In this document: positions 1 through 64,000 of the stretch, piece after piece
Position numbering within the stretch: position 1 is the first letter of the stretch
Layout of the letters: each line of letters begins with the position of its first letter
DNA from: an uncultured Clostridia bacterium
GTDB lineage: Bacteria > Bacillota > Clostridia > TANB77 > CAG-508
Direction of reading: 5' to 3'
DNA length: 64,000 bases
Assembly: GCA_934154445.1 (NCBI GenBank)
Contig: CAKPGC010000001.1
Coordinates: 21,787 to 85,786 of the forward strand
Notes under the pieces: model-generated
The model's database searches: none
Seen by the model: only the letters and a program-made list of their open reading frames with translations
Told to the model about the DNA's origin: nothing
Made by a program: the position numbers and the translations under genes

Positions 1-350
1 TAAAAGAGACAAGAGCAAGCTCTTATCTCATGTGTGGGTGAGGTTTATCTGTGGGATAAATCTCTATTTTTCTTTTTTTGGAACAATATTTTAATGCATA
101 TCTCTTTTGGGAGCAAATATGTACTAGAAACGATAGTCCTAAAAAGAAAGCTAATATTATTAATAAAATCTTTATTAACTCCATAGCTGTTAACCTCCTT
201 CTTACGAGATTTACATTTAAGTCATTAAAGACATAAATGCATAGATTAGCAAGCATATAACATAGACTTACTAGTCTATGCACTTATGCCTGAAGAAGGT
301 TAACTTCCCAACCAAGAAGATTATAATATATATTTACTTAATAGTCAATA

Positions 351-1580
351 TTATTTCTGTTGTTTTATATAATTTTTAAACATATTATAAGCCTTATCAA
401 GTGCCTTAACCAATTTGTCTACATCTTCTTTTGTATTGTAGATGTAGAAACTTGCTCTACATGTAGAATCAATACCTAAGAATCTCATAAGAGGTTGTGC
501 ACAATGATTTCCAGAACGTACACATACACCTTCTGAATCTAAAATACTTGCCACATCATGTGGGTGTACTCCTTTAATGTTGAATGAAATTACACTTGAA
601 TGATTTTCTTCATTTGGTGTTGTGTATAGTGTTAGATAATCTAATTTGGATAATTCCTGCCTTGCATAAGATATTACTTCATGTTCAATTTCTTGTATTT
701 TATCATATCCTAAATTTTCAATATAATCAATTGCAGCTCCTAAACCAATTACACCTTCAACATTTTGTGTACCTGCTTCAAATTTATTTGGAAGTGGTGC
801 AAATGTTGTATCTTGTTCATAAACATACTCTATCATATCTCCACCCATTAAAAATGGAGTCATTTTATTTAGTATTTCCCTTTTTCCATATAATACACCT
901 ATTCCAAGTGGTGCAAGCATTTTATGTCCTGAAAATACTAGAAAATCTGCATCTAAATCTTGAACATCAATTTTTGTATGTGGTATGCTTTGTGATGCGT
1001 CAACTATTACTACTGCACCTTTTTTGTGTGCGTATTTAATTATTTTTTTCACATTATTTATTGTTCCTAAAACATTTGAAACATGTGTAATTCCGACGAT
1101 TTTTGTTTTGTCTGTAATTTTGCTTTCTATTTCTTCGTCTGTAATTTCATAGTTTTCGTTGATATACATATAATTTAATTTGCTACCTGTTTGCTTTGTC
1201 ATTTTTTGCCAAGGAACTAAATTTGAATGATGTTCCATTATTGAAATTACTACTTCATCATCTTTTTTTAGGTTGTCCAATCCATAAGAATATGCAATTA
1301 GGTTTAAACTTTCTGTTGCATTTTTTGAGAATATTATTTCTTCTCTATGTTTTGCATTTATGAATTTTGCTATTTTTGTTCTTGTATTTTCGTATTGTTC
1401 AGTTGCTTCTACACTTAATGAATATGCCCCCCTGTGTGGGTTTGCGTTATATTTTTGGTAGAATTCTTCTACTGCTTTTATTACTTGTATTGGCTTTTGT
1501 GTTGTTGCTCCACTATCTAGATATGTTATGTTTTTATTTTCTAGTATTGGAAAATCTTTTTTTATTTGTTCTTTATTCAT
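351..1580 (-). CDS. sufS: cysteine desulfurase SufS (class V aminotransferase)
   Basis: 409 aa; PLP-dependent cysteine desulfurase motifs (HHSNLVPWQ, SGHKM); last gene of sufCBD-x-S cluster. Confidence 0.9.
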   Translation of the reverse strand: MNKEQIKKDFPILENKNITYLDSGATTQKPIQVIKAVEEFYQKYNANPHRGAYSLSVEATEQYENTRTKIAKFINAKHREEIIFSKNATESLNLIAYSYGLDNLKKDDEVVISIMEHHSNLVPWQKMTKQTGSKLNYMYINENYEITDEEIESKITDKTKIVGITHVSNVLGTINNVKKIIKYAHKKGAVVIVDASQSIPHTKIDVQDLDADFLVFSGHKMLAPLGIGVLYGKREILNKMTPFLMGGDMIEYVYEQDTTFAPLPNKFEAGTQNVEGVIGLGAAIDYIENLGYDKIQEIEHEVISYARQELSKLDYLTLYTTPNEENHSSVISFNIKGVHPHDVASILDSEGVCVRSGNHCAQPLMRFLGIDSTCRASFYIYNTKEDVDKLVKALDKAYNMFKNYIKQQK

Positions 1581-1583
1581 AAA

Positions 1584-1784
1584 TTATCTCCCATCATCTT
1601 CTATTTCGGATATTTGTTGATTTTCGTTACATTCTTGTGTATATACAATTTTCTTTTCTTCTGAAAAAGCTTTTTCTATTTCATCATAATTTGGTTCAAT
1701 AGGATTTATTTTAATGTTTTGGTATTTTATCATATTTTTCCATGTTCCCATAAATTCATCCATAAACTCTCTTGAATTCTTCAT
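1584..1784 (-). CDS. small hypothetical protein (66 aa) embedded between sufD and sufS
   Basis: ORF tightly packed in the suf operon (4 nt before sufS start); acidic, no recognisable domain. Confidence 0.3.
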   Translation of the reverse strand: MKNSREFMDEFMGTWKNMIKYQNIKINPIEPNYDEIEKAFSEEKKIVYTQECNENQQISEIEDDGR

Positions 1785-1817
1785 TAAATCTTTCTCCTTA
1801 AAATTACAATTATATTA

Positions 1818-2894
1818 TTAATCTAACCTCTTATCAATTTCTTGTAAAATTTCTTCTCTCAATTCTTCATTTTCAATCTTCTCTAAAATCTGATTAAATC
1901 TAGCTCTAACCATCAATTTCATAGCCTCTTTAAGTTCAAAGCCTCTACTCATAATATAGAATAATTCTTTCTCGCCAATTTTTCCAGCCGAACTTGAATG
2001 ATTACCTTCAACCTCTTCTTCAGAACAAAGAAGCATTGGTAAAGCTATTGATTTTGCTGCATCTGACAACAACATACAAGCTTCGTTTTCGTTTCCAGTA
2101 GCCTTTTTGCAACCTTTTTTGAAATCAATTGTTCCTTTAAAATGTTTTTTGGATGTATCTTTTAAAGCTCCTTGAACCTCTATATCAATATTAGATTTTT
2201 TCCCTCTTAATTCGCCTATATAATTTAAGTCAAAAACTTGATTTTCTTTTCCTAAATAAATTGTGTTTAATTGGTTATCACAGCTATCACCTTGTAAATT
2301 AGAATAATAATTTGTAATGCTGTGTTTTCCGCCGAAGTCAACAATTGTATAATTGATTTTTGCATTTTCTTCAAAATCATTTTCAATTGCCAAAAAGTTA
2401 TTTGATTTTGTATTCATTAAATTAACTAAAACTATATTTAATTCTGAATTTTTTTCTGCTTTTGCTTTTATTATTCCATTGTGATAATTTTCATTTTCTT
2501 GATTTGATGTGTATTTTATTATTACTGTTGATTTTGTGTTTTCGTTTGCAATAATTTCTATGTTATCTATTAATACAGCATTTTCATTATCAAAATTAAA
2601 ATCTATTTCTGCTTCTGATTTTTCATTTTGATTACTATTTATGTTTAATTTTATTTTTTGATTTGCTCCGTGTTTTACTTGATTCGTAAGTTCTTCACTT
2701 AAACCATAAACTAAATTTGTATCTGTATTGCTATCTATATCTATTTTAGATGTATCACCAATTATTGTTACATTTTCAAATATTGGTATTACTTCTGGAA
2801 CTGCAATATTTTCTAATTTTATATTGTTTATTCTGAAGTTTTTTGCTGTTCTAACTGGTGTTTCATTTAATTTTAAATTTTCCATATTATCCAA
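1818..2894 (-). CDS. sufD: Fe-S cluster assembly protein SufD
   Basis: 358 aa; C-terminal SufB/SufD signature (FYIMSRGF...); overlaps sufB stop by 8 nt. Confidence 0.8.
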   Translation of the reverse strand: MDNMENLKLNETPVRTAKNFRINNIKLENIAVPEVIPIFENVTIIGDTSKIDIDSNTDTNLVYGLSEELTNQVKHGANQKIKLNINSNQNEKSEAEIDFNFDNENAVLIDNIEIIANENTKSTVIIKYTSNQENENYHNGIIKAKAEKNSELNIVLVNLMNTKSNNFLAIENDFEENAKINYTIVDFGGKHSITNYYSNLQGDSCDNQLNTIYLGKENQVFDLNYIGELRGKKSNIDIEVQGALKDTSKKHFKGTIDFKKGCKKATGNENEACMLLSDAAKSIALPMLLCSEEEVEGNHSSSAGKIGEKELFYIMSRGFELKEAMKLMVRARFNQILEKIENEELREEILQEIDKRLD

Positions 2895-4284
2895 TTGCTC
2901 CTTCTAATTCTAAGTTAATAAGATTATTCATTTCAACAGCATATTCTACTGGTAATTCTTTTGCTATTGGATGTGCAAAACCTCTTACTATCATAGCCTT
3001 TGCATCTTCTTCTGATAGTCCTCTACTCATCAAATAGAATATTGTTTTATCACTTATTTTTCCTATTTTGGCTTCGTGTGAAAATTCAACTTCGTCTGTT
3101 CTTATGTCATTTGTTGGTATTGTATCTGAAATTGATATGTCGTCTAACATAAGCGATTCACATGATACTGATGATTTTGAATTTTTTGCATTTTCATTTA
3201 TTCTTACTAAACTTCTATATGTGCATTTTCCACCATTTTTTGATATTGATTTTGCATTTACTACACTTGATGTGTTTGGTGCATTATGAATTACTTTGAA
3301 TCCATTATCTAGGTTTTGTCCTCCACCTGCAAATGATATTCCTGTAAACTCTGTTTTTGCACCTTCTCCATTTAATATGCTCATTGGATATAGCATTGAT
3401 ATTTTTGAACCAAATGAACCTGATACCCAGTCCATTTTTGCATTTTTTCCTACTATTGCTTTTTTTGTATTTAAGTTAAGCATATTTTTTGACCAGTTTT
3501 CTATTGTTGAATATCTTAAATAAGCATTGTCTGCTACATATAATTCAACACATCCAGCGTGTAGGTTTACTTTATTATATTTTGGTGCTGAACATCCTTC
3601 TATAAAGTGCAAACTTGCCCCTTCTTCTAGAATTATTAATGTGTGTTCAAATTGTCCTGATTCTGGTGAATTTAGTCTGAAGTATGATTGCAATGGAACA
3701 TCTACTTTTACTCCTTTTGGTACATATACAAATGAACCGCCTGACCATACTGCTCCATGTAATGCAACAAATTTGTGGTCATTTACTGGCACACATTTCA
3801 TAAAGTGTGATTTTACTAGTTCTGGATATTCTCTTACTGCTGTTTCCATATCTGTGTAAATTACACCTTGTTTAATTAAATCTTCTTTCATACTATGATA
3901 AACAACTTCTGAATCATATTGTGCACCAACACCTGCAAGTGATGTCTTTTCTGCTTCTGGTATTCCTAATTTGTCAAATGTATTTTTAATATCTTCTGGA
4001 ACATCATCCCATGAACTATTTAATTTTGACTTTGGTCTCACATAAGTTGCTATCTCATCCATATTTAATTCTGATAAATCTGGTCCCCATGTTGGCATTT
4101 CTAAGTTGTTATATACTTCTAATGCTTTTAACCTGAATTCTCTCATCCAGTCTGGGTCGTTTTTTTGTTTTGATATTTCTTCTATTATTTCTGGTGTTAA
4201 ACCTTTTTTTATTTTAAAGTCATATTCGTCTTTGTTTTTTATATCATAGATATTTCTATTTATTTCTTCAACTTGAGTTTTCAT
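2887..4284 (-). CDS. sufB: Fe-S cluster assembly protein SufB
   Basis: 465 aa; SufB signature FYLMSRGLSEEDAKAMIVRGF at C-terminus. Confidence 0.9.
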   Translation of the reverse strand: MKTQVEEINRNIYDIKNKDEYDFKIKKGLTPEIIEEISKQKNDPDWMREFRLKALEVYNNLEMPTWGPDLSELNMDEIATYVRPKSKLNSSWDDVPEDIKNTFDKLGIPEAEKTSLAGVGAQYDSEVVYHSMKEDLIKQGVIYTDMETAVREYPELVKSHFMKCVPVNDHKFVALHGAVWSGGSFVYVPKGVKVDVPLQSYFRLNSPESGQFEHTLIILEEGASLHFIEGCSAPKYNKVNLHAGCVELYVADNAYLRYSTIENWSKNMLNLNTKKAIVGKNAKMDWVSGSFGSKISMLYPMSILNGEGAKTEFTGISFAGGGQNLDNGFKVIHNAPNTSSVVNAKSISKNGGKCTYRSLVRINENAKNSKSSVSCESLMLDDISISDTIPTNDIRTDEVEFSHEAKIGKISDKTIFYLMSRGLSEEDAKAMIVRGFAHPIAKELPVEYAVEMNNLINLELEGAIG

Positions 4285-4315
4285 TTTTTAGCTCCTTTGA
4301 ATTTTTATTTACTTT

Positions 4316-5089
4316 TTATTTATATTGTGCATATCCATTTTCTTCAATTTCTGAAGCCAATTCTTGTCCACCTGTTTTAACAATTTTTCCATTAACCAAA
4401 ACATGAACATAATCAACCTTTAAACTATGCAAAATTTTAGTATTATGAGTAATAATTAAAACAGCATTATTCTCATTTTTAAACATCTCAATACCTTTTG
4501 AAACAGTCTTTATTGCATCAACATCAAGACCAGAATCTGTTTCGTCAAGAATAGCAAGTTTTGGATTTAATACAAGCATTTGTAAAATCTCATTTTTCTT
4601 TTTCTCTCCACCTGAAAATCCAACATTTAAGCTTCTTTCCATATTTTTAGGATTCATATTTAATTCTTCCATATATTTTTTCAATTCGTCTTTAAATTGA
4701 AAGATTTTTACTGGTTCTCCTGTTATTTTATTTTTTGCATATTTCAAGAAGTTTGTAACTGAAACCCCAGGAATTTCTTCTGGCAATTGGAATGACATAA
4801 AAATTCCTTTTCTTGCAATTTCATCTGTTCTTGATTCTGTAATATCTTCACCATCAAAAGTTATTGTTCCATTTGTTTTTGTATATTCTGGATTATTTAA
4901 TATTGCATTTGCTGTTGTTGTTTTTCCAGAACCATTTGGTCCCATTATTACATGGATTTCTCCTTTTTTAATATCTAAGTCTATTCCTTTTAATATTTCT
5001 TTTTCTCCTGCGTTTACATGTAAATCTTTTATTTCTAATAAATTACTCATTATTTTAAATCCTTTCTTTTTTTTCAATAGTTCCATCAC
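4316..5089 (-). CDS. sufC: Fe-S cluster assembly ATPase SufC
   Basis: 257 aa ABC ATPase; Walker A GPNGSGKTT, signature FSGGEKKK. Confidence 0.9.
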   Translation of the reverse strand: MMELLKKKKGFKIMSNLLEIKDLHVNAGEKEILKGIDLDIKKGEIHVIMGPNGSGKTTTANAILNNPEYTKTNGTITFDGEDITESRTDEIARKGIFMSFQLPEEIPGVSVTNFLKYAKNKITGEPVKIFQFKDELKKYMEELNMNPKNMERSLNVGFSGGEKKKNEILQMLVLNPKLAILDETDSGLDVDAIKTVSKGIEMFKNENNAVLIITHNTKILHSLKVDYVHVLVNGKIVKTGGQELASEIEENGYAQYK

Positions 5090-5100
5090 TATTGAAAATT

Positions 5101-5547
5101 TTACTTTTTATTTGTTCTTCTTGCACAACATCTACATTTTTCTTTATTTATATCATAATCGCAATCTAGATTTGTTAGTCCAAGTTCCTTATGTACGTAT
5201 TTTGCTAACTTATTTATTGTATCATCTGTTATCGTTGTTTTTATTTTTTCTGCTTCCTGTTTTGCATCTTCTTCTTCTAAATTCAAAACATCTTTCAAAA
5301 ATACATAAACTATATCATAAGCTTCCAGTATTTTTTTTGCAAGATTTTCTCCTTCTTCAGTTAATTCTATTGTTCCATAGGATTCATAATTTAGAAGACC
5401 ATTGTCTTTTAAATTATAAATTGCTTTATTTACACTTGGTTTTGTACAATTCATTTTCTTTGCAATATCTGTAACTCTTATGTTTTCATTTTGTTTTTTT
5501 AGTACATACATTGTTTTTAAATATTCTTCCAACGATTTCGATATCAT
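5101..5547 (-). CDS. DtxR/MntR-family metalloregulator with C-terminal Cys-rich tail (CDYDINKEKCRCC)
   Basis: 148 aa; N-terminal HTH and dimerisation region align with B. subtilis MntR (SLEEYLKTMYVL..IRVTDIA..PSV); canonical MntR His/Glu metal ligands not conserved; extra Cys cluster; 11 nt upstream of sufC. Confidence 0.7.
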   Translation of the reverse strand: MISKSLEEYLKTMYVLKKQNENIRVTDIAKKMNCTKPSVNKAIYNLKDNGLLNYESYGTIELTEEGENLAKKILEAYDIVYVFLKDVLNLEEEDAKQEAEKIKTTITDDTINKLAKYVHKELGLTNLDCDYDINKEKCRCCARRTNKK

Positions 5548-5580
5548 TTTTGCATCTCCTTTTTGTTAGTTTCGGTTAAC

Positions 5581-5609
5581 ATTATACTCTGATATCTATT
5601 TTTTGTCAA
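5581..5609 (-). promoter_or_regulatory. sigma-A type promoter for regulator-sufCBDS operon (TTGACA-17-TATAAT)
   Basis: minus-sense cTTGACAaaaaatagatatcagagTATAATg; perfect consensus hexamers with 17 nt spacer about 35 nt upstream of regulator start. Confidence 0.5.
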
Positions 5610-5653
5610 GTTTTTTCATATTTATTTTTAAGCCAATTACCTTTACAATACAG

Positions 5654-5682
5654 AAAATCCTTACATATATTGTAAGGATTTT
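5654..5682. terminator. perfect 12-bp hairpin downstream of thrS
   Basis: aaaatccttaca-tatat-tgtaaggatttt; T-tract lies on the plus side, so orientation relative to thrS is ambiguous. Confidence 0.45.
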
Positions 5683-5703
5683 CTTATTTTAGTTTGCATA
5701 TTT

Positions 5704-7629
5704 TTATTTTGTTTTATTCTCAACTTCATATTTTATTTTTGAAATAAACTCATCAGATTTCATCACTTCATTTTCAGCACTTTCTCTTGAACGAATTGAA
5801 ACAGAGTCTTCTTCAACTTCCTTTGCTCCAATTACTAACATATAAGGAACCTTTTCAAGTTGAGCTTCACGTATTTTATATCCAACTTTTTCATTTCTAT
5901 CATCTAAAACGACACGAATTCCAGCTTTGTGTAATTTCTCTTCAAGTGTTTTTGCATAATCATGTTGTGCATCTGTAATAGGAAGTATTTTTACTTGTGT
6001 TGGTGATAGCCATAATGGAAATGCACCTTTTGTTTCTTCAATTAAGAAACACATAAATCTATCAAATGTTCCTAAAATTGCTCTGTGGATAACAACTGGT
6101 CTATGTTTTTCTCCATCTTCTCCAACATATTCTAGCTTAAATCTTTCTGGCAATAAGAAATCTAATTGGCAAGTTGATACTGTTACATCATGTCCAACTG
6201 CTGATTTTAATTGGACATCTAATTTTGGTCCATAGAATGCAGCTTCTCCTTCTGCTTCATAGAATGGTACTCCAAGTTCTGTTAAAATTTCTCTTAATTG
6301 ACCTTCTGCTTTTTCCCACATTTCATCATCGTCAAAATATTTTTCTTTATTATTTTTGTCTCTTAAAGATAATCTAAATTCATAATCTTTAAATCCAAAA
6401 TCTTTGTAAACAGATAAAATTAATTGAACAACTTTTCCGAATTCTTCTTTTATTTGATCTGGTCTTACAAAAAGGTGAGCATCATTTTGACACATTTCAC
6501 GAACTCTCTCTAAACCGCAAACACTTCCGCTGTCTTCATATCTAAAGTCATGTGCAAGTTCTCCAATTCTTATTGGTAAATCTCTGTATGAGTGCATTTT
6601 ATTTTTATAAATAAGCATGTGATGTGGACAGTTCATTGGTCTTAATACCATTTCTTCATTATCCATTTTCATAACAGGGAACATATCTTCTTTGTAGTGA
6701 TCCCAGTGACCTGAAACTTTGTATAATTCTGTATTTGCAAGTGATGGTGTATATACATGTTGATATCCCATTTCAACTTCTTTATCTTGTATATATCTTT
6801 CTAGTAATCTTCTTACTGTTGCTCCATTTGGTAAATACATTGGAAGTCCTGAACCTACTAATGGGCTTGTCATAAATAATTCTAAGTCTTTTCCTATTTT
6901 TCTGTGATCACGTTGTCTTGCTTCTTCTAATTTTTGCATATATTCATCAACTTGACTTGCTTTTGGGAATGATATAGCATAAATTCTTTGTAGCATTTTA
7001 TTCTTTTCATCACCTCTCCAATAAGCTCCTGAAGATGATAATATTTTGACAGCTTTTACTTTTCCTGTTTTCATTAAATGTGGTCCAGCACATAAGTCTG
7101 TAAAATCACCTTGTTTGTAAAAGCTTATTTCTTCCCCATCTGCTAAATCATTTATTAATTCTTGTTTATATGGTTGTCCTTCCATTAATTTTAAAGCCTC
7201 TTGTTTTGATAAAGTAAATCTTTCTATTTCAAAATCTTCTTTTATTATTTTCTTCATTTCTGCTTCGATATTTGCTTTATCTTCATCTGTAAATGGTTTT
7301 TCTACATCAAAGTCATAGTAAAATCCATTTTCGATACTTGGTCCTATTGCAAATTTTACGTTTGGGAACAATCTTTGCACAGCTTGTGCCATTATATGTG
7401 ATGTTGTATGCCAATAAGCTTTTTTTCCATCAATACTACTTTCAAATGTTTCTATACTTAAACTGCAATCCTCTTGCAATTCGTATCTTAAGTCTTTCAC
7501 TTCTCCATTTACTATTCCACAAGTTGCCATTCTTGCTAAACCTTCACTTATTTTTTGTGCTACTTCTATTATTGAAGTTCCTTGCTCTACTTCTATATTA
7601 GAGCCATCTTTTAATGTTACCTTAACCAT
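5704..7629 (-). CDS. thrS: threonine--tRNA ligase
   Basis: 641 aa; TGS domain, class II aaRS motifs, HRKIGKDLELF. Confidence 0.95.
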   Translation of the reverse strand: MVKVTLKDGSNIEVEQGTSIIEVAQKISEGLARMATCGIVNGEVKDLRYELQEDCSLSIETFESSIDGKKAYWHTTSHIMAQAVQRLFPNVKFAIGPSIENGFYYDFDVEKPFTDEDKANIEAEMKKIIKEDFEIERFTLSKQEALKLMEGQPYKQELINDLADGEEISFYKQGDFTDLCAGPHLMKTGKVKAVKILSSSGAYWRGDEKNKMLQRIYAISFPKASQVDEYMQKLEEARQRDHRKIGKDLELFMTSPLVGSGLPMYLPNGATVRRLLERYIQDKEVEMGYQHVYTPSLANTELYKVSGHWDHYKEDMFPVMKMDNEEMVLRPMNCPHHMLIYKNKMHSYRDLPIRIGELAHDFRYEDSGSVCGLERVREMCQNDAHLFVRPDQIKEEFGKVVQLILSVYKDFGFKDYEFRLSLRDKNNKEKYFDDDEMWEKAEGQLREILTELGVPFYEAEGEAAFYGPKLDVQLKSAVGHDVTVSTCQLDFLLPERFKLEYVGEDGEKHRPVVIHRAILGTFDRFMCFLIEETKGAFPLWLSPTQVKILPITDAQHDYAKTLEEKLHKAGIRVVLDDRNEKVGYKIREAQLEKVPYMLVIGAKEVEEDSVSIRSRESAENEVMKSDEFISKIKYEVENKTK

Positions 7630-7639
7630 AATACTTCCT

Positions 7640-7925
7640 CCTTTATTCTTTTTTTAAGATAGATTATTAGTTTTAAAAAAACACACTCCTATAGATTAAA
7701 AAATCTATAGGAGTGCTTCTATTACACGGTTCCATCCTAATTTTTACTCAATTATAAGACTATAACGCATCTTACACGTTTGGTTTATTCACCAAAAACT
7801 TGAAGAGTTAGTTTTTCAAATATGTTTTCTTGAATTAGCTTTCAGCCACGGCTATTTCTCTCTTTTTAGTAACCTTTATTTTACTTTTTCTCTTACTTGC
7901 CTTTTATTATAAACTAATTATAATT
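7640..7925 (-). promoter_or_regulatory. T-box leader (tRNA-Thr sensing) upstream of thrS
   Basis: minus-sense T-box motif AAATTAGGATGGAACCGTG at 7726-7744, followed by terminator hairpin cactcctatagatt/aatctataggagtg at 7684-7716; candidate ACU specifier in Stem I. Confidence 0.75.
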
Positions 7926-7977
7926 TTAATACCTTTTTTGGAAAAAGTCAAGTATTTATTAAATAGAAACTTTTTCC

Positions 7978-8181
7978 TCAAATATTAACAATACTAATAT
8001 TATTTATTGTTTCTTCTATTTTATTCTTGCTATAATTATCTAATGCACTTGTTGACTCGTCAAATAATATAATTGATGTATCTATTAGTATTGCTCTTGC
8101 TATCGCAATCCTTTGTTTTTGACCAACTGAAATATTATTATTATTTTCATTTACCATTAATAAATTATCCTTTATGCTCAC
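7978..8181 (-). pseudogene. remnant of ABC transporter ATP-binding domain (signature motif to Walker B region only)
   Basis: 67 aa ORF with ISVGQKQRIAIARAIL and IILFDESTSALD but no Walker A or transmembrane part. Confidence 0.55.
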
Positions 8182-8282
8182 ATTAAATAAAAAATCTTAT
8201 CCAATTTCAATGGATATACTGAAAATTTTGTTATTTTGTGGTATTATATACTTGAAATTACCAATATTAAAGGAGCAATATA

Positions 8283-8726
8283 ATGAATAACAAATATTAT
8301 TTTAAAAATGATACTAAATTAACAAATTATTTTTTGTGTGATGTTATAATAGATGGACTAAGATATTCTTCAAGCGAGGCGGCATATCATTCACAAAAAT
8401 TTTTAGACGAAGATATAAAGAAATTGATGACAAAACTTACACCCGACGAATCAAAAAATGTTAGTAGAGAATTATCAAGATTTATACGAGATGATTGGGA
8501 GAATGTCAAATATAGTTTAATGAAGAAAGTAGTGCTTGAAAAATTCAAACAAAATCCTGAATGTTTAAAAGAATTGTTAGACACAAGAGATATGGAATTA
8601 ATAGAAGATACAACAGGTTGGCACGATAATATATGGGGAAAATGTATGTGTGATGATTGCAAAGATTTAGAACATAAAAATTTATTAGGTAAAATTTTAA
8701 TGGAAGTAAGAGAAGAATTGAAATAA
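8283..8726 (+). CDS. NADAR (YbiA-like, DUF1768) family protein
   Basis: 147 aa; aligns with E. coli YbiA core (SSSEAAYHSQKFLDE; WG..C; LLGKILMEVREEL); RBS aaaggag. Confidence 0.7.
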   Translation: MNNKYYFKNDTKLTNYFLCDVIIDGLRYSSSEAAYHSQKFLDEDIKKLMTKLTPDESKNVSRELSRFIRDDWENVKYSLMKKVVLEKFKQNPECLKELLDTRDMELIEDTTGWHDNIWGKCMCDDCKDLEHKNLLGKILMEVREELK

Positions 8727-8837
8727 CATTTTTAAAGAGTAAAACAACGGAATTGATTTTAGCATAAGTTTTTAAAAATGTATACTTAGAAATTGCAATT
8801 AAACTAAATTTTATAAATCAATATAAAACGATACTTC

Positions 8838-8866
8838 TTGCAAAATTATGTTAATTATGCTATACT
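8838..8866 (+). promoter_or_regulatory. candidate sigma-A promoter (TTGCAA-17-TATACT) for zinc-ribbon ORF
   Basis: hexamers with 17-nt spacer about 70 nt upstream of ATG at 8938. Confidence 0.4.
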
Positions 8867-8937
8867 ATTTATGATATTTCGGTATTGTAGAAAATCCCAC
8901 ATAATAATTTATGCTAATTAGCAAGGAGGAAATCAAC

Positions 8938-9369
8938 ATGAAAGTTTATGCATGCGCTATTTGCGGAAAAGAACATGTAAAGTTATGGCGTCCTTATATG
9001 AGCACCGAACCGCTTATCTGTGCAACATGTGCAGAAGAACGGCAAAGCCCAAGAGAGTACAATGAATGTACTTGGGAAGAAAAATCTGACCTTTATATAG
9101 GAACTCCTACTGGAAAGAAACTTCCGCTTGCCAAGTGGGAAGTCAATGAAAAAGGTAAAATTCCTTCATATCATGGACCCGGTCCAGAAGGACTGCCTAT
9201 GAGAATGACGGACCAACTTATCGTTAACCTTAAGGATGTCTCTAAATCATATTCATCTGGTGAATCAATTTTGATTCCAGCTGTGCCTGATGAAAATGGA
9301 GATTTTTGGGGATATACTTCTGTACCTAAAGAACGTTGTAACTGGTGGGAAGAATTACCGTCAAGATAA
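8938..9369 (+). CDS. hypothetical zinc-ribbon protein (CxxC-x19-CxxC), GC-rich relative to surroundings
   Basis: start chosen at MKVYACAICGK with RBS aggagg 8 nt upstream (ORF track starts earlier at 8911); about 40% GC versus about 26% locally. Confidence 0.5.
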   Translation: MKVYACAICGKEHVKLWRPYMSTEPLICATCAEERQSPREYNECTWEEKSDLYIGTPTGKKLPLAKWEVNEKGKIPSYHGPGPEGLPMRMTDQLIVNLKDVSKSYSSGESILIPAVPDENGDFWGYTSVPKERCNWWEELPSR

Positions 9370-9383
9370 AACCGGTAATGTCA

Positions 9384-9419
9384 AAAGAGTCTAGAAAATT
9401 CTAGACTCTTTTGATTTTA
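9384..9419 (+). terminator. rho-independent terminator after zinc-ribbon ORF
   Basis: perfect stem agagtctaga/tctagactct with 4-nt loop, followed by TTTGATTTT. Confidence 0.8.
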
Positions 9420-9590
9420 TACTATTTCAAATTATTATAAATATCAGCTAAAACTTCATAAACAAAATCTCTTTGTTCTTTTTCAGTCATTTCCATTACT
9501 TGTGTAGACATTAAAAATAAATGTCTATATTCAAGAAAATTTATCACTCCATTCTAGAAATAGAACTTTTAAAGTTTTATATAAAATAAA

Positions 9591-9618
9591 AACTTACGAA
9601 CTTTTAAGTCCGTAAGTT
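9591..9618 (-). terminator. terminator hairpin following tRNA-Gly pair
   Basis: aacttacgaa-cttttaag-tccgtaagtt with U-run on the minus-sense side. Confidence 0.5.
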
Positions 9619-9627
9619 GATTTCAAA

Positions 9628-9701
<74 letters not shown>

Positions 9702-9745
9702 ATATATAAAATTGATACCAGTTTTCCACATTTTATAAATATATG

Positions 9746-9819
<74 letters not shown>

Positions 9820-9827
9820 ATTGTTCC

Positions 9828-9868
9828 TGACAGTTATAAATTATAAAGTATTTTTTTATAACTGTCAA
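9828..9868. terminator. perfect 12-bp hairpin downstream of groEL (no adjacent U-tract in minus sense)
   Basis: tgacagttataa..ttataactgtca; may be groESL terminator or processing stem. Confidence 0.4.
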
Positions 9869-9928
9869 GTAATTTTTAAAATTTTTTTAAATTTTTATCT
9901 TCAATTTTTATTTTGTTTGTATTCTTTT

Positions 9929-11594
<1,666 letters not shown>

Positions 11595-11638
11595 TAATTC
11601 ATCACCATTTAAAATCTCTTCTCTATATGGTAATTCCT

Positions 11639-11959
<321 letters not shown>

Positions 11960-11965
11960 TTATTG

Positions 11966-11992
11966 TTAGCACTCTTTTTGTTTAACTGCTAA
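11966..11992 (-). promoter_or_regulatory. CIRCE operator (HrcA site) in groES leader
   Basis: TTAGCACTC-N9-aactGCTAA (2 mismatches to GAGTGCTAA); TTGACA-like promoter just upstream in minus sense. Confidence 0.7.
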
Positions 11993-12135
11993 TAATTTAT
12001 ACCTTTTTTTAGCAATTGTCAATAGAGTTTGCTAAAATTCACATAGATTTCACAATTTTAAAGAAAATATTACTCTTTATATATTTAGACCCTATATTAT
12101 ATTTTTTATTTATTATTTTAGAACCAATACAAAAG

Positions 12136-12168
12136 AAAAAATCTCAGAAAAAATTTCTGAGATTTTTT
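12136..12168. terminator. bidirectional terminator hairpin
   Basis: atctcagaaa-aaa-tttctgagat flanked by A-run and T-run. Confidence 0.7.
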
Positions 12169-12175
12169 AGGACTA

Positions 12176-12628
12176 TTAAGCAATAAGTTGTTCAATATCT
12201 ACTCTATTGTTTTCATCGTCCATTAAATAAATTTGGTCAAAAAGGCCATATTCTTCATGGACAAATCTTATTGCTTTTAAGATATTTGGTCCTTCCTCAT
12301 CAATAGTTCTTTGATCCTTTAAATAAACTCGTATCTCTGTATCACAATAATATGATTCAGGGATCAAGCTAAATTTCAGAAAGCCTATGATTTCACCATC
12401 CTTTGATGTAACTAGAAGAATGAATTTATCATCCTTTTCAACATCTCTTTGTGAAATTAAATCTGTAAGATAATTTCTTTCATCTTCTTCATTTACATTC
12501 ACAAGATTTTTTAGACACTTCATAAAAGCCTCAATATCATCAACCGATAACTCTCTGATGATTAATTCATCTTTCTGAAAAAAGAATCCTTCCTTTCCTT
12601 TGATAGTCCGTATTATTGTCTGTTCCAT
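12176..12628 (-). CDS. hypothetical protein (150 aa), possibly GNAT-like fold
   Basis: ORF with terminator directly downstream; no confident family assignment. Confidence 0.4.
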   Translation of the reverse strand: MEQTIIRTIKGKEGFFFQKDELIIRELSVDDIEAFMKCLKNLVNVNEEDERNYLTDLISQRDVEKDDKFILLVTSKDGEIIGFLKFSLIPESYYCDTEIRVYLKDQRTIDEEGPNILKAIRFVHEEYGLFDQIYLMDDENNRVDIEQLIA

Positions 12629-12727
12629 GGACCCTGTCCTCCTTATGTTTTATATATTCCTATTATACACCTTATTTTCCGAAAAAGCAAATTATGTTAA
12701 TTTTATTATGTATCTTTCATTTTTATA

Positions 12728-14428
<1,701 letters not shown>

Positions 14429-14430
14429 TT

Positions 14431-14462
14431 AACACTTGCCTATAATTTTGGCAAGTGTTTTT
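14431..14462. terminator. hairpin between ppiB-like gene and pyrG leader
   Basis: aacacttgcc-tataatttt-ggcaagtgtt followed by T-run on plus side. Confidence 0.35.
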
Positions 14463-14481
14463 TTATTTTTTTATAATATTT

Positions 14482-15255
14482 TTATTGGTTTTTTCCATAT
14501 TGTTTATATAGCCAACTCATATAATCAAATGGTTCTAAAATTTCTGGTAATCCATAATCAATTCCATAAGTTTCAACTCTAATTGATGTTATTTTTGGCG
14601 GATTTACTGGTGTGCTAACTTCAGCATTTTCAGTTTTTTCACTGCCTTCTGCTACTGTACATTCAATTCCTTCTATTGCATGTACAACATCCATTCCCTC
14701 TGTTACTTTTCCAAAAGATGTATAATATCCATTTAAATTTGTATTTTCTTTTGTCATTATAAAGAATTGTGAACAACCTGAATTATAAGACTCTTCTGTT
14801 AAACCTGAAGAATAGCTTGTATAATCTGCTCTAGCCATTGCCAATGTTCCCTCTTCAAATTTTATTGTATTGGTTACACCATTTGCTAAGAATTCTCCTT
14901 TTATTGAATATTGTTTATTAGCCCCATTATCTTTTAAATCACTTATTTGTGCACCTGTTGTTCCATCACCATTTTTTGAACCAGCTTGTATCATAAAGTC
15001 TTTTACAACTCTATGAAAAGAAGTTCCATCATAAAAACCTCTATTAGCTAACGCTATAAAATTTGATACTGTTTCAGGTGCTTGATCTGGATATAATTCA
15101 ATCTTTATAGTTCCAAAGTTTTCAACTTCCATTGTTACAATTGGGTTCTGAGATATAAATGTTGCTTTTTTATAATATCCATATCCAACACTACCTATTA
15201 ATATTATTATAACTATTAATGCTATAATCCAAATAATTTTCCATAAATTTTTCAT
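14482..15255 (-). CDS. membrane-anchored cyclophilin-type peptidyl-prolyl isomerase
   Basis: 257 aa; N-terminal TM helix; FHRVVKDFMIQAGS cyclophilin core. Confidence 0.85.
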   Translation of the reverse strand: MKNLWKIIWIIALIVIIILIGSVGYGYYKKATFISQNPIVTMEVENFGTIKIELYPDQAPETVSNFIALANRGFYDGTSFHRVVKDFMIQAGSKNGDGTTGAQISDLKDNGANKQYSIKGEFLANGVTNTIKFEEGTLAMARADYTSYSSGLTEESYNSGCSQFFIMTKENTNLNGYYTSFGKVTEGMDVVHAIEGIECTVAEGSEKTENAEVSTPVNPPKITSIRVETYGIDYGLPEILEPFDYMSWLYKQYGKNQ

Positions 15256-15315
15256 TTTAATAACTCTCCTTTTTATTTTTTACCATTTATAAATTAAAGT
15301 TTAAAGTAATAACAA

Positions 15316-16368
15316 TTACTCAAACATAAATTGTTCTTGCATTCTTCTTAAAGCTTGTTTAATTGTCCTTGCTCTTACTTCTCCAATTCCATCAACTTCG
15401 TCTAAGCTTTCTATATCTGCTGCCAATATATGTTGAAAAGATTTGAATGATAATACAAGATTTTCTACTATATTAGATGGCATTCTTGGTATTTTATTTA
15501 GAATTCTATATCCTCTTGTATATACACCAACTTCATCATAATTATCAAAAGTTTCATAGCCTAGCATTTTTGCAATTATACCTTCTTTTGTTATTTCATC
15601 ATATTGTGTTTTGGCTAACTCTTCCATTATTTTTTCAGGTGTCTTTCTTTTTTTGGCAGGAGCCATATAATCTTTAATAATTAGATTTTCTTCCTTTTCT
15701 AATCCTCCCATTAATTCTTCTAATTGCATATCTACCAGTCTTCCATCTTCTCCAAGTTCATATATTTGGCTTTTAATTTCGTCTGCAATTCTTCTTACCA
15801 TTTCTGCTCTTTGTATTACATCTATAACATTTTTTAATGTAACTATATCATTAAATTCATATTCATTTAATATTCCTAATTTATTATCAAATACCTTTTT
15901 ATATCTTTCTAGTGTTTGTATACCTTGATTAGCTTTGTTTAGTACTGCATTTGTATCTTCTAGTATATATCTGAAATTTCCTTTGAATATTGTAATTATA
16001 TTTCTTCTTTGAGATATACTTATAACTAATTCTCCTGTTTGTTTTGCTGTTCTTTCAGCTGTTCTGTGCCTAGTTCCTGTTTCTCTTGTTTCTATATCTC
16101 TTGATGGTATTAATTGTGCATTAGCAAATAAAATTCTTTTTAGGTCTCCACTTAAAACTATAGCTCCATCCATTTTTGCAAGTTCATATAACCTTGAAGA
16201 TGTATATTCTTCATTTATATAAAAACCTCCATCAACGACTTCTTTTATTACATCTTTATCATCCGTTATAAGTAGCAAAGCACCTGTTTTTGCTCTTAAT
16301 ATATTTTCAAGCCCATCTCTTATAGGCGTACCTGGTGCTATTAATTTTAGAAGTTCTGTCAATTTCAT
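15316..16368 (-). CDS. disA: DNA integrity scanning protein DisA (diadenylate cyclase)
   Basis: 350 aa; DAC domain (DGAIVLSGDLKRI), linker and C-terminal HhH. Confidence 0.9.
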   Translation of the reverse strand: MKLTELLKLIAPGTPIRDGLENILRAKTGALLLITDDKDVIKEVVDGGFYINEEYTSSRLYELAKMDGAIVLSGDLKRILFANAQLIPSRDIETRETGTRHRTAERTAKQTGELVISISQRRNIITIFKGNFRYILEDTNAVLNKANQGIQTLERYKKVFDNKLGILNEYEFNDIVTLKNVIDVIQRAEMVRRIADEIKSQIYELGEDGRLVDMQLEELMGGLEKEENLIIKDYMAPAKKRKTPEKIMEELAKTQYDEITKEGIIAKMLGYETFDNYDEVGVYTRGYRILNKIPRMPSNIVENLVLSFKSFQHILAADIESLDEVDGIGEVRARTIKQALRRMQEQFMFE

Positions 16369-16381
16369 TCCTCCCTTATTT

Positions 16382-17778
16382 TTAAGTAAAACATCTATTT
16401 ATTGCTTCATTTACATCTTTGACACCTATTATATCTAATTTAAATTTTTCTTTCAACCCTTTTTTATTACTTTCTGGAATTATACATCTTTTAAATCCCA
16501 ATTTTTCAGCCTCTTTTAGTCTTTTTTCAATTAAATTAATTCTTCTTACTTCGCCTGTTAGCCCAACTTCTCCCATTATAACTGTTCCTTTTTCTATTGG
16601 AATATTTTTATAACTTGAAGCAGTTACCATTAGAATTCCTAAGTCAATTGATGGTTCATTTATCTTTAATCCTCCTGCTACATTCAAGTAAACATCTTGT
16701 GTTCCCAAATTCATTCCTGCTCTTTTCTCTAAAACAGCAATTAAAAGTGCTAATCTATTATAATCAATTCCATTAGCTGTTCTTTTTGGAAATCCAAATA
16801 CACTTTGAGTTGTTAATGCTTGTAATTCTACTAACATGGTTCTAGTTCCTTCCATACAAGCTACTATACAAGAACCAGGTGGATTATCTTCTCTTTCTGA
16901 AATTAATATATCTGAAGGATTAGTTATTTCACCCATTCCTTCTCCTCTCATTTCAAACATACCAATTTCATTTGTAGAACCAAATCTATTCTTTACTCCT
17001 CTTAAAATTCTATACGAAAAATATCTTTCTCCCTCCAAATAAAGTACAGTGTCTACCATGTGTTCTAATACCCTTGGACCTGCTATATTTCCATCTTTTG
17101 TAACATGACCAATTATAATTGTTGTAATATTTCTTGATTTACATACTCTCATTATTTGAGAAGTAATTTCCCTAACTTGACTCACACTTCCGTGCTGCTG
17201 CTGAAATTTCTTCAGAATACATTGTTTGAATTGAATCTATTATAACTAACTTAGGGTTTAATTCTATTATATTTTTATTGACTATATCAATATCAGTTTC
17301 TCCTAAAAATAAAATATCATCATTATTAATTCCGTAATCTATCAGATCTCAATTTAATTTGTTCTGCAGACTCTTCTCCTGAGACATATAAGACTTTACC
17401 TTCTCCTTTGACTTTATCACATAATTGTAGAATCAATGTAGATTTTCCAATTCCTGGTTCACCACCAAGTAAAGTTAGTGAACCTTTCACCAAACCTCCA
17501 CCTAGTACTCTGTCTAACTCACCAAAGCCTGTGGAAATTCTTATTGTTTCTTTTGCCTCATAAGAATTTAATTTTTGTGGTATATTATTAGAAGATTTAT
17601 CAGATTTTAATGCACTATTCTTGCTTTCAATGATTTTTTGTTCAAAAAATGTATTCCAGCTACCACATGCAGGACATTTTCCTAACCATTTTCCTGATTC
17701 GTATCCACATTCATTACATACAAAAATTGTCTTGTTTTTTGCCATTTTTACCTCCCTATCCGAAAAGGACATTAACAA
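16382..17778 (-). pseudogene. radA: DNA repair protein RadA/Sms interrupted by two +1 frameshifts
   Basis: N-terminal piece (zinc finger CNECGYESGKW..CPACGSWNTF, Walker A GGEPGIGKST) and C-terminal Lon-like piece in different frames; connecting LGINNDDILFLGETDIDIV..KLVIIDSIQTMYSEEISAAA readable in a third frame; each shift is an extra C before GGA. Confidence 0.8.
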
Positions 17779-17842
17779 AAAAAGTATAACACATATTCTT
17801 CATATCTGCTATACTTTTTTATTTTTTCACGAAAATTTCACA

Positions 17843-18154
17843 TTATTTTTTGCTTCCGAATGTAACTTCTTGGAATAAAAAGTCATGTACTTTTTCCCAT
17901 GTAATTTCTTGATGTAAAAATTCATTTATATCATCTTCAACTTTTTGTTGCTTTGGTGTTAATTCAACTTTTATTTCTTTATTCCAATCAATATCTTGCA
18001 ACCAAAAAGCTTTAAATTTTTGCCAAAATCCAACTTTTGCAGGTAATCCTGGATTTTTTATTGTTCCAGCATTTTCCATTACATTTTTATCTTGTATTTC
18101 GTTATCAAATTCTACTCCACCAAATACATTTTTTTCTTGTTCTAGCTCTGACAT
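17843..18154 (-). CDS. hypothetical protein (103 aa)
   Basis: ORF only; no recognisable domain. Confidence 0.4.
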   Translation of the reverse strand: MSELEQEKNVFGGVEFDNEIQDKNVMENAGTIKNPGLPAKVGFWQKFKAFWLQDIDWNKEIKVELTPKQQKVEDDINEFLHQEITWEKVHDFLFQEVTFGSKK

Positions 18155-18295
18155 TTGTTATTTCCTCCTTCGTAATCTATTCACTAATTATTTTATACTA
18201 TAAACAACTTTAAATATCAATACTTTTGGCCTCTTTTTTTATTAAGTTTTCGTTACATAAATATTACATTTTTGTTACATATTAACATTGTTTTT

Positions 18296-19627
18296 CTATA
18301 TTTCAGCCAATATGTATTCTTCATGAGCCTCTTTGCATTTAACTCTTTTTATTTTATTATCTAATTTTTCTTTAGATTCACAATACACCATTATATAATT
18401 CTGAGTATGTCCCTTATATACATCAGCTTTTTCTTCTTCAAATAAAACATCTACTTCTTTACCTATATAATTATTGTTATACTCAAGTTCATTTTTGTTT
18501 GATAATTCAATTAATTTTTTACTTCTTTGTTCCTTTATATCTCCAGGAACTTGATTTTCCATTACTGCAGCTTTAGTAACTTTTCTTGGTGAATATTTAA
18601 ATACATGCATTTTATAGAATTTTATTTCTTTTAGAAACTCATAAGTTTGACAAAATTCTTTACCTGTCTCTCCAGGAAAACCAACTATTATATCTGTTGT
18701 TAAATTAACATCTTTATATGTACGTCTTAATATACTAACTATGTTTCTAAATTGTTCAGTTGTATACCTTCTATTCATTCTTTTTAGTGTTTCATCACAG
18801 CCACTTTGTAATGATAGATGAAAATGATGACATATTTTTTCTAATTTTTTTAGTCTTTCAACAAATTCTTCTGTTATTAATAATGGTTCTATTGATCCTA
18901 ATCTTATTCTTTCTATTCCATCTATTTTATTTATCTCTTCTAGCAAATCTATTAATTTATAATTTTTTAAGTTATCGTCGTCACAAAAAGCAAAATCTTT
19001 GCCATAAGATGCTATATGTATTCCTGTTATTACAACTTCTTTTATTCCTTTTTGAGAGATTTCTGTAATTTCTGATATTATACTTTCTGGCTTTCTGCTT
19101 CTTACTCTTCCTCTTGCGTAAGGTATTATACAATATGAACAAAATCTATCACATCCATCTTGGATTTTTATAACAGCTCTTGTTTTTTCTGAAAAAGTTA
19201 TATTTCCAAAATCAGAAAATTCCTTTGATTGCATTACATCTTCTATTTCGAATTTTTTTTCGTTTTTTCTTAGATATTGTTCTATATACTTTACAATTTC
19301 TACTTTTTCATTATTTCCTAAAACTAAGTCTATTTCTGGTATTTGAGATAATTCTTCTTTTGCAACTTGTGCATAACATCCTACAGCAACAACTATCGTA
19401 TCAGGATTTTTCTCCTTCATCCTCCTAAGCATTTGTCTTGATTTTCTATCAGACATATTTGTTACTGTACATGTATTTATTATACACACATCTGGTTTTT
19501 CTTCTGAATTATCATTATTTTCTTCTATTACTTTATATCCATTTTCTAAAAATTTTTGTGTCATTGCATTTGTTTCATATTGATTTACTTTACATCCCAA
19601 TGTTATAAATTTAATTATCTTTTTCAT
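18296..19627 (-). CDS. MiaB-like radical-SAM tRNA/ribosomal methylthiotransferase
   Basis: 443 aa; MTTase N-domain, radical SAM CxxxCxxC (CDRFCSYCIIP), TRAM-like C-terminus. Confidence 0.8.
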   Translation of the reverse strand: MKKIIKFITLGCKVNQYETNAMTQKFLENGYKVIEENNDNSEEKPDVCIINTCTVTNMSDRKSRQMLRRMKEKNPDTIVVAVGCYAQVAKEELSQIPEIDLVLGNNEKVEIVKYIEQYLRKNEKKFEIEDVMQSKEFSDFGNITFSEKTRAVIKIQDGCDRFCSYCIIPYARGRVRSRKPESIISEITEISQKGIKEVVITGIHIASYGKDFAFCDDDNLKNYKLIDLLEEINKIDGIERIRLGSIEPLLITEEFVERLKKLEKICHHFHLSLQSGCDETLKRMNRRYTTEQFRNIVSILRRTYKDVNLTTDIIVGFPGETGKEFCQTYEFLKEIKFYKMHVFKYSPRKVTKAAVMENQVPGDIKEQRSKKLIELSNKNELEYNNNYIGKEVDVLFEEEKADVYKGHTQNYIMVYCESKEKLDNKIKRVKCKEAHEEYILAEI

Positions 19628-19729
19628 TTTTTTCCCTTCTCTGACTTAATAAAAGACGAATTCAAATTGGTTGAAATATTAAATTATTTTAAACCAATTA
19701 AAACCCGTCCACTATGGTCTAATCTCCAA

Positions 19730-20737
19730 TTATTTTGTTTTTCCATCTAGTACATCTAAATTATCTAATGCTTTACCTGTTCCTAATGCAACACATGATA
19801 TAGAATCTTGTGCTATCATTACATTTATTCCTGTTTTTTCTTGTAATAATTTATCTAATCCATCTACTAGACAACCTCCACCTGTCATATATATTCCTTT
19901 ATCACTTATATCTGCTGCTAATTCTGGTGGTGTTTTTTCCAATACACTGTGTACTGCATCAACAATCATCATAGCAGGTTCTATTAATGCTTCTAACATT
20001 TCACTTGAATGTACAGTAACAGTTCTTGGTAGTCCAGTACTTAAATCTCTTCCTCTGATATCCATTTCTGCATCTTGTATTTTAGGATATACACATCCTA
20101 TATTAACTTTTAAGTCTTCAGCTGTTCTTTCTCCTATTGCTATATTATGTTTTTTCTTTATATATTTTACTATATATTCATCAAATTTATCTCCGGCAAC
20201 TTTTAATGATGTACTTACAACTGAACCTCCTAAAGAAATTACTGCAATATCAGTTGTCCCACCACCAATATCTACTACCATATTTCCACATGGTTTTGAT
20301 ATATCTATTCCTGCTCCAATTGCTGCTGCAATTGGTTCTTCAATTAAATAAACTTTTCTAGCTCCCGCTTGCATTGCTGCATCTATTACTGCCTTTTTTT
20401 CTACTTCTGTAACTTGTGATGGTATACAAATCATTATTCTTGGTGCAAATATAGATTTTCCACATACTTTTCCTATAAAATGTTTTAACATTTTTTCTGT
20501 AACTGTATAATCTGATATTACTCCATCTCTTAATGGTCTTGTTGCAACTATGTTTCCTGGTGTTCTTCCAAGCATTCTTCTTGCCTCTCCACCAACTGCC
20601 AATACATCTCCTGTATTTCTATCTACTGCAACCACTGATGGTTCTCTTAATACTATTCCTCTTCCTTTTATATACACAATTACTGTAGCTGTTCCTAAAT
20701 CTATTCCTACGTCTTGTCCAAATCCAAATTTTAACAT
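19730..20737 (-). CDS. mreB: rod shape-determining actin-like protein MreB/Mbl
   Basis: 335 aa; GIDLGTATVIVYIKGRGIV and actin-fold phosphate motifs. Confidence 0.9.
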   Translation of the reverse strand: MLKFGFGQDVGIDLGTATVIVYIKGRGIVLREPSVVAVDRNTGDVLAVGGEARRMLGRTPGNIVATRPLRDGVISDYTVTEKMLKHFIGKVCGKSIFAPRIMICIPSQVTEVEKKAVIDAAMQAGARKVYLIEEPIAAAIGAGIDISKPCGNMVVDIGGGTTDIAVISLGGSVVSTSLKVAGDKFDEYIVKYIKKKHNIAIGERTAEDLKVNIGCVYPKIQDAEMDIRGRDLSTGLPRTVTVHSSEMLEALIEPAMMIVDAVHSVLEKTPPELAADISDKGIYMTGGGCLVDGLDKLLQEKTGINVMIAQDSISCVALGTGKALDNLDVLDGKTK

Positions 20738-20942
20738 GAAATTTCTTCCCTTCTATATAAAATAACTGTCTTTTTTTATTTCACTTTTGTTACATTTGCA
20801 TTACGATTATATTACAAATATGAAAATTTATCAATACATTTCATTGAATTTTTTACTTTTTTATATTATAATATCTTTAGTAAATTTTAAACATTTTTTC
20901 ACAAACTTTAAACATTTACAAAAAGTATTGTAGGAGATTATA

Positions 20943-21374
20943 ATGAATAATTTTGTTTTTAAATCAAATTCTGAAAAATCAACAAAAAATTTTGCAAGAG
21001 ACTTAGCATCAAAATCAAAAAAAGGAGATGTTATTGTACTTTCTGGTGACTTGGGTTCTGGAAAAACTAAATTTACAGAGGGTTTTTTATCTTATTTTGG
21101 TCTTGAAGATGAAATTTCCAGTCCTACTTTTACAATTGTTAATGAATATCATAAAAATGATATAAATATCTATCATTTCGATGTATATAGATTAGAAGAT
21201 TCTTCTGAATTTTATGCAATTGGTGGAGAGGAATATTTTGATAAAGGAATTTGCATAATTGAATGGGGCGAAATGATTGAGGATGCTTTACCAAAAAAAT
21301 ATATTAAAATTGACTTTAATAGATGCCTCGATGATGAAAATTCAAGAATTTTAAATGTTAGTTTTATTGGATAA
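20943..21374 (+). CDS. tsaE: tRNA t6A biosynthesis ATPase TsaE
   Basis: 143 aa; P-loop LSGDLGSGKT. Confidence 0.85.
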   Translation: MNNFVFKSNSEKSTKNFARDLASKSKKGDVIVLSGDLGSGKTKFTEGFLSYFGLEDEISSPTFTIVNEYHKNDINIYHFDVYRLEDSSEFYAIGGEEYFDKGICIIEWGEMIEDALPKKYIKIDFNRCLDDENSRILNVSFIG

Positions 21375-21410
21375 TTTTAAAAATATGCCAGATTTGAAAG
21401 GAGTTTTATT

Positions 21411-22073
21411 TTGAAAATTTTATGTATCGATACTTCAAGCACATTATGTAGTGTTGCCATTTTAGAGAACACTAATTTAATTAATAAACTAGAACTAAAT
21501 AATGGTCTAACTCATTCTGAAACTTTAATGCCTTTAATTAAAGAGCTTTTTGATAAAAGCAACTTATCTTTAAAAGATATTAATTTAATAGTTTCTGACA
21601 TAGGACCAGGTTCTTTTACTGGAATTAGAATCGGAGTTGCCACATGCAAAGCTTTTTCTGATAGCTTAAATATTCCATGCATTGGTATTTCTTCTTTAGA
21701 AGTATTAGCTTATAATATTAAAAATGATGGTTTAATTTGTAGCACAATAGATTGTAAAAATGACAATTGTTATTTTGCTCTTTACGAACTTTCAAACGGA
21801 AATTATACAGTTTTAGAGCAACCTTGTGCAAAAACTGTTCAAGAGGTTTTAGATTTATTAGACAAAAAATATACAAACAAATCTATTAAATTTGTAGGTG
21901 ATGGTATTCCTACAAAATCTACAGATTGCTACTTAAATATTGAGAATCTTGGAATTGCAGGATTCAAAAAATTCGAATCTACAGAAGTTATTAATGAAAA
22001 TGTTTTACCTTTATATTTAAAGAAACCTCAAGCCCAAAAGCAATTAGAGGAGAAACTTAAAAATTCCATATAG
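21411..22073 (+). CDS. tsaB: tRNA t6A biosynthesis protein TsaB
   Basis: 220 aa; MKILCIDTSS YeaZ-type start. Confidence 0.85.
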   Translation: MKILCIDTSSTLCSVAILENTNLINKLELNNGLTHSETLMPLIKELFDKSNLSLKDINLIVSDIGPGSFTGIRIGVATCKAFSDSLNIPCIGISSLEVLAYNIKNDGLICSTIDCKNDNCYFALYELSNGNYTVLEQPCAKTVQEVLDLLDKKYTNKSIKFVGDGIPTKSTDCYLNIENLGIAGFKKFESTEVINENVLPLYLKKPQAQKQLEEKLKNSI

Positions 22074-22074
22074 A

Positions 22075-22530
22075 TTGGAGATTATTATGAATTTTAAAAT
22101 TGAAAAAATGACTATAGAATCTTTAAATTCAATACAAGATATTTTACTTTCAGATTTTGATGATTTTTGGACATATTCCATACTTAATCAAGAATTGAAT
22201 TGTGATAGTTCTTATTTTATAGTTGCAAAATCCAATGATGAAATTGTTGGTTTTGCTGGTTTAAAAGTAATTTGTGATGAAGCAGATATTATGAATATTG
22301 TTGTGAAAAAAGATTTTAGACACAATGGTATTGGTTCAATTCTATTGGATCATCTAATTTCTTATGCTAAATCATTAGATTTAAATTCTATTACTTTAGA
22401 AGTCAATGAAAATAATTTATATGCACTTAAACTATATGATAAATTCAACTTTGACCACATTGGTATTAGAAAAAAATACTATAATGGTAAAAATGATGCA
22501 ATTATAATGAGTAAAAATTTAAAAGCTTAA
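22075..22530 (+). CDS. rimI: ribosomal-protein-alanine N-acetyltransferase RimI (GNAT)
   Basis: 151 aa GNAT following tsaB, the conserved tsaE-tsaB-rimI order. Confidence 0.8.
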   Translation: MEIIMNFKIEKMTIESLNSIQDILLSDFDDFWTYSILNQELNCDSSYFIVAKSNDEIVGFAGLKVICDEADIMNIVVKKDFRHNGIGSILLDHLISYAKSLDLNSITLEVNENNLYALKLYDKFNFDHIGIRKKYYNGKNDAIIMSKNLKA

Positions 22531-22560
22531 AAGTAAAATCCAAAACTTTTAAGCTTTTAT
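22521..22560. terminator. bidirectional terminator between rimI and S4-domain gene
   Basis: aagcttaaaag-loop-cttttaagctt, 11-bp perfect stem. Confidence 0.7.
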
Positions 22561-22568
22561 TTCATTTT

Positions 22569-23372
22569 CTAAACATATTTTTCAATTTTCACAACATTTC
22601 TTCCACTTCTTGTTGTTCCCGAAATTTCCTTAACTACAAATCTTCCTTTTCCTCTTATAGTTATAACATCTCCCATTTTTACTTGTTTAGAAGGTTTTGT
22701 TTCATTTTGTCCATTAATAAAAACCCTCTCACTATCAATAATTTGAACCGCTTTATTTCTAGAGGTTTTAGCTAAATCAGAAACAAAATTGTCAAGTCTT
22801 AAAGATGGGACAATAATATTTAACTCCTCTAATTTAATTTCTTGTTTTTTTAAATTATCTAATTCAACTATATCTATTCTTGCGTTTTCAAATCTGGTAA
22901 GAGTTCCTAATCCTTGTTTTAAAGATTCTGCAATTTCTTCTTTTACCAATATATCAGCTCCGTCATCTGCAACTATTATATCTCCAACCTTTTCTCTTTT
23001 CATTCCAAGTTTTACAATTCCACCTAAATAGTTTCTATGAAAAAATTTTCCTTTATCTTCTTCATTTAATTCAATTCTTATGGCTCTAATAATTTTAGAA
23101 TAATTTTTTTCTATCATGCTCATATTATATCTTTCAGGATATATTATAAGTACTTTTCTCTCACTATCCTCAAATCCACCATATAAAACATAATTTTCAA
23201 AGTCATTTTTTCTCATAAAGTTCTTGACTAATGCTAATTGATACATATCTAAGAAATCCGTATATTCCAATCTTTCTCTTTGTTTTGAAAATTCTATTTT
23301 ATCTAATATTTGTGCTAATAATATTTTATCTTCTTGTTTTTTATAATCACTTAAAATTTTTTGTTTATCCAT
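22569..23372 (-). CDS. RNA-binding S4 domain protein (YlmH-like)
   Basis: 267 aa; C-terminal S4 motif LRLDNFVSDLAKTSRNKAVQIIDSERVFINGQ. Confidence 0.6.
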   Translation of the reverse strand: MDKQKILSDYKKQEDKILLAQILDKIEFSKQRERLEYTDFLDMYQLALVKNFMRKNDFENYVLYGGFEDSERKVLIIYPERYNMSMIEKNYSKIIRAIRIELNEEDKGKFFHRNYLGGIVKLGMKREKVGDIIVADDGADILVKEEIAESLKQGLGTLTRFENARIDIVELDNLKKQEIKLEELNIIVPSLRLDNFVSDLAKTSRNKAVQIIDSERVFINGQNETKPSKQVKMGDVITIRGKGRFVVKEISGTTRSGRNVVKIEKYV

Positions 23373-23395
23373 TTAAAATCTCTTTTCCTCTTTTT

Positions 23396-25238
23396 TTATT
23401 TAAAATCTTTTTTGTTTTGAACATTTTGGTACAAATTTTCCAATTCCTCCACTGTTCCATGTTTTATAAACTCATCAGGCCAAGATTTTTTTTCCATTTT
23501 TATATTTTGTAATTTTTCTTCTACAATTAGTTCTTCTATTGCTGTTCCAAGTCCATTAATTTTTGTTCCATCTTCCATAGTAATAACATTTTTGGTTTTG
23601 TTTATAGATTCTTTTATTGTTTCAATATCTAATGGTTTCAAGAATCTTGCATTTATAACTTCTGCATCTATTCCATCTTTTTCGTAATCTTTAGCTAACT
23701 CCATTGCTTTAGCAACTCTTTTACCAATCGCAATTATAGTTATATCTTGTCCTTTTCTTAAAATTTCAGATTTTCCTAATTCTATTTTTTGATGTTTTTC
23801 AAATTTTATTTTTTCATCTTCTCCACCTCTTGGATATCTGATTACAACCGGTTTATTTAAAGTTATTGCAAATTCCATCATATCTTCTAGTTCTTTAAAA
23901 TCTTTTGGTGACATTATTGTTAAATTTGGAACTAATCTAAAAAATGCCATATCCAGTGTTCCTTGATGTGTTTCTCCGGTCTTGTCCAACTACGCCTGCT
24001 CTGTCAACACACATTATTACAGGCAAGTCTTGTATTGCTACATCATGTATTACTTGATCATAAGCTCTTTGATAAAAAGATGAATATATTGGAACAAAAG
24101 GTATCATTCCTTCTTTTGCCATTCCAGCAGCCATTGTTATAGCATGTTGTTCGGCTATTCCTACATCAAAAAATCTTTTTGGAAATTCTTTTTGAAATCT
24201 AGATAATCCTGTTCCATCTTTCATAGATGCTGTTACTGCCACAATTTTATCATTATTTTGGGCTAGTTCTACTAACTTTTCTCCAAATATCTTTGAGTAA
24301 TCCTCTCTTTTTTCTTTTTTAGCTATTCCTGTTTTAATATCAAAAGGTGCTGTTGCATGAAATCTATCAGGATTTTCTTCTGCAATTTTATATCCCTTTC
24401 CTTTTTTTGTTAAAACATGAATTAAAACAGGTGCTTCGACTTGTTTACTTAATCTCAATATATTTTCTAACTGTTCTATATCATGTCCATCAACTGGTCC
24501 AAGATATGTAAATCCTATATCCTCAAAAAACATTTTAGGTATTATTAGTTGTTTTATACTTCTTTTTATTCTTTGTATTATTTTAACACTTGGCTTTCCT
24601 ATTAGTGGTATTTTATTTATCATCTTTTTAATTGATACATTTGACTTTGTGTATAATTTTTTTGTTCTTAGCTTACTTAAAAACATATTTAATCCACCAA
24701 TATTTGGGGATATACTCATTTCATTGTCATTTAATATAACTGTCATTTTTGTATTACTACATCCTGCATCATTTAATGCTTCCAAAGCCATTCCACCGGT
24801 TAATGCTCCATCTCCAATTACACTAATTACGTAATTACTTTTTCCTTTTAAATCTCTTGCTCTTGCCATTCCTAAAGCTGCTGATATTGATGTACTACTG
24901 TGACCTGTATCAAAATTATCATATTCTGATTCGTTTATTTTTGGAAATCCGGATAATCCATTTAATTTTCTTAATGTTTTAAAATTTTCTCTTCTTCCTG
25001 TAATTATTTTATGTACATAAGATTGATGTCCAACATCCCAAACTATTTTATCTTTTGGCATGTCAAAAACACTATGAAGTGCTATTGTAAGCTCTACAAC
25101 ACCTAAATTTGATGCTAAATGTCCTCCATTTTCTGATACAACTTTTAATATATATTCTCTTAGTTCTTGTGCTAATTTATTTTTTTCTTCTATACTTAAT
25201 TTTTTTAAATCTTCTGGTGAATTAATTTCTTCTAACAT
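23396..25238 (-). pseudogene. dxs: 1-deoxy-D-xylulose-5-phosphate synthase interrupted by a single +1 frameshift
   Basis: 433-aa N-part and 197-aa C-part; junction reads VVGQD/GETHQGTLD after removing one extra C in GACCGGA at about 23976-23979. Confidence 0.85.
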
Positions 25239-25367
25239 TTCTGTATCTCCTACTTTTTTGTCTTCTATATAATAGCATATTTTTAAACACTTTTCTACTA
25301 AAAATATTGTTTTTTATGTATTTTTATATTAAAATAAGTAAAAATAATATAAAGGAGAAATGTTAAA

Positions 25368-26723
25368 ATGAAAAAAACAAAAGTTAAAATCTTATTAATT
25401 ATCTTTTTATTAACAGTCTTTTTTGCAACTATGTCAAATGCTTCATACAATAATATTACAATGTCAGTTGTTGAAGAACCTGTTTGTACAGTAAACTTTG
25501 GTTCTAAATCTTATGTTGAAAGAAGTATTATTTCAAAGAATTTAGACAATAAAGAGATAACACTTAAATTAAAAGTTACAAATAATGAAGAAAAATTAAA
25601 GCCAACCGGTGAAGTAATGTTGGTCATTGACAATTCAAAAAGTATGCTTGAAGCAGTTACAGATCAAAATACAAGAGAAGATTTAGTAATTGATTCTTCT
25701 AAAACTTTAATCACAAATCTTTTAAAAGACAATGATAAATTAAAAATTGGTGTAGTAAGTTTCTCTACAAATAGTGACGTTTCAAAAGAAGGAACTATTG
25801 AAGATGCTAAATTAATTTCTGAGTTAACTAACGATACTGATAAATTAATTTCTTCAGTATCAACAATTGAATATAATGGACCAAGAACTAATTTAGATTC
25901 TGGTATTACTTTAGCAAAAAAATACTTTACTAATGCTACTGATAACACTCACAAATATATTATTATTTTGTCAGATGGTGTACCAAATGTTGCAATTGAT
26001 TATGATAAAAGTTATTTTTCAGATGATGTAATTGCTAAAACAAAATCTAGTTTGCAATCTTTATCAAATTTTTCTGATAATGTAATAGTAATGCTTACAG
26101 GTATAAAAAATGGCGAAGTTGTTGCATCACCTTCTACTAAAACTTATAATGAAATCATAGAAGAAATATTCGGAACAGTTGAAAAACCTACTGTTGGAAA
26201 ATTTTATTATATAACAGATGATAAAATCGAGAAAACCATAAAGGATAGTATTTATAAAGATTTATTACCAGTATCTCAATCATTTAAAGACATTAAAATA
26301 ACAGATTATTTTTCTAAAGAAATAGTTGATAACTATAGTTTTTCTTACACAAAAAAGCCTGATATTGGAGAAATTTCTTCTTCAATTGATAAATCAACAA
26401 ATTCCATTACTTGGACTATTCCAGAATTGAATTATGGTGAAACAGCCGTTGTTGAATATACATTAAAATTAAATGAAAACTATAATAGTGAAATTGTTGG
26501 TAAAGTATTAGATACTAACAGTAAACTCGATGTAACATACACTGATAACTCAAATGTAACAGATACGAAATCTTCTACTGTTACACCAAAAATAAAACTT
26601 GCAGAAGCTCTACCTACCGTAATACCTTCTGCAGGAAAATATAGTTTTATTAGTCTTTGCACATTATCTTTATTAGTAGTTATTACTGTTGGAATTAGAT
26701 ATTTTCTTATAAGAATTAAATAA
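25368..26723 (+). CDS. secreted von Willebrand factor A (VWA) domain protein with C-terminal TM anchor
   Basis: 451 aa; signal peptide, MIDAS-like DNSKSM..S..T, C-terminal hydrophobic helix plus RIK. Confidence 0.7.
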   Translation: MKKTKVKILLIIFLLTVFFATMSNASYNNITMSVVEEPVCTVNFGSKSYVERSIISKNLDNKEITLKLKVTNNEEKLKPTGEVMLVIDNSKSMLEAVTDQNTREDLVIDSSKTLITNLLKDNDKLKIGVVSFSTNSDVSKEGTIEDAKLISELTNDTDKLISSVSTIEYNGPRTNLDSGITLAKKYFTNATDNTHKYIIILSDGVPNVAIDYDKSYFSDDVIAKTKSSLQSLSNFSDNVIVMLTGIKNGEVVASPSTKTYNEIIEEIFGTVEKPTVGKFYYITDDKIEKTIKDSIYKDLLPVSQSFKDIKITDYFSKEIVDNYSFSYTKKPDIGEISSSIDKSTNSITWTIPELNYGETAVVEYTLKLNENYNSEIVGKVLDTNSKLDVTYTDNSNVTDTKSSTVTPKIKLAEALPTVIPSAGKYSFISLCTLSLLVVITVGIRYFLIRIK

Positions 26724-26730
26724 AAATTTA

Positions 26731-26770
26731 AAAAATAGAATTTATTTTTAAAAATAAATTCTATTTTTTT
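26731..26770. terminator. bidirectional terminator (VWA gene / uppP)
   Basis: aatagaatttatttt-aa-aaaataaattctatt then T-run. Confidence 0.65.
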
Positions 26771-27603
26771 TACAATCTTATTATACACAAACATATAATA
26801 AATAATCCTAAAATAACTCTATATATTGCAAAACCTTTAAAGCTACCCTTTTTTAAATATTCAAGTAAAAACTTGATAACTATTACACCAACAATAAAAC
26901 TTGCTAAAATTCCAATAAAGAATGGTATATTAAATACAAAATCTTTTAAGTCATATAATGCTGCAGCTAAAACTATTGGTGTAGATAATAGAAAAGAATA
27001 TTTTGCAACAGATTCTCTTTCTAATCCCATTCCTCTACCTACAGTCATTGTAATTCCTGATCTTGAAACACCAGGGAAAGCTGCTGCTATTGCTTGAGAC
27101 ATAGAAATTAAAAGAGACTGTTTAAATGTAATATTTTCATATTTAACTTTTGATTTTGATTTTTTATCTACTACATATAGTATTATACCCATTACTATCA
27201 AAGCAAAAGCAATTAAAAACATTTCTATGATTTTTTCTTCAACGCTTAATGAAAGTGCAAGTTTTTCTATTATTTTTCCTGATACTTTATCTAGTATCAA
27301 ACATAAAATTCCTGTTGGAATAGTTGAAATTACTATGTACCAAAAAATCTTTCCTTCTGTAGATTTTTCTTTTTTTACAGCCTGTTTATATCCTCCTTTT
27401 ATTAACTCTATCCAATCTTTAAAAAAGAAGATAATTATTGCAAATAATGTTCCTATATGTAAAGCAACATCAAATGATGGACTAATCTCCTCCCATCCAA
27501 ATATCCATGGAAATAAATTTAAATGTGCCGAACTAGATATTGGCAACAATTCTGTTAGTCCTTGAATTACTCCTAAAATTAGCGCTTGTAAAACTTCGTT
27601 CAT
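26770..27603 (-). CDS. uppP: undecaprenyl-diphosphate phosphatase UppP/BacA
   Basis: start set at MNEVLQALILGVIQGLTELLPISSSAHL (RBS aaaggga); the ORF-track extension MSKRGVLIDKKGKK is a translation of the palindromic leader element. Confidence 0.85.
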   Translation of the reverse strand: MNEVLQALILGVIQGLTELLPISSSAHLNLFPWIFGWEEISPSFDVALHIGTLFAIIIFFFKDWIELIKGGYKQAVKKEKSTEGKIFWYIVISTIPTGILCLILDKVSGKIIEKLALSLSVEEKIIEMFLIAFALIVMGIILYVVDKKSKSKVKYENITFKQSLLISMSQAIAAAFPGVSRSGITMTVGRGMGLERESVAKYSFLLSTPIVLAAALYDLKDFVFNIPFFIGILASFIVGVIVIKFLLEYLKKGSFKGFAIYRVILGLFIICLCIIRL

Positions 27604-27615
27604 TTTTTTCCCTTT

Positions 27616-27697
27616 CTTGTCAATAAGGACACCCCTTTTTGACAAATTTTTATTTTACTTATGTATCTTGCCAAAAAGGGGCGTCCTTATTGACAAG
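27616..27697. repeat. bipartite palindromic element in uppP leader
   Basis: two ~30-nt quasi-palindromic units in inverted orientation, 21-nt AT-rich spacer; minus-sense units CTTGTCAATAAGGACGCCCCTTTTTGGCAAG and TTGTCAAAAAGGGGTGTCCTTATTGACAAG. Confidence 0.6.
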
Positions 27698-27705
27698 AAA
27701 ATTAA

Positions 27706-28584
27706 CTACTTTTTATATATTTCTTTTAAAATATTATAAACTGTATCTTTTATAAATTCTGCTGTTGTGACTGGTGCAACTTTTCCAGGTAGAGCTAATG
27801 CCCATATTAATTTTAAATTTTTATCTTTTGCTGCTTTTTTATCTATTCCACCGGGATTTGATGCTAAGTCAACTAACAAGCAATCTTCTTTTATATATTT
27901 TATTCTTTCTTCTGTTAATATTAAATGAGGAACTGTGTTTATTATTATATCGTATTCTGCTAAATTTTCTCCAATAGAATTAATATTAGTACCAATATGT
28001 CCATAAGCTTTAATCCATGCTAAATCCTCATCTTTTCTTGCTGCACATGTTACCTTTGCTGAAAGACCAGCAAGTTTTCTTGCTAATACCTTTCCAATTC
28101 GTCCAAATCCTAATATTAACACTTTGCTTCCATGTATTATTTTATTAGTATTTTCAATTATTATTTCTATTGTTCCTTCTGCCGTTGATATTGTATTTAA
28201 AACCGCCAGTTCTTCTCTCTTCATTATATCTATTATTTCTATATATTCATCATTTGCTAAGTCATAAACTTCTGGTGCTATGGTTCCTGCAATTAAAATC
28301 TTTGCATTTATAACATGCATCAATTCTCTAATCGATATATTTTTTTCACCAAATGGTGTATTAATATCTTTACCATTGCTAGAAAATGGAATTGGTCCAA
28401 TAACTATTTCTGTATTTTTTACAACCTCAAACAATTTTTCACACATAATAATGTTTTCATTTTCATTCAGTTCTTTTGCATTTTCTAATCCATAAGTATA
28501 CACTTTGTTTCCATCATCAGCTAACATTTTTGCCAATTTTACTATTCTAAGATCTCCGCCTATAACCGCAAAACTTGTATTCAT
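27706..28584 (-). CDS. dpaA: dipicolinate synthase subunit A-like protein (SpoVFA homolog)
   Basis: 292 aa; aligns with B. subtilis SpoVFA (FAVIGGDLRIV, STAEGTIEIIIENT..IHGSKVLILGFGRIG, VDLASNPGG..LPGKVAP). Confidence 0.7.
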   Translation of the reverse strand: MNTSFAVIGGDLRIVKLAKMLADDGNKVYTYGLENAKELNENENIIMCEKLFEVVKNTEIVIGPIPFSSNGKDINTPFGEKNISIRELMHVINAKILIAGTIAPEVYDLANDEYIEIIDIMKREELAVLNTISTAEGTIEIIIENTNKIIHGSKVLILGFGRIGKVLARKLAGLSAKVTCAARKDEDLAWIKAYGHIGTNINSIGENLAEYDIIINTVPHLILTEERIKYIKEDCLLVDLASNPGGIDKKAAKDKNLKLIWALALPGKVAPVTTAEFIKDTVYNILKEIYKK

Positions 28585-28694
28585 AAAATCCCTCTTTCTT
28601 AATTTATAACTTCTTTATTATTATACTTATTTTTAGAGATTTTATGAGCAATTTTAAAAACTAAAATTGCATATATGTCATAAATTCATTATTT

Positions 28695-29945
28695 TTATTC
28701 TATTTCTTTTTGGTTTTCATTTTGATTTTGTTCTATATGTTTTTTACTTTTTTCTGATGTTTCTGTTTTCAACATTTTTATATCATCATAACTCAAATTT
28801 CTAGTTATTTCAAACATATCTTCTAAATGTTTTTTTTCAATTATCTCTTTTTCTTCAAAGTTTCCTTCATTTTCTTTTAATTCTTTATCATCTTCAGAAG
28901 TACTTATATTAAATGGTATAGATATTCTAGCAATAACTGGTATAAAAATTGGGTCTTTTTTAATTTTAGGTACAACCTTTGATGCATTTATATCTATAGC
29001 AATATTTGCAAATTGTATTGCTTTTTCTTTTTCACCTTTAATCATTGAGATTTTTGAAAGCTCATAATAACTATCAGCTGATAATTGTTCTTCTTCAAGA
29101 GCCTCCATAAAATATTTTTCTGCTTCATCTAATTCTTTGTATATTAAAGCAATTTCGGCTAGCGAATATTTTGAGTTATATGACAATGAATTTATATTTG
29201 CTGCTTTTTCATAACATATTTTTGCATTTTGGAAGTCATTAAGCATTGTATATGCTATTCCAAGATTATAATTTAGTTCGAAGCTGAATGGATTGTATCT
29301 AAGTGCATCTTGGTATATATTAACTGCTTCTTTGTATTGTTCTTTTGATATTAATATATCTCCCAAAAGCTCTGTTGCTTTATAATAATCAGGCTTTTTA
29401 TTTAAAAGATTAAATAACATTTCTGATGCTTCATCAGATTTATCTAAATTATTTAGTAATTCTGCAATTTTATAATATGAATCATAATCTTTTTTATTTA
29501 TGTCTATTGCTTGTACATATTCATCTATTGCCTTTCTCATTCCACCTTCTAGCTCATAAATTTCTGCTAACATCTTGTGCCCTATATAATTTTCAGGATA
29601 TCTTGATACCAAATTAATTAATTGCTCTTTGGCTTTTTTATTATTTCCAAGTTTTAAATATATTTTTGCTTTAGCAACATTCAAAACTTGAATTAGCGGA
29701 ATTCCTCTTTTTTCTATCACTATGACAGCTATTGGTATTATAATTCCAAATATATATTTTATTATTAGGAAAAATACTCCTAACTCTTTTTTTGTTAACA
29801 CTGATATAAAATTTAATGCTATTCCTATTGCTTGCACAACTAATATTCCTATATAATTAGTATCATTTTTCTGTATCATTTTTAAAAAAATATAGACAAA
29901 TAAGCCAAATGCAAGTACAGTATAAACTAATTGTTCAAATATCAT
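28695..29945 (-). CDS. membrane-anchored tetratricopeptide repeat protein
   Basis: 416 aa; N-terminal TM helices then multiple TPR units. Confidence 0.7.
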   Translation of the reverse strand: MIFEQLVYTVLAFGLFVYIFLKMIQKNDTNYIGILVVQAIGIALNFISVLTKKELGVFFLIIKYIFGIIIPIAVIVIEKRGIPLIQVLNVAKAKIYLKLGNNKKAKEQLINLVSRYPENYIGHKMLAEIYELEGGMRKAIDEYVQAIDINKKDYDSYYKIAELLNNLDKSDEASEMLFNLLNKKPDYYKATELLGDILISKEQYKEAVNIYQDALRYNPFSFELNYNLGIAYTMLNDFQNAKICYEKAANINSLSYNSKYSLAEIALIYKELDEAEKYFMEALEEEQLSADSYYELSKISMIKGEKEKAIQFANIAIDINASKVVPKIKKDPIFIPVIARISIPFNISTSEDDKELKENEGNFEEKEIIEKKHLEDMFEITRNLSYDDIKMLKTETSEKSKKHIEQNQNENQKEIE

Positions 29946-30027
29946 AATTTCTCCCTTCGCTCTTTGTTATACTAAGTTTTCTTTACTATTTTATTGCATT
30001 TTTTGTCATTTGTCCAGTATTTTTAGA

Positions 30028-30567
30028 CTATAAATTCGTATAAATTTTATAATCTCTCAAAATTTTTCTTACATAATTATTGGTTTCTTTATAAGGTATT
30101 TTTTCTATATCAGATCCATCTGATTTTATTATACCCTTTTCAATCCAATTATCGACCGTTCCTATTCCAGCATTATATGCGGTTATTGCTATTTCTATAT
30201 TCTGATATTTTTCTATTAATATTGATAGATATTTAGTTCCTAAATTTATATTAATTTCAGGTTCTAATAGTTTTTCTTTTAACTCATTATCTGTTAATTG
30301 AATATCTATTTTATTAGAAACATCTTTTGCTGTACTCTCAACTAATTGCATTAATCCTATTGCATCTTTACTTGATTTTGCATTAGAATTAAAATTACTC
30401 TCAGCTTTTATTACGGCATAAACTAGATTTTCATCAACATTATATATTTCAGAATATTTTTGAACATATTCTGAGTATTCTTTTTTATAAATTATTTTTT
30501 GAATCTTAGTCGGAATATCTATAATAGTTATTAATATAAAAATAATAACTATTGTTGTTATAAACAC
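30028..30567 (-). CDS. lytic transglycosylase (SLT domain), membrane anchored
   Basis: 179 aa; AESNFNSNAKSSKDAIGLMQL catalytic motif. Confidence 0.75.
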   Translation of the reverse strand: MFITTIVIIFILITIIDIPTKIQKIIYKKEYSEYVQKYSEIYNVDENLVYAVIKAESNFNSNAKSSKDAIGLMQLVESTAKDVSNKIDIQLTDNELKEKLLEPEININLGTKYLSILIEKYQNIEIAITAYNAGIGTVDNWIEKGIIKSDGSDIEKIPYKETNNYVRKILRDYKIYTNL

Positions 30568-30637
30568 TAATTTTTTCTTACTTATAATAACTATCTTTCT
30601 TTACTCCTTTCACTCTACTCATAATCACACAAGTATT

Positions 30638-33370
30638 CTATTTACATTCATACCAATTGTTTGCTTCTGAAACATCTGCTATTAGTGGTACATTTAATGT
30701 TATTGCATTTTCCATTTGTTTTTTTACTATTTCTTTTACTTCTTCAGCTTCTTCTATTGGTGCTTCTATCATCATTTCATCATGCACTTGCAATACTATT
30801 ATTGATTTCATTTTTCTTAACTTTAATTCTCTATAAACATTTATCATTGCAATTTTCATTATATCTGCTGCTGTTCCTTGTATTGGTGTGTTCATTGCAG
30901 CTCTTGCTCCAAATTGTCTTACCATATAGTTATTTGACTTTAACTCTGGAATATATCTTCTTCTATTAAATAATGTTTCAACATATCCTATCTCTTTAGC
31001 CTTTTCTATTGTTTTTTCCATAAAACCTTTTATACCACTATATTCTGTCAAATATTCATCTATATATTTTTTAGCTTGTTTTCTTGATATTCCTAATTGT
31101 TCTCCAAGTCCAAAATCACTTATTCCATACACAATTCCAAAGTTTACTGCTTTCGCATTACTTCTTTGTTCTTTAGTTACTTCATCAATTGGTGTTTTAA
31201 ACACTTTAGAAGCTGCTTGTTTATGAATATCTTGTCCTTCTTTAAATGCTTTAACCATCTGTTCATCGTTAGACATTTGTGCTAATACTCTTAATTCAAT
31301 TTGAGAATAATCTGCATCTATATATACTTTTCCTTCTTCTGGCTTAAATATTTTTCTAACTTGTTTTCCCAACTCGAATCTAGTTGGTATATTTTGCAAA
31401 TTTGGCTCAGTAGAACTTATTCTTCCAGTTGCAGTTATTGTTTGATGGAAGAAAGAATGTATTCTTTTAGTTTTAGGATTAATATATGGCTTTAATCCTT
31501 CTACATAAGTTGAATTTAGTTTCATTAATTGTCTATAGTCCAATATTTCTTGAATAATTGGATCTTCAGCTTTTAATTTCTCTAGTACATCTACATCTGT
31601 TGAATATCCACTTTTTGTTTTCTTTATAACGGGAAGTTTCATTTTTTCAAACAAAATCTCTCCAAGTTGTTTTGTTGAATTTATATTAAATTCTTCCCCT
31701 GCCATTTCATATATCATTTTTGTTTTTATTTCCAGTTGTTTTTTTAATGTATCTCCAAATTTATTTAATTCATCTTCATCTGCATACATTCCATTCCATT
31801 GCATGTCAGCCAATACCTCTACTGTTGGCATATCTATATTGTTAAATAATGCAATTGCATCTATGTCTTCCAATTGTTTTGAAGTTATTTCTTGTAGTTT
31901 ATATATCAAATATGAATAATATGTTGATTTGTCTTTATTTAATTTATTATCTTCTTGATTTTGGGTTTCTAATTGTTCAAATAGATTAATTTGTTCTTGT
32001 TTTGTATTTGAATTTTTTTCCAAAACTTCTTTTACATCTATTTCTAAGTACTGTTCTGCCAAATCTTCTATTTTCAACTTATTATTTGTAGGGTTCAAAA
32101 TATAAGCTGCAATTGCTATATCAAATTTTATTCCCTTTAGGTTAATTTCCTCTTGTTTTAATAATATATAAACCTTACCCAAATCTATTCCTATTTTTGA
32201 TACTTCTTCATCCTCAAAAATATCTTTAAATTTATTTAGTTCATTACTATCTTTAAAACTTACATAATATGCTTCATTTAATTTTGAGTTAAAAATTCCT
32301 ATTCCAGTTATATTTTCTTTTATTATTTTGTCTTGATTTTCATCCTTATCAGTATCTAAGTAAAAAATCATTTTCTTTTGTTCTTTTAATATAACCCTTA
32401 TATCTTCAATTGATTTATCTTCAATTTTAAATAGTTTTTCGGCACTATTTTTTTCTTCTTTTTCTTCTTCATTTCTTGTGTTAGAAGATAAATTAAATCT
32501 TTCTATATATCTTTTAAAATTTAATTCTTTAAATATTTCTAAAACTTTCTGTCTGTCCCATTCTTCAGTTTTCAATTCTTCTAAAGTATCACCTATCGGT
32601 ACATCTGTATTTATTTCTCCAAGCGTTCTTGAAAGATAAGCTAATTCTTTATTTTCTTCTATTTTTTCCTTTTGCTTTCCTTTCAAGTCAGATTCCCCTG
32701 CCTCTAATTTTTTATATAAGTTATCAATAGTTTCATATTTTTGAATTAATGAAAGAGCTGTTTTTTCTCCTATTCCTGGTACTCCTGGTATATTGTCTGA
32801 TGTATCTCCTTGTAGTCCTTTTACTTCAATTAATTGCTTTGGTTCTATTCCATAAACCTCTTTCACTTTACTTCTATCAAATATTTCAGTTTCTGTTTTT
32901 CCAGCTTTAGTTCTTGGTATATGAATCTTTACATTATCTGTTGCCAATTGGAAAGTATCTCTATCTCCTGAAAGAATTATAACTTCTAATCCTTTTTTCT
33001 CTCCATATTTTGAAAGAGTTCCTATTATGTCATCTCCTTCATATCCTTCCTTTTCAACTATATCTATATTCATTGCTCTTAAAATTTCTTTTATGATTGG
33101 CATTTGTTCTGCAAGTTCATTTGGCATTCCTTTTCTATTTGCTTTATATCCATCATACAATTTATGTCTTTGGGTTGGTGCTTTTAAGTCAAATGATACA
33201 GCTATATATTCTGGTTTTTCGTCATCTAATAATTTAAACAATATTGCTAAAAAGCCATATATGGCATTGGTATATTTTCCGTCTTTAGTCGTTAAGGTTC
33301 TGCTACCCATAATACCATAAAAAGCCCTATTCATTATACTGTTTCCATCAATTAATACTAACTTTTTCAA
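30638..33370 (-). CDS. polA: DNA polymerase I
   Basis: 910 aa; 5'-3' exonuclease N-domain, polymerase motifs A/B/C (DYSQIELR, QVHDE). Confidence 0.95.
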   Translation of the reverse strand: MKKLVLIDGNSIMNRAFYGIMGSRTLTTKDGKYTNAIYGFLAILFKLLDDEKPEYIAVSFDLKAPTQRHKLYDGYKANRKGMPNELAEQMPIIKEILRAMNIDIVEKEGYEGDDIIGTLSKYGEKKGLEVIILSGDRDTFQLATDNVKIHIPRTKAGKTETEIFDRSKVKEVYGIEPKQLIEVKGLQGDTSDNIPGVPGIGEKTALSLIQKYETIDNLYKKLEAGESDLKGKQKEKIEENKELAYLSRTLGEINTDVPIGDTLEELKTEEWDRQKVLEIFKELNFKRYIERFNLSSNTRNEEEKEEKNSAEKLFKIEDKSIEDIRVILKEQKKMIFYLDTDKDENQDKIIKENITGIGIFNSKLNEAYYVSFKDSNELNKFKDIFEDEEVSKIGIDLGKVYILLKQEEINLKGIKFDIAIAAYILNPTNNKLKIEDLAEQYLEIDVKEVLEKNSNTKQEQINLFEQLETQNQEDNKLNKDKSTYYSYLIYKLQEITSKQLEDIDAIALFNNIDMPTVEVLADMQWNGMYADEDELNKFGDTLKKQLEIKTKMIYEMAGEEFNINSTKQLGEILFEKMKLPVIKKTKSGYSTDVDVLEKLKAEDPIIQEILDYRQLMKLNSTYVEGLKPYINPKTKRIHSFFHQTITATGRISSTEPNLQNIPTRFELGKQVRKIFKPEEGKVYIDADYSQIELRVLAQMSNDEQMVKAFKEGQDIHKQAASKVFKTPIDEVTKEQRSNAKAVNFGIVYGISDFGLGEQLGISRKQAKKYIDEYLTEYSGIKGFMEKTIEKAKEIGYVETLFNRRRYIPELKSNNYMVRQFGARAAMNTPIQGTAADIMKIAMINVYRELKLRKMKSIIVLQVHDEMMIEAPIEEAEEVKEIVKKQMENAITLNVPLIADVSEANNWYECK

Positions 33371-33397
33371 GTTCTCCTCCTTAAATTTTTAAATATT

Positions 33398-34900
33398 TTA
33401 GTAAATATAATCACTTATATATAATGTATCATCAATACATTTATATCCTATTTGTTCATCTTCATTCTGTTCATAAAATTCTTTTTGTGATTTTGTTATT
33501 GTTACATTTTCCAGATTTCTTTGAGTATAGAAATTTATAATTCCTTCTGTTGACCAATAAACTCTCATTGAATTATGTGTATATGCAGTTCTATTCTTTA
33601 TACCTGAAAAATATCCTTTACTTTGGTTCCCTATTATTACCACTTTTGCAATCTTAGTTACTTTTATTCCTGTATCTTCTTCATAATTTGATATATATTC
33701 ATCTAACTTTTGTACTTCTTCTTTTTCAAGTATATTAACCTTTTTGTGTTGTAATATTATATACTCATAGTTAACAACATTAATAATAGTAAAAGCTAAT
33801 AATGTTACTAATGTAAATGTATTTAATTTATCTTTATTTTGAAAAATATCTGTTCCTGCATATAAGAAGATAAAAATAATTCCTATTAGAGCTCCTAAAG
33901 AATTTTTTAATCTTGCTCCACTCCACCCTGTTAATGTCGTTAGATGTATAATATAAGCACTTGCTATTGTTATTAATACTATTGCAATATATTTAAATAT
34001 GGTATTATCTTCTTTATTTATATTTTTCAATTGATATATATAAGCAATTACTGTTAATATACTTAGAAATATAATTAAAGCATTTTTTGGAAATAATCCA
34101 AAAGTTTGTTGCATAATTTTAGGCATTTCTCCTAATATGTATATCATATTTCCTGGTATATTTGCTAGACTTCCATATCTACTTTGGCTCATATCAAAGA
34201 TATATCCAATCACTTTTATTATTAATAGATTAGTTAGAACTCCAACTGCTCCAACAATTCCACTTTGCAAAAAGTCAAATATTATTTGTTTTATATTGTT
34301 ATTATTTTTTAATATTGTAAATAGTAATACATAAGCAAAGAATAATCCTATTGTTCCTTGGTAGCACATTATTGCTAATATTGTTAGTATTACGGATTTT
34401 ATAAAATATTGTTTATTTTTCTCAACTAACACATTTGCCGATATTATTAATAATAAAATACTTACGGCCATTACAATAGATTCAACAAAATATAAATTTT
34501 CTAAATACATGAAATTAAATATAGTTATATAACTTATAATTATAACAACGATTTCTTGAAAAATATTTTTGGGTTCCTTGTATTTTTTTATTATTTTGCT
34601 TAATACCATTACCGCAACATTAGATATTAGTAATGCCAAAAATAATGTTATTGATATATATATATTTAATGGGATATTAATTTTATTTGCAATTAATCCT
34701 AGTGCTGACATAAATATTCTTCCATCATTTAGTGAATATTTTATTGCATAATCATGATACCCAATATTGTATATATTATATGAGTCTGATGCATAATGTC
34801 CTACTAATAATGGTATAAATATTATGCATGTTATTATAGTTAAAACTGTATATGTTATTAAATCTTTTTTATTTATTTTTTTCATTTTTATTCCTTTCAA
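33398..34900 (-). CDS. polytopic membrane protein, function unknown (possible GT-C-like)
   Basis: 500 aa with more than 10 predicted TM helices and a C-terminal soluble domain. Confidence 0.4.
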   Translation of the reverse strand: MKGIKMKKINKKDLITYTVLTIITCIIFIPLLVGHYASDSYNIYNIGYHDYAIKYSLNDGRIFMSALGLIANKINIPLNIYISITLFLALLISNVAVMVLSKIIKKYKEPKNIFQEIVVIIISYITIFNFMYLENLYFVESIVMAVSILLLIISANVLVEKNKQYFIKSVILTILAIMCYQGTIGLFFAYVLLFTILKNNNNIKQIIFDFLQSGIVGAVGVLTNLLIIKVIGYIFDMSQSRYGSLANIPGNMIYILGEMPKIMQQTFGLFPKNALIIFLSILTVIAYIYQLKNINKEDNTIFKYIAIVLITIASAYIIHLTTLTGWSGARLKNSLGALIGIIFIFLYAGTDIFQNKDKLNTFTLVTLLAFTIINVVNYEYIILQHKKVNILEKEEVQKLDEYISNYEEDTGIKVTKIAKVVIIGNQSKGYFSGIKNRTAYTHNSMRVYWSTEGIINFYTQRNLENVTITKSQKEFYEQNEDEQIGYKCIDDTLYISDYIY

Positions 34901-34934
34901 TTTTCATTTGAATATTATTAATATATTGTACCTC

Positions 34935-35840
34935 TTATCCTATAAAATTCAATATATCTTTATATACAAGATTACTTTCTTTTTCATTTAATATTTCATG
35001 TCTCATGCCATCATATAATTTGTTTTGTATATTCTTATAGCCTAAGTTCTTTAAAAACTCCTGGCTTTCAAGCCATTTCTCTTTATTTATTATAACAGGA
35101 TCGTTGCTTCCAGCAATGAATAATATTGGTAGATTTTTATTATTTAACTTCCAACCATTTTTGTCATAAATATCTATCATCAATCCAAATAAGTTTTGGA
35201 AACCATTTGCAGTAAATATAAATCCGCATAATTCATCTTTATCATAATTGTTCACAGTTTCTTCGTTATCACAAATCCATGAATTTTCAGATTTTTCTTT
35301 TTTTGAACTATAACTTCCAAAAGCGAGCTTTTGGATGAATTTACTCCTATATTTTTCTCCTTTTAACTTTTCTATTAGTTTTGCAACATTTAATCCTACC
35401 TTCGCATATTTATTTCTACTTGGTGAACCACAAACAATTAACTTATCTATCTCATCATCATATTTTTTAATATATTTTCTAACTACCATTGAACCCATAC
35501 TGTGCCCAAATAATACAACTGGTTTGTTAGGATATTGTTCTTTCATTAATTTTGTTATTTGATATAAATCTTCAACTATATACTCAGCACTATTATCATA
35601 GAAATAGCCTAAATCATCAGTGTTTTTTACACTTTTTCCATGTCCTCTATGGTCATTTATAACTGTAACATATCCATTTTGAGCTAAATATTCCATAAAT
35701 TCATAATAACGTTCTTTATGCTCCGCCATACCATGTGATATTTGAAAAATTCCTTTTATTTCATTTTTCGGCTTAATCACAGTTATGTCTAAATCTAGAC
35801 CATCACATTTTGATTTTATTGTAAAAAATTTTTTATCCAC
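34935..35840 (-). CDS. alpha/beta hydrolase (lysophospholipase / monoacylglycerol lipase-like)
   Basis: 301 aa; GHSMGS nucleophile elbow, HGMAEH. Confidence 0.75.
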   Translation of the reverse strand: MDKKFFTIKSKCDGLDLDITVIKPKNEIKGIFQISHGMAEHKERYYEFMEYLAQNGYVTVINDHRGHGKSVKNTDDLGYFYDNSAEYIVEDLYQITKLMKEQYPNKPVVLFGHSMGSMVVRKYIKKYDDEIDKLIVCGSPSRNKYAKVGLNVAKLIEKLKGEKYRSKFIQKLAFGSYSSKKEKSENSWICDNEETVNNYDKDELCGFIFTANGFQNLFGLMIDIYDKNGWKLNNKNLPILFIAGSNDPVIINKEKWLESQEFLKNLGYKNIQNKLYDGMRHEILNEKESNLVYKDILNFIG

Positions 35841-35894
35841 TTAATTATCTCCTTTCGAGCGTCTAAGTATATTTATATAATATCTTGTTTTACT

Positions 35895-35947
35895 ATGTAA
35901 GTGTTACTATATAAGTTTTCTAAGTTTTTGCGGTTATAATATATATT
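35895..35947. repeat. direct repeat R' (copy of the sequence 3' of the full rhuM gene)
   Basis: tatgtaagtgtt..ataagttttctaagtttttgcggttataatatata matches 37218-37270. Confidence 0.6.
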
Positions 35948-36102
35948 TCTGCTGCTGTATTACCTGTAATCGCATAGTGAAATTTGTTTTGAACAGTTGC
36001 ATAAAATTGTTGTGTTGTATCAGAATTTTTATCATAATCTATACTGCAATTTATATATCTGTTTTTATCTCCATTATTAATCTTTGTATATTCATTCCAC
36101 AT
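35920..36102 (-). pseudogene. remnant of a RhuM-family gene (internal segment fused to repeat R')
   Basis: CSIDYDKNSDTTQQFYATVQNKFHYAITGNTAAEI matches residues from the middle of the intact RhuM at 37287-38306. Confidence 0.5.
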
Positions 36103-36521
36103 TTTTCATAAAATTGAATTGCACTTTCATTAAAATTCCAACAATTCAATTCAACTGCATCATAATTTTTTTCTTTTGCAATTTTTTTTACTTCTGAAAA
36201 TAAATTTTTACCTATTCCCATTTTTCTAACTTTTTCATCTACAACTAATTCGTCTATATATAAAGTTGTTCTATCTTTTAGATTTATATTTTCTTTAACT
36301 TCTTTAATTTTATAAACAATAACTCCATATATATTATTATTTTCTTCTGCAACTAATATGTTTTCCTTGTTATTTATTCTATTATTAAATTCAGTCTTTA
36401 TTTCTTCAATACTTTTTTCTTTAAAAATATCTTTTCTGGCATTACTATGAATTTTTGCTACTTGTAACATTAGTTCACTAATTTTATTTACATCTTCTAT
36501 TTGTGCATTTCTAATATTCAT
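36051..36521 (-). CDS. GNAT family N-acetyltransferase
   Basis: 156 aa; acetyl-CoA binding motif VRKMGIGKNLF. Confidence 0.8.
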   Translation of the reverse strand: MNIRNAQIEDVNKISELMLQVAKIHSNARKDIFKEKSIEEIKTEFNNRINNKENILVAEENNNIYGVIVYKIKEVKENINLKDRTTLYIDELVVDEKVRKMGIGKNLFSEVKKIAKEKNYDAVELNCWNFNESAIQFYEKCGMNIQRLIMEIKTDI

Positions 36522-36544
36522 ATTTTTATATCCTCCTTAAATTA

Positions 36545-37078
36545 CTAGTTATCTTTAACTTTTTTCTTTAAATCTTTTGAATAATATATTAAATCAGTAC
36601 AAGTTAATTCTCCGTCCTTAATTTCTTCATCATAATTATCTATAAAGAAATTCTTAATTGTTTTTTCATATTTATCAAAACCTTGTTTTACATAGAATGG
36701 AATGTTATTTTGAGTTGTCCCTACTATCATTTTTTTATATTTTTGTTTATAATTATCGGTTAGATACTTAATCATTTTCTTTCCATAGCCATTATTTCTA
36801 TACTCTTGTTTAGTTACTATATTTTTTAATTCTACAGTATCTTCATCTAATTTTATCACAACCGCAATGCAAACAACATCTTCTTTGTATGTTAAAATAA
36901 ACAATTCTCCATTTTGTAAATACTTATTTATTAAATCTTTACTAGAATCTGCTTCTAATAGTAAATTCATATATAAGTTTTTATTTTCTCTTTCTTTTTT
37001 TATGTTTATAATTCTTTTTACCGGTTCAAATTCAAATCCATCTGGTAATTTAGGTTTACTATTCGTTTTTTGTAACAT
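36545..37078 (-). CDS. GNAT family N-acetyltransferase, paralog of the C-terminal domain of the QueH-GNAT fusion
   Basis: 177 aa; about 85-90% protein identity to residues about 160-348 of the 39592-40638 product; nucleotide identity is also high. Confidence 0.8.
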   Translation of the reverse strand: MLQKTNSKPKLPDGFEFEPVKRIINIKKERENKNLYMNLLLEADSSKDLINKYLQNGELFILTYKEDVVCIAVVIKLDEDTVELKNIVTKQEYRNNGYGKKMIKYLTDNYKQKYKKMIVGTTQNNIPFYVKQGFDKYEKTIKNFFIDNYDEEIKDGELTCTDLIYYSKDLKKKVKDN

Positions 37079-37217
37079 GCTTTGTTCTTCTCAACTCCTC
37101 GTATCTAACCATACAAATTTGCGTACCCTGCCGTTCTTCATTAAAATAATTATAATATCAAGGGTTTCGAGGACTTTTTTCTTCAATTTTCCCTATTTTT
37201 CAATATTTTCATAATTT

Positions 37218-37270
37218 TATGTAAGTGTTCTTACATAAGGTTTTCTAGTTTTTGCGGTTATAATATATAA
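37218..37270. repeat. direct repeat R (contains 9-bp hairpin ttatgtaag/cttacataa 3' of rhuM)
   Basis: matches 35895-35947. Confidence 0.6.
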
Positions 37271-37286
37271 CCTCCTTTACTTTTAA

Positions 37287-38306
37287 TTACTTTTTAATAT
37301 TTAATCTATTGGCTTCAATAAGCAACTTATCAAAATCCGAAACTATCTTTTGATTTTTATTAAATTCATTATACTCTTTTTCCGCCTTTTCTTCTGCCTG
37401 TTTTCCTGAAATTTTTCCATTATCTTTTAAAATATCATATTTTCTAAATTCCAAAAATTCATTTATACTTTTTGCAAATTCTTCCATAGTAAATGTGTTT
37501 TCTCTTTCTACTAGGTCTTCTATATAATCAAAATATCCTGAAACCGTTCTCTCTAATCTTTTTATTTGTTTTTCATCTAGATAGTTTTTAGCAATCATTA
37601 CATCTGATTTTAATATTCTTCCATCTGGTGAATTTTTCCACGTTGTTAAGCCCATATTTTCTTTAGTATGATCTGCTTTTTGATATATTATTTCTGCAGC
37701 TGTATTACCTGTAATTGCATAATGAAATTTATTTTGAATAGTTGCATAAAATCGTTGTGTTGTGTCAGAATCTTTATCATAATCTATACTGCATTCTGCA
37801 AATATATCTGTTATCTGTTGCCATATTCTTCGTTCACTTGTTCTAATTGAACGAATTCTCTCTAATAATTCTTTGAAATAGTCTTTCCCAAATTTTGGTC
37901 CGTTTTTAAGTAATTCATCATTTAAAACAAATCCTTTTTTTATGTATTCTTTTAATGTATTAGTTGCCCATATTCTAAAATCTGTTGCTTGTTTTGAGTT
38001 TACTCTATATCCAACGGCTATAATTACATCTAAACTATAAAATGATATTTCTCTTGAAACCTCTCTGTTTCCTTCTTTCTGAACTGTTCGAATTTTTCGA
38101 ATAGTTCGATTTTCTTCTAATTCATGTGTTTCAAAAATTTCTTTTAAATGATAATTTATTGTGTTCACTTCTACTTCAAATAATTTTGACATTGATTTTT
38201 GAGTCAACCAAAAATCTTCATTATCATATAAAACTTCTACTGATATATTTTCATTATTTTGGCTTTGATACACGATTAAATCTTTTAAATTTTCTATCGG
38301 ATTCAT
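37287..38306 (-). CDS. RhuM-family virulence-associated protein
   Basis: 339 aa; recalled from RhuM-family homologs (Pfam Virulence_RhuM) via motifs such as DFRIWATNTLKEYIKKGF and YATIQNKFHYAITGNTAAEI; not verified by search. Confidence 0.7.
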   Translation of the reverse strand: MNPIENLKDLIVYQSQNNENISVEVLYDNEDFWLTQKSMSKLFEVEVNTINYHLKEIFETHELEENRTIRKIRTVQKEGNREVSREISFYSLDVIIAVGYRVNSKQATDFRIWATNTLKEYIKKGFVLNDELLKNGPKFGKDYFKELLERIRSIRTSERRIWQQITDIFAECSIDYDKDSDTTQRFYATIQNKFHYAITGNTAAEIIYQKADHTKENMGLTTWKNSPDGRILKSDVMIAKNYLDEKQIKRLERTVSGYFDYIEDLVERENTFTMEEFAKSINEFLEFRKYDILKDNGKISGKQAEEKAEKEYNEFNKNQKIVSDFDKLLIEANRLNIKK

Positions 38307-38362
38307 ATTTATACTCTCATCCTCCTCTCTATTTTTCTATAACTTGTAGTTTCTCGCTATCA

Positions 38363-39535
38363 TTAACATGACTCTTTCTCAACTTTATTCAAATAGAAAT
38401 TATATATTTTATTGTTTGCTATATTCATAAGTTTAGCTAATATTATGCTTAATCCAATTACTAGAATAGCATATAAATAATCAACTCTGCAATAAAAGCG
38501 AGGATTTCTCAATAAATACATAACTAATCCATGATATAAATAAATTTCAAAAGATATATTTCCCAAAAAAGTAAATACCTTATCATTTAATCTCACTTTT
38601 TCTAATATAGTAAACAATACAAAAAGTAATGCTATACAAATAATATTCATATTTATAACAGGAATAGGCTCTCTCATTATATCGTCTGCTAGATCTGTAT
38701 CGTTTATTATATCCATAATGGCATATCCACTTGTGAAGAATTGAATCCCTATTATTGCAAATAATATAATTGAAAGCATAATTGCATATCTAATTATTTT
38801 ATTTTTGTCTTTTAATGTTATTGCATATTTTTCTTTATAACTTGCCCAATATATACCTATAAAAAATGCAAAACAAGAATTAACCCACCAATTATTAAAG
38901 CCTAAAATATTATTAATAACTATGCAATATAAAATAGTTCCACCAAATACTGCAATATTTATCATTTTTTTCTTTTTTAGAAACTTGGCTGATAAATAAA
39001 AAACTACATATAAACTAATAATTGCTAACATATACCACGAAAATCTTACAACTGGCTCTCCTTCAACTAAAGAATTAAAAATTTTTCTAGGTGTTAATTG
39101 TCCAGTTAATAGATATACTAAAATAGTAAATATAATTGCTATTATATATGGTATAACTATTTTCATTATTCTTTTATTCAAAAAGTCTTTTAGATAATTT
39201 TCTTTTTTTAGATAGCTTTTCATTAGTCCATATCCTGAATAAAAGAAAAATGCTGAAACTGCAATAACTCCTACTATTGTAAATACTTTAAGTAGAATTG
39301 TGTCTTTTATATAAATAGACAAGTGGTGTATTATTATCAATAATGCCAATAGTCCCTTTATTTTATTACTATTGTATTTATCCAATACATCATTATTTGC
39401 ATTAAAAATAGATTTTCTTTTTATTATTAGGCATATAATTCCTATTAAAAATATTATATCTACTATGTTAATATTAAATATTGCTACATCATTGGGTAAT
39501 GGATAAATACTGTCTGATTTTATTGTTGGTAACAT
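38363..39535 (-). CDS. acyltransferase family 3 (OafA/YrhL-like) membrane O-acyltransferase
   Basis: 390 aa; about 10 TM helices with the AT3 family layout. Confidence 0.7.
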   Translation of the reverse strand: MLPTIKSDSIYPLPNDVAIFNINIVDIIFLIGIICLIIKRKSIFNANNDVLDKYNSNKIKGLLALLIIIHHLSIYIKDTILLKVFTIVGVIAVSAFFFYSGYGLMKSYLKKENYLKDFLNKRIMKIVIPYIIAIIFTILVYLLTGQLTPRKIFNSLVEGEPVVRFSWYMLAIISLYVVFYLSAKFLKKKKMINIAVFGGTILYCIVINNILGFNNWWVNSCFAFFIGIYWASYKEKYAITLKDKNKIIRYAIMLSIILFAIIGIQFFTSGYAIMDIINDTDLADDIMREPIPVINMNIICIALLFVLFTILEKVRLNDKVFTFLGNISFEIYLYHGLVMYLLRNPRFYCRVDYLYAILVIGLSIILAKLMNIANNKIYNFYLNKVEKESC

Positions 39536-39591
39536 ATACTTTGTTCTCCTATTACTACTAATAAATACATATTAAAGTAAGCGATAACTTA

Positions 39592-40638
39592 CTATTTATC
39601 TTTAACTTTTTTCTTTAAATCTTTTGAATAATATATTAAATCAGTACAAATTAAATCTCCATCTTTAATTTCTTCATTGTAATTATCTATAAAGAAATTT
39701 TTAATTGTTTTCTCATATTTATCGAATCCTTGCTTAACATAGAAAGGAATGTTATTCTCCGTTGTTCCTACCAACATTCTGTCGTATTTCTGCTTATAAT
39801 TACCACATAGCGATTTTAAAAGTTTTTTTGCATAACCTTTATTTCTATAACTTTCTTTCGTAACTATATTCTTTAACTCTAACGTTTTTCTATCAATGTG
39901 CAAAATAACTGCAATAGAAATTAGCTCATCTCCCTTTTTTAAAGCATATACATCAGAATCGTTCAAATACTTGTGTATCATATCTTTTGAAGGATCTGCT
40001 TCTAAAAGTAAATCAATATAATCTTCTTTATTTTCTATTTTTTTAACCTGCATTCTAGGTTCTCTTTGCATCTCATAACCATTGGGAATACTAGGTTTCG
40101 TGGTATTGCGGTTATTATATCTCATCTCCTCTGAAAACACACATCCACAATACTTTTGCATGTACAATTCTAGCTCTCTTGCTTTTGCTTGTCCCTCTCT
40201 AAAACCTACTCTAAAATCCCTATACAAAAAATCAATACCATATTCCTTACTTAATTTTTCCATACATTCCTTAATAAAATTATGATTTTGATATATACTA
40301 TATAAAAGTGTAGTTGTAACTGTATCATATCCATTTTTTTTAGCATATTCAAATGTTTTTCTTAATCTCACAGGATAGCAATAATTTGTACATCTATTTT
40401 GTAAGTCTCCTACAACATTTTTACAAAATTCATCTAATCCATAATCTTCCTCAAATATAGCCTCAATATTTATATTTTTTGTATATTCTTTTAAACAATC
40501 TCTTCTCGCCTTATATTCCATATATGGGTGTATATTGGGATTATACCAATACACGGTTGGTTCTATTCCTTCTTTTCTTAAACTGTCTATGCAATAAACA
40601 CTACAAGGTGCACAACATGTATGCATTAATAATTTCAT
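39592..40638 (-). CDS. queH: fusion protein: epoxyqueuosine reductase QueH (DUF208) N-domain plus GNAT acetyltransferase C-domain
   Basis: N-terminal MKLLMHTCCAPCS..YCGCVFSEE matches the QueH Cys-motif family; C-terminal half is a GNAT paralogous to 36545-37078. Confidence 0.75.
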   Translation of the reverse strand: MKLLMHTCCAPCSVYCIDSLRKEGIEPTVYWYNPNIHPYMEYKARRDCLKEYTKNINIEAIFEEDYGLDEFCKNVVGDLQNRCTNYCYPVRLRKTFEYAKKNGYDTVTTTLLYSIYQNHNFIKECMEKLSKEYGIDFLYRDFRVGFREGQAKARELELYMQKYCGCVFSEEMRYNNRNTTKPSIPNGYEMQREPRMQVKKIENKEDYIDLLLEADPSKDMIHKYLNDSDVYALKKGDELISIAVILHIDRKTLELKNIVTKESYRNKGYAKKLLKSLCGNYKQKYDRMLVGTTENNIPFYVKQGFDKYEKTIKNFFIDNYNEEIKDGDLICTDLIYYSKDLKKKVKDK

Positions 40639-40654
40639 TTTTTGTTCCTCTTTC

Positions 40655-42233
40655 TTAATCTTCTATTACAACATACCTCTTAAATTCTTTTATTTTATGA
40701 TTTTCTAAGTCAAACTTATCTATGTCTTCATTTTTTATAACATAAACATTTCCCTCTTTTAGTTCTAACTCTTCTATATTATCAATATAATATTTTCCGA
40801 AGGATTTCACGTTTTTAAATTCTGCATAAGGGTCTTCATAAACTACAGTTTTTATAAAATCCATAGTATCATATTGTGTATAAAATAGTACATGTATATA
40901 ATTTGATTGTATTTTGTCTGTTATATATATTTTTTTGTCATTTATTTTATCAACATATTCAATTACTTCTTGTAAATCTCCTTCAAATGTTCCATATTCA
41001 TTACAATCTTGATGTGAATATTTATAAATGAATAAACCAAATGATATTATATATATAATTAAAATTGGTATTGTTAGTTTTCTTATTTTGCTTGTTGCTA
41101 TATAAATTCCTACTATAGTATAATAAATTATTGGAATCATTATTATATTTAATCTATTTATATTAGGTTCACATATAAATGTTAAAATTATTCCTACTAT
41201 AAACCATAAATTAAATATAAAATTGTATTTAATTTCAACTATTTTATTTTTCTTAAATGAATGTACTAATCCAATTATTGTAAATAAAGTAGAAAATAAA
41301 TAAGTTATTCCATAAGGTTCAATATTATTCCATGGAAGTCCATCTGATTGTGTTATTAATACTTTCATACTTTGTATAAAGTTTGATTTACTACTAGAAA
41401 AGAAATTACCTGAAAACATTGATGTTAAAACTTTATATCTATTTACTTCTAATTTAGGTATCGTTACAAAAGGTAAATTTATTTGTTCTAAACCAAACGT
41501 ATTTATAATAACATACAAAATTATTGGTAAAGAAACTATTGCTACAATTGAAATTGAAATTATAGCTTGTTTTATTGTTACTTTCTTATTTTTAATTAAT
41601 ATTATTAATAATGGTATTAAAAAGACTGGTAAAAAATAATATGATGTTCCATAAGAATAAGCAGAAATTCCTGCTATTGCAAATGATAAATAGTACAAAA
41701 TTTTATTTTTGTCTTCTATTCCTTTTATTAATAAGTATGTAAAAATAAGTATTAAATCTGGGAATAAATTAGATTCTAATCCCCATCTACTTTTCATTAT
41801 ATGCCATGGGCATATTGCAAAAAATGCTAATCCTATTATTGCTAATTTATTATTAGATATTTTTCTTAATAACAAATACATTATTACTAATGATATGCAT
41901 CCTAATATTGCCATTGGTAGTCTTACTGATAATAGATTTAATCCCAATACCTTTATAAATGGTATCATAAGGTATGATAATAATGCATTTTGTCCTCCAC
42001 CCCAAGCTACAAGAAATGCAGGTAATTTATTTCCGGTTTCTATCAATTCCATAATTCAAAATCGAAAAAGCTTCATATCCTGCTGATGCTTCGTCACAAT
42101 TTAAAGCATTTGGCATATCTGCAATTCCAACTATTCTAACTAACATTCCTACTATAAATATTATTAAAATTATCATATACAAAAAGTATTTATTTTTTGT
42201 TAATTGATTTTTCAATTTATCTATAAACCTCAT
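40655..42233 (-). pseudogene. GT39/PMT_2 (ArnT-like) membrane glycosyltransferase interrupted by one +1 frameshift
   Basis: 68-aa N-piece (NCDEASAGYEAFSILNYGIDRN) and 465-aa body (GNKLPAFLVAWGGGQNALLSY) join as DRNGNKLP after removal of one C in AACCGGA at about 42033-42036. Confidence 0.7.
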
Positions 42234-43759
42234 ACATACTTACCTCTCCTATTTTTTCTAAATTGTTCCTTATATATTTTATAACATCTAATGGTGTTTG
42301 CCAATTAGTTTCTATATTTTCATTTCTAATCAAATATAAAGTATTTTCATCCTTTTTCTTTATTTTTTCTATTTGTCCCTCTTGTCCATCTTTTCCTATA
42401 TTTCCTATTAAAAACATATCATAATCTTTGTTGTATTTATCTAAAGGCACCATATATATAACCGCTTCTACATCCAATATATAAACCTTATTTCCTTGTA
42501 GTTCTTTTTTTAAAATATACTCATCTATATTATCTATTCTATCTCTTATCCCTTCTCTTATTTCAATATTTTTATAATGTTTTATTTCTGTATTTTTATC
42601 AATTTTTATATACCTATATACATTGTTAATAGATTCTATTAAAATAACTGAAAATATTAATATCCATATATAAAAAGATATTATTTTATACAATTTATAT
42701 TTTCTAGCAAATTTAATTTTATTATATACATATTTACCAAATAAGACAATCATATAAATTAATCCAATTATTGCAATTAAACTTCCTATTAGAAAATGTA
42801 TTTCATCTGATATTGGATACATAACGATTATTATTGAAAAACTATACATTAAAATTGTTAATAAATTTAATATTTTTACATTTTTCTTTTTTAATACTTT
42901 TGTTATTATCAATATAATCGCCATAAGCATAATTGAAATTGGCATTAATATTGAAAGAACTCTTATTTCTATTTTATTATTTTTTAACAATCCTAAATAA
43001 GATATTCTATTTGAGAATGTACCTATTCCAAACACAGCATAATTCATAAATTCTTGTATTGCTTCAGTTACTAATAAATATATAAACAAAATAACAACTG
43101 GTATTAGTATTCCCAATATTCTAGTTATTGCTATTTTTATATATTGTTTAAATTGTTCTTTATTTTCTACAAACAATAACCTATAAAATACAACTATTCC
43201 TGAAAGAGTTATTCCAATACTATGTTTTGTACATATTGCAAGTCCTGCTAAAACTCCGTATCAATAAATTTTTTTTGAAATTAGTTATTTCAAAATTTTT
43301 TAATTCCATATATAAAATAACAATAGCAATTAATAATACTAAGGCATTATAATCTATGCAATATATATTTCTACACAAAATTCCTATTAAAGCAACACAA
43401 ATTAAAATTATATTTTCTTCTTTAAATAATAGTATAAATACTTTATATATCATAAATAAAATTACTGTCCAAAGAATTGCTGCCAAAATTCTTGATATTA
43501 TTACTTCATTTACAATTAATTTTAAGAATATTGCAGTTATGATAGGAAGCAATGGTGTTGTTATCATACTTATATCTTTATATGGAATTAAACCTTCTGA
43601 TATTGCTCTTGCTGTATTATAATTCCATAATTCATCCAAATTACTTATCGGTTTTATTATAATTATTGAAAATATTGCTATAAATATAAAAGCAATTAAT
43701 AAAATTTCTTTCTTTTTCATATTTTTGCTTTCCTTTTCATTTCTAGTATTATATCTCAT
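42217..43759 (-). pseudogene. polytopic membrane protein (GT-C-like) interrupted by one +1 frameshift
   Basis: 179-aa and 319-aa pieces; the downstream frame stays open back to the junction, giving ..NLLI/GVLAGLAICTKHSIG.. after removal of one C in ATACGGA at about 43256-43258. Confidence 0.5.

Positions 43760-64000: not shown

What the first reader, a model, noticed from the sequence alone, without database searches (positions are those of the whole stretch)
5101..5609. DtxR/MntR-family regulator with a C-terminal cysteine cluster heading the suf operon
Suf operons are usually governed by IscR/SufR-type or Fur/PerR regulators. Here a 148-aa MntR-like protein is the first gene, 11 nt before sufC, behind a perfect TTGACA-17-TATAAT promoter. 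Relative to B. subtilis MntR, the His/Glu metal-binding positions appear substituted. The protein ends in CDYDINKEKCRCC, a Cys-rich tail that could bind a metal or an Fe-S cluster. This would be an Fe-S/iron-responsive regulator of suf built on a DtxR scaffold.
Basis: partly seen in the sequence, partly recalled or inferred. Interest (0 to 1): 0.5.

Follow-up and report, generated by a model that had tools for sequence, protein, structure and literature searches.

The report
Cysteine-tailed DtxR-type repressor of suf
The first gene of this iron-sulfur-cluster (suf) operon encodes a DtxR/MntR-fold repressor that has lost its usual metal site, carries a conserved three-cysteine tail and sits behind a conserved operator, so it is probably an undescribed kind of feedback regulator of iron-sulfur cluster synthesis in gut Clostridia.

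Summary
Window 5101-5547 (-) encodes a 148-aa DtxR/MntR-fold protein behind a perfect TTGACA-17-TATAAT promoter and ahead of sufC-sufB-sufD-(66 aa)-sufS. Two details are wrong: the gap to the real sufC ATG is 50 nt, not 11, and seven basic residues follow the Cys motif.

- **Metal ligands:** four of six MntR ligand positions are replaced (E11K, H77Y, E102K, H103T). The replacements are fixed in 78/78 close relatives, while tail-less neighbours keep the canonical set.
- **Tail:** the core motif C129-X8-C138-X2-C141 is invariant down to about 35% identity. C140 is variable.
- **Synteny:** 72/80 genome loci and 69/76 informative metagenome loci place the gene directly before sufC, a two-gene SufC/SufB-like system, a NifS-type desulfurase or mnmA.

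I also found the operator: an 18-bp palindrome, TGTTAnC-N4-GnTAACA, fused to the -10 box (window 5564-5581). It is present in 77/80 and 71/78 loci.

Best reading: an autoregulated repressor of Fe-S biogenesis whose sensor moved from the dead metal site to a Cys3 tail, most likely holding an Fe-S cluster. The cofactor is inferred, not shown. I found no description in the searchable literature. I rate it a new variant of a known kind.

The parts
5101..5547 (-). Regulator CDS, 148 aa, DtxR/MntR fold (stop codon TAA at 5101-5103)
   Evidence: ORF listing. Pfam PF01325 and PF02742 both above gathering score. AlphaFold2 model with pLDDT 86 matches MntR/DtxR/IdeR structures at TM 0.68-0.77.
5374..5547 (-). 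N-terminal winged-helix DNA-binding domain (residues 1-58). Carries E8 and K11 at MntR ligand positions D8 and E11.
5191..5361 (-). Dimerisation / former metal-binding domain (residues 63-119). Y77, E100, K103 and T104 occupy MntR positions H77, E99, E102 and H103.
5116..5169 (-). C-terminal cysteine module, residues 127-144 (LDCDYDINKEKCRCCARR). Codons: C129 at 5163-5161, C138 at 5136-5134, C140 (variable) at 5130-5128, C141 at 5127-5125. A basic tail follows.
   Evidence: Sequence. C129, C138 and C141 are invariant columns in alignments A2 and A3. Census of 152 distinct tails. No solved-structure relative of the tail.
5604..5609 (-). -35 hexamer TTGACA
   Evidence: TTGACA present in 77/79 related loci.
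5581..5586 (-). -10 hexamer TATAAT (17-nt spacer from the -35)
   Evidence: Invariant apart from one substitution at one position in the 77 related loci examined.
5564..5581 (-). Operator: 18-bp inverted repeat TGTTAACCGAAACTAACA (family consensus TGTTAnC-N4-GnTAACA). Its first base is the last T of the -10 box, so it covers the transcription start.
   Evidence: the only match with 2 or fewer mismatches in the window; present in 77/80 genome loci; present in distant homologues' loci; present in 71/78 metagenome loci, against 7/2000 random 150-nt windows.
5556..5560 (-). Ribosome-binding site AGGAG, 8 nt before the ATG at 5547
   Evidence: Sequence.
4316..5050 (-). sufC. True start is the ATG at 5050, 50 nt after the regulator's stop codon.
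   Evidence: TIGR01978 323.6 bits, model positions 1-242 aligned to residues 5-242.
2887..4284 (-). sufB
   Evidence: TIGR01980 724 bits.
1818..2894 (-). sufD (SufBD-core paralogue)
   Evidence: PF01458 188.6 bits. TIGR01981 190 bits, just below its 222-bit cut-off.
1584..1784 (-). 66-aa ORF between sufD and sufS, function unknown, conserved in several relatives
   Evidence: No Pfam or NCBIfam hit. tblastn hits in L005, L008, L009, L024, L025, L028 and L034.
351..1580 (-). sufS cysteine desulfurase, last operon gene visible in the window
   Evidence: TIGR01979 596.6 bits.
5652..5684 (.). 14-bp-stem hairpin between thrS and the promoter. Upstream boundary of the transcription unit.

Best explanation
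The gene encodes a dimeric DtxR/MntR-fold repressor that is the dedicated, autoregulated regulator of the Fe-S cluster biogenesis operon.

**DNA binding.** It binds the 18-bp palindrome TGTTAnC-N4-GnTAACA. The half-site centres are about 11 bp apart, which is one helical turn. The palindrome begins at the last base of the -10 hexamer and covers the transcription start, so a bound dimer blocks RNA polymerase. That shuts off both its own gene and sufCBDS (plus sufU-mnmA in relatives).

**Former metal site.** The ancestral binuclear Mn/Fe co-repressor site is dead: K11, Y77, K103 and T104 replace E11, H77, E102 and H103. The two lysines may fill the pocket by pairing with the remaining carboxylates E8 and E100.

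**New sensor.** The sensing function has moved to the C-terminal module C129-X8-C138-X2-C141. This module most probably ligates an Fe-S cluster delivered by the machinery it controls, with a variable fourth ligand.

**Logic of the switch.** When clusters are plentiful, the holo-protein binds DNA and represses. When cluster supply falls (iron or sulfur shortage, or oxidative loss), the apo-protein leaves the operator and the operon is induced. IscR and SufR use the same logic.

**Shown here:** fold, ligand loss, conserved Cys3 motif, conserved operator and promoter geometry, and synteny.

**Inferred:** repression, identity of the cofactor, the direction of the switch, and the lysine 'pseudo-metal' idea.
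For: - **Family and fold.** Pfam domains and Foldseek matches to MntR, DtxR and IdeR.
- **Ligand loss.** The alignment to 1ON1 gives D8->E, E11->K, H77->Y, E99->E, E102->K, H103->T. K11, Y77 and K103 are each fixed in 78/78 close relatives. In contrast, 22 tail-less neighbours keep D8 (19), E11 (20), H77 (22), C100 (22), E103 (22) and H104 (22).
- **Tail.** C129, C138 and C141 are invariant down to about 35% identity. The spacing is X8 in 149/152 distinct tails. 58/152 add a fourth Cys at varying places.
- **Operator.** Present in 77/80 genome loci (40 perfect, 24 with one mismatch, 13 with two). All 8 distinct loci of distant homologues have a version of it at or just after the -10, two of them degenerate. 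Present in 71/78 metagenome loci, against 0.35% of random windows. The half-sites are invariant while the spacer varies.
- **Synteny.** 72/80 species loci run regulator->sufCBDS. Homologues at 35-50% identity sit directly before SufC-like plus SufBD-core genes, or before a NifS-type desulfurase plus mnmA. 69/76 informative metagenome loci show the same.
- **Contrast.** A tail-less relative with intact ligands sits beside feoB instead.
- **Operon structure.** No terminator lies between the regulator and sufC.
- **Functional analogy.** SufR is also the first gene of its suf operon, binds a palindrome and carries C-terminal cysteines holding [4Fe-4S] (PMC8593673, read).
Against: - No experiment or spectroscopy exists, so the cofactor is unknown.
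- Only three cysteines are conserved. A Cys3 site could equally hold Zn or act as a thiol switch.
- The tail is modelled with only moderate confidence (pLDDT 67-80). I could not read coordinates, so the geometry of the three thiols and their position in the dimer are untested.
- A few family members are not next to Fe-S genes (L112, L113, L116, L133, L138).
- Some members sit before mnmA or a desulfurase with no scaffold genes. That context would fit a sulfur or persulfide signal as well as an Fe-S signal.
- How a change at the far C-terminus would alter DNA binding in a DtxR fold is not explained.
- The window's own operator is imperfect (2 mismatches), and the window lacks the second upstream half-site that most relatives have.
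Confidence: 0.55

Rival explanations
1. Same repressor and same operator, but the Cys3 tail is a zinc-thiolate or bare-thiol redox/sulfane-sulfur switch, not an Fe-S site. Oxidants or persulfides modify the cysteines, or eject Zn. The protein then leaves DNA, and suf and mnmA are induced.
For: - Only three Cys are conserved, with a C-X2-C knuckle typical of Zn sites.
- Some members regulate a NifS-type desulfurase plus mnmA, or mnmA alone, with no scaffold genes. That is a sulfur-trafficking context.
- The hosts are gut anaerobes, where suf induction by oxygen exposure would be useful (inference).
Against: - Known persulfide sensors (CstR, SqrR, BigR; from memory) use two cysteines, and three are invariant here.
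- The dominant context is the cluster scaffold SufBC(D).
- The variable placement of a fourth Cys in 58/152 tails suggests a four-coordinate centre with a replaceable ligand. That is common in Fe-S sensors, although it is also possible for Zn.
Confidence: 0.25
2. A non-sensing autoregulator. The cysteine tail is purely structural (for example a small knuckle that replaces the SH3 domain of DtxR), and the protein only provides constant negative autoregulation that damps suf expression.
For: - The metal site is dead, and no ligand pocket has been demonstrated.
- Autoregulatory geometry is present even in 'orphan' loci (L112, L113, L116).
Against: - Strict conservation of three cysteines, and of their spacing, across about 35-100% identity in a cytoplasmic protein of anaerobes argues for a bound cofactor.
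- Every characterised dedicated Fe-S biogenesis regulator (IscR, SufR) senses cluster status (PMC8593673).
- A sensor-less repressor of an essential pathway would be unusual.
Confidence: 0.1
3. An ordinary Mn(II)- or Fe(II)-co-repressed MntR/DtxR, as databases annotate it, that couples suf expression to free metal through the interdomain site. This would resemble the predicted control of suf by DtxR in Corynebacterium.
For: - The JGI name is 'DtxR family Mn-dependent transcriptional regulator'.
- The best NCBIfam hits are MntR models.
- E8 and E100 remain acidic.
- DtxR is predicted to regulate suf in C. diphtheriae (PMC524172).
Against: - Four of six MntR ligands are replaced by Lys, Tyr, Lys and Thr, fixed in 78/78 relatives. 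The DtxR primary-site triad C-x-x-E-H, which all 22 tail-less neighbours keep, is absent.
- The MntR equivalog scores are 69 against a cut-off of 153, and 63 against 138.
- The operator spacing differs from the 19-bp DtxR box.
Confidence: 0.07

Closest known systems
MntR (Bacillus subtilis; PDB 1ON1, 2F5F, 9C4C) and two-domain MntR-like DtxR-family proteins
   Same: - Same two-domain architecture of winged helix plus helical dimerisation domain, and about the same length.
- Best sequence hits in the PDB (E about 1e-10).
- Best structural hits (TM 0.75-0.77, rmsd 1.4-1.7 A).
- Acts as a repressor binding a palindrome at a promoter.
   Different: - Only about 24-28% identical.
- Far below the MntR equivalog cut-offs.
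- Ligands E11, H77, E102 and H103 are replaced by K, Y, K and T. The laboratory mutant MntR E11K exists as PDB 4HX4/4HX8.
- Carries an extra C-X8-C-X2-C tail.
- Its target is Fe-S biogenesis, not Mn uptake or efflux.
DtxR / IdeR iron-dependent repressors
   Same: - Same Pfam domains and fold.
- The half-site TGTTAGC(C) resembles the GGTTAGCC core of known DtxR boxes such as TTAGGTTAGCCAAACCTTT.
- DtxR/IdeR regulons include Fe-S assembly genes (PMC11672702; PMC524172).
   Different: - No SH3-like third domain.
- The primary-site residues (M10, C102, E105, H106) and ancillary-site residues are absent.
- The half-sites are separated by five more base pairs than in the 19-bp iron box.
- It appears to be a local operon regulator rather than a global iron regulator: there is only one site in 64 kb, and none elsewhere in 872 kb of related loci apart from coding coincidences.
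SufR (cyanobacteria, actinobacteria)
   Same: - First gene of the suf operon.
- Autorepressor.
- Palindromic operator.
- N-terminal DNA-binding domain plus C-terminal cysteine motif that holds [4Fe-4S]; the holo form represses (PMC8593673).

This is the closest functional analogue.
   Different: - Unrelated scaffold. SufR is DeoR/ArsR-type, and the only NCBIfam match here to a DeoR-type model is negligible (16 bits).
- Different cysteine pattern: C-X12-C-X13-C-X14-C against C-X8-C-X2-C.
- Different operator: CAAC-N6-GTTG against TGTTAnC-N4-GnTAACA.
IscR / Rrf2-family Fe-S sensors (IscR, NsrR, RirA) and CymR
   Same: - Winged-helix dimers with a three-cysteine cluster site and a variable fourth ligand.
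- Encoded as the first gene of Fe-S biogenesis operons.
- The regulator->desulfurase->mnmA loci (L082, L119) mirror the B. subtilis cymR-yrvO-mnmA arrangement (from memory).
   Different: - The Rrf2 Pfam model scores below threshold (21.7 against 30), and all fold matches are DtxR-type.
- The cysteine spacing and its position (extreme C-terminus) differ.

Membership tests
DtxR/MntR superfamily (Pfam PF01325 + PF02742) | N-terminal winged-helix domain PF01325 above gathering score | tested here: met
   48.2 bits against 26, residues 1-58.
DtxR/MntR superfamily (Pfam PF01325 + PF02742) | Helical dimerisation/metal-binding domain PF02742 above gathering score | tested here: met
   47.3 bits against 27, residues 63-119.
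DtxR/MntR superfamily (Pfam PF01325 + PF02742) | Three-dimensional fold superposes on solved DtxR, IdeR and MntR structures | tested here: met
   AlphaFold2 model with pLDDT 86. Foldseek probability 1.00, TM 0.68-0.77, rmsd 1.4-2.2 A over 112-122 residues.
DtxR/MntR superfamily (Pfam PF01325 + PF02742) | Divalent-metal co-repressor site at the domain interface (MntR: D8, E11, H77, E99, E102, H103; DtxR: M10, C102, E105, H106 plus H79, E83, H98) | tested here: not met
   The residues here are E8, K11, Y77, E100, K103 and T104. K11, Y77 and K103 are fixed in 78/78 close relatives, while 22/22 tail-less neighbours keep H77, C100, E103 and H104.
MntR (NCBIfam equivalogs NF008273, NF003025) | Score above the curated equivalog cut-off | tested here: not met
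   69.4 against 153, and 63.4 against 138.
MntR (NCBIfam equivalogs NF008273, NF003025) | Mn(II)-dependent DNA binding and control of Mn transport genes | tested here: not met
   The genomic targets are suf, sufCB-like, nifS or mnmA genes in 72/80 and 69/76 loci. No Mn transporter lies next to the gene here or in the inspected loci. Metal dependence itself cannot be tested here.
SufR (DeoR/ArsR-type Fe-S sensing repressor of suf) | SufR/DeoR-type DNA-binding domain and the C-X12-C-X13-C-X14-C motif | tested here: not met
   No SufR model was hit, and DeoR scored only 16.3 bits. The motif here is C-X8-C-X2-C. The SufR motif is taken from PMC8593673.
SufR (DeoR/ArsR-type Fe-S sensing repressor of suf) | First gene of the suf operon, with a palindromic operator in its own promoter (autoregulation) | tested here: met
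   Operon order. The operator overlaps the -10 box. This is a functional resemblance only.
SufR (DeoR/ArsR-type Fe-S sensing repressor of suf) | Binds a [4Fe-4S] cluster; the holo form represses | not testable with these tools
   Needs anaerobic purification and spectroscopy.
Rrf2 family (IscR, NsrR, RirA, CymR) | Pfam PF02082 / TIGR00738 above cut-off | tested here: not met
   PF02082 scored 21.7 against 30. TIGR00738 scored 17.8 against 73.3.
Rrf2 family (IscR, NsrR, RirA, CymR) | Three-Cys cluster site with C-X5-C-X5-C-type spacing after the dimerisation helix | tested here: not met
   The spacing is C-X8-C-X2-C in 149/152 tails.
Fe-S cluster-sensing transcription factors (functional class) | At least three conserved cysteines positioned to ligate a cluster | tested here: inconclusive
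   Three cysteines are invariant.
Fe-S cluster-sensing transcription factors (functional class) | Cluster occupancy changes DNA binding | not testable with these tools
   Requires EMSA with holo and apo protein.

The most novel reading that the evidence does not exclude
This would be a third, independently evolved family of dedicated Fe-S biogenesis regulators, after the Rrf2-type IscR and the DeoR-type SufR. It is a DtxR-fold repressor whose ancestral metal pocket has been filled by lysines. It reads Fe-S cluster status through a C-terminal Cys3 site with an exchangeable fourth ligand. It controls interchangeable assembly modules (full SUF, a two-gene SufC/SufB-like minimal system, NifS-MnmA) through one conserved operator fused to the -10 box. 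That would explain how suf is regulated in at least one large group of Gram-positive anaerobes.
Probability: 0.45. Interest if true: 0.78.

Novelty: new variant of a known kind. Interest (0 to 1): 0.62.

Why it matters
[quoted passage not shown] A 2024 review of metal sensors describes the DtxR family as Fe(II)- and Mn(II)-regulated repressors (PMC11672702).

This family offers a concrete, testable answer for a large group of uncultured, low-GC gut Clostridia and related lineages:
- a defined protein;
- a defined 18-bp operator;
- three defined cysteines.

It would also be a clean example of sensor replacement on a fixed DNA-binding scaffold. An interdomain metal site is abolished and a terminal cysteine module is gained. 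The same regulator and operator pair follows different Fe-S assembly systems.

On the practical side, databases currently call these proteins 'Mn-dependent' regulators. That label is probably wrong and would mislead regulon reconstruction in gut metagenomes.

Tried and rejected
- **Rrf2 membership.** Pfam gave a weak full-length Rrf2 hit (E 2.4e-4). I rejected it because it is below threshold and all fold matches are DtxR-type.
- **Further operators in the window (a regulon).** With 3 or fewer mismatches there are 4 hits against 7.15 expected by chance. Only the suf promoter site has 2 or fewer mismatches.
- **A recurrent second 'site' after sufS.** The sequence AGTTAACAGATGTTTACA recurs in 11 relatives. 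It lies inside the sufU coding sequence (codons ELTDVY), so it is a coding coincidence.
- **The tail against solved structures.** No hit even at E = 10.
- **Rfam on window 1-9000.** Nothing found, so the leader holds no known riboswitch.
- **Literature.** I searched for a DtxR-type Fe-S sensor or suf regulator in Clostridia and found none. A search for MntR E11K found nothing in the searchable library, so what I say about that mutant rests on PDB titles and memory.
- Foldseek against AFDB50 was unavailable. Alignment A3 was too diverse for the metagenome scan, so I used A4 instead.
- **Model coordinates.** They are not exposed to scripts, so I could not measure Cys-Cys distances or the K11/K103 salt bridges.
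- **Apparent absence of sufU and mnmA.** Neither is found in the window. This is probably an edge effect: relatives carry the same 350-nt cassette between sufS and sufU.
Full report
**1. What is at the coordinates**

Window 5101-5547 on the minus strand is a 148-aa ORF. It is preceded by an AGGAG ribosome-binding site and by the only 12/12 sigma-70 match in the region. The -35 TTGACA lies at 5609-5604, a 17-nt spacer follows, and the -10 TATAAT lies at 5586-5581. A strong hairpin at 5652-5684 separates this promoter from the upstream thrS gene.

The following genes lie downstream on the same strand, with no terminator in between:
- sufC 4316-5050
- sufB 2887-4284
- sufD 1818-2894
- an unassigned 66-aa ORF 1584-1784
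- sufS 351-1580

Two details of the finding need correcting. The SufC model aligns from the ATG at 5050, which gives a 50-nt gap. The protein also continues for seven basic residues (ARRTNKK) after the cysteine motif.

**2. Family and fold**

The protein hits both DtxR-family Pfam domains above threshold (PF01325 at 48.2 bits, PF02742 at 47.3 bits). It falls far below the curated MntR equivalog cut-offs: 69 against 153, and 63 against 138.

An AlphaFold2 model built on a 23-sequence alignment has a mean pLDDT of 86. The tail is less certain, at 67-80. The model superposes on solved MntR, DtxR and IdeR structures with TM 0.68-0.77 and rmsd 1.4-2.2 A.

A weak Rrf2 hit (21.7 bits against a cut-off of 30) reflects the generic plan of a winged helix plus a long helix. 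I do not accept it as family membership.

**3. The ancestral metal site is gone**

The phmmer alignment to B. subtilis MntR (1ON1) is ungapped over the N-terminal 85 residues. It maps the six Mn ligands as follows:

| MntR ligand | Residue here |
|---|---|
| D8 | E8 |
| E11 | K11 |
| H77 | Y77 |
| E99 | E100 |
| E102 | K103 |
| H103 | T104 |

This is not a quirk of a single sequence. K11, Y77 and K103 are fixed in 78/78 close relatives. Distant tail-bearing homologues have K or R at position 11 in 11/17, never H at position 77, and K at position 103 in 12/17.

Twenty-two tail-less neighbours from the same search keep the full canonical set: D8 in 19, E11 in 20, and H77, C100, E103 and H104 in all 22 (alignment).

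Two lysines now sit where metal-binding carboxylates used to be, next to the surviving E8 and E100. My inference is that they fill the pocket electrostatically. The laboratory mutant MntR E11K has been crystallised (PDB 4HX4/4HX8).

**4. The cysteine tail**

The tail cysteines are C129, C138, C140 and C141. Across 80 species-level genome loci, C129, C138 and C141 are invariant. C140 is Cys in only 40/78 relatives.

A scan of 1.84 billion cluster representatives found 1037 DtxR-family relatives at E <= 1e-10. Many 50%-identity clusters among them carry the same motif down to about 35% identity to the query. The three cysteines are invariant columns in alignments A2 and A3.

Among 152 distinct tails:
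- the spacing is C-X8-C-X2-C in 149;
- 94 have exactly three cysteines;
- 58 add a fourth at varying places: inside the C-X2-C in 41, after the motif or at the very C-terminus in 14, and as C-X-C at the first position in 6.

A basic stretch always follows the motif. The tail has no relative among solved structures. A fixed Cys3 core with a movable fourth ligand is the pattern seen in Rrf2-type Fe-S sensors. It does not exclude Zn.

**5. The operator**

Aligning the upstream regions of the 80 loci shows an inverted repeat, TGTTAAC-N4-GTTAACA. Its first T is the last T of TATAAT.

- **Genome loci.** With 2 or fewer mismatches it occurs within 200 nt upstream of the regulator in 77/80 loci: 40 perfect, 24 with one mismatch and 13 with two. 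Only 12 other hits occur in 872 kb. Eleven of those are a coding coincidence inside sufU.
- **Position-by-position.** The half-sites are essentially invariant while the four spacer positions vary freely. That is the signature of a protein-recognised site in non-coding DNA.
- **This window.** The copy here is TGTTAACCGAAACTAACA at 5581-5564, with 2 mismatches. It is the only such site in 64 kb.
- **Second site.** Most relatives (63/79) also have a second partial site, TGTTA(A/G)C, abutting the -35 box. The window lacks it.
- **Distant homologues.** The loci of homologues at 35-50% identity carry the same palindrome at or just after the -10 box. Examples are TAAAATGTTAGCATAAGCTAACA (L083), TGTTAGCATGCACTAACA (L082) and TGTTAACCTAAGTTAACA (L089). 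Two of the eight copies are degenerate.
- **Metagenome loci.** 71/78 have it, against 7/2000 random 150-nt windows.
- **Orphan regulators.** Three of the regulators that are not next to Fe-S genes (L112, L113, L116) keep it, which points to autoregulation.

A dimer bound at -10/+1 must act as a repressor.

The half-site TGTTAGCC resembles the GGTTAGCC core of published DtxR boxes (PMC524172). The half-sites here are five base pairs further apart.

**6. Genomic association**

- **Close relatives.** In 72/80 species-level loci the order is regulator-sufC-sufB-sufD-sufS. Where the DNA extends further, sufU and mnmA follow (L019).
- **Exceptions among close relatives.** Five loci have the regulator directly before mnmA. 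One has it before a two-gene SufC-like/SufBD-core system followed by mnmA.
- **Distant homologues.** All eight have informative contexts. Six sit before a SufC-like ABC gene, followed wherever the contig extends by a SufBD-core gene of about 310 aa (P0137, P0153, P0190, P0196, P0263, P0269). One sits before a NifS-type desulfurase plus mnmA (P0144). One sits before mnmA (P0149).
- **Metagenome scan.** I seeded an independent scan with the distant clade. Of 76 informative loci, 45 are followed by SufC, 21 by the minimal SufC-like gene, 2 by MnmA and 1 by NifS. Seven have other neighbours.
- **Contrast.** A tail-less relative with intact ligands lies beside feoB.

The tail, the dead metal site, the operator and the Fe-S or sulfur-trafficking context therefore travel together.

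**7. Most likely mechanism**

Shown here:
- a DtxR-fold protein;
- a conserved palindrome covering -10/+1 of its own promoter;
- co-transcription with Fe-S assembly genes;
- loss of the canonical co-repressor site;
- gain of a conserved Cys3 module.

Inferred:
- the protein is an autorepressor of the operon;
- the Cys3 module is the sensor;
- it most likely holds an Fe-S cluster supplied by the machinery it controls, so that the holo-protein represses and the apo-protein releases. IscR and SufR use this feedback logic (PMC8593673).

I put the whole chain at about 0.55. The statement 'dedicated repressor of the Fe-S/sulfur-trafficking operon acting at this operator' alone would be about 0.85-0.9.

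How a C-terminal site would communicate with the DNA-binding domains is open. Candidates are stabilisation of the dimer, or positioning of the basic tail that follows the last cysteine.

**8. Rival explanations**

| Rival | Weight | Main points |
|---|---|---|
| Zn-thiolate or thiol switch sensing oxidants or sulfane sulfur | 0.25 | Favoured by the mnmA- and desulfurase-only contexts and by the C-X2-C knuckle. |
| Non-sensing structural tail | 0.10 | No ligand pocket has been demonstrated. |
| Ordinary Mn/Fe(II) co-repression through the old site | 0.07 | Contradicted by the fixed K/Y/K substitutions and by the contrast with tail-less neighbours. |

**9. Relation to known systems and novelty**

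Structurally the protein is a member of the DtxR/MntR superfamily, but it fails that family's defining functional feature, the interdomain metal site. Functionally it works like SufR and IscR, but it is a member of neither family, with a different scaffold, cysteine pattern and operator.

- The only database name attached to the family is 'DtxR family Mn-dependent transcriptional regulator'.
- Four full-text searches found no description of a DtxR-type Fe-S sensor or of this suf regulator.
- A 2024 review treats the family as Fe(II)/Mn(II) sensors.
- A 2021 review states that suf regulation in most Gram-positives is unknown.

I therefore rate it a new variant of a known kind, of moderate to high interest.

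The main limits are these. The carriers are mostly uncultured gut Clostridia, with record titles such as Clostridium sp. CAG:575, CAG:389 and CAG:492. The cofactor is untested.

Noticed in passing
window 1-350 (- strand); also L008 11662-12012, L021 9552-9902 and 10465-10754, L025, L027, L032, L007, L023, L049: A roughly 350-nt cassette lies directly after sufS. It has its own promoter-like site (TTGACT-17-TATAAT at 348-320) and a 53-aa ORF (184-23) with a hydrophobic N-terminus and a basic C-terminus. It recurs at 75-97% DNA identity between sufS and sufU in relatives, twice in L021. It looks like a small repeated peptide cassette, possibly type-I-toxin-like. It also implies that sufU and mnmA probably lie just beyond the window's left edge.
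   Followed up: partly
window 1584-1784 (-): A 66-aa ORF lies between sufD and sufS with no Pfam or NCBIfam match. It is conserved at the same position in several relatives (L005, L008, L009, L024, L025, L028, L034). It may be an undescribed small Suf accessory protein.
   Followed up: partly
L008 7288-7628 (also L005, L012, L015, L025, L027, L032): Relatives carry a roughly 340-nt insert between sufC and sufB. It holds a hairpin and what appears to be a small hydrophobic ORF on the opposite strand. The window has only a 31-nt gap there.
   Followed up: partly
L008, L012, L014, L015, L019-L021, L025, L027, L029, L030, L033, L070, L076, L080, L115 (upstream of the regulator): In these loci 50-140 nt are inserted between the operator and the ribosome-binding site. 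Some inserts contain GGGATTAA...TTAATCCC-type hairpins. These may be miniature mobile elements or added leader structures. The window has no such insert.
   Followed up: no
window 5604-5640, compared with L001-L080: Most relatives (63/79) have a second partial operator, TGTTA(A/G)C, abutting the -35 box (TGTTAACCTTGACAAACA). The window's promoter lacks it, so repression here may rely on the single -10 site.
   Followed up: partly
L006 5968-7521; L011, L059 and L060 at 5968: The ATG inside TATAATGTTAAC is in frame in some loci, so ORF and gene callers extend the regulator by about 10 residues (compare the 158-aa entries such as P0009). In L006 the regulator ORF reads through into mnmA (517 aa). 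That is either a real fusion or an assembly error.
   Followed up: no
L081 6477-8144; L086 5492-7088; L011 6500-8146; 21 metagenome loci: Distant family members control a two-gene system: a SufC-like ATPase of 223-240 aa plus a SufBD-core protein of 306-316 aa. The latter scores far below the SufB, SufD and SmsB cut-offs (for example SmsB 79 against 650). One SufC-like protein ends in a CC pair, which recalls the Cys-rich C-terminus described for SmsC.
   Followed up: partly
window 7978-8181 (-): A 67-aa ORF holds only the signature and Walker B part of an ABC ATPase (…SVGQKQRIAIARAIL…LFDESTSALD…). It is probably a gene remnant.
   Followed up: no
window 7630-9000: Rfam finds no family at gathering score in window 1-9000, so no recognisable T-box leader precedes thrS.
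   Followed up: no

What the first reader, a model, noticed from the sequence alone, without database searches (positions are those of the whole stretch)
7978..9420. tRNA-adjacent islet: ABC ATPase remnant, NADAR-family gene and a GC-rich zinc-ribbon ORF
Between the thrS T-box leader and the tandem tRNA-Gly genes lie three things. First, a 67-aa remnant of an ABC ATPase (signature and Walker B only). Second, a YbiA-like NADAR protein; this family includes N-glycosidases and ADP-ribosyl hydrolases that reverse DarT-type DNA ADP-ribosylation. Third, a 143-aa CxxC..CxxC protein whose gene is about 40% GC in a roughly 26% GC background, with its own consensus promoter and a strong terminator. The composition shift and tRNA proximity suggest horizontally acquired cargo. 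The NADAR plus zinc-ribbon pair could be a small toxin-antidote or DNA-modification-reversal module.
Basis: partly seen in the sequence, partly recalled or inferred. Interest (0 to 1): 0.5.

Follow-up and report, generated by a model that had tools for sequence, protein, structure and literature searches.

The report
Decayed mobile-element remnant beside tRNA-Gly
The three neighbouring pieces are real but are not one system. The GC-rich zinc-ribbon gene is leftover cargo of a small mobile element that inserted at the end of a tRNA-Gly gene. The NADAR gene and the ABC stub are unrelated neighbours that come and go independently of it.

Summary

The horizontal-transfer idea holds for the zinc-ribbon gene (ZnR) only. 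Contigs of the same species (97-100% nt) show five layouts:
- both genes present (the window)
- neither gene, which is the empty site
- ZnR without NADAR, in seven samples
- two layouts with extra inserts

ZnR-only and empty-site contigs differ by a ~0.94-kb segment. It is bounded by ~58-nt direct repeats made of the tRNA-Gly terminator hairpin plus TGGAGC, the tRNA's 3' end.

The 41-codon ORF after ZnR is a stub of a gene that follows the Mob_Pre relaxase in Tn4451-like mobilizable elements. In other gut Clostridia, ZnR lies inside such elements (serine recombinase, Mob_Pre, ZnR, TnpV).

ZnR travels as a ~600-bp promoter-leader-ORF-terminator cassette, 91% nt identical in a MAG filed as a separate species. 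It has foreign codon usage; NADAR's is native.

None of 65 ZnR loci or 5 NADAR loci pairs the two genes, and ZnR has no ADP-ribosyltransferase fold. The toxin-antidote reading is not supported.

ZnR belongs to an unnamed family with a confident predicted fold and no match among solved or viral structures. Its function is unknown.

The parts
7706..7906 (-). thrS T-box leader. This is the chromosomal flank, not part of the variable segment.
   Evidence: Rfam RF00230 scores 55.9 bits, E 2e-10, below the gathering score of 93. Its terminator hairpin is at 7683..7716. It is present in all strain variants.
7978..8181 (-). Pseudogene stub of an ABC exporter ATPase. It keeps the signature motif and Walker B; the 5' ~88% of the gene is lost.
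   Evidence: It matches Pfam ABC_tran profile positions 102-137 of 137 only. It aligns to residues ~470-640 of MsbA/HlyB-type exporters. It is 85% nt and 80% aa identical to a full-length 577-aa ABC gene in L023. Only its last 27 nt survive in variants V2 and V3.
8283..8726 (+). Stand-alone YbiA-family NADAR gene with native-like composition. It lies outside the ZnR element.
   Evidence: PF08719 scores 101 bits and TIGR02464 scores 89.5 bits against a cut-off of 73.7. It aligns to E. coli YbiA (2b3w) at E 9e-15, with LIED matching LVEH. Its GC3 z-score is 0.8. Orthologues at 76-81% identity lie in other contexts.
8756..9627 (.). Remnant of an integrase-less mobile segment inserted at the 3' end of tRNA-Gly. 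In the window its left att copy and 64 nt of its left end are deleted.
   Evidence: In L095-L101 the same DNA (window 8756 onward) is preceded by 64 nt and a second copy of the terminator+TGGAGC repeat. L039 has the empty site. L051 keeps the left repeat between NADAR and ZnR.
8825..9418 (+). Self-contained ZnR expression cassette: promoter, ~65-nt leader, ORF and terminator.
   Evidence: It is 90.9% nt identical over exactly this span to L004, a MAG filed as a separate species, with no homology outside it. The promoter and leader are conserved in 9-28 loci.
8838..8866 (+). Extended -10 promoter TTGCAA-17-TGcTATACT.
   Evidence: The scan matches 9 of 12 positions plus TG. TTG and TGnTATAnT are conserved across species.
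8873..8886 (+). Leader hairpin 1 (GAUAU-UUCG-GUAUU), near the presumed 5' end of the transcript.
   Evidence: Covariation AU to GC and CG to UA/UG is seen across 28 leaders. The structure is energetically weak.
8912..8923 (+). Perfect 12-bp palindrome TGCTAATTAGCA abutting the Shine-Dalgarno AAGGAGG. It is a candidate operator or a small hairpin.
   Evidence: It occurs once in the window. The alternative clade has TGTCAATTGACA, and pairs 85/93 and 86/92 switch together, CG:12/UA:10 and UA:14/CG:10.
8938..9369 (+). ZnR: a 143-aa zinc-ribbon protein of an unnamed family, carried as cargo.
9380..9415 (+). Intrinsic terminator of ZnR.
   Evidence: 16-pair stem followed by a T-run.
9422..9547 (-). 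41-codon stub: the C-terminal part of the 'p95' gene that follows the Mob_Pre relaxase in Tn4451-like mobilizable elements.
   Evidence: It is 57.5% identical over 40 aa to L009:614-868 (56% in the alignment), which aligns with the p95 genes beside Mob_Pre in L013, L048 and L009.
9577..9633 (-). att-like repeat: the tRNA-Gly terminator hairpin (9591..9618) plus TGGAGC, the last 6 nt of the tRNA.
   Evidence: A second copy lies left of ZnR in L051 (91% over 58 nt) and in L095-L101. An unrelated mobilizable element starts right after TGGAGC in L048. A related copy is in L029.
9628..9819 (-). Tandem tRNA-Gly(UCC) genes (9628..9701 and 9746..9819), the integration target.
   Evidence: ARAGORN and Rfam both call them. 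The empty-site contig L039 has one copy.

Best explanation
The region is a patchwork at a tRNA-Gly(UCC) integration hot spot, not a functional unit.

Inferred order of events:
1. The chromosome carried thrS, a decaying ABC exporter gene, a stand-alone YbiA-type NADAR gene, the tRNA terminator and tRNA-Gly.
2. A small integrative mobilizable element related to Tn4451-like elements (Mob_Pre relaxase, p95, TnpV) integrated at the tRNA's 3' end. This duplicated a ~58-nt att segment made of the terminator hairpin plus TGGAGC.
3. The element decayed to under 1 kb. What survives is one intact cargo cassette (ZnR with its own promoter, leader and terminator) and a 41-codon p95 stub.
4. In the window strain a further ~190-bp deletion removed the left att copy, so ZnR now abuts NADAR.

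Shown directly:
- the strain variants and the empty site
- the repeats
- the p95 homology
- ZnR inside intact elements elsewhere
- the cassette boundaries
- the foreign codon usage of ZnR

Inferred:
- the order of events
- which recombinase did the integration
- what ZnR does

My best guess for ZnR is a zinc-stabilised, mildly acidic binding protein that benefits the element, for example in counter-defence, exclusion or regulation. It is expressed like a moron, and I do not think it is an enzyme. This part is weakly supported.
For: **Strain variants of the same species (97-100% nt)**
- L038, L093 and L094 have the window's layout.
- L039 lacks window 8005..9576 and has one tRNA-Gly.
- L095-L101, from seven samples, have thrS, the 27-nt ABC tip, an att copy, 64 nt, then ZnR, the p95 stub, att and tRNA-Gly x2, with no NADAR.
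- L051 keeps the att copy between NADAR and ZnR.
- L048 has a TnpV/AbiD/Mob_Pre element starting right after TGGAGC.

**Link to mobile elements**
- orf41 is a stub of p95.
- L009 has a serine recombinase, Mob_Pre, ZnR and TnpV in a row, and L013 has ZnR, TnpV, Mob_Pre and p95.
- Six to eight human-gut contigs carry the same element with ZnR in the cargo slot; the backbone is 85-100% identical between samples.

**The cassette**
- It is 90.9% nt identical to L004 over window 8825..9418 only.
- The promoter and leader are conserved.

**Composition**
- ZnR GC3 has z 4.4 and 12.6% of its codons are host-rare; NADAR has z 0.8.
- The homologue is GC-richer than its neighbours in nearly all low-GC loci.

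**tRNA association**
- In 10 of 36 loci a tRNA lies within ~3 kb downstream of ZnR and convergent with it. tRNA-Gly(UCC) recurs in several species.

**Framework**
- Tandem accretion and decay of mobilizable elements at tRNA 3' ends is described in PMC5704250.
Against: - No integrase or relaxase is left in the window, so the recombinase that made the insertion is not identified.
- The Tn4451-type serine recombinase is reported to have low site specificity (PMC5704250), whereas the observed site is a tRNA 3' end. That is more typical of tyrosine integrases, so the element may be a mosaic.
- No att repeats were found around ZnR in the ten other-species loci that have a downstream tRNA.
- L023 has a full ABC pair next to its own ZnR, and its ABC2 is 85% nt identical to the window stub. 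The ABC-ZnR neighbourhood could therefore be older than I infer.
- All strain variants are metagenome contigs, so mis-assembly at repeats is possible. Seven independent samples giving the same junction argues against it.
- The function proposed for ZnR has no direct evidence.
Confidence: 0.8

Rival explanations
1. One reading: NADAR and ZnR form a two-gene toxin-antidote or DNA-modification-reversal module, analogous to DarT1-NADAR or YarT-YbiA. ZnR would be the modifying toxin and NADAR the reversing hydrolase.
For: - The two genes are adjacent and on the same strand, 212 bp apart.
- A YbiA-upstream-of-toxin operon, YbiA-YarT, exists in myxobacteria (PMC11125620).
- Weak nucleotide-metabolism hints come from distant ZnR relatives. 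One is fused to a nucleoside 2-deoxyribosyltransferase-like domain (P0256). One phage locus type has the short relative directly after NAMPT and NMNAT-Nudix genes (L066/L085).
Against: - ZnR occurs without NADAR in seven conspecific contigs.
- NADAR is absent near ZnR in 65 other loci, and ZnR is absent near five NADAR orthologues.
- An att repeat separates the two genes in L051.
- Each gene has its own promoter, and ZnR has its own terminator.
- ZnR gives no Pfam or PADLOC hit to DarT or any ART.
- The nucleotide-metabolism hints are single cases among 1059 relatives and 102 phage neighbours.
Confidence: 0.03
2. ZnR is an ordinary vertically inherited chromosomal gene, and its GC excess simply reflects an amino-acid composition rich in Gly, Pro, Trp, Cys and Ala.
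For: - About 60% of the GC excess follows from the amino-acid sequence: 0.356 expected from amino acids and host codon usage, against a 0.273 background.
- Many homologue loci have housekeeping neighbours and no mobile-element genes.
- Purifying selection acts on the gene.
Against: - The synonymous sites are atypical too: GC3 is 0.268 against 0.16 expected, the largest deviation in the window.
- The gene is absent from a conspecific contig and bounded by repeats in others.
- No synteny is shared across species.
- At the syntenic tRNA-Gly locus of L029, pyrG is 80% nt identical but the ZnR allele is only 49% aa identical. A MAG filed as a separate species has a 91% nt identical cassette.
Confidence: 0.05
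3. ZnR is a small autoregulatory nucleic-acid-binding protein. It would bind the 12-bp palindrome in its own leader and perhaps regulate the element or host genes.
For: - A perfect palindrome, TGCTAATTAGCA, lies directly 5' of the Shine-Dalgarno sequence.
- The two protein clades carry TGCTAATTAGCA and TGTCAATTGACA respectively, and symmetry is kept in at least 5 variants.
- The leader has no stable RNA fold (z 0.31), which favours a DNA-level or protein-bound site.
- The N-terminal 4-Cys ribbon is a common nucleic-acid-binding module.
Against: - The protein is mildly acidic: pI 5.5 for the window copy, family median 5.3-5.7.
- It has no HTH or other known DNA-binding domain.
- The palindrome is unique in the 64-kb window.
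- The site lies ~45 nt downstream of the -10 element, which is unusual for a repressor operator.
- No binding has been tested.
Confidence: 0.15
4. The GC-rich stretch encodes a structured RNA, as GC islands in AT-rich genomes often do, and the ORF is incidental.
For: A GC peak of 0.38-0.445 stands in a 0.22-0.33 background.
Against: - Homologues at 39-85% aa identity keep the same length, the four Cys and the conserved motifs.
- pN/pS is 0.21-0.46.
- The AF2 model has pLDDT 94.
- Rfam gives no relevant hit at E <= 1.
- A strong Shine-Dalgarno sequence lies 8 nt before the ATG.
Confidence: 0.02

Closest known systems
Decayed integrative mobilizable elements (IMEs and cis-mobilizable remnants) accreted at tRNA 3' ends, as reviewed in PMC5704250
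   Same: - Insertion is at the 3' end of a tRNA gene.
- Direct att repeats include the tRNA end.
- An empty site exists in a conspecific contig.
- Unrelated elements pile up in tandem at the same site (L048, L051).
- Recombinase and relaxase have been lost, leaving cargo.
   Different: - The remnant is very small, under 1 kb, with a single intact gene.
- The repeat consists mostly of the terminator downstream of the tRNA plus only 6 nt of the tRNA itself.
- In the window the left repeat is gone.
Tn4451/Tn4453-type mobilizable transposons of Clostridia (TnpX serine recombinase, TnpV, TnpZ Mob/Pre, with a cargo gene such as catP)
   Same: In L009, L108, L109 and L111, ZnR sits between a Mob_Pre relaxase and TnpV, next to a large serine recombinase. 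This is the position and gene set typical of this family.
   Different: - The cargo is ZnR, not a resistance gene.
- The gene order differs from the Tn4451 order as I recall it.
- The window retains only a stub of the p95 gene.
- tRNA-end targeting is not a known property of TnpX. PMC5704250 reports low site specificity.
YbiA-YarT and DarT1-NADAR toxin-antitoxin systems (PMC11125620, PMC11543638)
   Same: A small YbiA-fold NADAR gene lies directly upstream of a small uncharacterised ORF. NADARs remove ADP-ribose from guanine in DNA.
   Different: - The downstream protein has no ART fold or H-Y-E motif.
- The two genes are not co-inherited.
- The NADAR is of the YbiA (Glu) type, not the DarT1-linked BC4488 (Asp) type.
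Single-gene accessory cassettes on mobile elements, comparable to phage morons (the comparison rests on general knowledge; no paper was read for it)
   Same: One gene is flanked by its own promoter and its own intrinsic terminator. Its composition differs from the surrounding element. It is found in many different contexts.
   Different: It is carried by mobilizable elements and chromosomes of gut Clostridia rather than by prophages. Only the ~100-aa short relatives are in viral contigs.
Pfam DUF7573 (PF24458) and ZZ/RING-like treble-clef zinc fingers
   Different: - The window score is below the Pfam cut-off of 30.2.
- There is one zinc site, not the two cross-braced sites of ZZ and RING.
- The remaining 100 residues have no match.

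Membership tests
NADAR superfamily, YbiA subfamily | Match to the NADAR domain model above the curated cut-off | tested here: met
   PF08719 scores 101.3 bits against 35.1. TIGR02464 scores 89.5 bits against 73.7.
NADAR superfamily, YbiA subfamily | Glutamate in the last beta-strand (Asp in BC4488/DarT1-linked NADARs, His in phage gp30.3), and a bare YbiA domain without an N-terminal extension (PMC11125620) | tested here: met
   The alignment to E. coli YbiA (2b3w) places window ELIEDT on KLVEHT, so a Glu is kept. At 147 aa there is no extension. Identifying this Glu as the catalytic residue is my inference from the paper's description, not a structural test.
DarT1-NADAR toxin-antitoxin | An adjacent DarT ADP-ribosyltransferase gene | tested here: not met
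   The neighbours are the ABC stub and ZnR. Neither matches DarT or any ART in Pfam or PADLOC.
YbiA-YarT toxin-antitoxin | The downstream partner has an ART fold with an H-Y-E/D motif | tested here: not met
YbiA-YarT toxin-antitoxin | The two genes are co-inherited | tested here: not met
   ZnR occurs without NADAR in L095-L101. The two genes do not co-occur in 65 ZnR loci or 5 NADAR loci.
NADAR anti-phage protein (NCBIfam NF053876, DS32_2) | Score above the equivalog cut-off | tested here: not met
   70.6 bits against a cut-off of 240. The PADLOC candidate PDC-M42C matches at E 1e-15, but this is only domain-level similarity.
Functional ABC transporter ATPase | A complete nucleotide-binding domain with Walker A, Q-loop, signature, Walker B and H-loop | tested here: not met
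   Only profile positions 102-137 of 137 are present. The full-length homologue in L023 is 577 aa.
Integrative mobilizable element at a tRNA gene | Direct att repeats that include the tRNA 3' end, and an empty site in a relative | tested here: met
   Repeats flank ZnR in L095-L101 and L051, and L039 has the empty site. In the window itself only the right repeat remains.
Integrative mobilizable element at a tRNA gene | Its own integrase or recombinase and relaxase/oriT | tested here: not met
   None lies in window 8756..9627; only a p95 stub remains. They are present next to ZnR in L009, L013, L108, L109 and L111. The window copy is therefore a decayed remnant, not an element.
Pfam DUF7573 (PF24458) | Score above the gathering threshold | tested here: not met
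   18.5 bits against 30.2 for the window protein. Relative P0184 passes at 38.5 bits.
Known phage or defence protein families (PHROGs, PADLOC) | Any profile match for ZnR | tested here: not met
   There are no PHROG or PADLOC hits for ZnR or for its short relatives.

The most novel reading that the evidence does not exclude
ZnR and its ~100-aa relatives form an undescribed, widespread family of zinc-ribbon proteins borne on mobile elements, with a fold not seen among solved or viral structures. The profile search finds 1059 cluster representatives at E <= 1e-3, including members in 30 IMG/VR viral contigs, several over 200 kb. The gut-Clostridia form travels as an autonomous promoter-operator-gene-terminator cassette. 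It keeps GC-rich codons in 23-32% GC hosts, which suggests selection at the nucleotide level or constant re-import. Its role may be counter-defence or element-element conflict.
Probability: 0.25. Interest if true: 0.6.

Novelty: new member of a known kind. Interest (0 to 1): 0.33.

Why it matters
For annotating this genome, the result turns a suggestive three-gene 'module' into what it is: a pseudogene stub, a lone YbiA-type hydrolase, and a scar of mobile-element traffic at a tRNA-Gly hot spot. The scar is still polymorphic in human-gut populations.

The one part worth carrying forward is ZnR:
- It is a strongly conserved, confidently folded 'hypothetical protein'.
- It sits in the cargo slot of Tn4451-like mobilizable elements.
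- It has short relatives in viral contigs, some over 200 kb.
- It has an unusual, family-wide GC excess and a conserved palindromic leader.

Cargo genes of this kind are where new anti-defence or exclusion functions are usually found. It is therefore a reasonable, though not urgent, candidate for experimental work.

Tried and rejected
- **AlphaFold DB search:** the Foldseek search against afdb50 could not be run because the library was not available. 'No structural relative' therefore covers PDB and BFVD only.
- **Sequence searches for ZnR:** Pfam, NCBIfam, PHROGs, PADLOC, PDB sequences, PLSDB plasmids, INPHARED phages and IMG/VR gave nothing usable.
- **False positives:**
  - The 3694-aa hit P0154 (nine stretches) is a SEA/mucin-like repeat protein.
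  - The PDB hits to MCM3 and a LIM protein are insignificant.
- **att repeats elsewhere:** I searched around ZnR in ten other-species loci that have a downstream tRNA and found none.
- **Conserved neighbours:**
  - Clustering of ORFs and Pfam counts over 102 phage neighbours and 111 Clostridia neighbours showed no recurrent partner.
  - NADAR was absent from both sets.
- **NAD-metabolism link:** the evidence is NAMPT plus NMNAT-Nudix next to the short relative in L066/L085, and a PF15891 fusion in P0256. I rejected it as evidence because these are single cases.
- **RNA element in the leader:**
  - RNAalifold kept only a 3-pair hairpin.
  - The single-sequence fold is no better than shuffles.
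  - I report it as a conserved palindrome, not as an RNA family.
- **One ancestral ABC-ZnR island:**
  - The supporting point is that ABC2 in L023 is 85% nt identical to the window stub.
  - This is not excluded. It explains the att-bounded insertion less well.
Full report
**1. The observation**

The window is AT-rich, with GC 0.271.

- **ABC stub.** The 67-codon ORF at 7978..8181 (minus) matches only the last 36 of 137 positions of the ABC_tran profile. It aligns to residues ~470-640 of MsbA/HlyB-type exporters. It is a stub.
- **NADAR.** The ORF at 8283..8726 (plus) is a NADAR domain protein: PF08719 at 101 bits and TIGR02464 at 89.5 bits against a cut-off of 73.7.
- **ZnR.** The ORF at 8938..9369 (plus) encodes 143 aa with Cys at positions 6, 9, 28 and 31.
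- **Composition.** ZnR's GC is 0.405. Of 56 long ORFs in the window it is the top outlier for both GC and GC3.
- **Signals.** An extended -10 promoter lies at 8838..8866 (TTGCAA-17-TGcTATACT, 9 of 12 positions). A 16-pair terminator lies at 9380..9415.

**2. ZnR is a real, conserved, unnamed protein**

- It has 114 homologue clusters. All but three are at 44-99% identity over essentially the full length.
- One cluster carries a precomputed PF24458 hit, and none has a name. Sampled NCBI members are called 'hypothetical protein [Clostridia bacterium]'.
- The four Cys, a KLWRPY motif and a C-terminal PAVP...FWGYTSVP...WWEELP motif are conserved.
- pN/pS against four homologues is 0.21-0.46.
- AlphaFold2 with the alignment gives pLDDT 94.2 and pTM 0.86.
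- Foldseek against PDB and against viral models gives nothing at E <= 1e-3. The AlphaFold DB library was not available.
- A profile search of 1.84 billion representatives finds 1059 proteins at E <= 1e-3 but only 30 at E <= 1e-30.
- Most of these hits are ~100-aa proteins that match the zinc ribbon and the C-terminal motif. Profile-profile comparison gives 99.96% probability. The window protein is therefore a long form with beta-rich insertions.
- The short form occurs in 30 IMG/VR viral contigs of 7.7-456 kb, eight of them over 200 kb. The long form occurs in none, and in no sequenced plasmid or cultured phage.

**3. The GC excess is partly amino-acid composition and partly foreign codons**

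- Given ZnR's amino acids and the window's codon usage, the expected GC is 0.356. The observed value is 0.408.
- GC3 is 0.268 against 0.16 expected (z 4.4, the largest deviation in the window).
- 12.6% of its codons are host-rare, against a mean of 3.8% for other genes.
- NADAR (z 0.8) and the ABC stub (z 0.6) look native.
- The ZnR homologue is GC-richer than its neighbours in nearly all low-GC genome loci. It is also GC-richer than the mobile-element backbone genes beside it.
- The excess is therefore a family trait, and I have not explained it fully.

**4. Conspecific contigs settle the anatomy**

Exact-protein look-ups with the window's GroES, NADAR and ZnR retrieved contigs at 97-100% nt identity. 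Aligning them to the window and reading the junctions gives five layouts.

| Layout | Contigs | Order of features |
|---|---|---|
| V1 | window, L038/L093, L050/L094 | thrS, ABC stub, NADAR, ZnR, orf41, terminator, tRNA-Gly x2, groEL |
| V2 | L039 | thrS, last 27 nt of the ABC stub, 32-nt filler, terminator, one tRNA-Gly, groEL (no NADAR, no ZnR) |
| V3 | L095-L101 (seven samples) | as V2 up to ...TCAAATGGAGC, then 64 nt, then window 8756 onward (ZnR, orf41, terminator, tRNA-Gly x2) (no NADAR) |
| V4 | L048/L092 | V1 plus a TnpV/AbiD/Mob_Pre element starting directly after TGGAGC |
| V5 | L051 | V1 with a second terminator+TGGAGC copy retained between NADAR and ZnR (91% over 58 nt), and a further 1.75-kb insert before the tRNA |

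- V2 and V3 differ by a ~0.94-kb segment. It is bounded by ~58-nt direct repeats made of the tRNA-Gly terminator hairpin plus the last six nucleotides of the tRNA.
- This is the signature of site-specific integration at a tRNA 3' end.
- NADAR lies outside that segment.
- In the window a ~190-bp deletion has removed the left repeat.

**5. The inserted segment is a decayed mobilizable element**

- The 41-codon ORF at 9422..9547 (minus) is 57.5% identical over 40 aa to the C-terminus of L009:614-868. That ORF belongs to a family ('p95') that follows the Mob_Pre relaxase in L013, L048 and L009.
- In L009 the ZnR homologue lies between Mob_Pre and TnpV, next to a large serine recombinase.
- In L013 the order is ZnR, TnpV, Mob_Pre, p95.
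- The metagenome scan found the same element (serine recombinase, p87, Mob_Pre, ZnR, TnpV) in six to eight human-gut contigs. Its backbone proteins are 85-100% identical between samples.
- This gene set is that of Tn4451-like elements. Accretion and decay of such elements at tRNA 3' ends is described in PMC5704250.
- In 10 of 36 genome loci, across seven tRNA types or clusters, a tRNA lies within ~3 kb downstream of ZnR and convergent with it.
- Elsewhere in those loci there are three tRNA loci in about 324 kb, so by my estimate about one would be expected in the downstream zone.
- tRNA-Gly(UCC) recurs in several species.
- At the syntenic tRNA-Gly locus of L029, pyrG is 80% nt identical to the window but the ZnR allele is only 49% aa identical. 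In contrast, L004, a MAG filed as a separate species, carries a cassette 90.9% nt identical over window 8825..9418 and nothing else.

**6. The cassette**

The shared unit runs from just upstream of the -35 element to the end of the terminator. The promoter and a ~65-nt leader are conserved across species.

The leader has two conserved elements:
- A small hairpin lies at 8873..8886.
- A perfect 12-bp palindrome, TGCTAATTAGCA (8912..8923), abuts the Shine-Dalgarno sequence. The other protein clade has TGTCAATTGACA.

Paired positions change together. 82.7% of cells are paired against 72.7% in shuffles (0 of 500 shuffles reach it), and slid controls give 20-49%. The leader as a whole does not fold better than shuffled sequence. 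The palindrome may therefore be a protein-binding site rather than an RNA structure. It is unique in the window.

**7. NADAR**

- It aligns to E. coli YbiA (2b3w, E 9e-15), with ELIEDT on KLVEHT.
- By the criterion in PMC11125620 (Glu in the last strand, no N-terminal extension) it belongs to the YbiA subfamily. It is not the DarT1-linked BC4488 subfamily.
- Orthologues at 76-81% identity in related low-GC contigs sit in different housekeeping contexts, never with ZnR. Their neighbours include a nucleoside hydrolase, a racemase and UvrB.
- Known activities of the family are N-glycosidase action on riboflavin intermediates and removal of ADP-ribose from guanine (PMC11543638, PMC11125620). Which activity applies here cannot be told from sequence.

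**8. The toxin-antidote idea**

It mirrors a real system, YbiA-YarT, so it deserved a test. It fails on each defining feature:
- ZnR has no ART fold.
- The two genes are not co-inherited.
- An att repeat separates them in V5.
- Each gene has its own expression signals.

Weak nucleotide-metabolism hints from distant relatives are single cases. One is a fusion to PF15891. The other is a phage locus with NAMPT and NMNAT-Nudix upstream.

**9. What ZnR does**

- Nothing in the sequence points to catalysis. The conserved residues are Cys, aromatic residues and Pro, plus a T-D-Q motif.
- The protein is mildly acidic, with pI 5.5.
- It has no conserved neighbour in phages or in Clostridia.

My working model is a zinc-stabilised binding protein expressed from a moron-like cassette for the benefit of the element. 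I hold it at low confidence. Autoregulation through the palindrome is a testable rival.

**10. Verdict**

It is partly wrong: the three pieces are not one islet, and NADAR and ZnR are not a pair.
- The structure is an ordinary kind of thing, a decayed mobilizable element at a tRNA hot spot.
- It carries an uncharacterised but well-conserved cargo gene that may merit follow-up.

Noticed in passing
window 16382..17772 (minus strand): radA (sms) is broken by two frame changes within about 170 nt. The reading frame runs 0, then 1, then 2 through the RecA-like domain. The same split gene calls (139 aa and 256-267 aa) appear in ten independent metagenome contigs of the species (L038-L047), so it is not an assembly error in this window. 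It is either a pseudogene or a recoded gene.
   Followed up: partly
window 8873..8937; alignment A8 of 28 loci: The ~65-nt leader of ZnR is conserved. It has a small hairpin near the 5' end and a perfect 12-bp palindrome (TGCTAATTAGCA, or TGTCAATTGACA in the other clade) directly before the Shine-Dalgarno sequence. Symmetric changes keep the palindrome. There is no Rfam match and no stable overall fold.
   Followed up: partly
L048 7351..12444 (same species, sample ERZ27287155): A different mobilizable element sits at the same TGGAGC site. It carries a 2'-5' RNA ligase-like gene, a 393-aa membrane-like protein, TnpV, AbiD (PADLOC E 6e-29), Mob_Pre and p95. It also has a 144-aa cargo gene (11182..11616) that is GC-rich like ZnR (0.38) and has no family match.
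   Followed up: partly
L110 5555..6977: Two ZnR paralogues sit in tandem (48% and 63% identical to the window protein). They are followed 470 nt later by a convergent tRNA-Gly(UCC).
   Followed up: no
L066 and L085 3631..6345; protein P0256: In one phage lineage the short ZnR relative overlaps the stop of a NAMPT gene, which follows an NMNAT-Nudix gene (NAD salvage). One cellular relative is fused to a nucleoside 2-deoxyribosyltransferase-like domain (PF15891). These are single cases, so I did not use them as evidence.
   Followed up: partly
L023 1179..5308: A full-length pair of ABC exporter genes lies directly beside that genome's ZnR. The second ABC gene is 85% nt and 80% aa identical to the window's ABC stub. 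This hints that an ABC-ZnR neighbourhood may predate the present layout.
   Followed up: partly
window 8640..8675 (NADAR residues 120-131): Relative to E. coli YbiA, the NADAR has a short Cys-rich replacement: KCMCDDCKDLEH in place of DGGHGKG. Its significance is unknown.
   Followed up: no
window 9840..9868 (minus strand): A perfect 12-of-12 sigma-70 consensus promoter (TTGACA-17-TATAAT) lies upstream of the tandem tRNA-Gly genes.
   Followed up: no
window 12176..12628 (minus strand): A 150-aa ORF between groES and pyrG has no Pfam hit on record. Its GC3 (0.225) is the second highest in the window. It is conserved in all conspecific contigs.
   Followed up: no

What the first reader, a model, noticed from the sequence alone, without database searches (positions are those of the whole stretch)
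27616..27697. Bipartite palindromic element forms the uppP leader (and was mis-translated as an N-terminal extension)
Two ~30-nt quasi-palindromic units lie in inverted orientation around a 21-nt AT-rich spacer, 12 nt upstream of the likely uppP start. The outer arms are TTGTCAA..TTGACAA and the cores are G/C-rich and mutually complementary. The arrangement allows two competing folds: each unit as its own hairpin, or a long unit1:unit2 duplex. GC-rich cores (GGACGCCCC) are conspicuous in a 26% GC genome. The same architecture recurs between grpE and dnaK, and as a single unit before the GH57 gene. This looks like a family of cis-acting RNA/DNA elements (REP/MITE-like or a regulatory switch) rather than chance.
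Basis: seen in the sequence. Interest (0 to 1): 0.55.

Follow-up and report, generated by a model that had tools for sequence, protein, structure and literature searches.

The report
REP-like palindrome doublet upstream of uppP
The hairpin pair in front of uppP is not a uppP-specific leader: it is one copy of a dispersed family of short palindromic repeats (like REP/REPIN elements) that in related gut Clostridia flank a single-copy REP-type tyrosine transposase gene.

Summary
At 27613-27700 two 29-nt units lie inverted around a 22-nt AT spacer. The same doublet lies between grpE and dnaK (55185-55267), and a single unit lies before the GH57 gene (58389-58417). A covariance model finds exactly these five units in the window.

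The 'uppP leader or switch' reading fails. dpaA-uppP synteny is kept in about 50 related loci, but only the same species has the doublet.

The units belong to a family in low-GC gut Clostridia MAGs, with consensus TTGYCAAAA-GGGACG-gnCC-TTTTTGRCAA.
- They sit 0-18 nt after the upstream stop codon and never between divergent genes.
- Pairs are always convergent (12 of 12 inverted pairs; one locus adds a tandem third unit).
- They are present or absent at orthologous sites, and one copy lies inside tilS.

In four related species a single-copy Y1 (HUH) transposase gene sits between rnj and gltX. Its best matches are the REP-associated tyrosine transposase family and structure 4ER8. It is flanked, in inverted orientation, by hairpins with the same GGGGACG core.

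Best reading: a REP/REPIN-type doublet inserted between dpaA and uppP. Effects on mRNA stability, processing or uppP translation are inferred only. No transposase gene lies in the window.

The parts
27613..27700 (.). Doublet A: the whole inverted repeat between the dpaA-like stop codon and the uppP start. This is the reported finding.
   Evidence: I2: 33-nt arms, 94% complementary; RNA fold -52.7 kcal/mol, z -11.7.
27668..27696 (-). Unit A-distal, first on the transcript. Reads TTGTCAATAAGGACGCCCCTTTTTGGCAA on the - strand. Lies 9 nt after the dpaA-like stop codon.
   Evidence: 45.6 bits with model R1.
27646..27667 (.). AT-rich spacer of doublet A. It is A-rich on the sense (-) strand and T-rich on the antisense strand.
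27617..27645 (+). Unit A-proximal. Reads TTGTCAATAAGGACACCCCTTTTTGACAA on the + strand. Its end abuts and partly pairs with the uppP Shine-Dalgarno region (AGAAAGGGA).
   Evidence: 45.4 bits.
26770..27603 (-). uppP/bacA (277 aa, ATG start), the gene downstream of doublet A.
   Evidence: PF02673 BacA; 277-aa product on public contigs.
27706..28584 (-). dpaA-like gene (292 aa), the gene upstream of doublet A. The element lies in its 3' trailer.
   Evidence: PF16924 DpaA_N.
55185..55267 (.). Doublet B between grpE (55286-55801, -) and dnaK (53309-55159, -). Units at 55185-55213 (+) and 55239-55267 (-), with a 25-nt spacer.
   Evidence: (I4); orthologous doublets in L083 and L209.
58389..58417 (-). 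Single unit C, starting 1 nt after the stop codon of the DUF4912 gene (57521-58387, +) and ending 17 nt before the GH57 ATG (58435). Its core has decayed to GGGATG.
   Evidence: orthologous single units or doublets in L206, L207, L208.

Best explanation
The element is a doublet of a repetitive extragenic palindrome (REP): two inverted units, as in the published REPIN and BIME elements. It was inserted into the short spacer between dpaA and uppP in this species' lineage.

Each unit is a 29-nt hairpin: palindromic arms TTGYCAAAA / TTTTGRCAA around an asymmetric core GGG(G)ACG. The family belongs to a wider set of hairpins in low-GC gut Clostridia. These share the apical GGGGACG heptamer but have different arms.

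In related species the same hairpins flank, in inverted orientation, a single-copy Y1 (HUH) transposase gene of the REP-associated tyrosine transposase (RAYT, also called TnpA-REP) type.

Inferred mechanism: the transposase recognises the hairpin and its GGGGACG motif on single-stranded DNA, and copies or moves units or doublets into extragenic DNA just downstream of genes.

Inferred consequences at this locus:
- The doublet is co-transcribed with dpaA and uppP.
- It can fold as one 34-bp hairpin or as two small ones.
- It could act as a barrier to 3' exonucleases, as a double-strand RNase substrate, or as a partial mask of the uppP ribosome-binding site.
- In the sense direction it has no U-tract, so it should not terminate transcription.

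Shown: the anatomy, the family, the positional rules, presence and absence at orthologous sites, and the transposase association in relatives. Inferred: transposase activity on these units, and every effect on expression.
For: Family and consensus:
- 35-37 units from the window and about 25 low-GC Clostridia MAGs share aaaaG-TTGYCAAAAGGGACGgnCCnTTTTTGRCAA-Cttttt.
- The arm spacing is always 15 nt.
- Arm positions covary: UA 19 against CG 10 at one pair, AU 8 against GC 8 at another.

Position:
- No unit lies between divergent genes.
- Five loci lie between convergent genes; the rest lie between co-directional genes.
- Units lie 0-18 nt from the upstream stop codon, at variable distance from the next start codon.
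- This is the distribution published for REPs (PMC3733652).

Pairs: all 12 inverted pairs are convergent, with spacers of 7-48 nt; one locus (L065) adds a third unit in tandem.

Gain and loss:
- dpaA-uppP is filled only in this species.
- grpE-dnaK is filled in the window, L083 and L209. It is empty in L121, L206, L207, L208 and L330-L333.
- The GH57 site holds a single unit in the window and L206, and a doublet in L207 and L208, with compensatory arm changes.
- One copy lies inside tilS.
- MAG CAKPAB01 has its own core variant, GGGCCGCCC, at several loci.

Transposase:
- A 247-265 aa Y1_Tnp protein keeps an invariant HUH motif and a YIHxNP motif.
- Its best NCBIfam hit is REP-associated tyrosine transposase at 63-71 bits; IS200 scores 22-27 bits.
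- Its best structural hit is 4ER8, RAYT bound to a REP hairpin.
- It sits between rnj and gltX in four species: L332, L334, L337, L340.
- In all four it is flanked by inverted GGGGACG hairpins.
- The L340 flank core GGGACGGACCTTTTGG is identical to that of family units in L022 and L037.

Motif specificity: in 187 kb from relatives, 24 of 34 GGGACG sites lie in strong palindromic arms and most others in weaker ones. Same-composition control hexamers that do not overlap the motif give 0-1 of 5-10.
Against: - No transposase gene lies in the 64-kb window or in the closest relatives' loci. Its presence in the source genome is untested.
The window holds only five units.
- Four of the five window cores have decayed (GGACG, GGACA, AGACG, GGGATG). 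The copies may be old and no longer mobile.
- The transposases score below the curated NCBIfam cut-off: 63-71 bits against 80.
- The family lacks the unpaired GTAG or CGTC tag at one end that defines the published REP super-families.
- No target-site duplication or exact insertion boundary could be defined.
- At grpE-dnaK the spacer resembles the empty-site sequence. Separate insertion of two units, or loss of units from an older doublet, therefore cannot be told apart.
- Some orthologous copies keep their hairpins through compensatory changes. That points to host-level selection on at least some copies.
Confidence: 0.8

Rival explanations
1. The units are primarily host-selected RNA elements at the 3' ends of genes or between cistrons. 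They would act as stabilisers against 3' exonucleases, as processing sites, or as attenuators. Their spread and sequence similarity would be secondary. This overlaps with the best explanation through exaptation of individual copies.
For: - The units hug the upstream stop codon.
- The GH57-site unit is kept across four species with compensatory arm changes: AGGTC..GACCT and GTGAC..GTCAC.
- In the grpE-dnaK doublets the two units change together: AG/AG, GG/GG, GA/GA.
- In 5 of 5 independent operon-internal doublets the spacer is A-rich on the sense strand, so no sense-strand U-tract follows the first hairpin.
- The folds are very stable.
Against: - The asymmetric GGGACG core occurs in both orientations relative to transcription in single units.
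- Mismatches in the duplex between paired units show no excess of sense-strand G.U pairs: 15 against 12.
- The uppP copy is absent from all relatives.
- The same core flanks a transposase gene.
- One copy lies inside a coding sequence.
Confidence: 0.25
2. The units are ordinary bidirectional intrinsic terminators that happen to look alike. No mobility would be involved.
For: - The consensus flanks are an A-run on the 5' side and C+T-run on the 3' side.
- Some members look like textbook terminators, for example L206 13827 after dnaJ: AAAAAAG-hairpin-CTTTTTTG.
- Low-GC Firmicutes terminators are typically A-tract / stem / T-tract structures close to stop codons (PMC1590033).
Against: - None of the window copies is followed by a T-run on the sense strand, and the terminator scan finds nothing at either doublet.
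- Independent terminators do not share a 29-nt consensus with an asymmetric heptamer across loci and species.
- This reading does not explain the always-convergent pairs, the presence/absence differences, the intragenic copy or the transposase flanks.
- Ordinary terminators of unrelated sequence exist in the same window, for example at 14430, 9376 and 62002.
Confidence: 0.07
3. It is a uppP-specific regulatory leader: a riboswitch, attenuator or thermosensor that uses the two competing folds.
For: - It lies directly upstream of the uppP ribosome-binding site, and the base of the long hairpin pairs with part of that site.
- Two alternative folds exist.
Against: - It is absent from the orthologous leader in every relative outside the species.
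- The same element sits at unrelated genes: dnaK, GH57, sufC, recG, dnaJ.
- No Rfam match reaches a gathering score; only generic long-hairpin microRNA models give weak hits.
Confidence: 0.03
4. It is an operator for a dimeric DNA-binding protein that recognises TTGTCAAAA-N11-TTTTGACAA, or a promoter module that uses its TTGACA as a -35 box.
For: - The half-sites are palindromic at a fixed spacing of 15 nt.
- A weak promoter-like match, TTGGCA-17-AAAAAT, lies on the sense strand inside doublet A.
Against: - The units are never found between divergent genes, and they sit after stop codons.
- The arms vary between subfamilies while the core stays constant.
- The neighbouring genes have no common function.
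- No comparable promoter match exists in doublet B, and the single unit C has no upstream partner.
- The arm 9-mer is not enriched outside the units.
Confidence: 0.03

Closest known systems
REP / BIME / REPIN elements with their RAYT (TnpA-REP) transposases, as in E. coli, Pseudomonas, Stenotrophomonas and Neisseria
   Same: - Imperfect palindromes of 20-40 nt.
- Extragenic, lying between co-directional or convergent genes within about 20 nt of the upstream stop codon.
- Single units and inverted dimers with 20-100 nt spacers, which fold either separately or as one long hairpin.
- Occasional intragenic copies, and copies read as false N-terminal extensions.
- A single-copy Y1 HUH transposase flanked by the repeats in inverted orientation, at a fixed chromosomal site.
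Sources: compared with PMC3733652, PMC5581495 and PMC6006769.
   Different: - The host is a low-GC gut member of the Clostridia. The 2013 survey lists no Firmicutes among REP-bearing phyla.
- The conserved, orientation-defining motif (GGGGACG, or CGTCCCC on the other strand) sits at the top of the hairpin next to the 5' arm. It is not an unpaired GTAG or CGTC tag at one end.
- Several arm subfamilies share this one motif within a genome.
- The transposase carries a C-terminal helix-turn-helix extension and scores below the NCBIfam RAYT cut-off.
TnpA-REP subclass 2.1 (Quentin et al. 2018), equivalent to RAYT group 1 (Bertels et al. 2017)
   Same: - A Y1 HUH core plus a C-terminal HTH domain; precomputed Pfam hits HTH_23 and HTH_28 occur in homologues P0188 and P0205.
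- Single copy.
- The group is reported to occur in Clostridia.
   Different: - For that subclass the literature reports no REP-like sequences near the gene (PMC6006769).
- It reports only low-abundance flanking 16-mers (PMC5581495).
- Here all four genes examined are flanked by inverted hairpins that also occur dispersed in the genome.
- Membership of the subclass is inferred from domain architecture. It was not tested against the authors' sequences.
CGTC-tagged REPs (RPE-4/6 of Rickettsia, dRS3 of Neisseria)
   Same: - CGTC is part of the conserved motif on one strand.
- Stems begin with A/T pairs.
- Loops are 4-5 nt in the tightest fold.
- Head-to-head dimers predominate.
- Both sit close to 3' gene ends.
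   Different: - In those families CGTC is an unpaired terminal tag and no dedicated transposase is known.
- Here the motif is internal, and the elements flank a transposase gene.
Correia (NEMIS) and ERIC-type miniature inverted-repeat elements
   Same: - Co-transcribed intercistronic insertions.
- They form long double-stranded RNA hairpins that can be RNase III substrates or create promoters. This point rests on my own knowledge and on PMC1590033.
   Different: - Those elements are 100-150 bp units with terminal inverted repeats and target duplications.
- Here the mobile module is a 29-nt hairpin, or a pair of them, and no duplication is detectable.

Membership tests
REP / REPIN / BIME | Short (20-40 nt) imperfect palindrome able to form a stem-loop. 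| tested here: met
   29-nt units. 82% of cells pair across 35 units, with covarying arm pairs. Folds.
REP / REPIN / BIME | Many dispersed copies in the extragenic DNA of one genome. | tested here: inconclusive
   The 64-kb window holds 5 units at 3 loci. MAG CAKPAB01 has at least 8 units in 4 blocks, and L052 has 4 units in 8 kb. In relatives, hairpins with the motif occur about once per 5-6 kb. A whole-genome count was impossible because the scan was truncated.
REP / REPIN / BIME | Lie between convergent or co-directional genes, close to the upstream stop codon, and avoid divergent intergenic regions. | tested here: met
   no divergent sites, 5 convergent loci, the rest co-directional; 0-18 nt from the upstream stop codon.
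REP / REPIN / BIME | Inverted dimers predominate and tandem (head-to-tail) pairs are rare. | tested here: met
   All 12 inverted doublets are convergent. One tandem pair occurs, as part of a triple.
REP / REPIN / BIME | Presence or absence at orthologous sites, as evidence of mobility. | tested here: met
   dpaA-uppP; grpE-dnaK; the GH57 site, single unit versus doublet.
REP / REPIN / BIME | A cognate RAYT gene flanked by the same repeats (a REPtron). | tested here: inconclusive
   Met in four related species: L332, L334, L337, L340. No such gene lies in the window or in the nearest relatives' loci. The source genome itself could not be searched.
REP / REPIN / BIME (GTAG- or CGTC-tagged super-families) | An unpaired GTAG or CGTC tetranucleotide at one end of the palindrome. 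| tested here: not met
   Both ends of the unit are palindromic. The only asymmetric conserved motif, GGGACG / CGTCCC, is apical. Definition taken from PMC3733652.
RAYT / TnpA-REP (for the transposase found in relatives) | Y1 HUH core with conserved HUH and catalytic Tyr motifs. | tested here: met
   PF01797 at 54.5 bits, above its cut-off of 23. NHVHxL and YIHxNP are invariant.
RAYT / TnpA-REP (for the transposase found in relatives) | Reaches the curated NCBIfam score for REP-associated tyrosine transposase (NF047646, 80 bits). | tested here: not met
   63-71 bits. This is the best family and covers the full profile. IS200 scores only 22-27 bits.
RAYT / TnpA-REP (for the transposase found in relatives) | Structural similarity to TnpA-REP. 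| tested here: met
   AlphaFold model with mean pLDDT 72. Top Foldseek hit 4ER8_A: E = 2.9e-5, target TM-score 0.65, ahead of the IS608 and ISDra2 transposases. PDB sequence searches were not significant.
RAYT / TnpA-REP (for the transposase found in relatives) | Single copy at a conserved chromosomal position, inherited vertically. | tested here: met
   The order rnj - transposase - gltX holds in four species whose proteins are 50-70% identical. Most homologues occur on only 1-4 contigs.
Intrinsic (Rho-independent) terminator | GC-containing hairpin immediately followed by a U-tract on the transcribed strand. | tested here: not met
   No terminator-like site at 27300-28000 or 54900-55600. In the window the sense-strand sequence after the hairpins lacks a U-tract: the doublet spacers are A-rich and unit C is followed by ACGAAAGG. 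Some family members elsewhere do have U-tracts.
Known cis-regulatory RNA (Rfam) or gene-specific leader | Match to a curated family, and conservation at the orthologous leader. | tested here: not met
   Only tRNAs reach gathering score. Sub-threshold hits are to generic hairpin models. The element is absent from orthologous uppP leaders.
MITE | Terminal inverted repeats with a target-site duplication, derived from an insertion sequence that has terminal inverted repeats. | tested here: inconclusive
   The doublet has 33-nt inverted ends. No duplication could be recognised in comparisons of filled and empty sites. No related insertion sequence was seen.

The most novel reading that the evidence does not exclude
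These hairpins would be the missing REP population of the RAYT subclass that carries a C-terminal HTH domain (Bertels group 1, Quentin subclass 2.1). That subclass is so far described as a single-copy, co-opted gene with no associated repeats. The transposase would read an apical GGGGACG heptamer rather than a 5' GTAG tag. Many arm subfamilies could then coexist in one genome, which would also explain why 16-mer or 21-mer counting missed them. Under this reading, gut Clostridia (Bacillota) host a vertically inherited REPIN-RAYT system anchored between rnj and gltX.
Probability: 0.4. Interest if true: 0.65.

Novelty: new variant of a known kind. Interest (0 to 1): 0.5.

Why it matters
For annotating this genome:
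- The hairpins should be masked as repeats.
- They should not be read as N-terminal extensions or as gene-specific leaders.
- They mark sites where intercistronic structure was recently added to the dpaA-uppP and grpE-dnaK operons.

More generally, REP-RAYT systems have been studied almost only in Proteobacteria and Cyanobacteria. Their function and persistence are open questions. If the link shown here in relatives holds, it would give three things:
- A REP population for a RAYT subclass thought to have none.
- A short recognition motif that is simple to mutate.
- A gut-Clostridia setting with many sequenced relatives, in which gain, loss and decay of copies can be followed at orthologous sites.

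Tried and rejected
1. uppP leader or switch. Rejected by the ortholog comparison.
2. Known RNA family. Nothing found at gathering score or at E-value level.
3. Terminator or promoter module. The scans find no terminator. One weak promoter-like match in doublet A is not repeated in doublet B.
4. DNA-uptake-sequence-like signal. The arm 9-mer is not enriched outside the units.
5. RNA-level selection on the long duplex. There is no sense-strand G.U bias, 15 against 12. The 3 of 3 seen in doublet A is compatible with chance.
6. Phage carriage. The exact core pattern gives no hits in the viral collection, and the first 120 loose-pattern viral hits contain no true member.
7. First transposase search. 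tblastn with IS200 TnpA and E. coli YafM sequences recalled from memory found nothing. The gene was found later only through Pfam annotation of locus L332.
8. Other arm subfamilies in the window. None is convincing.
9. PDB sequence searches with the transposase. Not significant; only the fold comparison was informative.
10. Literature. Searches for the arm sequence or for described Clostridial REPs found nothing specific.
11. Whole-genome copy number, and the transposase status of the source species.

Full report
**Observation**

The window has 27% G+C. The same region, with an identical DpaA-like protein, occurs on human-gut (Hadza and other) metagenome contigs.

At 27613-27700 two 33-nt arms are 94% complementary and lie 22 nt apart. 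Each arm holds a 29-nt quasi-palindrome:
- TTGTCAATAAGGACACCCCTTTTTGACAA on the + strand, 27617-27645.
- TTGTCAATAAGGACGCCCCTTTTTGGCAA on the - strand, 27696-27668.

Both neighbouring genes are on the - strand. The dpaA-like gene ends at 27706. uppP/bacA starts at the ATG at 27603; public gene calls give 277 aa. The element therefore fills nearly the whole 102-nt intercistronic spacer.

The sense RNA folds into an uninterrupted 34-bp hairpin of -52.7 kcal/mol, z = -11.7. As two separate hairpins it totals -26.7 kcal/mol.

A second doublet lies between grpE and dnaK at 55185-55267. It folds at -38.2 kcal/mol as one hairpin and -18.5 as two. A single unit at 58389-58417 lies between a DUF4912 gene and the GH57 gene.

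Pattern counts are far above chance. A covariance model built from 35 units finds exactly these five units in the window at 41-50 bits. The next hit, at 17 bits, is an ordinary terminator at 14430.

**It is a family, and it follows the published REP rules**

Even so, it returned about 30 true members among chance hits. All true members came from low-GC (25-35%) uncultured Clostridia, Clostridium or Lachnospiraceae MAGs.

Once oriented, 35-37 units give the consensus aaaaG-TTGYCAAAAGGGACGgnCCnTTTTTGRCAA-Cttttt, with the arms always 15 nt apart. The arms covary: TTGTCAA..TTGACAA against TTGCCAA..TTGGCAA. The flanking pair switches between A-T and G-C. The core GGGACG is asymmetric and gives each unit an orientation.

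Context:
- No unit lies between divergent genes.
- Five loci lie between convergent genes; the rest lie between co-directional genes.
- The units lie 0-18 nt after the upstream stop codon. Distance to the next start codon varies.

Pairs: all 12 inverted doublets are convergent, with AT-rich spacers of 7-48 nt. One locus (L065) adds a third unit in tandem.

Single units occur in both orientations relative to transcription.

These properties match those described for REPs and their dimers, including the two alternative folds and copies mistaken for N-terminal extensions (PMC3733652; see also PMC1590033).

**It is not a conserved uppP leader**

A metagenome scan for UppP relatives gave 80 loci at 60-99% identity. 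About 50 of them still have dpaA directly upstream. Only L127, which is the same species at 99% identity, carries the doublet.
- L126 (UppP 96%, DpaA 88%) has a 49-nt spacer with no unit.
- Other relatives have spacers of about 17-60 nt with no unit.
- No unit occurs anywhere else in those 343 kb.

Six strains of the species itself carry an identical copy. The doublet is therefore an insertion specific to this lineage.

**Other orthologous sites**

*grpE-dnaK.* The doublet is present in the window, in L083 (DnaK 95%) and in L209. It is absent from L121, L206, L207, L208 and L330-L333.

In the three filled sites the two units of a doublet change together. After ACGG the bases are AG/AG, GG/GG and GA/GA. 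Pairing between the units has thus been kept, whether by selection or by conversion.

The empty sites read like the filled sites minus the two units. I could not decide between two insertions and loss of units from an older doublet.

*GH57 site.* It holds a single unit in the window and in L206, where the 5' arm is partly decayed. It holds a doublet in L207 and L208. The L207 units carry compensatory arm changes, AGGTC..GACCT and GTGAC..GTCAC. Some copies are therefore old and keep their hairpins.

*Other evidence.*
- One high-scoring unit lies inside the tilS reading frame in L007, in a variable loop.
- MAG CAKPAB01 has its own core variant, GGGCCGCCC, at several loci. This pattern is what spread within a genome would produce.

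**The transposase link**

Locus L332 was fetched for its GrpE. Next to rnj it carries a frameshifted Y1_Tnp gene.

The reconstructed 264-aa protein and its intact homologues (247-265 aa) have these properties:
- They match Pfam Y1_Tnp.
- Their best NCBIfam family is 'REP-associated tyrosine transposase' at 63-71 bits, below the 80-bit cut-off. IS200 scores only 22-27 bits.
- They keep invariant HUH (NHVHxL) and YIHxNP motifs and have a C-terminal helix-turn-helix region.
- A model with mean pLDDT 72 has as its top PDB match 4ER8, the REP-associated transposase bound to a REP hairpin. The IS608 and ISDra2 transposases come next.

In four species whose proteins are 50-70% identical, the gene sits at the same place, rnj - gene - gltX. 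In all four it is flanked by inverted hairpins that carry GGGGACG:
- L334: AACCATTGGGGACGTTCTCAAATTGGTT upstream, and its inverted counterpart just after the stop codon.
- L340: TCAACCAATGGGGACGGACCTTTTGGTTGA, twice upstream and once inverted downstream.

The L340 core GGGACGGACCTTTTGG is identical to that of family units in L022 and L037, which read TTGCCAAAAGGGACGGACCTTTTTGGCAA.

In 187 kb from ten relatives, GGGACG occurs 34 times. 24 occurrences lie in strong palindromic arms and most others in weaker ones. Same-composition control hexamers that do not overlap the motif give 0-1 of 5-10.

Several arm types share the motif:
- TGTCCCA..TGGGACA
- AGGGATTT..AAATCCCT
- AAACTG..CAGTTT
- CGGGATT..AATCCCG
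- the window's TTGYCAAAA..TTTTGRCAA

This arrangement, a RAYT gene between inverted REPs, is what the literature calls a REPtron.

**What is shown and what is inferred**

Shown:
- the anatomy of the element;
- family membership and the positional rules;
- gain and loss at orthologous sites;
- the transposase association in relatives.

Not shown:
- a transposase in the source genome (there is none in the window or in the nearest relatives' loci);
- whole-genome copy number;
- any enzymatic activity.

Four of the five window cores have decayed (GGACG, GGACA, AGACG, GGGATG). The window's copies may be ageing.

All effects on expression are inferred:
- Sense-strand U-tracts are absent and no terminator is predicted.
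- In five of five independent operon-internal doublets the spacer is A-rich on the sense strand. This fits selection against polar insertions.
- The base of the long hairpin pairs with part of the uppP ribosome-binding site.
- The hairpin starts 5 nt after the dpaA stop codon. In E. coli, REPs this close to a stop codon lower expression of the upstream gene; this rests on my own knowledge.
- Mismatches between paired units show no bias toward sense-strand G.U pairs, 15 against 12. There is no sign that the long duplex is selected at the RNA level.

**Comparison with what is known, and novelty**

The closest known systems are REP/BIME/REPIN elements with RAYT transposases. There are four differences:
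- The host phylum. The 2013 survey lists no Firmicutes.
- The conserved motif is apical, not an unpaired GTAG or CGTC tag at one end.
- Several arm subfamilies share one motif.
- The transposase has a C-terminal HTH extension.

That architecture matches TnpA-REP subclass 2.1, equivalent to RAYT group 1. For that group the literature reports no nearby REP-like sequences and only rare flanking 16-mers (PMC6006769; PMC5581495; bioRxiv 10.1101/2021.07.10.451892). The subclass assignment is inferred from domain architecture only.

I rate the finding a new variant of a known kind. The uppP copy itself is an ordinary member of the family.

Noticed in passing
L007 2336-2368: A high-scoring family unit (TTGCCATTAGGGACGGTCCTTTTTGGCAA on the - strand) lies in frame inside the tilS gene. 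It encodes about ..NCQKGPSLMAK.. in a loop that is 4-5 residues longer than in solved TilS structures. This is an intragenic REP-like copy.
   Followed up: partly
L208 10501-10818; also the grpE-dnaK spacers of L330, L331 and L332: A different palindromic element (about TTATTATAAACTTCGACGTACACATGTACGACTTCAGCTTATAATAA) occupies the grpE-dnaK spacer in relatives that lack the family doublet. This spacer seems to collect hairpin insertions.
   Followed up: no
L332 5795-5845: A tandem array of three or more copies of about CGTCCCCCAATGTT, that is, the REP core motif repeated head to tail without arms.
   Followed up: no
L052 2205-2280 and 1370-1452: Two doublets bracket sufC. The ORF of the upstream DtxR/MntR-like gene (2246-2713, - strand) runs into a unit, so the unit supplies its last codons and its stop codon.
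   Followed up: no
window 58405-58430: In unit C the 3' arm (CCCUUUUG) can pair with the GH57 Shine-Dalgarno region (GAAAGGAG) instead of with its own 5' arm. The minimum-energy fold prefers this pairing.
   Followed up: no
window 26730-26769: A perfect 22-nt palindrome made only of A and T (AAAAAATAGAATTTATTTTTAA / TTAAAAATAAATTCTATTTTTT) lies between the convergent uppP and VWA-domain genes. It is probably a bidirectional terminator and is unrelated to the family.
   Followed up: no
window 23396-25238 (- strand): The DXP-synthase/transketolase-like gene appears as two overlapping ORFs of 433 and 197 aa, and public gene calls on other strains show the same split. This could be a frameshift or a genuinely split gene.
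   Followed up: no
L014, L021, L030, L046, L072, L074, L100 (high-GC Oscillospiraceae and Clostridiales MAGs): A recurring hairpin, (C)TTGTCAAAAAAGC-N4-GCTTTTTTGACAG(TCT), has the same outer arms as the family but a different core of terminator type. It may be a distinct repeat family.
   Followed up: no

What the first reader, a model, noticed from the sequence alone, without database searches (positions are those of the whole stretch)
39592..40638. QueH (epoxyqueuosine reductase) fused to a GNAT acetyltransferase domain
The N-terminal 160 aa carry the QueH/DUF208 Cys motifs (HTCCAPCS..YCGCVFSEE), which reduce epoxyqueuosine in the tRNA anticodon. The C-terminal 190 aa are a complete GNAT fold. 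GNAT enzymes that act on tRNA exist (TacT/AtaT toxins acetylate aminoacyl-tRNA; TmcA acetylates the wobble cytidine). A covalent QueH-GNAT fusion therefore suggests a second tRNA-directed modification coupled to queuosine maturation, or an acylation of the Q base itself. A near-identical stand-alone GNAT paralog lies 2.5 kb away. The sequence upstream of that paralog (37079-37215) shows faint similarity to the queH 3' end, as if a second fusion copy had decayed.
Basis: partly seen in the sequence, partly recalled or inferred. Interest (0 to 1): 0.6.

Follow-up and report, generated by a model that had tools for sequence, protein, structure and literature searches.

The report
QueH-GNAT fusion created by mobile DNA
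A tRNA-modification enzyme (QueH) really is joined to an acetyltransferase in this gut bacterium and about 50 related species, but the acetyltransferase half arrives on inserted mobile DNA that splices into the end of the queH gene, so the join does not show that the two enzymes work together.

Summary
The 348-aa ORF at 39592-40638 (-) is real. It has a complete QueH domain (res 3-171, all Cys ligands), a roughly 25-aa linker predicted to be disordered, and a YvbK-type GNAT with an intact CoA motif. The exact protein recurs on 4 independent contigs. Intact fusions occur in 50 GTDB species representatives of uncultured gut Clostridia, and both halves are under purifying selection.

The gene is a mosaic that switches history at codons Glu170-Glu171 (GAGGAG, 40131-40126). 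In six species the queH body is 70-81% identical. From GAGGAG onward, the linker, the GNAT and 1.5-3.5 kb of ParA/ParB-bearing DNA are 93-100% identical. In L076, two tandem large serine recombinases sit directly upstream of a displaced "S-E-E...GNAT" tail.

In the window, about 3 kb (GNAT tail, an Acyl_transf_3 gene, RhuM, and a conserved 72-nt end element at 37162-37091) appears to have been inserted into an older queH::GNAT gene. The stand-alone "paralog" (37078-36545) is 63% identical, not near-identical. It looks like the displaced old tail, because it still starts with the fusion linker.

I found no evidence for a tRNA- or Q-directed GNAT, though it is not excluded. This is a new variant of a known kind: integration into a gene's 3' end with a replacement tail.

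The parts
40132..40638 (-). queH body (codons 1-169): the host-lineage part of the gene. It encodes epoxyqueuosine reductase with Cys8, 9, 12, 83, 87, 164 and 166.
   Evidence: Pfam QueH, 190 bits. PDB 7LC5 QueH, E 1e-23. The Cys residues are invariant in 46 orthologues. CCxPC is present in 110 of 112 relatives. dN/dS is 0.03-0.35 with dS 0.8-2.1 against other species.
40126..40131 (-). Junction core GAGGAG (Glu170-Glu171), where the gene's evolutionary history switches.
   Evidence: The best breakpoints of the identity switch fall at codons 159-197 in the F-type comparisons, most often 167-172. An alignment of six species varies upstream of GAGGAG and is nearly identical from GAGGAG onward.
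40048..40125 (-). Linker (res 172-197). It is variable between species and predicted disordered. It keeps the last conserved QueH residues, R173 and Y174.
   Evidence: Linker types are listed. AF2 pLDDT is 32-43 for res 163-194. R173 and Y174 are invariant.
39592..40047 (-). F-type YvbK-like GNAT domain plus stop codon. It has the CoA motif R265-N-K-G268-Y-A270.
   Evidence: Pfam Acetyltransf_1/7/10. PDB 6AO7 E 4e-21, 1YVK E 4e-19, 1Y9K E 4e-15. dS is only 0.13-0.47 against L001-L016, L027 and L053, while the queH body dS is 0.8-1.9.
38363..39535 (-). Acyl_transf_3 membrane O-acyltransferase, cargo of the inserted segment.
   Evidence: Pfam, E 3e-30. Its first 39 aa are 100% identical in L008, directly after the fusion gene.
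37287..38306 (-). RhuM-family gene, a candidate single-gene defence or toxin gene. It is the last gene of the inserted segment.
   Evidence: Pfam Virulence_RhuM, E 1e-109. PADLOC PDC-S05, E 1e-154. PMC3710099 proposes RhuM as a toxin domain. rhuM dS is 0.34-0.87, against 0.96-1.9 for the queH body in the same genome pairs.
37091..37162 (-). Conserved junction (end) element with core CAGGGTACGCAAATTT at 37130-37115. It ends in TGA (37093-37091), directly in front of the displaced queH tail.
   Evidence: nhmmer E 1e-5 to 1e-20 in L001, L019, L021, L023, L024, L026, L028 and L035. Also in contigs L082 and L083 (part of the model's seed alignment, along with L001, L023, L026 and L035, so matching by construction) and in L085-87. 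It is always on the queH strand and always followed by a queH-type tail. There is no Rfam hit and no consensus RNA fold.
37079..37090 (-). Displaced queH tail codons E-E-Q-S, in frame with the paralog.
   Evidence: Compare L036 ...CGCIFSEEQMILTHTNEKPVLPEGFEF.
36545..37078 (-). Stand-alone P-type GNAT (177 aa). It is the displaced old linker plus GNAT of a former queH::GNAT gene, now starting at a Met inside the linker.
   Evidence: 63% identical to the fused GNAT. 67-77% identical to the GNATs that are fused to QueH in L026, L033-34, L036-40, L043-47 and L049 (65% in L051). dN/dS is 0.14-0.24 against those copies.
36051..36521 (-). Second GNAT of a different subfamily, directly downstream of the displaced GNAT.
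   Evidence: Pfam Acetyltransf_1, E 2e-17.
35894..36063 (-). rhuM remnant (an internal piece) joined to a repeat of the rhuM 3' flank. It is a trace of an older rhuM-bearing segment.
   Evidence: 36063-35939 matches rhuM in about 14 loci. 35945-35894 is 91% identical to 37269-37218.

Best explanation
The ORF encodes a genuine two-domain protein. The N-terminal domain is the epoxyqueuosine reductase QueH, which performs the last step of queuosine synthesis on tRNA. A flexible linker of about 25 residues joins it to a YvbK-type GNAT acyl-CoA N-acyltransferase of unknown substrate.

The join is a mobile-element junction. In this clade of gut Clostridia, the codons Glu170-Glu171 of queH (GAGGAG, just after the last metal-binding CGCxFS motif) are a recurrent insertion point. 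The incoming DNA starts in frame with a replacement queH tail (EE-x-RY...) that runs on into a linker and a GNAT. The insertion therefore rebuilds an intact QueH domain and also expresses the element's GNAT from the host's queH promoter and start codon. The old tail is pushed to the far end of the insert.

In the window the insert is a recombinase-less segment of about 3 kb (40131 to 37091). It carries the F-type GNAT tail, an O-acyltransferase, a RhuM-family candidate defence gene and a conserved 72-nt end element. The displaced old tail, with its linker and P-type GNAT, survives as the 177-aa 'paralog' and starts at a Met inside the old linker.

Shown: the domain content, the conservation, the mosaic boundary, the inter-species near-identity of the tail and its downstream DNA, the displaced tails, and a pair of large serine recombinases next to one displaced tail.

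Inferred: that serine recombinases catalyse the insertions, that the window's small insert is a remnant or satellite of such elements, and that the two enzyme activities act independently.
For: Architecture and reality of the fusion.

Both halves are functional. The Cys ligands and the R-x-x-G-x-A motif are invariant, and dN/dS is 0.03-0.35.

The gene is a mosaic. Against the window, the queH body has dS 0.8-1.9, while the F-type GNAT has dS 0.13-0.47 in 18 species. Breakpoints cluster at codons 159-197.

Mobile DNA is involved. In L005, L007, L010, L014, L015 and L016, the upstream flank is about 50% identical (unalignable) and the queH body is 70-81% identical. The tail plus GNAT is 96-99% identical, and the next 1.5-3.5 kb (a 207-aa ORF, ParA, ParB) is 85-100% identical (93-100% over the first 1.5 kb). 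The switch falls at GAGGAG.

A recombinase is present in one case. L076 has two tandem large serine recombinases (Resolvase + Recombinase + Zn_ribbon) ending about 125 nt upstream of a displaced '...IY|SEEDRYNNRNTTKP...GNAT' tail.

Displaced tails recur. A conserved end element is followed by queH-type tails of several kinds in 8 GTDB species plus the window. The tails are the short EEDRYSKQIKRD type, the L069 type, or a linker plus GNAT. Those tail types also exist as live queH tails in sister species.

Assemblies break in or just after the GNAT, or exactly at the junction in L074 and L075.

The linker is predicted disordered, with pTM 0.52.

The genes next to the end element are candidate defence genes: RhuM is PDC-S05 and YhcG is PDC-S02.
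Against: No recombinase lies in the window's 3-kb segment, nor in the other small rhuM, YhcG or Fic segments.

The conserved end element shows only faint, statistically unsupported similarity to queH, to the GNAT, or to the L076 right end.

I never saw both ends of one recombinase-bearing element in a single locus, because flanks were limited to 6-10 kb.

dS values above 1 are saturated, so only the contrast with the low values is reliable.

A single ancient insertion, followed by homologous exchange of the interior, could explain part of the pattern for the small segments.

Independence of the two enzyme activities is inferred from distribution and modelling. It has not been tested.
Confidence: 0.6

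Rival explanations
1. Functional Rosetta-stone fusion. QueH serves as a tRNA-binding module for the Asp, Asn, His and Tyr tRNAs. It brings the GNAT to tRNA, where the GNAT acylates Q or a precursor (for example the amine of preQ1 or Q), or the aminoacyl moiety. This would be a second, coupled tRNA modification.
For: The fusion is kept intact with dN/dS well below 1 in both halves in 50 species. Two GNAT subtypes (F and P) are both found fused. An unrelated GNAT type is independently fused to QueH in another organism, on 3 contigs (P0144). A distant relative has ruvB-queH::GNAT (P0130).
Against: Close relatives (QueH 82-88% identical) have QueH alone. Stand-alone and displaced GNAT copies stay intact under purifying selection. 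The GNAT half is exchanged independently of QueH. The GNAT family is YvbK-like, and no hit to TacT, AtaT or TmcA appears in the PDB, NCBIfam or PADLOC. The linker is variable and predicted disordered, and no interface is predicted. QueH is also fused to ThiF and a cytidylyltransferase elsewhere, and possibly to a DinB-like domain (sub-threshold match).
Confidence: 0.15
2. One ancient fusion, inherited vertically. The paralog arose by local tandem duplication. The conserved 72-nt element is simply a promoter or leader of the downstream copy. Apparent mosaicism reflects stronger constraint or gene conversion, and no mobile-element insertion is involved.
For: The small segments carry no recombinase. 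In some genomes the element supplies an in-frame start (MKNDRVREF...) for the downstream GNAT (P0333, P0346). The C-terminal 55 codons of the two window copies are 90% identical, mostly because dN is low.
Against: It cannot explain 96-100% nucleotide identity of the tail, GNAT and ParA/ParB block across species whose queH bodies are 70-81% identical and whose upstream flanks do not align. It also cannot explain the low synonymous divergence of the F-type GNAT. It does not account for end elements followed by short, GNAT-less queH tails (L001, L019, L021, L024, L026, L028, L035). It does not account for serine recombinases abutting a displaced tail.
Confidence: 0.2
3. Artefact. The fusion would be an assembly chimera, or a missed stop or frameshift joining two adjacent genes.
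For: Many MAG contigs break in or near the GNAT. Some odd chimeras (P0123, P0140) exist only on single short, low-coverage contigs.
Against: The identical ORF is present on 4 independent contigs, including a 166-kb contig at 25x. 50 species have intact in-frame fusions with conserved residues across the junction.
Confidence: 0.02

Closest known systems
QueH (DUF208, PF02677) epoxyqueuosine reductase, for example Thermotoga maritima QueH (PDB 7LC5)
   Same: Full-length match to the family model (res 3-171, 190 bits), with E 1e-23 to 7LC5. The CCxPC, RC...C and YCGC Cys motifs are conserved.
   Different: It carries a 175-aa C-terminal extension (linker plus GNAT). Position 12 is Cys, as in most relatives, where T. 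maritima has Asp. The tgt and queA partner genes are not in the window.
YvbK-type GNATs (B. subtilis YvbK 1YVK; 6AO7; B. cereus 1Y9K), structural-genomics proteins with no assigned substrate
   Same: These are the best solved relatives of the C-terminal domain (E 4e-21 to 4e-15). They share the LLL(E/A)ADPS, R/Q-x-x-G-x-G/A and FF.DNY...I..G..C.D(L/M) motifs.
   Different: Those proteins are stand-alone, 157-163 aa. Here the domain is translated as the tail of QueH. No function can be transferred, because none is known (one search found no functional literature).
Integrative elements that insert into the 3' end of a conserved gene and supply a replacement end: e14/phage 21 in icd, and SCCmec in rlmH(orfX) with tandem ccrA/ccrB large serine recombinases and recombinase-less pseudo-SCC remnants (from my own knowledge of that literature)
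   Same: The insertion point inside the gene's last codons is precise and recurrent. The incoming DNA restores the gene's conserved end (EE-x-RY). The old end is displaced to the far junction. There is a tandem pair of large serine recombinases at one end (L076). Small recombinase-less segments and stacked remnants sit at the same site.
   Different: The replacement end carries a whole extra enzyme domain, so insertion creates a host-element chimeric protein. Both att arms of one element were not recovered. The small segments end in a conserved 72-nt element of unknown role.
   Same: They share the GNAT fold and the acetyl-CoA motif. There is physical proximity to a tRNA-binding enzyme.
   Different: No sequence match in the PDB at E<=1, NCBIfam or PADLOC. 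No adjacent RHH or antitoxin gene. No TmcA helicase-like module. The stand-alone copies have no partner.
Chromosomal hotspots for defence or accessory genes flanked by core genes (from my own knowledge: E. coli and P. aeruginosa defence hotspots)
   Same: Content downstream of queH is hypervariable: 218 ORFs fall into 147 clusters across loci. It includes the candidate defence genes RhuM (PDC-S05) and YhcG (PDC-S02), plus a Fic/DOC-like ORF judged from its motif only.
   Different: The boundary lies inside the core gene's reading frame and produces a fusion protein.

Membership tests
QueH (PF02677) | Full-length match above the curated Pfam threshold | tested here: met
   190.4 bits against a cut-off of 23.5, covering res 3-171 of a 175-position model.
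QueH (PF02677) | Conserved cysteine metal ligands (CCxPC, C...C, CGC) | tested here: met
   C8, C9, C12, C83, C87, C164 and C166 are invariant in 46 orthologues. The protein aligns with 7LC5. The assignment of these residues as cluster ligands is from my memory of the 7LC5 paper, which I could not retrieve.
QueH (PF02677) | Genome encodes the upstream Q pathway (tgt, queA) that supplies the oQ-tRNA substrate | not testable with these tools
   Neither gene is in the 64-kb window.
GNAT superfamily | Match to GNAT models above threshold, and the R/Q-x-x-G-x-G/A acetyl-CoA motif | tested here: met
   Acetyltransf_1 38.5 bits (cut-off 20.7), Acetyltransf_7 38.6 (27), Acetyltransf_10 33.4 (23.6). 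R265, G268 and A270 are invariant.
YvbK-like GNAT subgroup | Closest sequence relatives are 1YVK, 6AO7 and 1Y9K, over the whole domain including the C-terminal FF.DNY..I..G..C.D motif | tested here: met
   E 4e-21 to 4e-15, aligned over 132-143 residues.
TacT/AtaT-type tRNA-acetylating GNAT toxins | Sequence relationship to the toxin family, and an adjacent antitoxin gene | tested here: not met
   No such chain among the PDB hits at E<=1. No PADLOC hit. The neighbours are Acyl_transf_3 and PMT_2 genes.
TmcA (tRNA cytidine acetyltransferase) | GNAT joined to a helicase-like ATPase module, and a match to TmcA models | tested here: not met
   Only QueH and generic GNAT models match.
RimI | Score above the TIGR01575 cut-off | tested here: not met
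   25.9 bits against a cut-off of 86.4. A better RimI candidate lies next to tsaE-tsaB at 22075-22530.
Large-serine-recombinase integrative element targeting queH | Recombinase gene(s) adjacent to the junction | tested here: inconclusive
   Met in L076: two tandem genes with Resolvase + Recombinase + Zn_ribbon_recom, ending about 125 nt from the displaced tail. Not met in the window's 3-kb segment, nor in the L001, L023, L026 and L035 segments.
Large-serine-recombinase integrative element targeting queH | Same insertion point in different hosts, with element DNA far more similar than the flanks | tested here: met
   Six species have queH bodies 70-81% identical and flanks of about 50%, but the tail, GNAT and first 1.5 kb of downstream DNA are 93-100% identical (85-100% in the next 1.9 kb). 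The switch is at GAGGAG.
Large-serine-recombinase integrative element targeting queH | Both junctions (attL and attR) of one element recovered, or excised and empty forms seen | not testable with these tools
   Flanks were limited to 6-10 kb. Pattern scans of viral and JGI metagenome contigs found nothing.
PADLOC candidate defence system PDC-S05 (RhuM) | Match to PDC-S05 models | tested here: met
   E 1e-154 for window 37287-38306. Its defence activity has not been tested.

The most novel reading that the evidence does not exclude
The element-borne GNAT is deliberately tethered to QueH so that it reaches the Q-family tRNAs (Asp, Asn, His, Tyr) or their aminoacylated forms. It would then act as a tRNA-directed acetyltransferase. 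That could be a new Q-derived modification, or a translation-targeting effector working with the adjacent RhuM, YhcG or Fic-type candidate defence genes. Mobile elements would install this activity by splicing it onto a host tRNA-modification enzyme.
Probability: 0.1. Interest if true: 0.85.

Novelty: new variant of a known kind. Interest (0 to 1): 0.5.

Why it matters
Domain fusions are widely read as evidence that two activities work together. Here a conserved fusion, kept in frame under purifying selection in about 50 species, appears instead to come from mobile DNA inserting into a gene's last codons and carrying its own replacement tail. That is a concrete caution for Rosetta-stone inference.

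It also suggests a way for a promoter-less, start-less cargo gene to get expressed, by riding on a housekeeping gene's transcription and translation.

It identifies the GAGGAG site in queH as a candidate attachment site for large serine recombinases, and as a hotspot for candidate defence genes, in abundant uncultured human-gut Clostridia. If the alternative tRNA-directed reading were true, it would point to a new tRNA modification or effector.

Tried and rejected
1. Decayed queH upstream of the paralog. Local alignment against 50 queH 3' ends gave p of about 0.09-0.18 against shuffles. nhmmer and hmmsearch with fusion-gene profiles found nothing upstream of 37090. Rejected, except for the four EEQS codons.

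2. The 72-nt element as a decayed GNAT 3' end. Weak frame-1 similarity appeared in blastx (E 2-14), but an element HMM searched against the fusion genes gave E>0.3. Unsupported.

3. The element as a riboswitch or structured RNA. There was no Rfam hit and RNAalifold predicted no pairs. Rejected.

4. The element as an integron attC. It contains GTTRRRY-like words, but there is no inverse core and the crossover position is wrong. Rejected by inspection.

5. Promoter and terminator scans gave no more hits than shuffled sequence. Uninformative.

6. GNAT chimeras with other N-termini (P0123 radical-SAM piece, P0140 membrane piece). Each sits on one contig under 2 kb (about 2x coverage for P0123), so they may be mis-assemblies and were not used.

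7. Gene conversion between the two window GNAT copies. The C-terminal identity is mostly low dN (dS 0.59 against about 1.0 elsewhere). Not convincing.

8. Scans for the element in viral contigs and JGI metagenome contigs found 0 hits.

9. The L005-type element has no close relative among known plasmids or phages. Only weak ParA/ParB similarity was found.

10. Literature. I found no paper linking QueH to a GNAT fusion or to an integration site, and none describing YvbK function. The primary QueH papers were not retrievable.
Full report
**1. The observation**

The minus-strand ORF at 39592-40638 is uninterrupted and encodes 348 aa. Pfam places QueH at residues 3-171 (E 4e-56, 190 bits) and several GNAT models at about residues 220-312. 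NCBIfam gives only sub-threshold GNAT matches; RimI scores 25.9 bits against a cut-off of 86.4.

The N-terminal half matches the solved Thermotoga maritima QueH (7LC5, E 1e-23). The C-terminal half matches three uncharacterised structural-genomics GNATs: 6AO7, B. subtilis YvbK (1YVK) and B. cereus 1Y9K (E 4e-21 to 4e-15).

The window is ordinary chromosome of a low-GC (22-31%) spore-former. It holds the dnaK operon, groEL, polA, ruvB, tsaE-tsaB-rimI, dpaA and gpr. queH sits in a cell-envelope glycosylation cluster about 7 kb downstream of ruvB. No tgt or queA gene is in the window.

**2. The fusion is real and conserved**

- The identical protein is on four independent metagenome contigs. One is a 166-kb, 25x Hadza gut contig with the same gene order.
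- The 120 best-scoring 90%-identity clusters (85-96% identical) all carry both domains.
- Among GTDB species representatives, 50 have an intact 334-368 aa in-frame fusion. NCBI labels them uncultured Clostridia, Clostridium sp. CAG:571, CAG:343, 26_22 and similar.
- All seven cysteines of the QueH motifs and the GNAT CoA motif R265-x-x-G268-x-A270 are invariant in 46 orthologues. CCxPC is the rule in 110 of 112 more distant QueH representatives.
- dN/dS is 0.03-0.35 for both halves.
- At 50% clustering the architecture is rare. There is one main cluster, a distant ruvB-linked relative (P0130), and an independent fusion to an unrelated GNAT type (P0144, on 3 contigs).
- QueH is also fused to ThiF and a cytidylyltransferase elsewhere, and possibly to a DinB-like domain (sub-threshold Pfam match).

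**3.

The stand-alone GNAT at 36545-37078 is 63% identical in protein and 77% in DNA. Only its last 55 codons reach 90% nucleotide identity, mostly through low dN.

The 37079-37215 stretch has no similarity to queH 3' ends beyond chance.

**4. Two GNAT types and loss of the GNAT**

The fused GNATs fall into an F type, like the window's fused copy, and a P type, like the window's stand-alone copy. Both types occur fused to QueH in other species.

Sister species whose QueH is 82-88% identical have a 183-187 aa QueH ending ...SEEDRYSKQIKRDK*, with no GNAT.

The paralog's N-terminus, MLQKTNSKPKLPDGFEFEPVKR, is the inter-domain linker of the P-type fusions. The four codons upstream of its ATG read EEQS, compared with L036 ...CGCIFSEEQMILTHTNEKPVLPEGFEF. 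The paralog therefore descends from a fusion gene.

**5. The gene is a mosaic that switches at Glu170-Glu171**

Against the window, the queH body has dS 0.8-1.9. The F-type GNAT half has dS 0.13-0.47 in L001-L016, L027 and L053. In the other direction, L026 has the closest QueH (90%) but a P-type GNAT. The best breakpoints in the F-type comparisons fall at codons 159-197, most often 167-172.

The clearest case involves six different GTDB species: L005, L007, L010, L014, L015 and L016.

| Segment | Pairwise nucleotide identity |
|---|---|
| Upstream flank (1.5 kb) | about 50% (unalignable) |
| queH body | 70-81% |
| Linker + GNAT | 96-99% |
| Next 1.5 kb (207-aa ORF, ParA) | 93-100% |
| Following 1.9 kb (ParB and beyond) | 85-100% |

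The alignment shows synonymous variation up to ...TT(T/C)(TCA/AGT) and near-identity from GAGGAG onward. A block of DNA that begins in frame at GAGGAG and includes the GNAT has therefore spread recently between species, and sits in each species' own queH.

**6. A recombinase and displaced tails**

In L076, two tandem large serine recombinases (548 and 573 aa; Resolvase + Recombinase + Zn_ribbon_recom) are preceded by a sigma-r4-like gene and a DUF6870 gene. They end about 125 nt upstream of ...TTTGTGGGTTTATGATATTTAT|TCAGAGGAGGACAGATAT.... That sequence is a displaced S-E-E-D-R-Y-linker-GNAT(F) tail with no queH body in front of it.

Two other contigs (L074, L075) begin exactly at this junction. 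Many contigs end in or just after the GNAT. This is what a repeated or variable boundary would produce in an assembly.

A conserved 72-nt element (window 37162-37091, core CAGGGTACGCAAATTT) occurs once per locus. It is on the queH strand, 1.7-5.7 kb downstream of the fusion gene, in L001, L019, L021, L023, L024, L026, L028 and L035. It also occurs in metagenome contigs L082, L083 and L085-87. Seven of these copies (the window, L001, L023, L026, L035, L082, L083) formed the seed alignment of the search model, so the independent detections are L019, L021, L024, L028 and L085-87 (nhmmer E 1e-5 to 1e-13).

The element is always followed immediately by a queH-type tail that starts at the S-E-E codons:
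- the short EEDRYSKQIKRD... tail (L001, L024 and L026; diverged or frameshifted versions in L019, L021 and L028);
- the L069-type tail (L035);
- a linker plus GNAT (window, L023, L082, L083, L085).

These tail types exist as live queH tails in sister species.

The gene next to the element varies. It is RhuM (PADLOC PDC-S05, E 1e-154, and proposed as a toxin domain in PMC3710099), YhcG/DUF1016 (PDC-S02), a GNAT, or in L083 an ORF with a Fic/DOC-like motif (judged by eye from the translation, not run against Pfam). None of these small segments carries a recombinase. rhuM dS between genomes (0.34-0.87) is lower than queH-body dS for the same pairs.

**7. Reading of the window**

I infer that a segment of about 3 kb (40131 to 37091) was inserted at GAGGAG into an older queH::GNAT(P) gene. 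The segment carries the linker and F-type GNAT, Acyl_transf_3, rhuM and the end element.

The old tail was displaced and is now read from a Met in its linker. It is still under purifying selection (dN/dS 0.14-0.24 against fused P-type GNATs).

Further downstream lie a second GNAT, then a rhuM remnant with a 91% repeat of the rhuM 3' flank (36063-35894). These look like an older layer of insertion at the same site.

L085 has the same layout in the same ruvB...polA context, with different cargo.

**8. Function**

AF2 used a shallow 46-sequence alignment. It models QueH confidently (pLDDT 80-97). The linker (res 163-194) scores pLDDT 32-43, and pTM is 0.52. No fixed interface is predicted.

The replacement tail keeps the last conserved QueH residues (EE-x-R173-Y174), so QueH is probably intact.

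The GNAT substrate is unknown. Its family has no tRNA connection, and there is no match to TacT, AtaT or TmcA.

I judge it most likely that the two activities are independent, and that the fusion mainly serves to express element cargo. The recurrence of QueH-GNAT fusions with an unrelated GNAT (P0144) means a tRNA-directed role cannot be excluded.

**9. Limits**

- Both ends of one recombinase-bearing element were never recovered.
- The role of the 72-nt element is unknown. It has no Rfam hit, no consensus fold, and no significant similarity to queH or the GNAT.
- dS values above 1 are saturated.
- All the genomes are MAGs.
- The rest of the Q pathway could not be checked.
- No literature describing this fusion or this integration site was found in the searchable library.

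Noticed in passing
window 40655-42233 (-): The PMT_2-type glycosyltransferase just upstream of queH is split into a 68-aa ORF (42027-42233) and a 465-aa ORF (40655-42052) that overlap by 26 nt. This looks like a frameshift. The same split is called in the independent contigs L094 and L095.
   Followed up: partly
window 23396-25238 (-): DXP synthase appears split into two overlapping ORFs. One is 433 aa (DXP_synthase_N + Transket_pyr) and the other is 197 aa (end of Transket_pyr + Transketolase_C).
   Followed up: no
window 9628-9701 and 9746-9819 (-): Two tandem tRNA-Gly(TCC) genes have identical Rfam scores (73 bits). They lie next to groEL.
   Followed up: no
L088, L089, L090: 9616-10654: In another species, ruvB-linked queH::GNAT(P) carries a single frameshift at about codon 58. 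It is identical in three independent assemblies (and indexed in 46 blocks), and the rest of the gene is intact. It could be recent inactivation of QueH with the GNAT retained, or slippage at an A-run.
   Followed up: partly
window 37091-37162 (-); L085 10001-10696; P0333, P0346: In some genomes the conserved end element is open in frame (MKNDRVREF.WLD.RSPEE...). It then supplies a start codon and an N-terminal leader to the displaced GNAT. In the window a TGA (37093-37091) closes this frame.
   Followed up: partly
L001 9780-9830: After the displaced short queH tail in L001 there is a GNAT fragment (..NNIPFYVKQG..). The ORFs that follow the fusion gene (7084-7842) and the end element (9922-10707) are paralogues (DUF4362-like). 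This suggests repeated layers of insertion.
   Followed up: no
L077 6001-6960; P0124, P0132, P0145, P0261: QueH carries other C-terminal or N-terminal additions in other lineages. These include an unassigned 135-aa tail, a ThiF domain, a possible DinB-like domain (sub-threshold Pfam match) and an N-terminal cytidylyltransferase. The C-terminal additions begin right after the SEE/SEQ codons.
   Followed up: partly
window 34935-44738: queH lies within a run of surface-glycan genes: two PMT_2, GtrII, Acyl_transf_3, a GH130/GH43-like gene, an amine-oxidase/UGM-like gene, and Alg13/Alg14-like genes further up. In L085 ruvB is separated from queH by only one gene, so this block also varies between relatives.
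   Followed up: no
window 20943-22530 (+): A tsaE-tsaB-GNAT (RimI-like) operon is present. This GNAT is a better candidate for RimI than the fused or stand-alone GNATs.
   Followed up: no
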